NCBI RefSeq assembly: GCF_006345805.1
Contig: NC_043005.1
Coordinates: forward strand, 28,706,001 to 28,770,000
DNA length: 64,000 bases
From: Octopus sinensis
Lineage: Eukaryota
Direction of reading: 5' to 3'
How positions within the stretch are numbered: the stretch's first letter is position 1; each line of letters begins with the position of its first letter. Shown one piece after another: positions 1 to 64,000 of this stretch. A program made the position numbers and the translations under genes. Under the pieces are notes generated by a model. It did not search any database. It was not told the origin of the DNA and saw nothing but the letters and a program-made list of their open reading frames with translations.

Positions 1-201
1 AGGTCTTAGCCAGAGAGCACATGTAACAACATATTGGACATTTCACTATGGCTGTTATTTATAATAAGCAATGATATATTCTAAAGAAAGGAAACCAGAC
101 TTAGAGAACTAAGATTCTGTTAAATTTGTAACATTTCAGTTTTGAAAAAGTTTTAAGAGAATTGAGTATTTATTATTATTATCATTATTTTTATTATTAT
201 T

Positions 202-1452
202 CAAATTCTGCCGAAGTTGACTTTGCCTTTCATCTTTTCAGGGTCAATTAAATGAGTACCTGTTATGCACTGGGGCTGACTAATTAACTATCCCCTTCCC
301 CAAAAATTTTCATGGCATTGTGCCTAGAGTAGAAATAATAATAATAATAATAATTATTATTATATTATTATTATTATTATTACTACTACTGGTGGCAAAC
401 TGGCGGAATCGTTAGCATGCTGAGTGGAATGCTTAGCAGTATTTCGTCTGTCCTTGCATTCAGAGTTCAAATTCCACTGAGGTCAACTTTGCTTTTCATC
501 CTTTCAGGGTCAATAAATTAAGTACCAGTTGTGTACTGGGGGTTGATTTAATCAATTTAACCCCTCACCCAAAATTCCATCCCTTGTGCCTTTAGTAGAA
601 AGGATTATCATTATTAAGGCAGCAAGCTGGCAGAAGCGTTAGCCCGCCTGGCAAAATGCTTAGTGCTATTTTGTCTGCCATTACGTTCTGAGTTCAAATT
701 CCACCGAGGTCGACTTTGCCCTTCATCCTTTCGGGGTTGATAAATTAAACACCAGTTACACACTAGGATCGATGTAATTGACTTAATCCCTTTGTCTGTC
801 CTTGTTTGTCCCCTCTATGTATAGCCCCTTATGGGCAATAAAGAAATAAGAATTGTTAGCACACCAGGCCAAATGCTTAGTGGCATCTTGCTTATCTTTA
901 CATTTCTGAGTTCAAATTCCATCAAGGTTGACTTTGCCTTTCATCCTTTCAGGATCAATGAAATAATTACCGGTTGAGAAGTGGGGTCAATGTAATTGAC
1001 CTAACCCCTTCCCCAAACATTTCAGGCCTTGTACCTATTGTTGAAAAGATTATTATTATTCTTATTATCATTATTATTATTATTATTATTATTCTACCAA
1101 GGTCAACTTTTCCTTTCATCCTTTTGGGGTCAATAAAAATAAGAACCAGTTGGGCACTGGGGTCAATGTAATCGACTCATACTCTCCCCCAAAACTGTTG
1201 CCCTTGTGGCAAAATTTGAAACCATTATTATTATTATTATTATTATGATTATTATTATTATTATTTTTGAGTTGAAATCCCACTGAGATCAACTTTCTTT
1301 CATTCTTTCAAGAGTTGATAAAATAAAGTACCAGTCAAGTACCTTTCAAGAGTTGATAAAATAAAGTGCCAGTCAAGTACCATTGGAGTCCACGTAATTG
1401 ACTGACCCACCCCCACCCCATTTAAAACTGCTGGCCTTGTCCCAAAATTTGA
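202..1452 (+). mobile_element. Tandem array of ~6 tRNA-derived SINE copies (Meta-domain-like family) separated by (ATT)n
   Basis: Repeated unit tggcagaa.cgttagc...gagttcaaattc (A/B-box-like) followed by gactttgcctttcatcctttcggggtcgataaa.taagtaccagt. Copies at ~202, 391, 617, 851, 1094 and 1268, ending mostly in ATT repeats. Confidence 0.85.
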
Positions 1453-1483
1453 AATAACTGTTACTGTTGTTGTTATTGTTTAA

Positions 1484-1928
1484 CACTTTAGCATTTAAAC
1501 AGGCCATTTCTATTCCAAATATTCTACAATCTCATTCCAAAAATAAGCAATCACATCATTGAAATCTCAAAGCTATAAGATAATCCATGATTGATTCGAA
1601 ACAATTTCTGTTTTATTAGATAAGTGACTGTGTGTCACTTTGAAAACTATATATTTCAAACAATAATTTAGCAACGCCATCTCTAGCTGAACAGTTATTC
1701 CCTGCTGATAAAGGGAAATAACCCAGAAATCGTGATACACAGATATTTTGTACTGAGTGGGGATGCTAAACTCCCTTGTTTGAAAATATAAGGACAGATT
1801 GTGTGTCATATAGCCAGCTGGAGATGATGTTTTCTGGGGTTAAATAACTATAACATTCAACTGCCACATTATGTTGGCAAATAATCTAATGTAAATCACA
1901 TTCGACAGAATAATCTGAATGCTAAAGA
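1484..1928. mobile_element. Decayed piggyBac-type MITE
   Basis: TTAA|cactttagcatt at the left and aatgctaaag at the right are imperfect inverted termini of the CCCTTTAGCATT type. The right TTAA is lost. Confidence 0.45.
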
Positions 1929-1963
1929 AAAATAATTTTAACTTTTCTTCATTGATATTTCAG

Positions 1964-2129
1964 TTGGGGCTCTGGAGCTAATCCATGGGGCCCTGAAAAA
2001 GAAGATTCTTTTAACAAACCCACCCACTATGATGGCATGTTGGAAGTTGTTGGTGTGACAGGTGTGGTACATATGGGTCAGATACAGAGTGGACTACGCA
2101 ATGGCATCAGAATTGCTCAGGGCGGACAT
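1964..2129 (+). CDS. DGKQ: Diacylglycerol kinase theta, internal exon (accessory part of catalytic domain)
   Basis: Acceptor ttttcttcattgatatttcag and donor cat|gtaagt. Encodes WGSGANPWGPEKEDSFNKPTHYDGMLEVVGVTGVVHMGQIQSGLRNGIRIAQGGH, matching the DAGK accessory-domain motifs (DGxLEVVG, RIAQG) of DGK-theta. Confidence 0.93.
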
Positions 2130-2363
2130 GTAAGTTCTTGGATTTGTCTACCTGCACTTACATACACATATAAATGTATTCATGCACACACTTGTTACCA
2201 CATTGACACACATACACATCTAAGATTATTCTAAATATATATATATATGTTTGTGTTTAATATTCACAAGTATAGCCAAAGACAAGAAGATGAATAGAAT
2301 CTACCACACTCTCAGTCACTCTCTCTTTCTTTCTTTATATATTTGTATGTGTGTGTGTGTGTG

Positions 2364-2417
<54 letters not shown>

Positions 2418-2435
2418 ATAATATATATATATATA

Positions 2436-5292
2436 CTAACTTCAGGAAACCTGCCAGTCACCTGTTCACCTACCAACCTGGTGGGTACACTAGTCAGATT
2501 GACTATATTCACACCAGTAAACAAGAAAGATAGCTACTTATAAATGCCAAAGCTTCCTTAAGTGAAGAATGCACCCCACAACATAGGTTAGTAGTTACCA
2601 ACTTCAGGATAAGGGCTAAATGGTTGCCCAGAAGACAACCAGCATGGACAGAGATTTAGAGACGTATTACTTGAAGTTTTTGATGAAAAAGAGGAGGATA
2701 TAGCATTACATAATGTGGAAGACAAATAGACGTTCCTATGGGACAATCTGTTGAGGGTTACTGTGGCTGGTGCAAAGTCCCCTCTTGACCTAACGTAACA
2801 TGGTGGTGGAACAATGTAGTTGACAGGACCATTAGGAAAAAGAAACAAGCATGGAAGGACTGGAAGTGTGGTGGTAGCAGGGTACTGTATCAGAACGCCA
2901 GAAGGGAAGCTAGGAGACAGGTTTACTTAACCACAGGGGAAGCAGATAAGAAAAAATTTGCCAATGTTCTGCATCATTATGACCAGAGACTTGAAATGTT
3001 TCAAATTGCAAGACCGGGTGTGAGAGAGAATTGCGATGTCATGGGAGAGAAATGTGTCCACATGGATGATGGCTCACTTGCATTTAATGATGCTGCAAAG
3101 AGAGAGACTTGGAGATGCCACTATCAAAGGTTGCTAAATCAAGAGAATGAATGGGAGAAAGAGAGTCTGCCAAATGTTGACCCAACAGAGAGACCAGCTA
3201 TTCAAATTGACAGTACTTTAGTAGATAAAGCAATTAAGAGTATGAAGACAGGGAAAGCCCCCGGCCCATCAGGAATCACTGCTGAGACGCTTAAAATATC
3301 TCATGATGTGGGCTATAGTCTAGTCACACATATGGTTAAACAGGTGATATACGAAGGAGTCATACCCAATGACTGGTGTAGCAGCACCATAGTCAACTGC
3401 TACAGAGGTAAAGGTGATGCATTAGATAGAAATAATTACAGAGGTATCAAGTTATAGATCAGGTGATGAAAGTCAGAGAGGGTCATAGCCCAACTAATTA
3501 GGGAGAGAGTTAGTTTAGATGAGATGCAGTTTGGGTTTGTACCAGAGAGAAGCACCACTGATGCTATATTTCTGGTAAGATAGCTGCAGAAGAAGTTCCT
3601 AGCCAAAGATAAATCTCTGTCCTTGGCTTTTGTTGACCTGAAGAAAGTCTTAGACAGGGTTCCCCATTCCCTTATTTGGTGGTCAATGAGGAAACTAGGG
3701 CTAGATGAATGGTTGGTGAGAGCTTCACAAGCCATGTACAGAGATACTGTCAGTAAGGTAAGGGTTGGAAACAAGTATAGCGAAGAATTCCTGATAGAAA
3801 TTGGGGTTCACCAAAGATCAGTCCTCAGCCCCCTCTTGTTCATCATAGTCCTCCAGGTAATAACAGGAATTCAAGACAGGCTACCCCTGGGAGCTCCTGT
3901 ATGCTGATGACCTTACTCTAATAGCTGAGTCACTACCAGAACTAGAGAAGAAGTTTCAGGTGTGGAAGCAAGGTCTAGAGTCAAAGGGCCTGAGAGTTAA
4001 CCTAGCAAAAACCAAAGTTTTAGTAAGTAGGAAGCAGAATAAATCACAAATCCCTTCAGGTAGATGGCTGTGCTCAATCTGTACAAACTCCATAAGATGT
4101 ACTCAGTGTAAGCCTTAGACACATAAGAGGTGCAGCAATATCAAAGGATGGTTAACTGGGGAGATAGATTTAGTGTGTGGCAAATGCTCAGGGGCAATAA
4201 ACACTGAAAATGTACAGAAAACAGATTCCATCACATTCCAGAGGGAAAAACTAGAAGTAGTTGATAGCTTCCACTACATAGGTGACCAAGTCAGTAGTTG
4301 GGGTAGATGAGAGAATAGCTGCTAGAATAAGAATAGCCTGGGCAAAATTCAGAGAGCTCCTCCTCTGCTGGTAACAAAGGGCCTCTCAGTCAGAGTGAAA
4401 GGTAGACTGGTGCCTGTACGAGAAAAATCATGCTACACAGCAGTGAAACATGGGCTGTGACTGCTGAGGACATGTTGACTTGAAAAAAATGAAGCTAGTA
4501 TGCTCTGCTGGATGTGTAATATCAGTGTGCATACATGACAGAGTGTAAGCGCCCTGAGAGAAAAGTTGGACATATGAAGCATCAGATATAGTGTACAAAA
4601 GAGATGACTGTGCTGGAATGGTCATGTGATGTGTATGGATAAAGACAGCTGTGTGAAGAAGTGTCACACGCTAACAGAGGAGGGAACCTGTGGAAGAGGT
4701 AGACCCAGGAATACATGGGATGAGGTGGTGAAGCACAATCTTTAAATGTGGGGCTTCACAAAGGCAATGACAAGTGACCGACCTTTAGAGATATGCTGTA
4801 CTTAAGAAGACCCAGCAAGCCAAGTAAGATCATAGTCGTGGCCAATGTCACTGTCACATAACTGGCCCATTTAAAAGCACCCTTCAATCGCCAGGCGATA
4901 TGCTGTGTTTGTGAAGACCTATTGAACCAAGTGAAATCGTAGTTGTGGCTAATGCCAGTGCCACCAGACTGGCACCCATGCCAGTGGCATGTAAAAAGCA
5001 CCATTTGAGCATGGCCAGTGCCACTAGTCTGGCACCTGTGTCAGTGGCACGTAAAAAACACCATTCAAGTGTGACCAATGCCACCTAACTGGCACCCATG
5101 CTGGTGGCATGTAAAAAGCACCCACTACACTCTCAGAGTGGTTGGCATTAGGAAGGATATTCAGCTGTAGAAACCTTGCCAAATCAGATTGGAGCCTGGT
5201 GCAGCTTCCTTGCTTGCCAGTCCCCAGTCAAACCATCCAACCCATGCCAGCATGGAAAGCAAACATTAAATGATGGCAACGATGATGATGAT
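2436..5292 (+). mobile_element. 5'-truncated, decayed RTE-clade LINE (APE C-terminus, RT, PHD-like finger, repeat-containing 3' UTR, (GAT)n tail)
   Basis: TYQPGGYTSQIDYI (APE), GKAPGPSGITAE, NYRGIKL, MQFGFV, AFVDLKKVLDRVP, GVHQRSVLSPLLF and LYADDL motifs, with stops and frameshifts. Ends ...ttaaatgatggcaacgatgatgatgat. Confidence 0.93.
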
Positions 5293-5316
5293 ATGTGTAT
5301 ATATATATATATATAT

Positions 5317-5557
5317 TGTTTAACATCTGTTTTCCACACTGGCATGGGTTGGATGGTTTGACTGAGGTCTGGAGAACCAGCAGCTGCACCAAGCTCCAAT
5401 CTAATCAGGTAACGCTTCTACAGCTGGATGCCCTTCCTAATGCCAACCATTCCGAGAGTGTAGTGGGTGCTTCTTATGTGCCACTGGCATGGGAGCCAGT
5501 CAGAGGGTACTGGCATCAGCCACATTCAGATGGTGCTTTTTATATGCCACCGACACA
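5317..5557 (-). mobile_element. 3' end of the same RTE family, tail-to-tail with the preceding copy
   Basis: Reverse complement of the RTE 3' UTR (tttaacatctgttttccacactggcatgggttggatggtttgactg...cagctggatgcccttcctaatgccaacc). Confidence 0.88.
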
Positions 5558-6249
5558 ACGTATATATAAAAGTGCAGGCATGCCTGAATGGTTAAGAAGC
5601 TTGTTTTACAACCATATAGTTTCAGGGTCAATCTCAGTGTGTGTTATCTTGGGAATATGTCTTCTGTTATTGCCTAAGGCTGATCAATGCCCAGTAAGGG
5701 AAATTTGGGTCTGAATGGCTACTACATATATACAGAAAGACCAAGGAAGACTGAGTCAGAAGAAGTGAAAGCTGATCTCATTTCTTCTATGGCAGGATGC
5801 TTTTCCTCTCTAATTTACAGAGAGTTTTGGATGCCTTCCTTTTTAAGCACCAATACTTGTGAGGTTGTCTTGTGTAAGACAAAAATGTCGTCCTCACAAT
5901 TATATGCTCTGCTGTGTCTGTTCACTCTGTGCAGTGTGAACAGAAAGGTGAATGACAGATAATAATGATAGGAGAAATTAAGTTTTGTGAGTGAAGGAAA
6001 CCAGTGTATGATGGCAATGGCAGAGAGGGTGTGGGGGGGGGGAGGAGAGAAGAAACGTCAAGTGTCAGAATAGAAAAGATGATGGTTGGGTGTATGGAGT
6101 GCAAGGTGGTAGATTCTTCATCCACATGTTCCATTCATTTTGAGCAGTCTACAATTCTTTATGCAGACTATCCATAACAGCAGCCTTCTCTCTTACACAC
6201 GCACACACATTCATATATATACATATATCTATCTATCTATCTATCTATC

Positions 6250-6290
<41 letters not shown>

Positions 6291-6483
6291 ATATATATTT
6301 TTTTCCTTTTACTTACTCATTATCTGGATGTTAAACTCACCATAACCCACATATGCATACATAATCAATCTCTCTCTCTCACTCTCTCTCTCTCTCTCTC
6401 TCTCACACACCAAAAAAGACATCAAAATACAATAAAAACAAACCATTTTCTAGTTTGATGATTCAGAATTCTTTCTATTTCAG

Positions 6484-6582
6484 TTAAGAATTACACTTTT
6501 AACAGATCTACCTGTACAGGTAGATGGGGAACCTTGGATTCAACCTGCTGGCCAAGTTATGGTCTTACGCTCAGCACTCAAG
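6484..6582 (+). CDS. DGKQ: Diacylglycerol kinase theta exon (PVQVDGEPW motif)
   Basis: Acceptor ttctttctatttcag and donor aag|gtaatt. 99 nt, phase 0/0, compatible with the previous exon. Encodes LRITLLTDLPVQVDGEPWIQPAGQVMVLRSALK with the DGK signature PxQVDGEPW. Confidence 0.95.
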
Positions 6583-6614
6583 GTAATTAACTTCCTTCTA
6601 ATTAATTAGACTTA

Positions 6615-7690
6615 TGCTACCTCCATCCAGGGAGGCCTCAAAAGTATCCTGCAATGAACAGCAACCTGGACTCATTCACCAACAGAAAGATACAGTTGCT
6701 ACATATAGCTTTCAATTGAAGAGTCATGGCTAAGGAGATTCTTGCCAAGAAATCACTAGAAAATCTGGCCATAAATTGTATGGTCAGTTTGTACCTACAG
6801 GCTGTGATGCATGAAAGTAACCTCTGTGTAATTCATGGGTGTTCTGCATGCTTTTGGGTTGTTGCTGTTTTTCCTTTTTGCAATAGTTTGGTCAGGAAGA
6901 AGGAATTCTGTACTCCAAGATCATAAAGATCAACAAGGTTATTGTTCCCCATGGACTTTTTTTTTTTAAAGCTCATATCTGACAAGGAAAATATATGCAG
7001 GAAGAGAATTCCAGAAGGTTGACACTTTGTGACGAGTGTGTAGCCTTGAGTCTCATAACAGCAAAGAAAGCATTATTTATATCATTGCATCATGCCCTCA
7101 CTGAACTCAAGCCCTCACCATTATTCCAAATAATTGGAGACACTATCATCAAGGATCCATTTGGTGAAAGTACAACTTTAGCATAGCAAGAACTGCGTAC
7201 CAAAGACTCACCTGTGTCTTCACAGCCAGAAAATATTTCAACCTCCAACAGCTACTGACACTCTACAAGGTTCAAGTGAGGCTCATAATAGAGTACATCT
7301 CCCATGAGTGGCACAATGCCATTGCTATTCACACACATATTCAGGGCCACATGCTAACACGGGCTATTCAACTAAGTGGTATTCAAGCTCTAACAGACAT
7401 GTTCCAGTTAATGGCCTACTGCCACATTGTCTTCTCTCTCTGTTTTTTCTGTCACTACTATAATAGCCTCTGTTCCTCTTTTCTGGCTGGTCCATCACTC
7501 AGGCACCCACTTATTTTTCTGTTTCTTGTCACCTCCAGTATCTCTAGTCCTTTTGGCCCCACACAGACCATTATGTCAATCCGTTCTCCCCAGAACATCA
7601 ACTTTCCGAAATCTTCTACCTGCATAAAGCTTTCTTGCAGATGTTGACTGGCAACAGTTTTAAAAAGAAACATCAAGAATAACAAGCTCA
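6615..7690 (+). mobile_element. Decayed CR1/L2/Jockey-group LINE, RT C-terminal part
   Basis: SIARTAYQRL...ARKYFNLQQLLTLYKVQVRLIIEYISHEW and CHYYNSLCSS motifs typical of the CR1-group RT thumb. Interrupted around 6720-7050. Confidence 0.7.
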
Positions 7691-7974
7691 CTGCCTTTGG
7701 AGAACTTGCAAAAAACATGGACAATGTCCATTCTTCCTGACTCAACCATTAAAAAACAAAAGAGAAGTGATGTTGTTAAAGGAAATACAAATAATCTTTA
7801 TTGAAATCTTTCATACTTTACACTTTTGTTTTTCTTATTTCGGTACTCTTTCTCATATCTAAGGGCCCTTTATTTCTCAGGGTTAACCATATAATTGTCT
7901 GTATGTGCAAGCCTGGGTAAGGTCTTTGTGTATGTATGTAAGACACGCACATCTCTCCTCACTAAACATGAGCC

Positions 7975-8190
7975 CTCGCAATCTCTCCAAACGCTGGGTT
8001 TCACTATCACAAAGGATCTTTCCTCGCAAAAGCACATCCTCAGTATAGCTAGGACTGCATCTTAAAGACTGGGCCTTCCCTTCAGGGTTAGAAATATTTC
8101 ACTCCTTATCCATTGCTGACAGTTTACAAGGCTCAGGTGAGACCCATGAGAGCATACAGCCCCAACATCTTGGATGTTGCTGCTGTTACT
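7975..8190 (+). mobile_element. Second fragment of a CR1-group LINE RT
   Basis: LGFTITKDLS..KHILSIARTAS*RLG...LLTVYKAQVRP..AYSP. Confidence 0.7.
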
Positions 8191-8477
8191 TTGTAATGAT
8201 ATAGCTTGATACCAGTGCCATTCTAGGTGTTGCTGTCAGCACCAGAACGACTACTGCAAAGCATCTCATCGAATGATTTCACAGTTCTGCCAATCCACAG
8301 CCCTGGATTGCTACTTCCCTCCATTATTAGTTATTTCATTTAAAGATAGATAAAGGGTTTTGTATTGAAATCCACGTGAAATTTCCTAAATTGAAATTTC
8401 CTTCATTGTTGGAGAAGAAAAGCAAAAAGTTAATTGTTAGCATCTTTCAACATCTCTCAAACAAAATCTTTGATCTT

Positions 8478-8790
8478 CTTTAACCTGTTTGAGTCATTGG
8501 GCTGCAGCCTTGTTGGGGCACCGCCTTGAGAGGATTTTTTCAAACAAATTAACTTAGTTTAAGTCTGCTATTTATTCTATCAATCTTTTTTTGCCAAACT
8601 GATATGTTACAGAGACATAAACCAACACCAGTTATCAAGCTGTGTGTGTGAGTGATGGGCTTCCACATTGTTTTCATTTGCCAAATTCTTTCACAAGGCA
8701 TTGATGAGTTCAAGTTGAAATAGAAAACACTTGCCCAAGGCTGCTGTACAATGGGACTGAACCCAACATCACACAGCTATGCCTGCACCT
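8478..8790 (-). mobile_element. tRNA-derived CORE-like SINE (same family as 12439 and 58407)
   Basis: Reverse complement shows ggttcagtccc...gccttgggcaagtgttttcta...aaggcggtgcccca...gactcaaacagg tail. Confidence 0.75.
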
Positions 8791-9319
8791 ACAAAGTCAG
8801 TGTTAGTATAGTTGGTTTATGAAGCCTGCCTGCCTGCCTGGTCGGTTGACAGATTTTCTTTCATAGAAAAAGATTTAGGAATAATTTTTGGCTGGTATAA
8901 GTTGCCTAATTAAAGATAAATTGAGCTGAGGGAAATAATTCAAATGAGCCAATGACATAAATTTAGGTAATTAAGGGTGATGTATTGTATGCTGTACATA
9001 GGAATTATTACCCAAGGGAAATAAAACTGTCTTAATACTGTTCCCTTTCACTCTAAATACTGTGTATTTAGTAGCTTATTAATGAATTCACTAATTGTGT
9101 CTGTCAAGTTAATTATCTTACGCCTCATTAATGCTTGAACAAAACACTTTATAGTGTCAACTTAACTTAATTTTTCTCATTTGTCTTTGTCTTAAACAAT
9201 ACATATTTCTTATTTCATTTTACCATTTTTTTTTCAAAAATAAAAATTCTGCAGTGACAGCCATTTCAGAGAGAACACAATTATTCATTTACTCTGCATA
9301 TTTTTTAATATTTATATAT

Positions 9320-9608
9320 ATGCTGTGTGATTAAGAAGCTTGCTTTCCAACTATGTGGTCATGGGTTCAATTCCATTACATAGTACCTTAGGCAAATGTC
9401 TTCTGCTATAGCCCTGAGCCAATTGAAGCCTTGTGAGTGGATTTGGCAGGTGGAAACCATCATGCAAGTGATGTTGTTCATTTCCTGTCTTCCATGGCAA
9501 TAAATGTTTGTTGGCAAGAAGGGCATTCAACCATAGAAAATCTGCTCAACAAATTCTGTCTGATTCATGCAAGCTTGAAAAAAGTGGACACTAAACAATG
9601 ATGATGAC
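9320..9608 (+). mobile_element. CORE-like SINE variant with RTE-like (GAT)n tail
   Basis: SINE head (gctgtgtgattaagaagcttgc...ggttcaattcc...ttaggcaaatgtcttc) joined to aagggcattcaaccatagaaaa...catgcaagc...gtggacactaaacaatgatgatga. Confidence 0.7.
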
Positions 9609-11795
9609 TGTTATAGAAAAAGAAATGGGAGCCACCAGTTTTCTATGTGCTCAATGACTGCCACACCGATTCACTGATATAGTTATGACATAGCAATCAT
9701 GTCATCTGTCACCTCAACTATCTTTACTTCAATAGTATTGATGAAAACCCTGATATATTGATCAGGAGAGAAACTCAAAAAAATACATAGTTTTTAGTAG
9801 TAATGTGTACTTACATCACTTGGCTCTTTTTGAAGCACTTGAGGAGTGAGTTTCAGTCCTTGAGATGTTGTATCCCAGAGCAATGAGTGATCTGAGGCAG
9901 AGACAAAATGGGTCATCCTGTTCCAAGTATTTGTCATCATGATCCATTATGCTGGGCTCTAAAAGTCACCAATATATCTACCAACACTTGGAATCGTTTG
10001 ACTTTTTTGTCTGTCTCAGCATATCAAGTGAATTCCAAACACTGAAATGATGTCCTTGTACATATTCTTGCAATTTTTTGATATACCAACACCTTAAGAT
10101 TGGTGTACATTTAAAGAACCATGCCAACTTGATAGGTGTTGTTGTCCAGTTTAATAATAATGTGGGACACTGGTGGCTGTTGAACTAAGCATTGTTCTAT
10201 AGCTCATTAGCAGCTGCCAACTACATAAGATCTTTTTTGATTTTGTATATCTGCAGCACATATTCCAAATGTCTCATCTTTGATCCATTGCTTCTTTTTT
10301 TTTACTTTGGTTTACTTTTGACATGAAAATTAATGCATTCATCCAAAAAAAGCAGTCTATAGATAAGGCAGAATTTTTTATATTGAAAATGATCCTCTCA
10401 ACTACTATAGTATGCAATAATGAAATATGCTGGAAGAGCAGGGTTGGTCACTGGCTTTTTATAGGTAAGGTAGCCTATAACCAGCTGTTGTTGAAGCTAA
10501 CATTGAATATATCTGTTAGTGTTTTCTTTATCAGTCAATCTATAGTAATGAAGTGATAGATTTCCTGTTACCTTGCAGTTGGACAAAGGGGGTGTACCAA
10601 CCGACCAGTTGCTTGTCTTGGGTAGAAATCTTCCCAGGTGTGCTTCAGTCATTGATCTCTTGACAATAGCTGTGATTACAGACACACCTTACATGTCTTA
10701 TATCTGGAGTTTGAGAATAGTATCAAAGACAGTGTTGGTTGATATATGTGTTGTATGTTTGTAGATGTCTTTTTTTTTTTTAATTACATCAAATATGCTT
10801 ACTTCCCCCGCACCACACACACACACATTTCTTAAAATGTAGACTTGAACATCATCATCTGAATTTGTCAGTTTAATCTTCATTCCAAGTTGCTAGCAAA
10901 AGAAAAAAAATATACCAAACTAATCCTGAAACTTAACATCATTTTAAGACTAATTACATATGGATATGATTAAATATGTAGCAGGATGTGTAGCAAAAGG
11001 TGTTGTTTATGTAGCAGATGAAGATAGGTGTATTGAACAACATCAAAATAAAACAATGAAGAAAGCATCAGAATGTAGTCTAAATAACTTATTTGATCAA
11101 CACTTGCATTTATGTGTTAGATACACAAAGCTTGCTTTACAATATCAATGAAATTACCAACTGTTTCAAGTTGGCAAAGTAAAAAAAAACAGCAGGGGAA
11201 ATATTGTGTCAATGTGATGAAGTAGTACAGGGCATGTTTTGTGTCTATGTGCATTGGTCATTTGGTTGGGCCGTGTTGTCTTTCTGTCTTGTCTGTTTGT
11301 GTTCTGCTACTGTGTTGTGTCGTTGGCCACTGCTTCCTCATGGCCTGCCATCTAGCTCTCTCTTGACTGTTTGCCTGTTGCTAGCCATCTGTTTATCTGT
11401 CGTGTGTCTGGCTGTATTTATAATGGTCATCCTAGCAAGAAGAGCAGACATACCAAAGGAGTAATTTCTACATATGTAGGTTGCCTGCTGTCCAGTTGAA
11501 CCTTCAGTGACACAGCTCAGGTTGAAGGGTGAATGGAAATCCATCCATCACTTTTTGACAGGACAAAGAAATTTCTTTTGCACCTATTCGGCCATTGATG
11601 GATCAGCTGAGCAAGAATCCTTAGATTCAGTTTCGAATCTCAGCTCGGAAAATGAAATGTTAGATTTTACAAGTATATATTTATCTGAATGTTGACTTTT
11701 ACTTTTCTAATTATTGTTTTCTGAAATGTTTGTGCCAGTTGTAATCTTAATTCTGACATTACTAACATGGAAGTTCTGTTATGTTTCAAATTTAG

Positions 11796-11921
11796 GCCAC
11801 AATGTTAAAGAAAAGTAAGAATAAAATCAAGAGGCGAAATACAGAACCAAGTATTTTCTTCCCCGATAATGAGCAGACCAAAACTACCCACTCTCCTAAT
11901 GAGGAGAGCAGGCCACTTTAA
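11796..11921 (+). CDS. DGKQ: Diacylglycerol kinase theta, last coding exon
   Basis: Acceptor tttag, phase 0. Encodes ATMLKKSKNKIKRRNTEPSIFFPDNEQTKTTHSPNEESRPL*, giving the ALK|ATMLKK junction expected for DGK-theta. TAA at 11919-11921, with a gtatgt donor at 11926. Confidence 0.88.
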   Translation, partial: ATMLKKSKNKIKRRNTEPSIFFPDNEQTKTTHSPNEESRPL

Positions 11922-12438
11922 CAGAGTATGTACATATTTACCTCCCTTCCTTTCCAAGTTTCTTATTTGAGCTAAAAATAATCTTTACTTCTCTACATAA
12001 CACTGTTTAACTAACAACACTAATAAATAACTTAACTATCACAACACCATTTTGTGCTTGAGTGTTACTATAGCAACAGTTCTCAGCTACATCTGTGATC
12101 TGGCTACATCTTTGAGGTTGTCCTTTTTTAAGTTTGCGCAATATTGAACTCATACGACAAAGTAGAGATGCATCAATTTGTAAATTTTATCTCAAAGTTC
12201 AAAACATTATCACTTTGTCTTGGTTACTGGAATTCTTTTAAATCAGAGAGGAAAATAACCAAATAATTTGACCAATTAATGTTAAAGCTAAGTATTCCTA
12301 AACACTTGACCATCTTGTGTAGTGGTCATGTGTCCTTTAATACTTGACTAGCTGATATAATGGTCTGCAAGGACATTGCTGGCATGAGATGTCATGGTTT
12401 ATTTGTTGAGATGACCCCATATTGAAATGTGAAATAGT

Positions 12439-12812
12439 GCAGGCGTGGCTGTGTGGTAAGAAGCCTGCTTCCCAACTACATGGTTCCCGGTTCAGTCTGA
12501 CTGTATAGCACCTTGAGTAAGTGTCTTTTACTATGGCCTCAAGATGGCCAAAGTCTTGTGAGTGGATTTGGTAGACAGAAACTGTTAGAGGCCTGTCGTG
12601 TGTGTCTATGTCTGTCTCCATCACTGCTTAAGAACTGGTGTTGGTGTGTTTATATTCCCATAACTTAGTGGCTCAGCAAAAGAGACTGAAAGGATAAGTA
12701 CCAGGCTTTAAAAAAATAAGTCCTGGGATCGATTCATTCAACTAAAAATTCTTAAAGACAGTGCCCCAGTATGGCCACAGACTAATGCCTGAAACAAGGA
12801 AAAGATAAAAGG
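12439..12812 (+). mobile_element. Full-length tRNA-derived CORE-like SINE
   Basis: gcaggcgtggctgtgtggtaagaagc (A box), ggttcagtc (B box), gcaccttgagtaagtgtc (CORE-like), and a 3' tail ending gaaacaaggaaaagataaaag. Confidence 0.85.
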
Positions 12813-13110
12813 TTATACATAAAATTCACATACTTTTTATTCAAGAAAATGTCAAAAGGCTGAAATTCCTGACCTCCTCAAAGATTCTACTGAGGCCATG
12901 CTTTCTGTAGACAGTCTTTTGTGTGGTGAGTGGTAGAGCAGGATATTATTTGCATTACTTTAGAAATATTGCAATTATGAGAATTAAGGTGAGAAAGGTC
13001 TTGTTTGATTTAGTAGAGAGTGACACTGTCTAAGTCTTTTGATTCCAATGAATTGAGTGTGGAAACATTGAAGTACCTCTACTAATGTTGTAGTTCATGG
13101 TACCTTGTAG

Positions 13111-13446
13111 GTTATGACAACAAGGGTTCCAGTTGATCTGATCGACGGAACAGCCTGCTCATGAAATCAACGTGCAAGTGGCTGAGCACTCCACAGACAT
13201 GCGTACCCTTAACATAGTGTGACAAGGCTAGCCCCTTTGAAGTACAGGTACAAAAGAAACGGAAAGAGAGAGTGAGAGAAAGTTGTGGTGAAAGAGTACA
13301 GCAAGGTTCCCCATCCCCACCGGAGCCTCGTGGAGCTTTAGGTGTTTTCACTCAATAAACATTCACAACGTCCGGTCTGGGAATCGAAACCGCAATCCTA
13401 CAACCGTGAGTCCGCTACCCTAACCACTGGGCCATTGCACCTCCAC
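13111..13446 (-). mobile_element. tRNA-derived SINE, third family
   Basis: Minus strand starts ggaggtgcaatggcccagtggttaggg...ggtttcgattccc (A/B boxes). A homologous copy lies at 42491-42866, with fragments at ~27440 and ~58307. Confidence 0.85.
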
Positions 13447-13777
13447 ATGTTTTAGTTACTCTCTACTGCACTCAACATGAATCTCAAAATAACAGTTATA
13501 GTTATTCTCTAATTGTTGTACTGTACAGGAGAACATTTATAAGAATTATCATTGCTTTTTAACCAAATATAACAGTTATTCTTACTTTTTAACTACTGTA
13601 CTCTGTGAGAATACAATTATAACAGTTACTACCCTCTAACCAAGCATAAAAGCTATTTACACTCTCTAACCAAATACATTGTTGTTACTGTTGTTGTTAT
13701 TACTTTTTTTTTCCGACATGCTCGCAATTGTCTCGAGTTTACTACAGCGTTTTTTGTTTTGTTCTCTTCTATTTCAG

Positions 13778-13860
13778 CCTTCCCCCAAGCAACGGTGATG
13801 GCACTGTGTTTGTCCTGTAAATCTAGAATGTAAATAAAATAAAACATTATTTGGTAGTTA
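13778..13860 (+). other. Putative non-coding terminal (3' UTR) exon of DGK-theta; 3' end uncertain
   Basis: Strong polypyrimidine acceptor ttttgttttgttctcttctatttcag ending 13777, downstream of the donor at 11926. Overlapping AATAAA signals at ~13833-13843. Confidence 0.35.
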
Positions 13861-14195
13861 AAAAAATTAAAAGAAAAAAGTCACTTTTAGATCCTTGCTG
13901 AAAAGAATTAAAAAAAAAAAACAGAAAAAAAAGAAAAAAGAACAAAATGCAAAAATATCAGCTGTTGTCATTGAGGTGGTCACCAGCTGTTAGTATGGTG
14001 ACCACCATTGCTGACAATATTGTGATCCCTGCACTGTTAATGTGCTGGTCATCATATTGTAGTGATCACCATACAACTATTGTGGTGGTCACCAGCTGTC
14101 TCCTAGGTATGCAACATACATGAATACTGGATGTGTCTGTGTGCACAACAAAAAACAAATTGACACAAACAAACAAGCGAATACACACACACACA

Positions 14196-14236
<41 letters not shown>

Positions 14237-14454
14237 ATACATGCATACGTTTGCAGTCATTTACACAGATGCACACACAACTACACATACAGGCAAACAT
14301 GCACGCACATTCACATCAATTGCAATCTTTTACGTTTTATGTATTAAATGTATATTCTGTTGAAAAAAAAAAAATCCCGTGCCTATGGAGGACACCAAGG
14401 ATATTTGACGGAAACAAATATATATACATATATATATATATAAATACATATATA

Positions 14455-14501
<47 letters not shown>

Positions 14502-16173
14502 CTATCTTTGTCCAGCAAGCTGTGGAGGGAACTACAGCATGACCGTTCACCTGAGCCTTTATTGTCTGTCTGTTTGTCTAGATTGTGGGCCAACATTGTT
14601 CTGTATACAACAGATAGATTCCTGATACAAGGCCAGGTGGATAACTTGAGTCTCCTTGCTCAACAAATCAAATGCATTGCTCACCCACCCTTCGCAACCC
14701 CTCCTTAACCACCTAATTAACAAAAAAAAATTCTTTAAAAAAAAAATAATGAATTATTATAGAGAATATACAAAAGAAAGCATACAGGCTCACACACATA
14801 AATACAAACACATGCACATCATCATCAATGATGATTATAATTTATACACACACACTCACACACATGTGTATATATATATATTATATATATGCACATGTAA
14901 AATGAAATGAAAAATATCTTAAAATTCCACTTCCCCCACAAAAAAAGTGACTTGATACAAAGGAAATATAAACATTGTTTGTCTGAGAGACATTTCTGGT
15001 GAAAGTAGAAGAGATGGTGAAGGTTTGATATGAGAGACAGCAAAATATTGGTTTGAAAATAAGAACTAAAAAAAATAGTTATATTAATGTGTGAGACAAT
15101 TTAAAAAAAGAGGAAATATGTATGTATGTATGCATGGAAATATATATATATGCATGTGTGTATATATATACATATATGTATGCGTGTTTTATACATATAT
15201 ATTACATTTATATATGTATTTATATATATGAATGCATACATATATACATGTAGCAGCACATAGTCGCACATTAAAATGCATGGATGTAAGAATGAGCTTT
15301 AATTAAGTGTGATAATTGGTGACTAATGCTACCACGACAACCCACATTACTAGACCTAATTATGTCAGGTAGCTAAACTAGATGGACACTTAACAACAAC
15401 AACAACAAAATACCCTCACTCCGCAAAAAAAAAAGACAAAAAGCAACCAAAACTCCCCTAAAATTCCAGAAAAGAAAAAACTAATCTTAACCGATCATGT
15501 CCCTAATGTTCTATTTTATCATGATATGTCCATGTTTCTCCCAAGCCTCCATGTCTTATTATTATTATTATTACTGTTATTATTATTAATAGAAATTATT
15601 ATAATTTTCTTGTACCTGATCATGTCCACCCCTCCATATTTGTTCTATTGGTCATGTCTTCCCATGTTCTATTTTATTATGTCCCTCTAACATCCATCCC
15701 TCTGTCTTTGCGTTCTGTTGATCATGGCCCAGTCACTGCTCCCTCCCTTCCCCCCACCCCTGCTCTAATGTTGTTGGGTTTTTTTGTTTTTTTTTTATGT
15801 CTGATGTATAACTCTAATTTACCTTGTTGAGGGAAAAATATTATCACTTAATCTGTGATCTAATTTCTTTCTCTGTGAAGAAAGATTCTATTTGGCATTC
15901 AGCCCTACAAACATCTGCAGTAAGACTTTCAAAGCATTCACTCCAATACTACCATATTTCCAACATGACTTTTTACTCCAAGACTTATTTATTCTTTTTC
16001 ATTTCCTTCTCCTACCTTCACACCTTCCCCTACACTTCCACTAAAAAGAGAAAAACCCACTTTTCTCATCATTTACCATTTATTTATGTTTTCATTAATT
16101 TTTTTTTTTTGCATACAACTTCCATCACCCTCTCAAACTTATCTTTTACACACACACACACATATATACATAC

Positions 16174-16245
<72 letters not shown>

Positions 16246-16453
16246 AGAACAAAAAATATTTCATAACAAAATTTAATCTTTTAATGATAGTTGCAACTTT
16301 TCTTGGACACTGAAAGATGGAAGTCTTTTGGCACACTTTTGGCTTCTACTGTGACATTCATGCATATGATATGTATTTACATACATACATATATACACGC
16401 ATAGGACATACACACACACATATATATAAACATATTTTTTGCTTTTGTAAATT

Positions 16454-16504
<51 letters not shown>

Positions 16505-16743
16505 TGATGTACTTCATTTGGTAGTTAGTTGGATAATGTTGATTCTGTTTCGATCCCAAAAGAATCGGTTCATTTGTTGAGAATAGATTCATTTTTAGGA
16601 TCAGAACAGAATTAACTCTATGAACAAGAGACCAATATAATGAAAGCAGTTCAGAATCTAGGTTTAAGCCATATATTTGATAATTACAAGAACACCTAAT
16701 ACATTTGTTTTCGAGGTCCTTGTAAATATATAAACACATACAG

Positions 16744-16774
<31 letters not shown>

Positions 16775-17098
16775 TATATGCACATATATGCACATACATG
16801 AACTTGTATGTGTGTGTATCCATACATACATAAGTATATAGAAACATCTGTGTATGCACATATATTGCTGTATGTATGTGTGTAGCAACTTATTGTATGG
16901 TTTTATGATACAAATAATAATAGAAACAGCTACAATAATAATTAGAAGTGGATAATATGTTTGTAGACAACACTAATTAGAAGACTAATTAAACAGCTTA
17001 TTTTTATTATGCCACTATCTTCCAATAGCAGTATTGTCCCAATCTACCCTCTATATAAGGTATGTGTGTATGTATGCATATATGTGTATGTATGTATG

Positions 17099-17152
<54 letters not shown>

Positions 17153-17447
17153 ATGTATTCTTTAAGATATGATAATGATATACACACATGCTTATATATA
17201 TGTATATATATATTTATGTGTGTGTGTGTGGCATTTGATTTGCCTATCTGATTTGTTGCTCTCTGCTCTAAAAAATCACTGGCCACATTTATATTGATCA
17301 CTTTCCTTCACTTGCCATTTCTAATGTTCTTGATCAAATTCTGTAAGAGTTCACTCCACTTTTCACCCGTCAGGGTTAACAAAATCACCCACTATTTAAC
17401 ACCCTGAGCCCATCTTGGGCTGAGTTTCTTCCCATGTCTGCAACATT

Positions 17448-17449
<2 letters not shown>

Positions 17450-17499
<50 letters not shown>

Positions 17500-17518
17500 C
17501 TCTCTCTCTCTCTCTCTT

Positions 17519-17591
<73 letters not shown>
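17450..17591. repeat. (CT)n microsatellite, one of dozens of (TA)n, (CA)n, (ATT)n and (CT)n tracts in the window
   Basis: Directly visible. Confidence 0.97.
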
Positions 17592-17595
<4 letters not shown>

Positions 17596-17842
17596 GTACT
17601 CATGTGGATATCTCTTCTCGAAGGGGACGGACACACACATTCATGCACAGATCTTTAATTCTGGAAAAAATTAATCAGTAAAAAGTTTAATTTTTTATTA
17701 GAGTAATCATCACTAATTTAAATTGTTAGATGATTAATGAAAAAATATAGATAAATGATTCTGCATAACTCTGTGTGGATGGGGGGGTTGCATGTGTATT
17801 TGTGTACACAAGATATCATTTAAAACACAACTACAACTTTAA

Positions 17843-18057
17843 CCCTTTCATTACCAACCCAGCTGAAACCAGCTCTGGCTCTGAGTCTGTTTTCATAAGT
17901 TTTGAATTAAATTCTTCCACCAAACCTTAGTCACAATTTATGTTCCTAACACTAGCTGAATGATAACTAAGTTATTTTACTAAATTCTTTGTTATATTTA
18001 AAGTAATTGAAAGAAACACAGAGCATCTCAAAAAAAAAAAATACTGTAACGAAAGGG
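17843..18057. mobile_element. piggyBac-type MITE with TTAA target duplication
   Basis: TTAA|CCCTTTCATTAC ... GTAACGAAAGGG|TTAA, 215 bp, non-coding. Confidence 0.88.
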
Positions 18058-18717
18058 TTAATGATTCAGTCAACTATAATTAAGAACTTTACGTTTACTA
18101 CATATAGATTTTTTTTTTTATCTTAGTTCAGAGTGTACTATGGATGGTTGAGACATGACCTACTAAATAATGAAATGATGATGATGGTCCTAAAATGTCA
18201 GTTTGACTGGTTTGGAACCAGAGCATATGAGTTGGAGATCACTGAGGAACCAGCTAAAGGATAGGAAGAGTAAAGGATAATAATTATTATTACTATTATT
18301 ATTATTAGGTTTTGAATTTTGGCAAAAGGTGGAGAGCTACACTTGGTTAATTTGAACCCCAGAACATAGCAGGTACTTATTTTTGTCATCCCTGAAAAGA
18401 TGAGAAATGGAATTGATCTGAGCAGGATTTGAACCTAGAACTAGATATTGTAATGTCTTTAAGTCTCTCACTCTACCATTCCTGCTGTTCCAACACACTT
18501 TTATAAATTAATAATAATGATAATTATTTTAAAACTAGATTCTAAATTATTACTTTCCATTTCATTCACTATATATTTCTTCAAATACACACACACGCAC
18601 ATATACTCAATTATGCACCCACATACAGGTACATACACATCTACACAAAAATATAAACATATATATAGATGCATACACATGCACTCATACATATGTTCTA
18701 AGATTTACACACACACA

Positions 18718-18754
<37 letters not shown>

Positions 18755-20496
18755 GTACATAAACATGAAACACATCATTTATTCATTTGTCTACAACTAT
18801 ATGTTGCTCTGTATATGTGTGTGTGTGTGTGTGTGTACTGCTTAGTTGAAGTTGATGATGATGATGTTTTTTTCCCTTCTATATTCCTCTACCTTTCACT
18901 TTATAACTGCTTGTTTAGTCCTTTGCAGTTAAATGGTGGCTGCCCCAATCACACACACACACAATTATATACATTAAACTTTTTAACTCACCTGTATTAA
19001 CTGAACTTCTCTCTCTTTCTGTGTGTCTGTGTGTGTATGATTACATACACAAATGTATGTACATTATGTATTTGTGTGTGTATACACACACTCAAACATG
19101 TACCATGTAAACATGCAACACACACATGCATGTATATTAACCACAGTTTGATAGGAAACAGGATGTCCTAACTTGTCATTTTCCAGTTGATTGTATAATT
19201 TATAATAGTTTAGTAGTGATGGTCATGGCTGAATTTAAGGGAAGGATCTACACAGAATCTAATGAAACCAAGATAAGGAAAGTATTTTATTTAGTGTGTC
19301 ATTCAATCTTGGTTTGGTGTCTTAATGAGACTATCTTAATCTGAAAGCTGATTATCATAAATAATACGCAAACACTGTGAACTAAAACCAGAGCCAGATT
19401 AATTAGTTTTGTAAGGAAAATAAACATTTGTTTAGGTAACCAGAGGAAGAGGCTAACACACAGTGTTGGTGCCATATGAACATTGTGCAAACAGTGTGGC
19501 TGAACCAGGACTCAAATATATTGAAAATTTGCATTTTGCTTTGTTACTCTTTTTATGAGTAAGCAAACTGCTGGTGTTATTTACTGCTATTTAAGGATCA
19601 GTAGCATAAGAAAACAAAAAACGCTATATGATTATGTTTAATATACTTTATTGGTCTGGCTTGGAAGAAAACTTAATTTTTAATCTGTTGAAATTTAGCA
19701 CTTATGTCTTAATGTGTTGTAAGACAGACAGTGGAGATTTTGGAATGACACTATTGTTTGGCTGTGATTAGGGCATTAGTTGGTCTTAATCTAGGACAAA
19801 CTATAACATACAACTCATGTTGTAGCTTGTTATTTTAGTTGTTGGGAAATGAATATATTGAATAAATATCTGTCTTGTTTATACCTTGGAAGTATTAACT
19901 GTTTATTGAATACAATCTGTGTGTGTGTGTGTGTTTTCAATCTTTAAATTTATTTTGTTGATCCCTTCAGCACTGAACTGTCTGCTTGAACACAAATTGT
20001 GTTTCTGCTTTAAATTTGAGTAGTTACCAGAAGAAAAGGCATTTAGTTCTGTAATTAATTTTTTTTTTTTTCAATGTGTTGTCCCCAAAATATGTAAATA
20101 TATATCTGTTGAAAAGCTATCCTAGCCATGTTTCTTTGAGGAACATAATGGAAGTAAAAACGAACAAGTATTTCACCAAAACATCCCCAAATGTCTGTGA
20201 TCAATGACATTATTTATTTCTTATGATTGAAATATGTCTTCCCTTTCCTGTTGGACGTAAACAAGGTATATGGTTGTAGAGAATGGAAAATAAGGTTAGC
20301 TTCATAACAAAGACCAGTTAGAAGTTCATAATTCACAGGGCAGAAAGAATTACACACACACACAGAGCTTTTCGGTATAATATGGCACTGACAGAAAACA
20401 TTTTGGTAAAAATGTTCATGATGATAAATATTTCAGTTTTTAATTATGGATCAGGAAATGAAGACTTGTTTTGGTTCTTTCCCCTCATTGTTTTTT

Positions 20497-20530
<34 letters not shown>

Positions 20531-21109
20531 ACATGCACACACATGCATTCACCTCTTTCCATCACTTGGTTACATTTGCTAATACTAAAACATTTTATAA
20601 ATATTTATTTTTGAATAAATATTCTTCCCATGTTCCTCACAGTTCATCATCAGGTGATAGCAGAAAATCAAACTGACCATGAATCTCGCCAGTAACAGAG
20701 AACCTGCAATGTGTACAAGCACTGGCTCTCTGCAGATATGTCTTGCACAGATCTGGCTTAAGATAATCAGATTACTGTCCGACTAACTTCAAGGTCTCTA
20801 ATTGAGCTTAGTTTCTCCACTGGTTCAGGCTTACTCCAGCAAACTGATAATGTCTCATGGATTGCCAGTTCATCTTTTACTGGGACTGCTTTTGTTGAGT
20901 CTCTGAGACAAGATATTTTGTTCTACATTACCTTGCTTTGAGATAAAGAAAGTCATCTGTGATATGCTAGTATTACTAGCCAAGGGGAGATTTGTACCTC
21001 ATCTGCTAAATGCTACACGAACCAGAGTTAATCACACATGTCATTTTTCCATGTGAAGAGAGTATGAGATACCAATTGTTGCTATTTCTGTAGGAGCAGG
21101 TTTATTTTC

Positions 21110-21960
21110 TTATTTCTTTATTGCCCACAAGGGGACAAACAAGGACAGACAAAGGGATTAAGTCGATTACATCAACCCCAGTGCGTAACTGGTACTTAAT
21201 TTATCAACCCCAAAAGGATGAAGCGCAAAGTCAACCTTGGCGTAATTTGAACTCAGAACGTAATGGCAGACGAAATAGCGCTAAGCATTTCATCCGGTGC
21301 ACTAACGTTTCTGCCAGCTCGCCACAGGTTTATTTTCTTGGCCTGTTTTAGATTATTTGTTATTCATAATACTCTCTCTCTCTTTACTTCAGGTTCTGTA
21401 AATTGAACCTGTTCATAGAATAACAATAATTTTAACAATGACAGCAACACTTAATATATACATATTCCTTAAATAGTTGAAAAAATTTTTCCTTTTTTTT
21501 CAAGTTCCAAGTTCAGTTCCTGTCAGGTTCAGCTTCATCTTTCATTTTTCTGGGGGTCAATAAAATAAAGTACCAATCAAGCACTGGGGTCAGTGGCATC
21601 AACTAATCCCCACCCCACTTCAAATTGGTAGCTAAATTAGCAACATTATTATTATTATAAAGGTGGTGAGCTGGCAGAATGGTTAGCATGCCAGACAAAA
21701 TGCTTAGCAGCATTTTACCCATCTTTAGGTTCTAAGTTCAAATTCTGCCAAGGCCAAATTTGCCTTTCATCCTTTCAGGATCAATAAAATAAGCACTGGT
21801 GGGGCCCTGGGGTCAAAATAATTGACTAATCCTCTTGACCAAAATTTCAGGCCTTGTACCTATAGTAAAAAGAATTATTATAATCATTATTATGGGGGTG
21901 ATATAATTGACCTACTCCTCCCACAGAATTACTGGCCTTGTGCCCAAATTTGAAATCATA
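21110..21960. mobile_element. Cluster of Meta-domain-like SINE copies (one minus at 21110-21325, several plus at 21500-21960)
   Basis: Same motifs as 202-1452. Further copies at ~18300(-), 25740, 26380, 28010, 30420, 51665(-) and 55996. Confidence 0.8.
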
Positions 21961-23285
21961 ATCATCATCATCATTATTATTATTCATGGTTTAAGAACTA
22001 CATCAAGAATTTCTTACATTAGAATAAATTGTGTACATTTTATAAATCATCCATGAAAATGTAAAATGTGTGAGAATAACTGTAACCATATTTATAGTTC
22101 CTGGTATTTTCTAGAACATACCTATGTTTATCCTGGCATATAATGTCAGTGTCTCTGGGGATATGTTTATATATAAATCTTTATTCAAAGGCATTGATAG
22201 GTTGTACCCGATGGATACACACCATAGTGTTAATTTAGCGTATTAATATTAATTTATTACTGCTGATATTGTAATTGTTTATTATTGACATGAAAGCAGA
22301 TGGCAGAGCAGTTGAACTAGTAAAATGAATTTCTGTGTAAAATAACACTAAAAGTAAAATATTTTGGTTTGGTTTGGAGATAGATAGAAGAACAGAGATC
22401 TGTGTGAAGATCCCAATACAAAATATTTATTACGGCTAACATAAAAGTATAGTTGTTATGACAAACAACAAAAAGAGGTCATTTAAACCAAGTGAACAGC
22501 AGATCGTGTGAGATGTGTCAGCCATGTTTGTAAACTGTAGCAGTTATTATCATGTAACCAATGTTGAATTCATATAGGTATGATCTTGCCTGGGCTGCAA
22601 CCACTGACTAGTTAGCATATAAACAAATGTGTATGCAGGCAATGTCTGTTAAAGAAAAGGCACCAAAGATAAAAGTATTAATGACATCTTGTTTCTACAA
22701 GAGATTTGAGTGGTCAGTTGTTTATGGATGTCATCAATCCTTGACAGAATCCTGTTTGTGTTATTTAGTTATTTTAATGTCAAACAGTGATTCAGGTTTG
22801 ATTCCTAGACAGTGAGTTGATGTTTGGGACTTTGCCAAATGTTCCTGCTATAGTGTATACTATCAAGTATATTTGGGGACAAAGTCCATCATTTAGAATC
22901 TCCTTTTCTGCTACTCCAAATATCTCTGACTTTCCTCTACATGCTATCATCAGTATTAGCTGAAACATTACCGTGTCATACAAAATACCTGCAGCATTTG
23001 TTCCAACTCTTTGCATTCTGAAATTATCTTTGTCTTTCATGCCTCCCCAGTTGATAAAGTAATGTACCAAACACACACACACACACACATGCTCACACAC
23101 ACACATGCTCACACACACACATGCTCACACACACACATGCTCACACACACACACACACATGCTCACACATCTAAGAATATCTGGTATCATAGAGAAATAT
23201 AAGAGAGAGATAGCCAAAGTTGACATCACAAACTCTGGTAAAGTTGTTTCCAACTTGCTATTTATTTTATTTATTTATTTTGTGT

Positions 23286-23322
<37 letters not shown>

Positions 23323-24249
23323 GTTTTTTGTTTTGTTTTTTTCAATAACTTATCACTGCAGTCCTGGTTGTTTCCTTACACCTACCTGGAGGAGCTTTGA
23401 TAAAAGTCTCCTGCAGACTGTCACAGTAGAAATACACTATAGCAGAGAAAAAAAAAAGGTTGCGGATGAAATTTGGGAAGCATATTTATAAAATATCCCC
23501 TCCCTTTTTATCAAAACAAAAAAAAAAAATACTAAATATTTTCCAGCATTGATTTATATAAAATTGACTGCATTAAAAGGTGCCAGCCCATAGCCATATG
23601 ACATATACTTAAAGATTACAGCTTTCTTTGTTTACCTTTTTATTCTTAATGGTGTGTGTATGTGTGTGTGTGTGTGTTGTTACTCCTGCAGGGGTACTCT
23701 GGTGTGAGCTAGTGTGTTTTCAGAGCAAATAAAGGACTCTGAATAAGGATTTCCATCCTGATACCACTCCCCACCCCTACCTCCCAATACCACTCTTCAC
23801 TTGTTCACACTTGCAATGCATGTATAGGAACAAAGTCAAATCATAAGAAAATGTGCGTGTGCAAACACTCACTCATGCATACACATATATACACACAAAC
23901 AATTTTAGGAAAAAATATATGTATGTTTGTATACCTATATGTGTGTATCTCTGTGTTGATCTATCTACACACACACACACACATGCATACAGATGCACAC
24001 ACATATTTCTGAATGAATGTCTCATCATTGTTCTAAGATTCACTTCTCCATGCTTGCATGGTTGGGTCGGGGGAAATTTGTTGCTGCATATTTTCAACGA
24101 TCACATGCGTTTTCTGTTGTCAACTCTCACCTCTTTCCAAACAAGGTAATATTTCTCCATAGTTGGACATGTTTTCACAGAAAATTAGAAACGAAGCATG
24201 TTTGCATGTATGACAGTGATGCTCAGCTATGACCATAAGGTAAAGATCC

Positions 24250-24478
24250 TTCCTGACTCATATAGACTCATCGGGCTGGTTTCCCGGTTTCCGTGGTGCA
24301 TGTATTTCTCCCCTAGATGGGATGCCAGCTCATCACAGGTTTATTCATTTTTGATAATTGATTGGACTTGAGCACTGTGAAATGAAATCTTTGGCTCAAA
24401 AACACTGCATTGTCCAGTCCAAGAATCGAAACCACAATCTTATGAACAGGAGTCCCACACCTGAACCACTAAGCCATA
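24250..24478 (-). mobile_element. tRNA-derived SINE, fourth family (decayed)
   Basis: Minus strand begins tggcttagtggttcagg...gtggtttcgattct (A/B boxes), followed by a body unlike the other SINEs. Confidence 0.55.
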
Positions 24479-24856
24479 AACCACATTTACAACTGTCACA
24501 CAGTGTCATGGATACAGAGAAACAAATACACACACACATACACTCATTTATTTATGTACGTTGAGATTCTTTCAGTTTATATGGTCCAAGGTGCCACACA
24601 GTGGGTTTGAACCTGACACCACATGGGTAGGGAGCAAACTTCTTAACCACCTGCACATCTATCATATATAGGTGTGTGTATATACATTTTTGTATGTCTG
24701 TATAGATATATATCTATATATATGCATGTATATACATATATACATGTGTGTATATGCAAATATATAGAGATGTTTGTATAAATATATATATATTAATATG
24801 AATGTATACATGAGTGTATATACATGTATTTGCGTGTGTTTGCATGTATATGGTTG

Positions 24857-24906
<50 letters not shown>

Positions 24907-26631
24907 CATACACACACGTGGATGTGTATATGTATGTATATAATACCTATATATATATAGGAGCCTAGCACAAATGCATTTTATATGTGGCCCTGAATCA
25001 ATGTGAAAACTACTATTTAATATGTTTTAATCAGAAGATTCAACACTTCTCAACCTTCAGTTACTCCACATTTTTTCTGATATCTCTGCTCCTCTTTTAT
25101 TCTTTGAACTCATCCCAGCCAATAAATTGTGACCATGCTGGAGCATAGCTCTTGTGATCTTTATTGCTTCTTTGTGGTTTTGCTTTTACTTATCAGTTTG
25201 TTTTGTTTTTTGCAAATTCTTAGCCCCCCCCCCCACACACACACACATACATATACCTTTCCTTTGTGTTTTTGTAGTTTTAATTTTGTCCTCCTCCTTC
25301 CAATCTCTCTCTCTTTCTCTATTCTCCTCATCCTTTTACCCCCATAACCAGTCTTCTTTTGTTTTTTATATTTGCTTTTTTAATTTCTACAACAAAAAAA
25401 TGAACAACTTTTGTTCTGGTGTTTCTATTATTCTTTTTCTGTAGTTCTGACTTTGCTGCTGTATGCACTCATATGTACACTTGTAACACAAGATGTTGTG
25501 TGTGTGTCTATACACACTCGCACATATAAATCACATAATACTTCTCGAACAAACTACAAATTTGGAATATTTATGAGTGTGTGTGTGTGTGTACACATGC
25601 TGATAGGAATGGAACCAGACCATCTGGAAATATTACCTGTCAGAGACTATTATGCGATCCAAAGCTACATTTATCTCAGACAATTGGCCTTCACTCTCTT
25701 ATGTTGTCATTGATACATTTAACATTGACAGGGGAGATAACTTACCTGGTGCAGTAGAAGGCTTGGTATGGAACAACCTCGTCAGCCTGTCGTCAGTCAA
25801 AAGATATTTGTGTCTCTTTACATTCTGACTTTAAATTCCGTCAAAGTCTACTCTTGTCTTTCATACTCAGGGGTTGATAAGCTAAGCACCAGTCCTGTTC
25901 TGTGATCCACTCCTCCTAAAATTCTTTGTCTTTCGTCTATATTAACAAGCACTATTTCACTTCTTTTACAATCTTAATGATATTAGAAGAGGTCTGAATG
26001 TACAAGCTTCCATTATATACTGCAGCTAAAATATTAATTAATGCTTAATTAAGAAGTTATTTCAGAGATGTACTTGCCAGGCAAGTTATCTAAGACCAAT
26101 TGTTGAAACTAAAATAACTACAGTATGGAAGACATATATTGGCCATTCAAAAGCACGTAAAGCTTATCTTCTCTCAAACATTCATTACTTGGTGTCAAAA
26201 TTTTCATTGGACTAACTGCAACGTAGTGACTTGTGGAACCACATAAGTAACCTGGTCACAGTTGGTGTAACAAAAATTTTGACCCCAAATAATAAACATT
26301 TAAGTGAAGTTAACAGTTTTTATTGTTTTTCAATGGCTCCACGCTGTAATTGTAAGAAGTTATTATATTTCTTATAAATAACTAAGTTCAAATTTTGCCA
26401 TGGTCAATTATATCTTCCATCTTTCTGGGGGTGATGAAGCATCAGTGAACTACTGGGGGCAATGTAATCAATTATACCCCCTCTGGAGCTTTATGTTAGG
26501 ATTAAAGGTAATGTAGTGTGTGGCATGGGACTTATCAAATCATTTAATCAATTTTAACTCTTAGTCAAATCATTATGGCTTCATATCTTGCTTTTAAAAA
26601 TACCAAAACTACATCATCCTACATTGTTTAT

Positions 26632-26920
26632 ATTATTTACCTGATTTACATTTGACGGATATTTACCCTCATCTTGTTTGTTGCTAACACAATGTTTTGG
26701 CTGATATACCCTCCAGCCTTCATCAGGTGTCTTGGGGAAATTTCGAACCTGGGTTCTCATTCCTAAGGTTTGAAATTTCCCCAAGACACCTGATGAAGGC
26801 TGGAGGGTATATCAGCCAAAACGTTGTGTTGACTACAAACAAGATGAGGATAAATATCCGTCAAATGTAAATCATGCAAATAATGTACATAATTCCTCAT
26901 CTCTTAAATATAGAACTGTA
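26632..26920. mobile_element. Inverted pair of HHR-family-A elements (non-autonomous PLE/retrozyme-like)
   Basis: ~118-bp arms at 26632-26749 and 26767-26885. Each carries acac CTGATGA a ggctg..cagcc (G>A)AAA c(g/a)tt gtgt. Homologous to 53072-53515. Confidence 0.8.
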
Positions 26921-29095
26921 CATATCCTATATCAGCATTTTTGGGTTTTTTTAAAACTAACCCTCACACACTACTACTCATTAAAGAGTATTAAATCATC
27001 ACTGAAGCAGTGGCTGACACATCACTGTGTCAAACTGTATCCTCATCTGTTAGGATTCAGATTCTCTCTCTCTCTCTCTCTCATTGCCCCGAAATCAGTA
27101 TTCCCTTGTAACTATCTCTTCAGGTGGCTCAATAAGAATACCAATAATGGATCTCCATCAATTAAGAGGATGAATGATCAATTATCTCCCCCTCCCTCAA
27201 ATATGCAATCTCACTCAGTCAAGAGCACTTTTCCATATTTTCTTTCTTTTCATTGTCTTGCAAGTTACTAGTGCCAGTACACACTGTAAATTAGTTACGT
27301 CAGGAAGAGCATCAAGGCATAGGAACCATGCCAAAGCTGACATTGGGGCTGGCTGCAGCCCTGCAGCTAGTTAGGCCCTGTCAAACCATCCAACCCATGC
27401 CAGCATGGAAAACAGACATTAAATGATAGTGATGAATTAGCATGGAAGTGACTGAGTATTCCACAGACATGTGTACTTTTAATGAAATTCTCAGACAGAA
27501 TCAGTATTACACAGTGTATGACAAAAACTCGACCCTTAAGTTACAGGTACCAGGGACAGACCCAAGGGGGGAGGGAGGACTGAGGGGTACTGCCCCCTCC
27601 CTCAAGAAAAGAAGTGCACCCTTCTAAATAATGTTTTTACACCCTTTTCTCATAGAATTGTATTCCCTTCTGACCTTCAGAAAACTCTTGGGACTACACC
27701 TGGGTATAATCTATTTGATAGGTTTCTGAACAGTTTGCTTCACTTGGGCCAGTCAACTTGAAGCCTTAGTAAAAAAACGCTGGTCCCAGATGTTACACAG
27801 TAAGATTGAACCTAGAACATTTTCATTGCAAAGTGAACCCTTAACTAATAAGCTGTCCTGATACCTGTGTAATAAACTTCAAAAATTGGCTTCGGTAAGG
27901 AGACAGAATATACCTTAACTACTACTACTACTACCATTGTTGCTCTTATTCGTTTCTCTCTCCACCTCTTTTTGTTGCAAATCATCACGTAATAATTATT
28001 TACTACAGGATGGTAGATGGCAGAATTAGTAGAGTGACATTTAAAATACCTTGTAATAATTGATTATCTCTCTTTACATTCTGAGTTCAAATCCTGCCAC
28101 AGTCAACTTTGCCTTTCATTTCCTTCTCTCTCTTTCTTTTTCTTTTCTTTTTTTTAGGGTAGGGGCAATTAAATAAAATACCATTTAAATACAGAGGAGG
28201 AAATGTAATCATTTTACCCCACTCCTCTCAAATTTATGGTTCTGTGCTTATGCAAGACATTATTATTTTCAACATCAGATGAGCCCCACCACCACCACCA
28301 CCCTATGCAATATCTCTGACAGGATTTTTTAATTAAGTCAATGAAAAAATAAACCAAACATCTGTTTCTAATTACATAATTATGTATTTTGTGTAATGTA
28401 AACACATCCCAACACATATTTGTTTGCTCAGCCATACCCACCCCTATAAATCTATGTTTACCCTTCCACACCCTGTATTTACACTACCACATCCAATACT
28501 ATACATCCTTTCCACATATACACACACAACCACCTGACACATCTAAAATTAATACTCTTCCACTTTTAACTTAATTAACCCTGTTACTAATTATTTAAGT
28601 TTATTTATTTATCGTTATTGTTAATGATTTGTTTAATTTTGTTGTTATTAAATATTTCATTTTAATTAAGTTTTCTCGTTGCTATATCCAGCCTTCTACC
28701 CCAATTATCAACTGTGATCTTAACGACATGGCATTTCTGTTATTGGTCAACGCCATAACAAACCTTCTTGCAATTAGTAATCATTAAAAATCTGATTTGG
28801 TTATATTAGTACTAAATTCATTTTTATGAAGATATGTGTGCACATGTGTATCTTGTGTATGTGTGTATGACTGTGTTAAAAGTTAATTTATCAATGCAGT
28901 GACAGCTAAAATCTATGGATAAGGAAATTAATGTGTGTGTGTCTTCACATTTTAGTAGCTGAATCATTGTAGCTGTTAAAAATTATTCAGAATAATTAAA
29001 AATACTATATTAAAAGCTATTAGAAACGCTGTTAATTGATCCACTATTACTTTAATGTATTTGGTAATAAAATATATGAAAGTTTTTTCAAATGG

Positions 29096-29146
<51 letters not shown>

Positions 29147-29437
29147 TGTTCATAAGACATCTACAACTTGCTCAGAGACACTCTAATCCATTGTCTCAAT
29201 GAAACAGAGTATCAGGGAAAAAAACAGGTTCAGTGTATTAGAATATCAGTGAGCAGGTCTTAGATGTATAATGCAAAGACAATATAAAACTCAATAAATA
29301 TTGTCACAAACAAATAAAGTAAAAGAAATATATATAATAGTGTAGGTTTAATGTCTACTATGATTCTGGCATATATATGTGTGTGTGTGTGTATGTGTAT
29401 ATAGATGTATATATGTGTGTGTATGTGTATATATACA

Positions 29438-29469
<32 letters not shown>

Positions 29470-29509
29470 GATATATGATTGTATATATATACATGTATAT
29501 GTATGTATG

Positions 29510-29543
<34 letters not shown>

Positions 29544-32226
29544 TGCATAGACAGACACACATATGTGTTTTTCATTTGTTTTATTTTATCTGAAGGCTGC
29601 TCTATTCCTAGACTGGCTAACAACAACTGTGATGGTCTCAGACTATAATCAACTCTGTATAATTCACTATTATATATACACTCTCTCCTTCTTGTCTCTT
29701 TGTTGTTTTCATTTCCAAAGTTAAAAATATGAAAGGTGGGCAGAAATGTAGACTGTTGATATTTGTTATGTACAGAAGTTACACACACGCACACACACAC
29801 ACTTCTATATATGCATTATATATATATGTATATGAATCAAAGTATTCAGTATTATAGACCGATAGCAGCCAATTTTATCAATCAGTTTCACACAGGATAT
29901 TAGGTAATCAGACAATTATCACTAACTCTGCTCATCAGAGTTGACTGGCATACAAATACACACACACACACGCACACATGTAAAAAAAAATTCCATAGAA
30001 GAGCTTGATAAGGTTTGTTTGCTTGTATTGCAAAATTATTTGTTAGTAATCTAAGTAGAGCGTCTTTGTTTTATGTTGTTTTTCAACTCCCCACAACTAT
30101 TACTGTAATTATATAACCACACGAATGACACACCATAATTCTATAACTACATCAGCTACCACACATGCACATCATGACATCAGCACAATCAGATCGTTGG
30201 TTATTTGTGATTAAAACAAGTGCCAGAAGAGTAGAAGTTTCCAACAAGCCAACCTTGTGTCCTGGTTTCAATTTCACCTTGTAGCTGTTCCAAATATATA
30301 TATAATATTTCTTTATTTTATTCCCAAACCCTTCTATAAAGAAAAGCCATTAACATTACAACTTCTCATTTCACTTTGAATAATTTGAAGCTGTCTGTGT
30401 AAGAAAGCAGGTTGTTATTATTGCAGCCAGTAACAGAATCTGCAGAGCAACAACCAAAATAAAATACATTACTATATTTAATTATGTTTTATTACATTTT
30501 GAGTTCAGATCCTGACCCATTTCACTGAATATTTTATCCTTGGTGACAGTGAGGGTGAAGCATTTTCAATCACGTACTGGAGTTAATATAATTGATTATG
30601 ACCTTTCTTACAAAATGTATAGGTTTGTGCCAGCAGAAATGGTAGTGTTGGACTTAATGCCTTTTAGGATCAGCTGCCACTGAGCACTGTCCACTTATCA
30701 TTCTGAGACTTTCTGCCAAAGTTAGAAATTATTATTAATGTTGTTGTTGTTGTTATCATCCTCATCACCACCTTCATCATACATAGTTATGTTAAATAGC
30801 ATCTGTGTAGAACCATTTGTTGCAACTTGTAAGTCTGTATGTGAACACAACAAATGAGGATGGTGGTGATATCTAAATTAAAGGAATCTCTTGTCAAACT
30901 TGTAGGACAAGTTGTGATGTCTGAGTGTCTGCAGTCACTAAAACCAGTGAATTTGGGTAAAATTATAAATACTACTATAACTATTAATTATGATAATAAC
31001 AGTAATAAAAATTATAATGATGATGATAAATTAAAATTAGATAAACAAATGAAACTACTACACATTTTTAATGAAACACTACAACAAAACTAGCAAACAA
31101 AAGAAGTTCAAACTGGTTTTATATACAATTCCTGACAGTCTTTGGTGGGAAGAAGTAGTAGAAGAGGGTGGGGAGTTGCCTCAGGGTGGGTCAGATGGAA
31201 TGTATGCTTATAAGAATGAATGACTTCTGACAGAAAATTGCAAAATGATAAAGAAAAAAAAAAGATATATATCAATAAAAATATCTCTAAAAAAATAATA
31301 ATACTATTAATTAAACTAAAGATAAAAATTCAATATTCATTGACCTTCTTCTAGTTGCATGGCAAAGAGAGATACAATTATTTCCTGTTTGTTAAGTACT
31401 AACCTCAAATGACCGAAAAAATAAAAAAAATGTCTGTTAGTCTTCAATATATAATATAATATAAACATATATATATATATGTGTGTATATATATATATAT
31501 ATAATATAATATAATCGTATATATATGTATGTATGTATACATATGTATGTATCCATATGTATATATATAAATGTAAACGTGTGATACTTGTGTGTGTATA
31601 TGCTTGTGTGTGTGTGTATATATATATATATATTTATATATATTTATACATAAATATGTATACATGTGTATGTGTGTGTGTATATATATATATATGTATA
31701 TGTATAAATATGTGTATATGTATGTATAAATATATATATGTGTGTATATATGTATATACATGGGAAATGTATACATTTCGATATGTATGGGTATATAATG
31801 TAGACATTCACATATATACATTATATGTATATACTTACATATATCTGTATGTATATATGTATATGCTTATGTGTGTGTGTGTGTATATATATATATGTAT
31901 ATATATATTCATATATGTGTATATATATAATAAATATTTATTTTATTCCCCAACCCTTCTATAAATGTTATGTCTATCTATCGTAACAAGCTAATCTCCA
32001 TCCCCCACCCCCTCTTAAACATCAAACAAAATTTTGAAAAAATTTTTAAAAAGACAAAAAAAAATAAACATGAATAAACTGCTCCACCCCACCCTGCTCC
32101 CAACAAAAAAAACTTTTCATTGCATGTCCATCTTTCTGCTATTTTAATCTATTGTTACTGTTATTGTTATTATTATTATTATTGTTGTTGCTGTTGTTGT
32201 TATTCTCATCATCATCATCATCAACT

Positions 32227-32266
<40 letters not shown>

Positions 32267-32520
32267 TCCTACTACTACTACTACCTTTCACAAAATAATT
32301 TTCTCTTTTTTTTTTATTCCATCAAATTAAGGAAACAGAAATTCAATAATTATATTTATTGTTGTTTATTTTTTTCTTTTTGTTATGTTATTTTTTGTTG
32401 TTATTTTCTATTTTATTTCATAATAATTGGGTTTTTTTTCTTCTGTTCTTTTCATTTTTTGACTTACATATACACATGCTCACACACAAACACACACGAG
32501 TATGTGTATTCAAGTATGTA

Positions 32521-32572
<52 letters not shown>

Positions 32573-32956
32573 TAATGTTTACATGCATTCAAACTATATA
32601 TTATAAATAACACCACAAAATACTAGATCAAAATGAGTGTTTTTCCCCTGATTTGCTGCAGTAGAGTTTGTCTAAGTTTCCTAAATAGTTGCATTCCTTT
32701 TCACTATATAGAGACAGACAGATAGTGAGGCACTGTTCTGTCAGTTTTAACCTTTTTTTTTTTTTAGAGAACTTTCTCATTCCTCCTTCCAGCTATGGTT
32801 CATCAATTTAAAGATATCTTCACAAAAGAAACAAACTTGACCAGTTGACCACTAGCTACAACATACATACACATGCTTAGGACATTATTTGGGGCAGCTT
32901 TTTCCCTTTTTTTCTTATTCTTTTTAATGGTATGAAAATGGTCACACATGATGATG

Positions 32957-32996
<40 letters not shown>

Positions 32997-33835
32997 GGGG
33001 ATTACAGAATACCTTGTGGGTTTCATTTGACAACAAAACTTTGAGAATTGCATATTACATACAAACGTGTGTGTGTGTGCGTGCGTGTGTGGTGTATGTA
33101 AATATGTGTGCATTTATGTATGTGTGTAAATATATTTATATACATGAAATTAGTAAAGCTGAATTTATTAATTACGATAAAATATGTGCTCAAAATTATT
33201 GTATAATGATAATAACAAAAAATATATTTGTTCCTATGTAATTATATGTGTGAGTGTGTGTGGGTCTCAATATATTTAAAATGTTCTTTACGTCTTTTTT
33301 TTTTATAACTTCATTAATCACACACACACACACACATGTATACAAATACAAACATTTATATGCACACATAAACTTATACATCTAAGATATACAAATTACA
33401 CTTTTGTTGACATTTTAGAAGATTAAGTTTTATCTCTTCAGTTGTACTTCAGAAGATTCTCACAAAATTACATCAATGTTTGCATATTTACTCTCTATTA
33501 CTTCTCTTTCGTTTCTGCTCCAAACTATAAACCCTTGCTCCCCAATGCTGCCTGTGGAGTGCCAATTGAGAGCAGGCATCAATGCTATTTCTCTCTCTCT
33601 CTCACACATACACACACACACACACACGTCGACTCATCAGTAATGTCTGCTTAACTATTTCAATACCCTGAGATCATAATTATTATGATCTCAAACTATA
33701 TATTTCATGTCAAAATTATTTATTTAATCAACGCCACTAATTATTATTATCATTATTGTTATTATTATTATTGGTTTGTTTTTGTTAATTTCTCATAATG
33801 TATATTTTAGTTATGATAATAATAACAATAATGAC

Positions 33836-33875
<40 letters not shown>

Positions 33876-33917
33876 CCTCATCATCATTCTGTTCTATTTT
33901 TCAGAATTCTTTATTTC

Positions 33918-33957
<40 letters not shown>

Positions 33958-33960
33958 CAC

Positions 33961-33994
<34 letters not shown>

Positions 33995-35299
33995 GTGTAT
34001 ATATATATATATATATATGCATACACATGCACACACACACACACATATATATATGCATGTGTGTATTGGTATGTATGTGTATGCATGTCACATATATACA
34101 CGCATTAGCAAATACACATTTTTCATATTCAAAAGAGAAACAAAAAAAAACAAATTTTTCCATTGCTAATTCAATAATTGTTTCTTTTTTTTAAAACTTT
34201 TTTTCCTCCAAGCGGTGTGAGGTGGAGGGGGGTTACAAATCTACGTTTGCTCCCCCTTCTTGCCTTCCCTTCCCATTCCTCGTTTGTCTGACATCATTGT
34301 TCTCATCCCTATTAAAACAGCTCTTTAAGCTCACTGAAAAAAAAATTGTCTGCAATACAACCACAGCCGTTGCACCAGTACATAATTCTTGCTGACCCTC
34401 CCCACTTCTTTATCTCTCTCTCTTTCCCTTTCTGTCTTTCACATTCTAAATATATAGTTAGAATCTTTATTCTTCTTTCCTCACACTCTCCTTCCTTCCT
34501 ACTCTTTTTCTTTCTTGCACCCCATTTTTCCCCCTTTTCCTTTATATATTAATGGATTTGAACAATTGAAAATAGCACTGGGATGTCTTAAAAATATTTC
34601 TAAACTATTGAATTGCAGAAATTTTTTCTTCCAAGTTTAAAACGGTGTATCAGGATTTTTTGAGATTCAGAAAAACTCTGCAAAGTTGCTTGCTTCTGTG
34701 CAGATTTCTGTGCTCAGAATACCCTGCATCCAACTTCATTTGGACTGTGATTTCTGTACAATTCAGTAAGTTTGTTTTTAGGAATGTGTATGTTTAACAC
34801 ATAAACAAAAATAGTTTTTTTTTTGTTCGTTTCTTATTTTATTTTTCAAATTTGCTATCATTGCTGAATGCAAATGCTGGTTGTTTTTGCAGACAGATGA
34901 ACCACACTAGCAGACTCTCAGGAGGCTGACCTTTGACTAATGCAACACAATATTTGGTTAGTGACCCCTAGCAGTGTTATATACCACAAGAACTTAATTG
35001 AAATTATTCATTGGCTGATTTTGGGTAGAAAAATAAACAAAAAAAGTTATTTGCTCAGAATTTGACATCATAAAAATAAAATATACATATATAAATATAT
35101 ATTTATAATATATACATCCGTACATATACACCTGTATGTATGCATGTATGTATTCTATTCCAAAATTGGCCAGTGTTATCAGTGCATATAAAATGCATTT
35201 AGAAAAACAACTGTCTTTATTATTCTCCTTAAGTGAGACAAAAAGTACAATAAACATACATACATTCAATGATCTGTTATTATAGATACACATTTGATA

Positions 35300-35359
<60 letters not shown>

Positions 35360-36388
35360 TATACATATATTTATGTATGCATACACATATATATAATTAT
35401 ATATACATGTGTGTATATATATATATATACATATATATATAATTATGTATATGCATATATATATATATAATGAAATTACATTGTGTAAATGGCATACTGA
35501 GCTGTTTTAAGAAGAGATAATTTATTTTGTTAATCCTGATACCTTAATCCTGGAATATTTAAAAATCTCTATGTTTTTGCTCTGTGTTTTCATGTAATAA
35601 AATTTTGAATGTCTCCTCCTGGTTTCCTGAAAATTTTATTTAAAGCATTTTTTAAAATAAGTTTTTTATTTTCTTTTTCCGTTTCTTCTTTTGTAATTTT
35701 TTAATTATCCTAAATGACAAAACAAAAATCAAGCAAAATTGAAAAAGAACAATTGTGAAACCCCTGAAAATGTACTATAACCAGTCTCCTCCTTTACTTC
35801 ATCACTGAAGTTTGACTTTTCAGATACAGAGGATAAGTCACCATTACAAGTTTAGTTAAAAAATCTATTAACCATGCAAATATTTCAATATTTTTGAACC
35901 TTCCTCATCCTAATCTGATCTAAACATCCACCTGACCCTTCCCGCCAGTTTTTGCTATCACAAAATCTGAGCATGTACTATTTATCAGGCTATATCTATA
36001 TAGCTGTTAATATTTTCTCTTGTTTTAATACATTCAAGATCATTTGTAAACTATTTGTGGGCCACATATGCATAATGCTTTTAAAATCTAATAATTTTCT
36101 TTCAAATTTCTCTCAAATACCATCACTTGTATGTAATATTTATAAAAAGAAACAAGCATAATTTTTTCCTGCTCCATAAAACTCTCTTTCCCTGACTGTA
36201 AAAAAACCCAAAAAACACTCAAAATGGCAACCACATTTTCCACTCCAGTTTTATTATTTTTCACTGTTGTGAATATATATGTGTAGGTGTTCTTACATCT
36301 TCTGATGTTTATAATACCTGCTTTTTCTTTCATCTGGTTATCATGTAGGCAACACACTAGTCCTGCACCGCAATATTAGAAAGCTGTC

Positions 36389-36540
36389 ATTGGCCAAATA
36401 TATGAAAGCTAATGCCATTGATTGAAAATAAGAAATATATTACCAATGGTCAAATATATGAAAGCTGATGCCATTAGTTAAATCTAAGAAATATATTGCC
36501 ATTGGTTAAATATAGGAAATGTATTGCTATTGGTTAAATA
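36389..36540. repeat. Degenerate ~28-bp minisatellite containing ATTGG/CCAAT
   Basis: Repeats of (g)ccattggttaaatatatgaaa. Confidence 0.7.
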
Positions 36541-36869
36541 CATACTCCAGTTAATTAATCATCTCTAGATTGGTTATATGTGGCTCACATTCTAGAACAA
36601 TCATTTATCGCAAAAAGAAATAAAACTACAATCATGATATTAATACAAGCCTTCTTAAATATATATTGCTCAACGCACATTAATATCACTTAGAGGTCTG
36701 GTACAAAACAACACATTATTGGCAGAATGTTTGCTGAAATGTTATGTATAGGATTCATATTTGAGATATATTTTTATGGCTATACCTTAGACTTCAGTTA
36801 TTTGTTATGAACAAGTAATCATTTTATTCTTCTGCTTAAAAAATGTGCATACAAATTAGGAATCTATGA

Positions 36870-37245
36870 AAATTGGTTTGGGGGTTGAAAATGCAGCTAG
36901 TCTTAAAACAAATTGTTTTTTTTTAATTTTCTTAAAATTTATTAAAATACTATACCAGTTTCAACCATTTTTCTTTTCTTTCAAGGTTACATAAACTTTA
37001 CTAAACACTTCAATTTTCAGCCTATAATTTTGTTATGAAACCTATTGAACATTTGAGTTTTGAGCATGTTTTGTTGCTATAAAACCTTTTTCTCTGCATT
37101 TTCTTTTCTTTTAAATACAAGCCTTATTTTTTATTTATGATTGAAAAACAAAGAATCGTTGAAACCAGGGTGGTATTTTGTGAAATCTAAAAAAGAACTA
37201 CAATTCCTTTCAAGATCCCAATGCATTTTCAACCCCAAAACCAAG
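36870..37245. mobile_element. Decayed foldback/MITE-like element
   Basis: ttggtttgggggttgaaaatgca...tttcaacc...ctttcaa (36870-36985) is inverted at ttgaaa...gttgaaacc...tgcattttcaaccccaaaaccaa (37141-37245). Confidence 0.55.
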
Positions 37246-37729
37246 CTGAATGTGTATAGGCATGTGTGTATTTTGAAAAAGGTGTTCAGAATTTTGTATA
37301 ATTCTTTATTAGTGCTTTTGTCTCATTCATGGAGACTCCTCAGATATCAGTTTTACAGAAAATTTCTTCGCCTTTTATCCAAATCCTGAAAAGAATGTCT
37401 TTTTTTTGTTCTATGTGTATATATAGAAAGAGGAAAGAAGGAAAGGAAGACAGAAAAAAAGAGTGTTTTTTTTTCTTCTTTTTTTCTCCTATGAGATGGC
37501 TTTTATTGTTATATTTTGGAGTGGTCTCTGGTTTGTAGTTTTTTCACAGGTGACTGATGTTAAATGACATTTTAAAATGTCAATTTTGATTTTTGGAAAG
37601 AGAAAGGAAGATAGAGAACAGTGCTTCTTTTCAATTGTTTTGTATGGATGTGGTGGTCAGCCTGTTGAAGTTTAATTCCAATTCAAGATATCAACTTTGA
37701 TTTAGTCATTGTTTTTGAAAGCATTCAGA

Positions 37730-38115
37730 ATGAAGGACTGTGGATACAGCAGATGTGGACCATGTAGCAACAACAACTTCAAATATTTGGACAGTGGTTC
37801 CCACATAAAATTTGAAAGCAAATTCTCCTTCTAAACAAATAAAGATATGAACAAGACACAGAACCTCATATACTGCATCCCAAGTGCAAGGAAAATTATA
37901 TTAATGAAACCGACAATTCTCTTTGCCAACATGCAAGAATCTGCAGACAGCAACTAAAGGAATTATGCAATATTCTACTGAGGAAGAATCTGGAAATATG
38001 TGAAAATGGCAAATTCAAGATTTTTCCCTTCTACAAATAAATGACCAAGAGATGACTCAAAGTTTCAAAAGACAATGAAACTATATTTTATCAAAAAATT
38101 ATCAACAAAATAAAA
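37730..38115 (+). pseudogene. Decayed GIY-YIG endonuclease with upstream Cys finger (Neptune-like PLE)
   Basis: KDCGYSRCGPC...MNKTQNLIYCI / CKENYINETDNSL...RQQL...ICENGKFKIFPFYK...E.IF, with stops and frameshifts. Confidence 0.75.
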
Positions 38116-39131
38116 CATTTGACAGAAAAGCAATGCCAAATACACTCTTTGAAATTGAACAAGTCATAGACACTACCTTACATAGTTAACTTATACAGGT
38201 ACTGTACCTTGCTAACTTTTCCTGAAAATATGGTCAAAGTGAAATAATCAAATGCAAGTATTGAATACTGCAGTTTGACCCTCTACAAGTGTATCATTTT
38301 GTATGAAATTAATCAACATTGGAACAAGTATAAACTGGACTTGGACATTTTGGATTTCTTTCATATTTTATAATTATAACTGTTCTTGGTTAAGAATCAC
38401 TTTTTCAATCCTCGACTAACACTCAAAACACCTTGGCAGTATAAAATATATATGCATATATACACTTGTGTGCATATGTGAGTGTGTGTGCACATATGAT
38501 AGTTAGGATGTACATATGCAATGTGTATATGTATAATATGTGTGTGTGTGTGCGTGAATATGTAGATGGGTGAATAGATGTGTATGCATGCTCATATATG
38601 TATATATGCATACATATTGGGTGTATTGTGTGAGTGTATGTATGTGCATATTTACAAACATGTTAATATGTATATAAGAGAAGGCGAGACAGATGTTTTC
38701 AAAAGCAATGACTGAATCAAAGTTGACATCTTGAATTGGAATTAAACTTCAACAGGCTGACCACCACATCCATACAAAACAATTGGAAAGAAGTAACTTT
38801 CTCTTTGTCTTTCTTACTCTTTCCCAGAAACAAAATTGACATCTTGAAATGTCATTTAACATCAGCCACCTATGAAAAAAACCTACAAACCAGAGACCAT
38901 CCACAAATATAACAATAAAAGCCATCTCACAGGAAAAAAAAAAGTAACCACTTTCTCTCTTACTTTCTTCCTCCTTTCTTTCTTTTTGCTTTCTTTTCTC
39001 TTTTTTGTCTTCCTCTCCTCCCTTCTTGCTTCTTTTCTCTTTCTATAAACACATGCATATAACAAAACAAAACAAAAAAAAGACATTCTTTTCAGGATTT
39101 GTATAAAAAGCAAAGAAATTTTCTGTAAAAC

Positions 39132-39175
39132 TTATATCTGAGGAGTCTCCATAGATGAGACGAAAGCATTAATAA
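39132..39175 (+). ncRNA. Minimal type I hammerhead ribozyme (family B); inverted, mutated copy at 37306-37347
   Basis: tat CTGAGGA gtctc catagat gagac GAAA gcat TA ata. Intact core and perfect 5-bp stem II; stem I is very short. Confidence 0.75.
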
Positions 39176-39330
39176 AGAATTATACAAAATTCTGACCACC
39201 TCCTTTTTCTTAATATATAAAATCTTTACATAACTTCAAACAACCTATACATATATACGTATATATATATGTATAAATAATGTGTATGTGTATACATACA
39301 TATATGAGTGTGTGTGTGTATTTATATAAT

Positions 39331-39490
39331 TAATGAGAAAGATGGAAGATACGAGAATCTTTATTGATCACAACAATCATTTCAACCCATCTAGCATCAA
39401 TCCCTTGTGGGTGGGATACTACACAACTGGTTTAGGTGTATTGCTCAGTGTAGATGTTTCTTCTCAGGTGATTTCAAGAGGTATCTCATT
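39331..39490 (-). mobile_element. HHR-family-C pLTR-like repeat (minus copy)
   Basis: Minus strand: atcac CTGAGAA gaaacatcta...tagatgggtt GAAA tgattgtt gtgat caataaag. Diverged inverted counterpart at 42100-42270. Confidence 0.65.
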
Positions 39491-39790
39491 AAAATAAACT
39501 ATTTCACACAACTTATTATTGCATGTTTTCTTGGTTTTCATAGATAGAAATGGCAAAATCACAGATACTGCTTCTTTCTTAGAGAAGATTAATAACAATA
39601 ATCAGATACAAAAGGAAACAAAATACAGCCAAAAAATTTATTATTTATATACCGTTTGTAGATATGGATGTGCAAACACCCACACATACATGGTCTGGTG
39701 CATGTACACATGGTCATACAAATGCACACTCACATACAAACACACATACAAACACACACACACACATGGTCTGGTGCACACAGAATTAAG

Positions 39791-41722
39791 GGTTAATATA
39801 GGGCGTAACAAATATCAGAAAATCAAAAAAAAATGTGTGTAATAGGTGTAAAACAACTTCCTATGAACGAATATGAAAAAAAAAATTCGCGCACGCGAAA
39901 GGGGGGTGGGGGAGAGGCCTCGGAAAATTCACATCGTGAAGTTCCGAAAGCGTCTGAGGGGCTGACCCGGGCACCAAAACAAAAAAAAAATAGTGTAATA
40001 TGTGTAAAACAACTTGCTCTAAACGAATATGAAAAAAAAATGCGCTCTCGAGAAAGAGGGGTGGGGGAGAGGCCTCGGAATATTTATATCGGGAATTTCC
40101 GAAAGCGTCTGAACCGGGCACAAAAACAAAAACAAAAACAGCGTAATAGGTGTAAAACAACTTGCTCTAAACGACTATCATGAAAAAAATGCGCGCTCGC
40201 GAAAGGGGGGTGGGGGAGAGGCTTCGGAAATTTCACATCTTCAGTCCACGGCCTTTAAACTAAGAAAAAATAGTGTAATTGGTGTAAAACTACTAGTTCT
40301 AAACGAGTATCAAGAACACACACTCCACTGAATCATAAACTCCGTATTTCGCAAAAAAAAAAAATAAAGAGAAGAAATTCTGGAAAAAGTGAAGAAATGT
40401 TGGATCTCCGCCATGTGAATCAAAATACGTGTCAGAAACATCTTGAAATACTACAGAAATTATGTTACGAAAATGATAATGTATACATACCTCTTTGAGT
40501 GGTCCATCGATAATGATGATAAAGAAATGAGTTGGATTTGAACTCAGAATATTGACTAACACAACTACATACTACAAGACTCAAAATATTCAGCCAAGTC
40601 ACCACCCTTTAACTAGCAATAATAATACATCAATAACATAAGCCCAAAAGATTTATTTGTTCTGAAAATAACAATCATAGTAAATAAATGTTCTTTAATA
40701 TTCACATTCATGTGCACAGTTAAACACACTTACATACAAACAGTCACGCATGCATAATACAGAACGGAACACATAAATGAAGGATGCATTACTTAGTATA
40801 TATTACATCTAGAGAATTTTGATTAATAAGTCAAATATGCAAATTATAAAGATAATTAATTGCTTTACTAAACAGTGTTGTAAAGGTGAAAGAATAAATT
40901 TGGGAAAAAAATACACGCCAAAACTAATTAATAAAGGATAATTAGGGAAGGATTGACACAAAATAATAATTTTTTCTGTCTCTTTTTTTCTGATAAATGC
41001 ATCTTAATAAGTGAGAAGAATTGCATATATCTGAACTATTTCAAAGAAAAGCATAAATTTAATGTTTAAAATAGCTTTAACCAAGGAATGAGATCCAACA
41101 TTTCTTCACTTTTTCCAGAATTTCTTCTCTTTATTTTTTTTTTTTTTTTGCGAAATACGGAGTTTATGATTCATGTGTGAGTGTGTGTTCTTGATACTCG
41201 TTTAGAACTAGTAGTTTTACACCAATTACACTATTTTTTCTTAGTTTAAAGGCCGTGGACTGAAGATGTGAAATTTCCGAAGCCTCTCCCCCACCCCCCT
41301 TTCGCGAGCGCGCATTTTTTTCATGATAGTCGTTTAGAGCAAGTTGTTTTACACCTATTACGCTGTTTTTGTTTTTGTTTTTGTTTTTGTGCCCGGTTCA
41401 GACGCTTTCGGAAATTCCCGATATAAATATTCCGAGGCCTCTCCCCCACCCCTCTTTCTCGAGAGCGCATTTTTTTTTTCATATTCGTTTAGAGCAAGTT
41501 GTTTTACACATATTACACTATTTTTTTTTTTGTTTTGGTGCCCGGGTCAGCCCCTCAGACGCTTTCGGAACTTCCCGATGTGAATTTTCCGAGGCATCTC
41601 CCCCACCCCCCTTTCGCGTGCGCAAATTTTTTTTTTCATATTCGTTCATAGGAAGTTGTTTTACACCTATTACACACATTTTTTTTTTGATTTTCTGATA
41701 TTTGTTACGCCCTATATTAACC
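39791..41722. mobile_element. Young non-autonomous foldback DNA transposon (Merlin-like) with ~620-bp TIRs and 8-bp TSD
   Basis: GAATTAAG|GGTTAATATAGGGCG ... CGCCCTATATTAACC|GAATTAAG. TIRs at 39791-40408 and 41090-41722 are nearly identical, each with three ~150-bp subrepeats. Confidence 0.9.
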
Positions 41723-42099
41723 GAATTAAGTAGGTATTAATAAAGTCAGTGCCAATTAATGGCAAGTGATACAATATTCTTTGGTGATGAGGCACATATT
41801 CTGTGCTGCACTCCATTGGGTCTTACAGATGTATCTTTAAGGTACTCATAAATGCAGACATAAATATTGACATACACTCATACGTACTCACATGGACATA
41901 ATCACACAGTCCAGCATATATTGCTATATGTTTACATAGTCATGTTAACATGCATCTATTGTTGCATCTTTGTGGGTTTGTATGCACACACATACACTTA
42001 AACACATTTTTGTACATAGTTTCTTCCACATCTTTATAAGTGTATAAATAGGCACATAGATGTATATACTTATGTGAAAATAGATGTATATACTTGTGT

Positions 42100-42270
42100 G
42101 AAAATGAGATACATCTTGAAATCACCTGAGGAGACACATCTACAGCAAGGGATACACCTAAACCAATTGCGCAGTATCCTACCCTGTGGGGGATCAGTGG
42201 TAGATGGGTTGAGATGATTGTAGTAATCAATAAAGATTCTTGTATCTCCCATCATCTGTCTCTCTCATTA
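42100..42270 (+). mobile_element. HHR-family-C pLTR-like repeat (plus copy)
   Basis: atcac CTGAGGA gacacatctac...gtagatgggtt GAGA tgattgta gtaat caataaag (42121-42227). Confidence 0.65.
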
Positions 42271-42415
42271 ATCACATACCCAACGAACACTAAGCCAATG
42301 AATGTGTTTTACCGACAAACTACCAGGTCTATACCATATGATTTATTAACTATATAGCTATTTACATATGTGTATATATAATTTTATGTGTGTGTGTGTG
42401 TGGTGTGTGTGTGTG

Positions 42416-42446
<31 letters not shown>

Positions 42447-42490
42447 ATATATATGTGTGTGTGGTGTGTGTGTGCATATATACTCATAGC

Positions 42491-42866
42491 ACTCCGTTGG
42501 TTATGACGACGAGGGTTCCAGTTGAGCCGATCGCCGGAACAGCCCACTCACTAAATTAACGTGCAAGTGGCTGAGCAATTCACAGACATGTATACCCTTA
42601 ACATAGTTCTTGGGGAGATTCGGCATGATACAGTGTGTGACAAAGCTGGCCCTTTGAAATACATGTACAGCAGAAACAGGAAGAAAGAATGAGAGAAAGG
42701 TGTGATGAAAGAGTACAGCAGGGTTCACCACCACTCCCTGCTGCAGCCTCATGGAGCATTGGGTATTTTCAATCAATAAACAGTCACAACGCCCAGTCTA
42801 GGAATTAAAACCATGATCCTACAACCACGAGTCCACTGCCCTAACTACTGGGCAATTGTGCCTCCA
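42491..42866 (-). mobile_element. tRNA-derived SINE, same family as 13111-13446
   Basis: Colinear similarity along its whole length. Confidence 0.85.
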
Positions 42867-43117
42867 TGTATGTGTATATATATATATATGTATATATGTT
42901 AGGAAGCTTCCTTCCCAAACTCATGGTTCCTGATTCAATCTCATTGCATGGCACCTTGGGCAAGTGTCTTCTAGAAAGCCTTGTAAATGAATTTGGTAGA
43001 ATGAGACTGAAAGAAGCCTGTCATATATATATATGTATATACATATATATTATATATGTATATACATATATATTATATATGTATATGTGCTTATATATAT
43101 ATATTATATATTTATAA

Positions 43118-43350
43118 TCATCATCGTTTAACGTCCGCTTTCCATGCTAGCATGGGTTGGACGATTTCGACTGAGGGCTGGCGAACCACATGGCTGCACC
43201 AGGCTCCAGTCTTGATTTGGCAGAGTTTCTACAGCTGGATACCCTTCCTAACGCCAACCACTCCAAGAGTGTAGTGGGTGCTTTTACGTGCCACCGGCAC
43301 AGGGGCCAGTCAGGCAGTACTGGTAACGACCTCGCTCGAATCCTTTTATA
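43118..43350 (-). mobile_element. RTE 3' end fragment
   Basis: catcatcgtttaacgtccgctttccatgctagcatgggttggacg... is the reverse complement of the RTE tail. Confidence 0.88.
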
Positions 43351-43644
43351 TATGCCATGCATATATATATATATTTATATTATATTATATTATATATATA
43401 TCATATTATATATATTATATATGCATATATATATGCATATATATATGTATATATTATATATAATATGTATATATATATTATATATATGCATATATATATA
43501 TATTATATATAATATGTATATATTATATGTATATGTATATATAATATGTATATATTATATGTATATGTATATATATATATGTATATGTATATATATATAT
43601 GTATATATTATATATATATATGTATATATTATATATGTATATAT

Positions 43645-43693
<49 letters not shown>

Positions 43694-44157
43694 GTATATA
43701 TATATATATGTATATATTATATATGTATATATTATATATATATATATATATTATATGTATATATTATATATGTATATGTAATATTATATATATATATATA
43801 TATGTATATTATATATGTATATGTATATTTATATATATATATATGTATATATTATATAATGTATATGTATATATATATATATTATATATATGTATATGTA
43901 TATATTATAATATATATATATTATATGTATGTATATATTATGTATTATATGTATATGTTATGTATATGTATATATTATGTATATATATATATATTATATG
44001 TATGTATATATTATGTATATATATGTATATGTTATGTATATGTATATATTATGTATATATATGTATATATTATGTATATGTATATATTATGTATATATAT
44101 GTATATGTATATATTATGTATATGTATATATTATGTATATATATGTATATATATATA
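43350..44157. repeat. ~800-bp degenerate (TA)n/TATG/TATTA satellite
   Basis: Directly visible. It is the source of the spurious 331-aa and 246-aa Y/I ORFs. Confidence 0.95.
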
Positions 44158-44184
44158 CGAGAAAGAAGCAACAAGAATGGATTA

Positions 44185-44278
44185 GTTTTTAGTACAATTG
44201 TTTCATACAAAGACAGGCTTTATTACAAGTTGCAAAAATTGCAGCAGATAAAAGTGTCCCGTACTCATCAGCTAAAAT
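44185..44278 (-). ncRNA. Type I hammerhead ribozyme (family D) at PLE 3' end
   Basis: ttttag CTGATGA gtacgggaca...tgtctttgtat GAAA caattg TA ctaaaa. 6-bp stem I, long stem II, palindromic stem III (ACAATTGT), GUA cleavage triplet. Confidence 0.88.
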
Positions 44279-45589
44279 ACATTTGAGTTCTCTAGACATC
44301 TTAGTGGGTGAGGTTATACTCATGAAATATTGGAGATAGTTCCATTAGAGGCAGATATAGGTTGTAAACAGTTTTCCAAAGTCCTTAATGATGATGCACA
44401 GTCTTATCACAGATTTTTAAAAACTTATTAGTTTCGAAGAGAGATGAATCAATCCATAGTGTAGATTTAAATTTCCAGAGATATGAGGAGGAGGATGCAC
44501 AGACTTATCACAGGTTTTAAAGACTTATTAGCTTCACAGAAAAGGTGAATTAATCCATAGTGAAGATTTACATTTCCAGTGGTAAGATGAGGAATTTCAT
44601 ACTCACAGACGATGTATTTAACCATTATTAATCCACAATCATTTCATGCTATATGATAAGGTAATTTGCCATGTTATTGCTCTCTGTGCAAAACTGCTAT
44701 GTTGAGATTTCTAAAGGCTGAAGGAATTTATTTGTGGGGCAAAGAAAAGAAAATAAAAGAAAAAGGAAAGAGACAAGGAAAAAAGAAAAAGAAAAGGGAG
44801 AAGAAGAAGAAAGAAGGAAAAGAAAAAGAAAAAGAAAAAGAAAAAAGAAAGAGAAACGGGGGAGAAGGATAGAAAAGAAAAAGAAAGAGAAAAAGAAAAA
44901 GGAAAAGAAAAAGTGGAATAGGGAGAAAAGAAAAGGCGCCTATATAGAGTATACTGCGACAACTTAGCGGGAGGGGGTTTTTAAAGTGACCAAATACAGA
45001 AGAATTTGTAGATAACTTAGTTAGCTTGAGTCTTTAAGAATTCAGGAACTATGAAAAAAATTATTTTTTTGACCAGTACACAGCTATTTACTATCAACCT
45101 GACACGGATGAAAGCAGATATGAATCTAAAGAGAATTTAAAGAGATAAACAAGGTCAGGGGTAGAGGGGTCAAAAGCTATCGTCAGAAGGAAATACAATA
45201 AGAGAAAGGATCTAAGTGCAACCTTAACCAGAGGTCATTTAAATTATTTATTTATTCATGTTACTGTCTTAAAAATTGTAGCCGTTACTATCAATACATT
45301 AATGGACTACCGGTCAAAAGCTAGAATTTAATTAACAAGGTGTGATGGAATTGTCTATTTTATTGAAATTTATCATACTACTTTCAAGGGAGTTTCTTCA
45401 CTTAATTAATTCTGTAATAGAATTGTTAAGCCTTAGTAACTTAATTTATTAAAGTAGTGTTACCTAAACTAGATTAAGTTCCAAAATTAAAAATTTAAAA
45501 TTAAGATTTAAGAATTAAATAAACACTAAAAATTAAGATTTTGGTTATATTTATCTACCTATCTTGTTACGATTATTCTATCCAGTTAT

Positions 45590-47295
45590 TCACTTAAAAT
45601 ATTTTAGGGTCTTCAATTTAGCGTGGACACAAACTTGTCCTACTTCAATATGGTTATTTAACAAGTTTCTATTTTTTCTATGCCTTAGAATTTCATAGGT
45701 CTCCATTGAGCAGAGTTGGCAACCAACCCTGCTATTTTTATACGGTATTGCTCTCCTAACTATTTCCCAATTAAGATTATAATTCTTGTTATTATTTTTG
45801 AGTTCCCAGATTTTACTTGAAAGTGTGGTGGTACCAGCTTTATGACGTAATCCAAAAGATGAGATGTGATTTCTAACCCTTTTATTAAATTTATTGTGCA
45901 CCCAATGTAAAAAAATTTGTTATTCTCAGTAGATATGGTACATTTATAGATTACGTTATTTTCCCTGCAAAGGCCGGGTGCCGGGCATCTTGACTTAATT
46001 CTACACTTACACGCAGGAGGAACAACTTCAGAAGTTGGATTATTCATGGGTAGATGTCTTATGTTCTTATTATTATGATTATCATGAGTATAATTATCCT
46101 TATTATTATTATTATTTTTATAGTTTGTGCTGTTATCTAAAATATTGTTATTATTTATTGATCCTATTGCTCCATCTTTTAGGTCTAAAGTCCTACCATG
46201 ATTATTTACATTATTAGTAATGTTACTATTATTGTTAGTATTATTATCAAACTGTATATTGCTGCTATAGATGTCACTGATATTTTCCTTCTCCGCGTTT
46301 TCTCTATTAGCCTTACTTCTATTATTAACATTTTTACTTCTATTAGTATCGGTATTATTACTACTCTTGTTACTGCTAATATTATTATTAGTCGTTTTGT
46401 GGTTACTGATTCCATCCGTGTTTTGATAGTTACTATTGTTGTTAGTATTGCTATAATTGTTATTGGTATTCATGTTGTTATTATTATTTTTATTTTCATC
46501 TTTCCTGGCTAGTTTAATGTTGTTATTATTAATCTTAGCTATTAAAGTGGACATATTTGGGAGGGTTGAATAAGAAATTCTAACTGTTTTCTTAGAAATA
46601 ATTCTATGATATTTATGAGAGATTGGGAAATTTTTTTCTAGAATTACTTTGAATTTGCTCCGTATATCCGATTGAATCGCACAGTTGAAAGGAATATTCA
46701 GCCATATTATATCTTTTTTATTTTTATTTCTATTAAATTTCTTTGAATTAGAATCAGGGTTCGTAGAATTATTATTATTATTCATCTTATCAAAGTCATT
46801 GTACTTACTACTATAATTTGCGTGCATCTTTGATTTATCTAATTCCATTTTATCCGAATTACCTGTGCTTTGGTTTTTACTTCTATTTGAATTATTGGGC
46901 TTGTACGCTAGATTTGCGGTTACTGTGAATCTATTTCTACTTCTATTTCGGGCCTGGTCTATATTGCTGCTTATGTGATTAATGATAACTTCTTTGTTAG
47001 GAATATGTAAGTTCCCCTTATCTATGAATGTAATTTTTTGGTTGTATCCTGCCTTAGTTAACGCTGTATTATAATGCTCAGAATGGGAGTTAAATATATC
47101 CTTATTTGAAGATAATTTTGAAATTCTTAATGAAATATTTCTGGCTAAAGATTCAATTATATTTGGTGGATGGTTGGATAATTTATTTACGTATCTCGTG
47201 ATTTCGCCTTCTTTTCTAAATGGGTAATGCAGCTTGGAGTTAAGGTCTAACGTAATATCTAGGAAATTAACTATTTTAGTGCCAGGTTCATACAT
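45590..47295 (-). CDS. PLE polyprotein fragment: RT domain 7/thumb, Asn-rich linker and GIY-YIG endonuclease (one frameshift near 45900)
   Basis: VNFLDITLDL..PFRK..YVNKLSNHP (PLE RT), IIWLNIPFN and ISYSTLPN, CKCRIKSRCPAPGLC, NVIYKCTI..FYIGCT / KRVRNHISSF..TTLSSKIWELK..WEIV..CQLCSME..LLN..CVH. Confidence 0.9.
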
Positions 47296-47335
47296 TAATT
47301 GCTTTGATTGTATATATATATATGTATATATTATG

Positions 47336-47366
<31 letters not shown>

Positions 47367-47420
47367 GTATATATATGTATGTATATATATGTGTGTGTTA
47401 TATATATATATATATATGCA

Positions 47421-47815
47421 TTTTTTTTTCTCTAGTTTCTGCTCAGAGCAGTGGCCATGCTGATGCACCGCCGTTTTGTTACACTGTTATTATTAAGAGC
47501 CTCCTCTAAAATGTGGCACTTGGTGAAGCATAGAGTTTAATATAGCTACCCTCATTTGCACCTCCTGTAATGAGGTAGGTTCATCTGGGTTTCTCGACAG
47601 GGAGAGGTGCAGGTTAAAAACCCCTACATCTACTTTGTGCAAGTTCCTCAGACTCTTTGGGAGAATATTAAAAAGCTGTAGGCCTTTGAAACCCAGGCTG
47701 TTGCAGTAACTTGTCCTGAAGTGTGATGGCATTGCTGAGACCTTTGGCACTATGCAGTGTTGTCCTGTTCTGGCATTGGTGTAGCTTTCAATGCCAAATT
47801 TTTGCCCAATTCCTT
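47421..47815 (-). mobile_element. 3' end of a CR1/L2-group LINE
   Basis: NSLGFKGLQLFNILPKSLRNL..VGVF..LS..PDEP C-terminal motif, short 3' UTR and A-rich tail. Confidence 0.8.
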
Positions 47816-47817
47816 CC

Positions 47818-48948
47818 TGGCTAACTGGGAAGATAGTTTTTCTATGTGGCTGATGCTCAGGAGCAATAAACACTGAAAATGCTCAGAGACCAACTTCTGC
47901 CACATTCCTGGGAGAAAAACTAGAAATTGTTGATAGCTTCCGTTAACTTTGTGACCAAGTCAGTAGCGGGGGTGGGTGTGCTGAAAGTGTAACTGTTAGA
48001 GTAAGAATAGCCTGGGCAAAGTTTAGAGAGCTCTTACCTCTGCTGGTGCCTCTCGCTCAGAATAAAAGGCAGACTGTATGACGCATGTGTATGAACAGCC
48101 ATACTACATGGCAGTGAAACATGGGCCATGACTGCTGAGGATATGCATAAGCTTGCAAGAAATGAAGCCAATATGCTCCGATGGATGTGTAATGTCAGTG
48201 TTCATACTCGACAGAGTGTAAGTACCTTGAGAGAAAAGTTGGACCTAAGAAGCATCAGTTGTGGTGTGCAAGAGAGACGTTTGCGCTGGTATGGTCATGG
48301 GGCGAGAATGGATGAAGATAGTTGTGTGAAAAAGTGCCTCACCCTAGTGATTGAGGAAACCTGTGGAAGAGGTGGTGAAGTACGACCTTCGAACTTTAGG
48401 TCTCACCAAGGAAATGACCAGAGACCGAGACCTTTGGAAGTATGCTGTGCGTGGGAAGACCCGGCAGGACAAGTGAGACCATAACCCGTGACCTCTACCT
48501 GGGACGTAGCCAGCCCACTTATGCATACCTTTCCTTCTTGTGACACAAACCCTACTTGTGAAGACCTGTTGAGGCAAGTGAAAATCAAAATCAATCAACA
48601 TCAATGGAAATTGTAGCTGTGATACTAGTGCCGGTGGCATGTATGAGAACCATCTAAACGTGGCCGTTGCCAGCGCCGCCCCGTCTGGCGCCCGTGCCAG
48701 TGGCACGTAAAAAGCACCATCCAATCGTGTCCATTTGCCAGCCTCGTCTGGCACCTGTGCAGGTGGCACGTAAAAAGCACCCACTACACTCACGGAGTGG
48801 TTGGCGTTAGGAAGGGCATCCAGCCGTAGAAACACTGCCAAATCAAACTGGGCCTGACGCAGCCTTCTGGCTTCCCAGACCCCAGTTGAACCGTCCAACC
48901 CATGCTAGCATGGAAAACGGACGTTAAACGATGATGATGATGATGATG
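47818..48948 (+). mobile_element. 5'-truncated RTE LINE copy
   Basis: GEKLEIVDSF, LHGSETWA, LRWMC, RRLRWYGH, the 3' UTR repeats and a (GAT)n tail. Confidence 0.92.
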
Positions 48949-49730
48949 CGTGTGTGTATGTGTTTGTGTGTGTGTGTAGATGTGTGTAGGTACATATATA
49001 TATGTGTATATATATATATGTATATATATATATATTTGTTCATGTATGTAGATAGATAAGTGTGTATATGATTGTATGTAAGTATATATAATCACCCAGT
49101 CCTATAAATAAATGTGCATATATGCCAGCTGTTGCACAGAAATTGCCTTTGATAATGCTATAATGAAATGTAGAAAATTTCAATTTTGTTTCTAGTATTG
49201 GAAACAGTGATTGTAAAAGGAGATGAAAGTAACAAAATAACTAGTAGTTACTTTCAGTGTTAGATATGGTGTCATACTTTAATGTATTTTACTAACTAAA
49301 CTGGAAATATAATTATTTACATATTTTCACCATTAGTTATAATTCATCAATAAATCCTGTGGTTTTTGAACTGTTTAAAAACAGCTGCAGCTGGTTTTGG
49401 TTTATATTATACACTTCTATAATGTTTACCTTTGATTCTCGTTGAAAATCTCCAATTTCTCATTAAGATTGAAAGCCTTAACTCGTTTTGTTTTTGACAC
49501 AAGTGTTCAATGTTATTTATAGTAGTTTTCTTGGGGGAAGATACTTTTTATTATATAGTCAATGGAAGAGTGCCAGCTCTCATGACCTTTGTATTTTATT
49601 CCCACTTTGAAAGATGTTTGCTACATACAAAATCTAGGCTTTTTTAGCACCATACAATGAATTCTTTTAATTTCAAGTTCCAGAGTAATTGTCACTAGTA
49701 TCAGAAACCTGCCATATATCAGTTACCTGA

Positions 49731-49769
<39 letters not shown>

Positions 49770-52700
49770 CTTTTATCATATCTTCTCACGGGAAAATTTA
49801 TTGCTATGTATAATTTCAGAAAACATACCCAGCTTCTGCTAATTTCTAATGGTATTTTATTTGAAATATTTGTTATCTTCATTATCACCACTTCTATTTC
49901 ATTAGACTAATAAAACAAACATAATATATTTAAACAGTATTTTTATGGAATGTCCATGACTTATCCAAATGCAATCTCCAATTTAGAATTGACATGGCTA
50001 ATATCTCTAGAGTAACTTTTAGGCAACAATATAAAGCTGTACTTCATTTCATGATGTTAGAATGTTACTTTTCAACATTTATATTCTTCTGTTTTCATCA
50101 AATCAAATTTGATGTTAAATGGAAGATCTAGGGAGATTTGTTAAGATCTAGGAAGACTTAGTTTTCTAAGCAAGTTCAATCAGATCACAGAGTGATATTC
50201 AGCTAAATGTTTTCTACCAGTTTGCACATAGCAGCCATTCTAAATCAATCTTCTGTCAACACTTTTATTACCACGCTTCTGTTGAAATAAACCACTTTCC
50301 TGTCAGTTAATTTTTTAAATAATGAACAATGCAGTAAAATTTCCACATCATCAAACTGACAATTGGAACATAAATTAACGTGAAATTTGTACAGTAAGTC
50401 TTCAGATGACTTTAAACCAAGAACTCTGTACCATAAAAATGAAGGTAGTTTTAGGTGGTCTTGTATCAAAAGGGTTAAACTGCAGCTTAGTTAATTTGCT
50501 GCAAGACCCTAAGAATGCACAAATCACAATTTACATTATGAAATCATTGAAAACTATTTTTATTATATATTTTCAATTCTTTCAAGAAAATTTTTCAAAC
50601 TCTGTTATTAACAGAAATATCATAGTTTATAATATGATCACACAACTATAATGTAAATCAGAAAACTTATATGAAGAGAAGTTAGCCATCTGCTGTTTTC
50701 TGTCATTTAAAATAATAATGAAATTATTGTATACAATGCTCAGGTGCACTGTTTTGGTCAACTACTGTTGTGTGGTACAAATGGTATTAGTACTAGAGTA
50801 CTTGGTCTTCCAAGTCTAACCCCCACCCCCACCAGGCTAGATAAGTAAATATCAATCCATTAAATCATTTATACTCTTCTACAAAATACTGGCTTTGTGC
50901 CAAAGCTAGAAATTATTACTAAATTTAGGCAAATATATTTAAATTGATATAATGTTGACTTAAAGCTTGAAATGTTATATATTTTTCTGATGTATGGTTG
51001 ATATACTTTGAAATATCTTTCTTTAGATGTCAGTTCTTGCTGTTACCATTTCAAAAATGTTTCAGTGGAATTGTTTATTAGTTTCCAGAAAAATTTCAAA
51101 AAAGTTTTTTTTTTTTTTGTTCTAGTAACAAAATGATATGTTATTAGTTGGCAATAGGTTGCCTTCATATCAAACCCAAACTAAGCGTCAGACTAATGAA
51201 ATCAACCATTCTTTTTTAAACATAGAACTCAGTATTTTGTGCATTTTATTTCTAAAGGCTCCATCAGATGTCAAAATATTTCTGTCCTTGAAATCACTGC
51301 TCACTTTTCTTTATCTTCATTATAGTTGTCTTATTACTTGTTTGGCATTCCTCATTTTCCTTAATTTATTGTTTGCCATCAGCTCTTTCAACCAAAGATT
51401 ATGGCTCTGCTCACTTTGAAAGAAGTTTCACATTTATGTTACACCATTGACTTGTGTGTTTGTTACAACATGTAACTGAAAACAGTGAAACAGCAGTTGT
51501 GTGTGTATGTGTATTAAAGTTTGTTTCTTTGTATAAGGGTAGTGGTGGGGGTTTGTTAAAATATAGGAGGCAAATCCAGTGCCATTCATTCTTAGAAGGA
51601 CGGTATAGAGTATTGTACAGTGAATGGAAAGGAGAGTTAGTAATGGAGATATTAATCTTTTCTTTTCTACCTTAGGTACAAGGCCTGAAATTTGGGGGGA
51701 GGGGGCCGGTTTATTAGATCAACCTCAGTACACAACTGGTATTTAATTTATCGACCCTGAAAGGATGAAAGGTAAAGTCGACTTTGGCAGAATTTGAACT
51801 CAGAACATAAAGACAGACGAAATACCATTAAGCATTTTGTTTGGCATACTAACAATTCCGCCAGCTCACTGCTTTGTGATGGAGATATTAATGCCAACAT
51901 GAATGGAAGAAACCACAGAACTTGATCAGAAGAGAGGAGTTCTGGTAGGACCCAGGTGAACTTGTGACAGTCCTCTATATCTGAAATAAAATTGGTGTAG
52001 TCACTCATGCTTCTCATACACTTCCAGATGTTTTCAACCAAATCATTTGCTATTTATTCTGTCAATCATCAACAAGTGTCAAACTTTCAAGATGTCACTT
52101 TCAAGATGCATGAGCAGGAAGACACAAATACATAAACACCTATGTGCATAAGTATGGTACATAAACATTCCATGTTCCAACATGCATGCATGATCCTCAT
52201 ACATTCACACATATAGATGTAGGAATGTATGTAGACAGATGAGCTGGCCATACATATGAATGTGTTTGCAGAGAACCTTATGTATGTAAAGAGGTGGCAA
52301 GTTTGTGCCTGGATTTCAATATGAGGTTGACTCCATTGTGCTAGTTATCAAGATGGACATCCCAGTTGATATTGCAGAAGGTAGCAAAAGGGGAAGGACA
52401 GCTGGGCAAATCAGCAGGAACAAAACAGGACTTATGTAAAGAGGGGTAGAATGGAGATGGAAGACAATTTATAAGGGTTAATTAATTAGTTTCATAACTA
52501 TCAAAGAAGCAAGTTGCAGATTGGAATATGAACTTAGCTTACATTCTTAATGATAATCAATAACAAAAATGCTAGCATTTGTATAGGAATACTCATTCAG
52601 TTTGTGAGCTACAAAGCAGTCCTATTTGTGCTGATGCCATGAAAAGGCACCCAGTAAACTCGATATGTGTTTGGTACAGTGAGCAGCAACAATGCAGGGC

Positions 52701-53071
52701 TTAAGAGACCTCTATAGCCTTTTTCAGGGTGAGATAGCCTCTATACTGTCAGTGCCCAGTACACTGTTATAGTGGCCGTTGTTAGGAAGGACACTCAGTC
52801 ATAGAAACCATTTCATAATGGAGACATTGGAGCAAGACATTTTCCTACAGTCCATCAGATCCTGTCAAATCATCCATGCTATATCAATATGAAAAATGGA
52901 CATTTGACGATGGTCCAGAGACATAAATACATACAAATAAAAATGGCAAGAAATTGACAGTTGTTAGAACAAAGGAAGACAGATTATGATATGAGCAAAA
53001 AGAAAACCTTTTGATTAAATGTTATCTGTAATTAAACAATTTGCTAAAGGATTTCTAGCACAAACTGAAAC

Positions 53072-53357
53072 TGTTCTGTATTTTTGAGATGAAGAATTCT
53101 TTAATATTATTTACATTTACATTGGACGGATTTGTGTCCTCATCTTGTTTGTTGTTACCACACCGTTTCGGCTGATTTACTCTCCAGCCTTCATCAGGTG
53201 TCCTTGTAGAATTTTGAACCCAACCCTGAGTTCTCATTCCTAAGGTATTTTGCTGATGTTATAATTATTATTATTATTTATTCAAGGTACTGCCTGGAAT
53301 TGAACTCGCAAACTTGGGGTTAGTAGCCCACGCTCTTAACCATTATGCTATATGCCC
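53072..53357 (-). mobile_element. tRNA-headed, hammerhead-containing non-coding element (family A), apparently complete unit
   Basis: Minus strand: GGGCATATAGCATAATGGTTAAGAGCG...GAGTTCAATTCC (A/B boxes, 53357-53286), then (AAT)n, then cac CTGATGA a ggctg..cagcc GAAAC (53202-53159). The 3' end is shared with 26885-26920. Confidence 0.8.
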
Positions 53358-53378
53358 ATGAGCAATTATAGAGTGATC

Positions 53379-53515
53379 CCTTAAGAACAAGAACCCAGGG
53401 ATGGGTTCAAAATTCTACCAGGACACCTGATGAAGGCTGAAGAGTAAATCAGCCGAAACATTGTGGTAATAACAAACAAGATGAAGACACATATCTGTTC
53501 AATGTAAATGATGTA
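53379..53515 (+). ncRNA. Inverted partial copy of family A with intact HHR core
   Basis: cac CTGATGA a ggctg aagagtaaat cagcc GAAA catt gtg. Confidence 0.75.
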
Positions 53516-53794
53516 CAAACTGAAGCTATCAGCTTTTGGACATCGAATGTCCTATATTATTTTATCAAGTTGCAGTTACAATTTTCCAAAAGACAAGAAT
53601 AACAGATTGATTGTGATAAGAACACACAATCAAAATGGATCACCTCACAAAAAGGAAAATATCGACAGGCTCTGGAAAAATATTGAACGTTTGGATACTA
53701 CCATTAAATGCAAAGTGAATAATGAAGTGATGAACAAGCAGCTATGATAGACTGTCTAAAGTCTTTGGAAATTACCAATGGAGAATACACACTA

Positions 53795-54120
53795 TTAAAC
53801 AAATTACCTTTAAACATCAGCTATGTAGTGTATAAAATGTACACCGGTTACTTGAATATATTTATCCAAGATCAAAGTTAAATAAACAATGAGGTGATTA
53901 AAGAGCAGACAGGGGGAAATACAGGTGTCTAGGACTGTCCCAAACAATTTCTCATCAACAAAGCTGTCCTTAAAGAACTGAAGCAACTCTGCCAAAGTTG
54001 ACTGGATGTATGGCCAAACTTTAAAAAAACATTTGGTGCTATTTCTTATTCTTGGATACCAGTCATTATGCCTTGTCAAGGTTTCATTTGCTGTAGTTAA
54101 TGTCTTTAAAGAACTGTCAA
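53795..54120 (+). mobile_element. Decayed RT fragment of an R4/Dong-like (REL-type) non-LTR element
   Basis: VYKMYTGYLN...EQTGGNTGV*DCPKQFLINKAVLKE...WPNFKKTFGAISYSW resembles EQxG..GCxEQLLINK..WLDYKKAFDSxxHSW. Confidence 0.6.
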
Positions 54121-54505
54121 CAACATAACTATTGATCAGAACTGAAGCCACTATCATAATTATAAAGAGAACTATTGACAAAAATATTCCAGGTTGAGAG
54201 TTTGTCTTTATTGCGTTTCATCCTGGTGGAGAATTCCTGTTGAGGAAAAGCAAAGCTACATGTTAGGTTCTGCAGAGAAGAGAATAATTATTACCAACAC
54301 CTTTTTGTTTGTAACAAAACTGTACTCAATATTCACAACACCAAGAGACAGAACTAATCCCAACATTCTTACAAGAGATTGTTGACCAGGCAAGGAATAT
54401 GGATATCAAGGGTGTCAAAGTGCAGGCACAGAACAATAGTTGATTTGACTGTTCATACACTATATAAATATATACATATATTTATATCTATGTTTACACA
54501 CACTC

Positions 54506-54537
<32 letters not shown>

Positions 54538-54540
54538 TAT

Positions 54541-55694
54541 ATCAAAGGAAGGCTAACTGGAAAGACAGATTTGTGTGTGGCAGATGCACAGGAGCAATAA
54601 ACACTGAAAATGTTCCATCACATGCCAGGGGGAAGAACTAGAAGTAGTTGTTAGCTTCCATTACCTAGGTAACCAAGTCAGTAGAGGGATAGATGCTCTG
54701 AGAGTGTAGCTACTAGAATAAGAATAGCCTGGGCAAAGGTCAGAGAGATCCTACTTCTGCTGGCAACAAAGAGCCTCTCACTCAGAGTAAAAGGTAAACT
54801 GTATGGTGCATGTGTGCAAAAAACCATGCTACATGGCAGTGAAACATGGGCTGTGACTGCTGAGGACATGCGTAAGCTTGCAAGAAATGAAGCTAGTATG
54901 CTCCACTGGATGTGTAATATCAGTGTGCATACACGACAGAGTGTAAGCACGCTAAGAGGAAAGTTGGACATAAGAAGCATCAGATATGGTGTGCAAGAGA
55001 GACGACTGTGCTGGTATGGTCATGTGTTGCGTATGAATGAGGACAGCTGTGTGAAAAAGTGTCACACCCTAACTGTGGAGGGAACTTGTAGAAGAGGTAG
55101 ACCCAGGAAGACCTGGGATGAGATAGTGAAGTATGACCTTCGAATGCTGGGCCTCACCAAGGCAATGACAAGTGACTGAAACCTTTGGAGATATGCTTGT
55201 GCTTGAGAAGACCCAACAAGCCAAGTGAGATCATAACTGTGGCTTATGCCAGTGTTGCATAACCAGCCCATTTAACAGTAGACTTCAATCATTGAGCAAT
55301 AAACTATGCTTGTGAAGACATGTTGAGGCAAGTGAAATCATTGTCTTGGCCAATGCCAGTACTACTTGATTGGCACCTGTGCCAGGGGCACATAAAAAGC
55401 ACCATATGAAAGTGGTCGATGTCAGTTTTGCCTGACTGGTCCAATGATGGTGGCATGTAAAAAGCACCAGCCAAACATAGCTGATGCCAGGCCCACCTGA
55501 CTGGCTCCTGTGCCAGTGGAACGTAAAAAGCACCCACTACACTCTGAGTGGTTGGTGTTAAGAAGGGCATCCAGCTGAAGAATCCTTGCCAGATCAGATT
55601 GGAGCCTGGTGCAGCCTTCTGGCTTGCCAATCCTCAGTCAAACCATCCAAACCATACCAGCATGGAAAGTGGATGTTAAACAATGATGATGATG
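54541..55694 (+). mobile_element. 5'-truncated RTE LINE copy
   Basis: MLHGSETWAVT, MLHWMC, WYGHVLR and RGRPRKTW motifs, 3' UTR repeats, (GAT)n tail. Confidence 0.92.
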
Positions 55695-55696
55695 AA

Positions 55697-56382
55697 GTGT
55701 GGCTGTGTAGTAAGAAGTTTGCTTCCCAGCCATAAAATTTGGGGTTCAGTCCCATTGCAGAACACCTTGGACCAACCATTTCCTTGTGAGTGGATTTGGT
55801 TGACAGAAGCTAAAAGAAGCTCATTAGCACTGTGTGTGTGTGTGTGTATGCGTGCGTGCGTGCGCGTGCATGTGTGTGTGTGTGTATGGGTGTGTTTGCT
55901 TTACTGTTTCCTTGCTGTGACATCACATGGTTGTTGTAAGCAAGTCTCCCTGTCAAACAATTGATATCCTTCATTCCAATATGCTGTAAAACACAAGGCA
56001 GCAAGCTGGCAGAAATGTTAGCATGCTGGGCAAAATGCTTAGCAGTATTTCTTGTCTTTATGTTCTGGTTTCAAATTCCGCCAAGGTCAACTTTGTCTCT
56101 CATCTTTTCAGGGATAGATAAATTTAACACCAGTTGCATACTGGGGTTGATTTAATTGACTGGCCCCCTTCCCCCCCAAAAAAATTTCAGGCCTTGTGCC
56201 TAGAGTAGAAAAGAACATGCTATAAAAACACATCTGGTCATGGGGATAAATATTACCTTACTTGGAAACAGGTGAGAGTTGGCAAGAGGAAGAGCAGGTG
56301 ACCATAGAAAATCTGTCTCAACAAATTCCATCAGAGACATGCATGGATGGAAAAGTGGACATTAAAACTATGATGACGATGA

Positions 56383-56384
<2 letters not shown>
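55697..56384 (+). mobile_element. CORE-like SINE with RTE-like tail, interrupted by a Meta-like SINE at ~55996-56215
   Basis: SINE head at 55697. The tail catagaaaatctgtctcaacaaattcc...catggatggaaaagtggacattaaaactatgatgacgatgatg matches that at 9530-9608. Confidence 0.65.
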
Positions 56385-56423
<39 letters not shown>

Positions 56424-56519
56424 AGTAAGGACCTAAATCCTTCGAAGGAATGTCAAACATCCAAGTCTGCTGCCAGTTCAAACCAAGCAAAGAATATTTA
56501 TTGAATGTATAGTTTTTTG

Positions 56520-56947
56520 TATAAGGAAAGGAAAAAATATCAACATAGACAATTGTTTAATACAAAGTTGGTACGAATCCAATACAGATTCTATAAGTTG
56601 TTTCCAGCCTAATTGATTCCAAAACAAAATGAAAAATAATCCTTTTGAAATCACAAATTAGGCTTTTCTTTAAGAATTCATTATTGGAATGAATGGTTTC
56701 AACCAAAAAAAATATAAAGACCTTATTTCTGGGCTATTGTAAAGGTCTTAATATTTTTGTTGGTTGAACCCATTCATTCCAATAATGAATTTCTGAAGAA
56801 ACGCCTGATTTGTGATTTCAAAAGGATTATTTTTCGTTTTGTTTTGGAATCAATTAAGCTGGAAACAACTTATAGAATCTTTATTGGATTCATACCAACT
56901 TTGTATTTAAGGATTGTCTACGCTTAAATGTTTTTCCATTCCTTATA
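56520..56947. mobile_element. Foldback MITE / long hairpin
   Basis: ~205-bp imperfect inverted arms (56520-56725 and ~56738-56947) with a very short loop and TA at both ends. Confidence 0.8.
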
Positions 56948-56980
56948 TTTTATTTACACACACACATATATATATACATA

Positions 56981-58300
56981 CATAAGATGTACCCAGTGTA
57001 AGCTAGGGACACACAAAGGTGCAGCAATTTCAAAGGAAGGCTAACTGGGAAGATAGTTTTTGTGCGTGGCAAATGCTCAGGGGCAATAAACACTGAAAAT
57101 GTGCTGAGAACAGCTTCCGTCACATTCCAGGGAGAAAAACTAGAAGTAGTTGATAGCTTCCATTACCTAGGTGACCAAGTCAGTAACAGGAGTAGATGCT
57201 CTGAGAGTGTAACTGCTAAAATAAGAATAGCTTGGGCAAAGTTCAGAGAGATCCTACCTCTGTTGGTGACAAAGAGCCTCTCGCTCAGAGTAAAAGGAAG
57301 ACTGTATGACGCATGTGTGCAAACAGCCATGCTACATGGCAGTGAAACATGGGCCGTGACTGCTGAGGACATGCGTAAGCCTGCAAGAAAGGAAGCTAGT
57401 ATGCTCCACTGGATGTGTAATGTTAGTGTGCATACATGTCAATGTAAGTGCCCTGAGAGGAAAGTTGGACATAAGAAGCATCAGATGTGGTGTACAAGAG
57501 AGACGAATGTGCTAGTATGATCATGTGTTGTGAATGAATGAGGACAGCTGTGTGAAAAACTGTCACACCCTAACAGTGGAGGGAACCTGGGGAAGAGGAA
57601 GACCTGGGATGAGGTAGTGAAGCATGATCTTTAAACGTTGTGCCTCACAGAGACTGAGACATTTGGAGATATGCTGTGCTTGAGAAGATCAAGTGAGACT
57701 GTAGCTGTGGCCTATGCCATATAACTGGCCCATTTAAGAGTACCCATCAATCATTGGACAATAAACTATGCTTGCCAAGACCTGTTGAGGCAAGTGAAAT
57801 CATTGTCATGGCCAATGACAGTACCACCTGATTGGCACCTGTGTCAATGGAACATTTAAAGCACCATTTTAGCATGATTGTTTCCAGGGCCACTGACTGG
57901 CTCCCGTGCTGGTGGCATGTAAAAAGCACCATTCAAGCATGATCATTGCCAGCATTGCCTGACTGGCTCCTGTGCCAATGGCATGTAAAAAACACCATTC
58001 GAGCATTGTCGTTGCCAGTGCCGCTGGACTGGCTCCTGTGCAGGTGGAATGTAAAAAGCACCATTTGAGCGCGACCGATATCAATACCACCTGACTGGCC
58101 CTTGTGCCAGTGGCACATAAAAGCACCCACTACACTCTCGGAGTGGTTGCTATTAGGAAGGGCATCCAGCTGTAGAGACTTTGCTAGATTAGTTTGGGGC
58201 CTGGTGCAGCCTTCTGGCTCACCAGCCCTCAGTAAAACCATCCAAACCATGCCAGCATGGAAAGCGGACGTTAAACGACGGCGATGATGATAATGATGAT
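56981..58300 (+). mobile_element. 5'-truncated RTE LINE copy with expanded 3' UTR repeats
   Basis: Begins in the PHD-like finger. GEKLEVVDSFHYLG and LHGSETWA motifs, 5-6 tandem ~60-bp UTR units, (GAT)n tail. Confidence 0.92.
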
Positions 58301-58406
58301 ATACATGAAGGCACATGGCCAAAATGGTTAGGGCATTGCACTCACAATTGCAAGATTGTGACTTTGACTCCCAGACCAATGATGTGCAGAGTTCTTGAAC
58401 AAAGTT

Positions 58407-58800
58407 GTAGGAGTGGCTGTGTGGTAAGTAGCTTGCTTACCAACCACATGGTTCCGGGTTCAGTCCCACTGCATGGCATCTTGGGCAAGTGTCTTCTACT
58501 CTAGCCTCAGGCCAACTAAAGCCTTGTGGGTGGATTTGGTAGATGGAAACTGAAAGAAGCCCATCGTATATATGGATTATGTATGTGTGTGTGTATATGT
58601 TTGTGTCTGTCCCCACAACATTGCTTGACAACCGATGCTGGTGTGTTTACATCCCAGTAACTTAGCGGTTCGGCAAAAGAGACTGATAGCATAAGTACTA
58701 CGCTCACAAAGAAAAATCCTGGGGTCGATTTGCTCGACTAAAGGCACTGCTCCAGCATGGCCACAGTCACATGACTGAAACAAGTAAAAGAATAAAAGAA
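58407..58800 (+). mobile_element. Full-length tRNA-derived CORE-like SINE
   Basis: ggagtggctgtgtggtaagtagcttgc...gggttcagtccc...ttgggcaagtgtcttc...cagcatggccacagtc...gaaacaagtaaaagaataaaagaa. Confidence 0.88.
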
Positions 58801-59914
58801 TATACACACACTGATATATGACCTACGTTGGACTCATTCGCATAACTGGAGCTTAACTATGGTCTATCCATAGCACTTACTCAGCATTATCTGACACCTT
58901 TGGGTGTTACTAATACCATTACCTCTCATAACATCTATGTATATATATATATATATATATATATGTATGCATGCATATATATTTTATATCCACCAGTCTA
59001 TATCAGTTCTGCTATTTTTGTTTCATTGTGCTTGCACTGCTAGTTGGATCTTGTTAGTGATTAGATCTTCACCAATGTTAAAAATCTTCCACTCCCATGG
59101 GAAAGAAAGGAATGAATGTATAGAGACGGCACAGAGCAATGAAGAGGACTCTTATTGGGGACAAGACAACTTCTATAGTGCTGGTGCCAATATAAAATGC
59201 ACCAAACAGTCTGTAAAGTGGCTTTGATGGTAGGAGGGACATCCAAGTAATGAAAGCATGGAAAATTTGAGTGAGAAATATTACCTGTCAAGAAGGGCAA
59301 TAACTCCTAATAAGAACTGTGATCGTGATGACTTGTTCAGTTCATATCAAGAGATTGATAGGAAAGGCTGTGTGGTTAAGAAGTTCTCTTTGCAACACAT
59401 GGTTTCTGGTTCAATGACAATGTAACTCGGGCAAGTGTTTTCTAATATAGTTCCAAGTAGAACTGGATTATGAAAACTGTATAGAAGCCATTTTGTGTAT
59501 CTATGAAATATGTGTGCATGTCATCATTTTTCTCTTCTTCACATAAGACTATCAGTGCAAAAACAGTGATATTGTGCTTAGATTTCCAGTGAATGTTAGG
59601 TCTGGTAACTTTGCCCTCTCAAGGTAATGAAATAAAAATTCTCTTATTTGTAAGGAAAGGGTTGACAACAGGAAGAGCATCCAGCCATAAAATACTGCTT
59701 GAAATGAGCACCTGTTCAACATCACCAATGCATCGGAAGAAACAGACATAAAAATGAACAAATGGATAAACATACAATGAATATACCTATGTACAGCGAG
59801 TTGACCGAGTCATTCGAATATTGGCTATACTGTCTTGTGGTCTGAGATTTAAACCCAGTTGAAGTCAACTTCATCCTTTCCAGATTAATAATTGAAATAT
59901 CAATACAAGACAGA

Positions 59915-61050
59915 TTGGAGGAAATGGTCCCATGGAAATTCTGCAAAGTGAAGGTGTCCAGGACTGTTGCCACAGCCACTATCTTCTCAATGTATTCAAA
60001 ACAACTGTCCTTGAGGTTCTTCAACTTAGGAGAAAGTCACAGGAGCAAGGTCTGGACTGTACGGTGGGTGATGGACAGTTTTGATTCCCACCTCTGTCAA
60101 GTAGTTGGTTACTAGGATGGAATTGTGGACTGGTGCATTGTCCTGGTACAGGCATGACCAACCCAAGTGAAAGAGCTCGGGCCTTTTGTAATGAAATTTC
60201 TTCCTAAACTTTCTCAAAACCTTTACAAAGTACACTTTGTTGACCATCTGGCCAGAGGGAACTTGGCAGATATAGATGATATCCTTTCTGTTGAAAAGGG
60301 CACCATCATGAGCCCTCTGTGGACCTGCTTTACCTGGCCTTCTTGGGTCTGGGTGAACCAAGATACTTCCAGTGGGCACCCTGTCTCTTGGTCGCTAGCT
60401 CATAACAGTAAATGGTGCTGTCATCACAGGTCACCAGAGACTCAAGTACTCATGAATTTGAGATAAGCTCAACCAGCTCTCTGCTGTCACCAATGCTTCT
60501 TTCCTTCTGTTCATCACCGAGCACCTTTTGAACAAACTTTGCACATATTCAGACCTTCATGAATAATTGTGCATCCAGTTGGAACACCAGCTCCAAACTG
60601 TATTGTCTTTATAGACACACAGCAGTCTTCATGCAGAAAATTGCATATTTTCTCAACCAGTTCTGATGTCCCCCACATCTCATTGTCTCTCTCATCTCTT
60701 TTCTACCATTCTTGAACCGCTTCTGCCAGTGAAAAACTTATGCTCAGCTCACACAAGTTAATCCATAAGCAATCTGAAGTATTTTGTAAGTTTCTGCCCA
60801 ATTTAACACAAAACTATACAGCAACGCAAGCTTCCATTCATGTCCTGACAGCATTCTGCAAACCTGTCAGCTGTGACAAGCAGCATTTAGAAAGATGGGT
60901 TCAAAGTACAGCCATCTCATTCAATCTGGAATAGTAAAAGTTGGCAGGTCAGCTTATTAGATGTATACTAGTGATATGCTAAAATTACAATAATCTAAGA
61001 CAGTTATATCTGCCTCTCCTAAAAAAGAACTCAAACCTTCTGGAATGCAC
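59915..61050 (-). mobile_element. Decayed mariner transposon
   Basis: QDNAPVH and HPPYSPDLAP mariner catalytic-domain motifs in ORF 60026-60379. Possible terminal-repeat remnant near 61030-61050. Confidence 0.85.
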
Positions 61051-64000
61051 TGTGTGTGTGTGTGTGTGTTATAAAAGTGAATAGTTGAAAGAAAGTAACA
61101 TTAGAAATTACATGCATTTAATAGCATTTTGACTCAGCTTCACATTACTTAAAGTTTCAAGAGCGCATGGGATAAGTCCACCTCATATATTCAGAACATC
61201 TGATAAGGTGGACATGTTCTATATGCCCTCGGACTTTAAATAATGTGGAGTTAAGTCAAAATGTTTTATACATATATATATAGTGTGTGTGTGACTGGAT
61301 GAATGAAACCAACTCTATTAAACTTAATTTTCCATCTCAAAGACTTGATATATTTAACAATGTTAGCAATTCAGATTTATTTTGAATCATACAAAAACAA
61401 TTTCTTTGGGAAATGTTAAAACAGTGAAATATATATATAAAAAGGGGAAAGAAGATGAGGAGGGGTTAGAGTCAATGTAAGAAAAAAAACTGTTATCCAC
61501 AGTGAAGTACAAAAGAAAACACTAGTTTAAACAGTATAACAAAATTAGAGTTGAGATTTTATCATACAACGAGTTTGTGGTTTTTAATAATTTTCTTGGA
61601 TTTCAAAAATTAAAAAGAATATTTAAAATGGTGTGTAGATACACACTAGGAGATAAATTTGTCAAAATACTAAATCACAGTTTTATTCCTTTCTTCAAAG
61701 ACTCAGGTATGAATTTGTCTTTTCAAAGACCTTATTTATAAAACTTCTATTATAAAGCTTCTTTTTTTTTATTTTTTATTACCAAATATCCTACTACAAG
61801 CAGAGAAATGGCTCCTTTTTTTCTTTCAACCACATGGCATATAAAACAGTAGAGCAAGGTCAGCTCTCTCTTGTAAAGATCCTGATATTGTGAGCTCTAG
61901 CATTCAATATCTTCATGATTTAAGTAAATTTAATATTTTACCTTCAACTTTCTTTTACTCAGCAGAAAACTTAAGGTAAAAATATTTTTAAAAAATGAAT
62001 ATTCAGAAAAATTTAATTATTATTTTGTTTTTGTTTATTTTTTTTTTTTGTTAAAAAGTCATAAAACATTTCATGGTATGAGTGTCAAAGTCGGTTTGTA
62101 ATGTAAAGTACTGTTTATATATATGTGTGTGAAATATCCACCCAATAAATGTTATTCATTAATTAACCAATTAAATTAATAAAGGAGTTAGATCTTCATA
62201 ATCGGCTGTAACTGTGTGTTCAAGCTACTGAGTAGAAGCTAATAAAAATCAGCAAATTTGGAAAATTCAGAAATAAAACCATATTCTAGATTGTTAAAAA
62301 AGTTATGGGATTATAAATTTCTCAACTGTGAATCATTGACAAAACAGAACCTGTCGATAATTTATTGAGTGCTCATTTAGCTGAGTCAGAGAAGAAAACC
62401 ATGAAATAAAAGATCTGTCAATGATGAAAATATTGTAGGAACAGCAGATTATTATATTTGTAACTTAATGGGAAAAGATGTGGCATTGCAGAAGACAAGA
62501 AAACTAAAATACACATCTAATTGAATTAATTAGATATTACTTATATATTTAAATTGATTAGATAATACAGATAATTTCCTGAAATAGTCATTTTCATTTC
62601 TCTCCTCATGAAAAACCACAACTTCATGTTTCTAAACTGAGCAGTACATTCAAACACAAAGAATGAAGGATTAAATGGTCGTTAAAACAATGATAATACA
62701 AATTGGAATCCTACAATTAAATATTATCTTCACTTAAATTTCAGCTTTGTCTCTGCAAATAGGGATTGACACAACAACATTGTTGGGTAGAAGCTTAAAG
62801 TGAACAACAGATGATGGGTGGCAGTTGTATCATGAACAGAATTAGAACACAGATAAAAGTGCAACTAAGAATATACATTGTTGTTTTGCTATTAATCTTA
62901 AGTAATAATATTCACTAATATTACTAATAAATCAATATGAATCTTAACTTTAATACTCATTCAATCATTATTAACATGGATCATTAAAGAATTGAACCTA
63001 ACAATCATTAATCTCAAAATCACTTTGTTACAGTCTAATATCTATCTATATATATATATCATATGACATGTTAGCTGGAATAGGGAAACTATCCAAATTT
63101 GAAATTGGTTAAATGTTCTCAGACCCCATAAATGTGAAAATATTTGTTTATAATCATAGTAAAATGGTGTATTTTACGGTTTCAAGACACACCAATCAAT
63201 CACCAGTCTTTCACTTTCATCATATTTCAGCTTCTATTCTTTATATCACACATACATAACATGCAGGAATGAAAACAAAACCATTTTGTTTTTGAATATT
63301 ATTTGCTAACAACAAACAAACACTTCTCTCTTGCTGTCTGGAAAGAGTTTATGAACAGATTATTCCATATATATTTTAATCCCACCTCCACCATATCTAT
63401 ATTGTCTGTGGCATCAGTTAATCCATCTGCTATGATAGTTTACTGTTCTAAGGAAATTGTATTAAAACAAATGCACCAAGTGGATAATATGGACGTTCCT
63501 TTTACTGTACCTAATTTATCAAATGAAATATCACAAACAGAATGTAACAATTAAAATGACATTAGGTAATTATTAAAACTATGTAGGTCATTCTTAAATT
63601 TCATTAAACTGTCTACAATCATAGCTGCTAAATTAATTAGATTCTAAGATGTTTCCCATTAAAATAATGTAAAAACATGTTAGGACGATTGTTTCTGTTT
63701 TCTGCCTCAAACTGGTTCTTATGAAGTTTATTGTTTTATTTTGAAAATTTAAATAGATAGTTCATTCATAACTTCTTTCATGGGGTTATTCCTTGTTGTA
63801 AACATTCAATTGCACCATAAGCTATCTTGCTGTATTGGACATTCATTTCTCTCAGGTCATTTTTGCTTAGATTATGCAAATTACCAAGGCTATAAACATG
63901 TTCTATTCTTTTTTTGTATAAATACCTTTGGCTACTGGAGATACAGTCTGACAATTGTCATATTGATGACAGCTACTGAGACAGAAACATGCATCCATCT

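What the first reader, a model, noticed from the sequence alone, without database searches (positions are those of the whole stretch)
53072..53515. tRNA-headed hammerhead element: a candidate Pol III SINE/retrozyme hybrid mobilised by Penelope-like elements
Seen: on the minus strand, a ~290-nt non-coding unit has a tRNA-like head with A and B boxes (53357-53286), an (AAT)n spacer, a second B-box-like GGTTCAAAA/GGTTCGAAA and a minimal type I hammerhead (CTGATGA a GGCTG..CAGCC GAAAC). Its 3' end lacks a poly(A) or LINE-type tail. An inverted partial copy of its 3' half sits immediately upstream (53379-53515). Known: minimal HHRs and an upstream inverted pLTR are hallmarks of PLE integration, and Pol III/HHR repeats exist (e.g. 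schistosome Sm-alpha, metazoan non-LTR retrozymes). Inference: this is a SINE-like family whose partner is a PLE rather than a LINE, possibly producing self-cleaved linear or circular RNAs. I cannot verify whether it has already been catalogued.
Basis: partly seen in the sequence, partly recalled or inferred. Interest (0 to 1): 0.85.

Follow-up and report, generated by a model that had tools for sequence, protein, structure and literature searches.

The report
Penelope transposon with tRNA-derived promoter head
The repeat is not a separate SINE but the terminal repeat of a protein-coding Penelope-like jumping gene that carries a tRNA-derived segment, which likely acts as the element's own RNA polymerase III promoter and would explain why so many short copies start exactly there.

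Summary
In detail: a tRNA-like head with A/B boxes, (AAT)n, a minimal hammerhead and an inverted partial copy, plus an unnoticed 10-bp target-site duplication. The interpretation needs changing. The unit is the pseudo-LTR of an autonomous Penelope/Poseidon-type element (835-aa RT-GIY-YIG ORF in the consensus). The head follows the stop codon by 33 nt. The hammerhead, the 'second B box' and the 3' tail lie inside the ORF's first 50 codons. Short and long copies share one consensus, so no independent SINE lineage is seen. What is unusual is the head. 38 of 93 head-bearing copies start at -7..+1 of it, against 6 ends among 19 copies over the next 80 nt. Box changes between two subfamilies stay within the Pol III consensus, and the 2.9-kb consensus has no T4 terminator (P about 0.03). 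Most likely a tRNA-derived Pol III promoter fixes the RNA start at -6, and internal priming by the PLE RT yields dead-end solo pLTRs. No 5' ends pile up at the ribozyme cut, and both window hammerheads are mutated. Pol III use is inferred; RNA-seq was uninformative. New variant of a known kind.

The parts
53060..53069 (+). Target-site duplication, left copy (ACAAACTGAA)
   Evidence: Sequence
53070..53376 (-). Direct arm: 5'-truncated PLE end, subfamily B, from -19 to about +276 relative to head G1
53358..53376 (-). PLE sequence upstream of the head (3' UTR after the ORF stop); includes G at -6 (53363), the inferred RNA start of the family
   Evidence: the start is inferred
53286..53357 (-). 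tRNA-derived head (best of 12 tested: tRNA-Arg TCT of the same genome); no cloverleaf
   Evidence: nhmmer E=4e-4; z=7.5 for the consensus
53340..53350 (-). Pol III A box TAGCATAATGG (subfamily A consensus TGGCGTAGTGG)
   Evidence: Sequence; box consensus recalled
53296..53307 (-). Pol III B box GAGTTCAATTCC (subfamily A GAGTTCGATTCC)
   Evidence: Sequence; box consensus recalled
53259..53282 (-). (AAT)n tract, variable in length, often expanded or hit by later insertions in other copies
53070..53237 (-). First about 55 codons of the PLE ORF (ATG 53237-53235); contains the 'second B box', the hammerhead and the tail
53159..53200 (-). Minimal type I hammerhead: stem I CAC/GTG, CTGATGA, extra A, stem II GGCTG/CAGCC, GAAAC; palindrome ACGT mutated to ACGG here, predicted inactive
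   Evidence: Sequence; PMC4209133
53070..53100 (-). PLE 'tail' between the two preferred 3' ends (+242-250 and +272-281)
   Evidence: PMC11167929
53379..53514 (+). Inverted arm, about +112 to +246, lacking head and tail; hammerhead 53427-53462 with GAAACATT
53515..53524 (+). Target-site duplication, right copy
   Evidence: Sequence
26623..26919 (.). Second insertion of the family (subfamily A), head-to-head arms truncated before the head

Best explanation
The unit is the pseudo-LTR of an autonomous Penelope/Poseidon-type retroelement, and its tRNA-derived head likely works as an internal Pol III promoter that sets the element's RNA start at about -6. Shown: the element is head - (AAT)n - ATG - hammerhead - tail - RT - GIY-YIG - stop - head; copy 5' ends pile up at the head's 5' edge; 3' ends fall at two sites about 28 nt apart; half of the arms are joined head-to-head inside a TSD. 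Inferred: as shown in vitro for the anole element PAc, the RT primes internally at the tail. Priming in the RNA's first pLTR gives a roughly 280-nt solo pLTR that runs to the RNA's 5' end and looks like a SINE. Priming at a downstream pLTR of a tandem template gives ORF-bearing copies such as the window's (-19). Two cDNAs primed on opposite strands give the inverted pair. Short copies lack the ORF sequence beyond the tail, which PAc needs for RNA recognition, so they would be dead ends. The hammerhead is the ordinary PLE minimal motif, predicted to work only as a dimer and apparently not needed for integration. The head probably arose by insertion of a tRNA retrocopy or simple SINE with an (AAT)n tail into an ancestral pLTR.
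For: PLE identity: the RT-GIY-YIG C terminus lies directly upstream of the head in L016/L019/L028; of the 40 candidates scored for a 1.3-kb ORF-plus-pLTR query, most span both; the consensus has an intact 835-aa ORF from +120; 127 homologues of 526-2000 aa include an 836-aa Anolis protein at 33%; an 847-aa homologue aligns from the hammerhead-encoded residues on (47%). Start at -6: 38 of 93 head-anchored arms end at -7..+1 (38 of the 68 still at risk), against 6 of 19 over -21..-100. In 90 tail-anchored arms the hazard is 0.002-0.005/nt outside the AAT tract, 0.024 at +2..+16, 0.048 at -8..+1 and 0 of 10 at -21..-60. Of 70 copies crossing from pLTR into the ORF, 7 reach the head's 5' part and 5 of these stop at -14..+3. 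About half of the clustered ends have no inverted partner, or a partner ending far away. About 12 of 50 show a fold-back at -6 (by eye). Exact 32-mer counts are 2,211 (head, degenerate) against 296 (30-60 nt upstream). Promoter constraint: the three box changes between subfamilies A and B all fall at purine-degenerate positions. There is no T>=4 run in 2,940 nt; synonymous shuffles give 2.9, P(0)=0.03, while 12 of 15 tRNA genes shown have such a run within 36 nt. No independent lineage: the short consensus equals the long one; no short-specific substitution in 1,008 tests, and +63 G>A is shared by 34/92 short and 18/44 long copies. Ends: 55 of 90 at +238..252 and 34 of 90 at +272..281; exact 9-15-bp TSDs in 13 of 31 pairs.
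Against: Pol III use is not shown. Three RNA-seq runs gave equal depth on both strands, no start sites, and 67-71% of laid reads running into unlike flanks. The T4 test is a single test at P=0.03. G4 is also absent (P=0.27) and T3 runs are below expectation too (13 against 17.8). The repeat on subfamily B was inconclusive. Three box changes are few, and one is a CpG transition. A GCCC-AC-GGGC palindrome spans -6..+3 and could itself favour ends there. The samples come from exact-pattern hits on contig C1 and partly overlap. End calls carry several nt of error, and some are internal deletions (for example L094). No copy spanning -6 to the final tail in one piece was found (L432 covers 94-2917; L430 covers 10-1190). 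The window's own direct arm starts at -19, not at the peak.
Confidence: 0.6

Rival explanations
1. Same PLE, but the head is a passenger. The ends cluster because the ordinary Pol II start of the pLTR lies there, because the -6..+3 palindrome promotes stalling and snap-back, or because the tRNA-like segment is processed at its 5' edge.
For: PLE promoters are known to sit in the pLTR (PMC2377424). The palindrome and fold-back junctions are real. 8 of 93 ends fall exactly at G1. No RNA evidence for Pol III. Translating an 835-aa ORF normally needs a capped RNA (established knowledge).
Against: The peak lies 13 nt before the A box, as for tRNA genes (recalled spacing). The boxes are kept in both subfamilies. 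Many peak ends have no fold-back or nearby partner. The head does not fold into a cloverleaf. T4 is absent.
Confidence: 0.27
2. One reading: an independent, self-propagating tRNA-SINE that borrows the PLE end, each short copy able to found new copies.
For: Short arms outnumber ORF-linked arms (37 head-only against 10 ORF-linked among 90). Head plus partner-derived end is the SINE plan. Short copies are slightly less diverged (4.4% against 5.5% non-CpG).
Against: The head is part of the autonomous element. No short-specific variants. The A/B difference in the ORF part is an in-frame +6 nt. Subfamily B also has ORF-linked copies (6 seen: L032, L016, L080, L067, L028, L019).
Confidence: 0.1
3. 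A retrozyme-like element that spreads through self-cleaved or circular RNA.
For: The consensus core and ACGT palindrome are intact in both subfamilies. Animal retrozymes are argued to derive from PLE pLTRs (bioRxiv 10.64898/2026.07.22.740005).
Against: 0 of 90 arms end at +189..192 (nearest +193); 2 of 70 end at +191, near background. Copies are dispersed and head-to-head, not tandem monomers. Cofolding did not return the active dimer as the minimum-energy state. Both window motifs are mutated.
Confidence: 0.03

Closest known systems
Canonical EN+ Penelope-like elements, Penelope/Poseidon clade (PAc/Poseidon_Ac, PMC11167929; Penelope, PMC2377424; structures in PMC8557442)
   Same: Single RT + C-terminal GIY-YIG ORF of about 835 aa; pLTR; minimal hammerhead overlapping the ORF start; two 3' ends about 30 nt apart (tail); inverted 5'-truncated partner.
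   Different: The pLTR begins with a tRNA-derived A/B-box head, and copy 5' ends pile up there; I found none described in the passages read.
TRIMp3: Cassandra, Helenus, Ajax (Kojima 2024, PMC10886601)
   Same: A small-RNA-gene segment inside a terminal repeat, read as a Pol III promoter and proposed to come from a SINE insertion.
   Different: Those are non-autonomous LTR elements under 1.3 kb, and the paper argues autonomous partners must use Pol II. Here the head sits in the repeat of the coding element itself, a PLE.
Schistosome Sm-alpha/Sj-alpha SINE-like repeats (as reviewed in PMC6765202, PMC8490949)
   Same: Pol III-type promoter followed by a type I hammerhead.
   Different: They are tandem, non-coding and shown to cleave. 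This unit is dispersed, head-to-head and part of a coding PLE.
Metazoan non-LTR retrozymes (PMC7761336; bioRxiv 10.64898/2026.07.22.740005)
   Same: Type I hammerhead; link to PLE pLTRs.
   Different: Retrozymes are tandem monomers, reported to lack promoters and to make circles; none of this is seen here.

Membership tests
EN+ PLE (Penelope/Poseidon type) | One ORF with RT and C-terminal GIY-YIG | tested here: met
   Pfam itself did not hit the two fragments scanned; the GIY-YIG reading rests on motifs and homologues
EN+ PLE (Penelope/Poseidon type) | [quoted passage not shown] | tested here: met
   (L218/L430, L432, partial tandem L413)
EN+ PLE (Penelope/Poseidon type) | Minimal hammerhead with palindromic stem III in the pLTR | tested here: met
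   Consensus; decayed in many copies (core intact in 48 of 91 short A copies, 19 of 91 with ACGT+H)
EN+ PLE (Penelope/Poseidon type) | Optional 30-40-nt tail and inverted truncated partner | tested here: met
   two 3' peaks; 47 of 90 arms with an adjacent inverted partner
EN+ PLE (Penelope/Poseidon type) | Clade placement by RT phylogeny | not tested
   Similarity only; no tree built
tRNA-derived SINE | tRNA-derived head with A and B boxes at the 5' end | tested here: met
tRNA-derived SINE | Non-autonomous lineage distinct from its partner | tested here: not met
tRNA-derived SINE | Transcribed by Pol III | not testable with these tools
   RNA-seq uninformative
Non-LTR retrozyme | Tandem monomers each with a hammerhead | tested here: not met
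   None in the loci mapped; no genome-wide tandem search
Non-LTR retrozyme | Self-cleavage and circular RNA | tested here: inconclusive
   No genomic footprint of the cut; no assay possible
TRIMp3 (Helenus/Cassandra) | True LTRs with PBS and PPT, non-coding | tested here: not met
   Coding PLE with pLTR; 9-15-bp TSDs

The most novel reading that the evidence does not exclude
An autonomous, protein-coding retrotransposon whose whole 2.9-kb template RNA is made by RNA polymerase III from a captured tRNA-type promoter, with its ORF kept free of T4 terminators. SINE-like solo pLTRs are its by-product, showing how a PLE-dependent SINE could be born.
Probability: 0.2. Interest if true: 0.85.

Novelty: new variant of a known kind. 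Interest (0 to 1): 0.55.

Why it matters
PLE transcription has been mapped in very few elements. A family of tens of thousands of arms whose 5' ends sit 13 nt before an A box gives a directly testable case of Pol III promoter capture by an autonomous retroelement, the PLE counterpart of TRIMp3. It also supports in vivo the internal-priming model derived in vitro for PAc: two fixed 3' ends, and no ends at the ribozyme cut. Practically, such solo pLTRs would be misfiled as tRNA SINEs by automated annotation.

Tried and rejected
Rfam: no tRNA or hammerhead hit; MIR7533 only reflects the inverted repeat. ARAGORN: none in the window; at a lowered threshold only a spurious reverse-strand call. Pfam on two fragments: nothing significant. 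RNA-seq X21-X23: uninformative; no run on record as RNA was listed as a holder. Contigs of four other runs cover the ORF end, head and hammerhead, with a few pieces crossing the stop-to-head junction; this shows presence only. Free SINE with this head: 17 of 93 copies lack the hammerhead region within 450 nt, but by eye they are broken by microsatellite expansion or later insertions and share no own body; a diverged ancestral SINE would be missed by the exact anchor. Sister PLE families without the head: a search with P0006 returned, in the 30 loci fetched of 85 matches, only this family, so the origin of the head is undated. One search's long-versus-short differences came from duplicated loci; one search removed duplicates (58 to 46, 98 to 94) and left only deletions enriched in long copies, none passing correction. 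The one T4 in a subfamily-B consensus came from 2 copies, one of them misassigned. A recalled repeat name gave no relevant paper. Luense 2017 was not held. Dfam and Repbase could not be searched; no paper supplements were opened.

Full report
Observation. The window is G000:C9:28706001-28770000 of a 2.72-Gb animal genome; my guess of an octopus is recalled and untested. Positions below are relative to the first G of the head (0 = window 53357). A 10-bp duplication encloses both arms, so the pair is one insertion.

It is the end of an autonomous PLE. Among the 30 best loci, several continued upstream of the head into a reading frame with RT and GIY-YIG motifs. A 1.3-kb query found many such copies. 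Consensuses from 19 and 25 loci, polished on all loci (minimum depth 19), give 2,940 nt: head, (AAT)n, ATG at +120, an uninterrupted 835-aa ORF, stop at -33, and the same head again. A stop-free 300-aa piece of one copy has 127 longer homologues, among them an 836-aa Anolis protein (33%). An 847-aa homologue aligns from the residues encoded by the hammerhead. So the hammerhead, the 'second B box' and the tail are the ORF's first codons, as in PAc, whose ORF starts at stem II (PMC11167929, main text read). The window copy belongs to a minor subfamily B (96 exact 34-mers, against 3,028 for the A 32-mer), which differs by an in-frame 6-nt insertion and has ORF-linked copies of its own. Calibrated on 63 copies (8 and 13 exact matches), subfamily A has roughly 24,000-29,000 arms. 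Non-CpG divergence from consensus is 4-6%.

The head. Against 12 tRNA genes of the same genome it scores best with Arg-TCT (z 7.5); a profile of these gives E=5e-6 on the consensus and 4e-4 in the window, but it does not fold as a cloverleaf. It was followed by the hammerhead region in 76 of 93 copies (the first 90 regions of 2,211 pattern hits, contig C1); the other 17 look secondarily broken.

Where copies start. Of those 93 arms, 25 end at +2..+16, 38 at -7..+1, 1 at -8, 10 at -11..-20 (mostly fold-backs that mimic upstream sequence) and 19 further up, with only 6 ends in the next 80 nt. A tail-anchored sample of 90 arms (first 90 of 6,037 hits, partly overlapping the first sample) gives a background of 0.002-0.005 ends per nt, 0.011 in the AAT tract (inflated by later insertions), 0.024 at +2..+16, 0.048 at -8..+1 and none of 10 at -21..-60. 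Among 70 of 221 copies that cross from pLTR into the ORF, 5 of the 7 reaching the head's 5' part stop at -14..+3. The simplest reading is a template that begins at G(-6), 13 nt before the A box. The window's arm, starting at -19, came from a longer read-through template.

Is it Pol III? For: the spacing; box changes between subfamilies that keep the recalled consensus (TGGCGTAGTGG to TAGCGTAATGG; GTTCGATTC to GTTCAATTC); no T4 on the sense strand (2.9 expected in the ORF, P 0.03). Against: these tests are weak, G4 is absent too, subfamily B was inconclusive, a palindrome covers the peak, and RNA-seq showed only both-strand reads, mostly running into unrelated flanks. Penelope itself uses an internal pLTR promoter (PMC2377424, abstract and discussion read). 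I put Pol III function of the head near 0.6, and Pol III synthesis of the full coding template near 0.2.

Not an independent SINE. Short and long consensuses are identical in both subfamilies. After removing duplicates, no substitution is specific to short copies, and a non-CpG variant is shared at similar frequency. 3' ends fall at +238..252 (55 of 90) and +272..281 (34 of 90), matching the two internal RT start sites that define the tail in PAc. PAc needs RNA beyond these sites, which short copies lack, so they would not propagate (inference).

Ribozyme. The consensus fits the minimal PLE motif (extra A before stem II, ACGT palindrome; PMC4209133, part 1 of 4 read). The predicted cut precedes +190. 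No arm of 90 ends at +189..192, and 2 of 70 end at +191. PAc also inserts uncut RNA. Both window motifs have lost the palindrome.

Literature. Nine searches found no description of a tRNA-derived head in a PLE pLTR. Seen as passages: PMC10886601, PMC6962438, PMC8557442, PMC13282606, PMC8967140, PMC6765202, PMC8490949, PMC7761336. Part 1 of 5 plus passages: bioRxiv 10.64898/2026.07.22.740005. Most subscription papers, all supplements, Repbase and Dfam were not seen, so the family may be catalogued there, possibly as a SINE. Earlier scan notes had no sequence match and none with all head words; one search listed similar PLE stumps in other genomes.

Verdict. A real, old, high-copy PLE family with standard integration anatomy. 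The new element is a retained tRNA-type promoter module at the element's apparent start. New variant of a known kind, interest 0.55.

Noticed in passing
window 26623-26919: Second head-to-head insertion of the family (subfamily A), truncated before the head.
   Followed up: partly
window 13375-13434 and 42793-42860 (- strand): Weaker tRNA-profile hits (E 0.012, 0.037), probably heads of other tRNA SINEs.
   Followed up: no
window 39791-40408 / 41090-41722: Long inverted repeat, 97% identical over 633 nt, with internal repeats.
   Followed up: no
window 4091-5557, 47818-48959, 54539-55701, 56981-58297: A 1-1.5-kb repeat family with several copies and inverted pieces.
   Followed up: no
L084, L097, L100, L109, L154, L170: Other repeats have inserted in or just after the element's (AAT)n tract, the same ones more than once.
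   Followed up: partly
L281: A-type head with intermediate hammerhead letters; possibly a third subfamily.
   Followed up: no
ORF-linked copies, +147..158 and +184..193: Small deletions in the hammerhead are commoner in long copies (5-9 of about 45) than in short ones (0-4 of about 94); not significant after 1,008 tests, and duplicates may remain.
   Followed up: partly
L400-L472: Many copies end 20-500 nt into the ORF beyond the tail, suggesting further RT start sites or later breakage.
   Followed up: no
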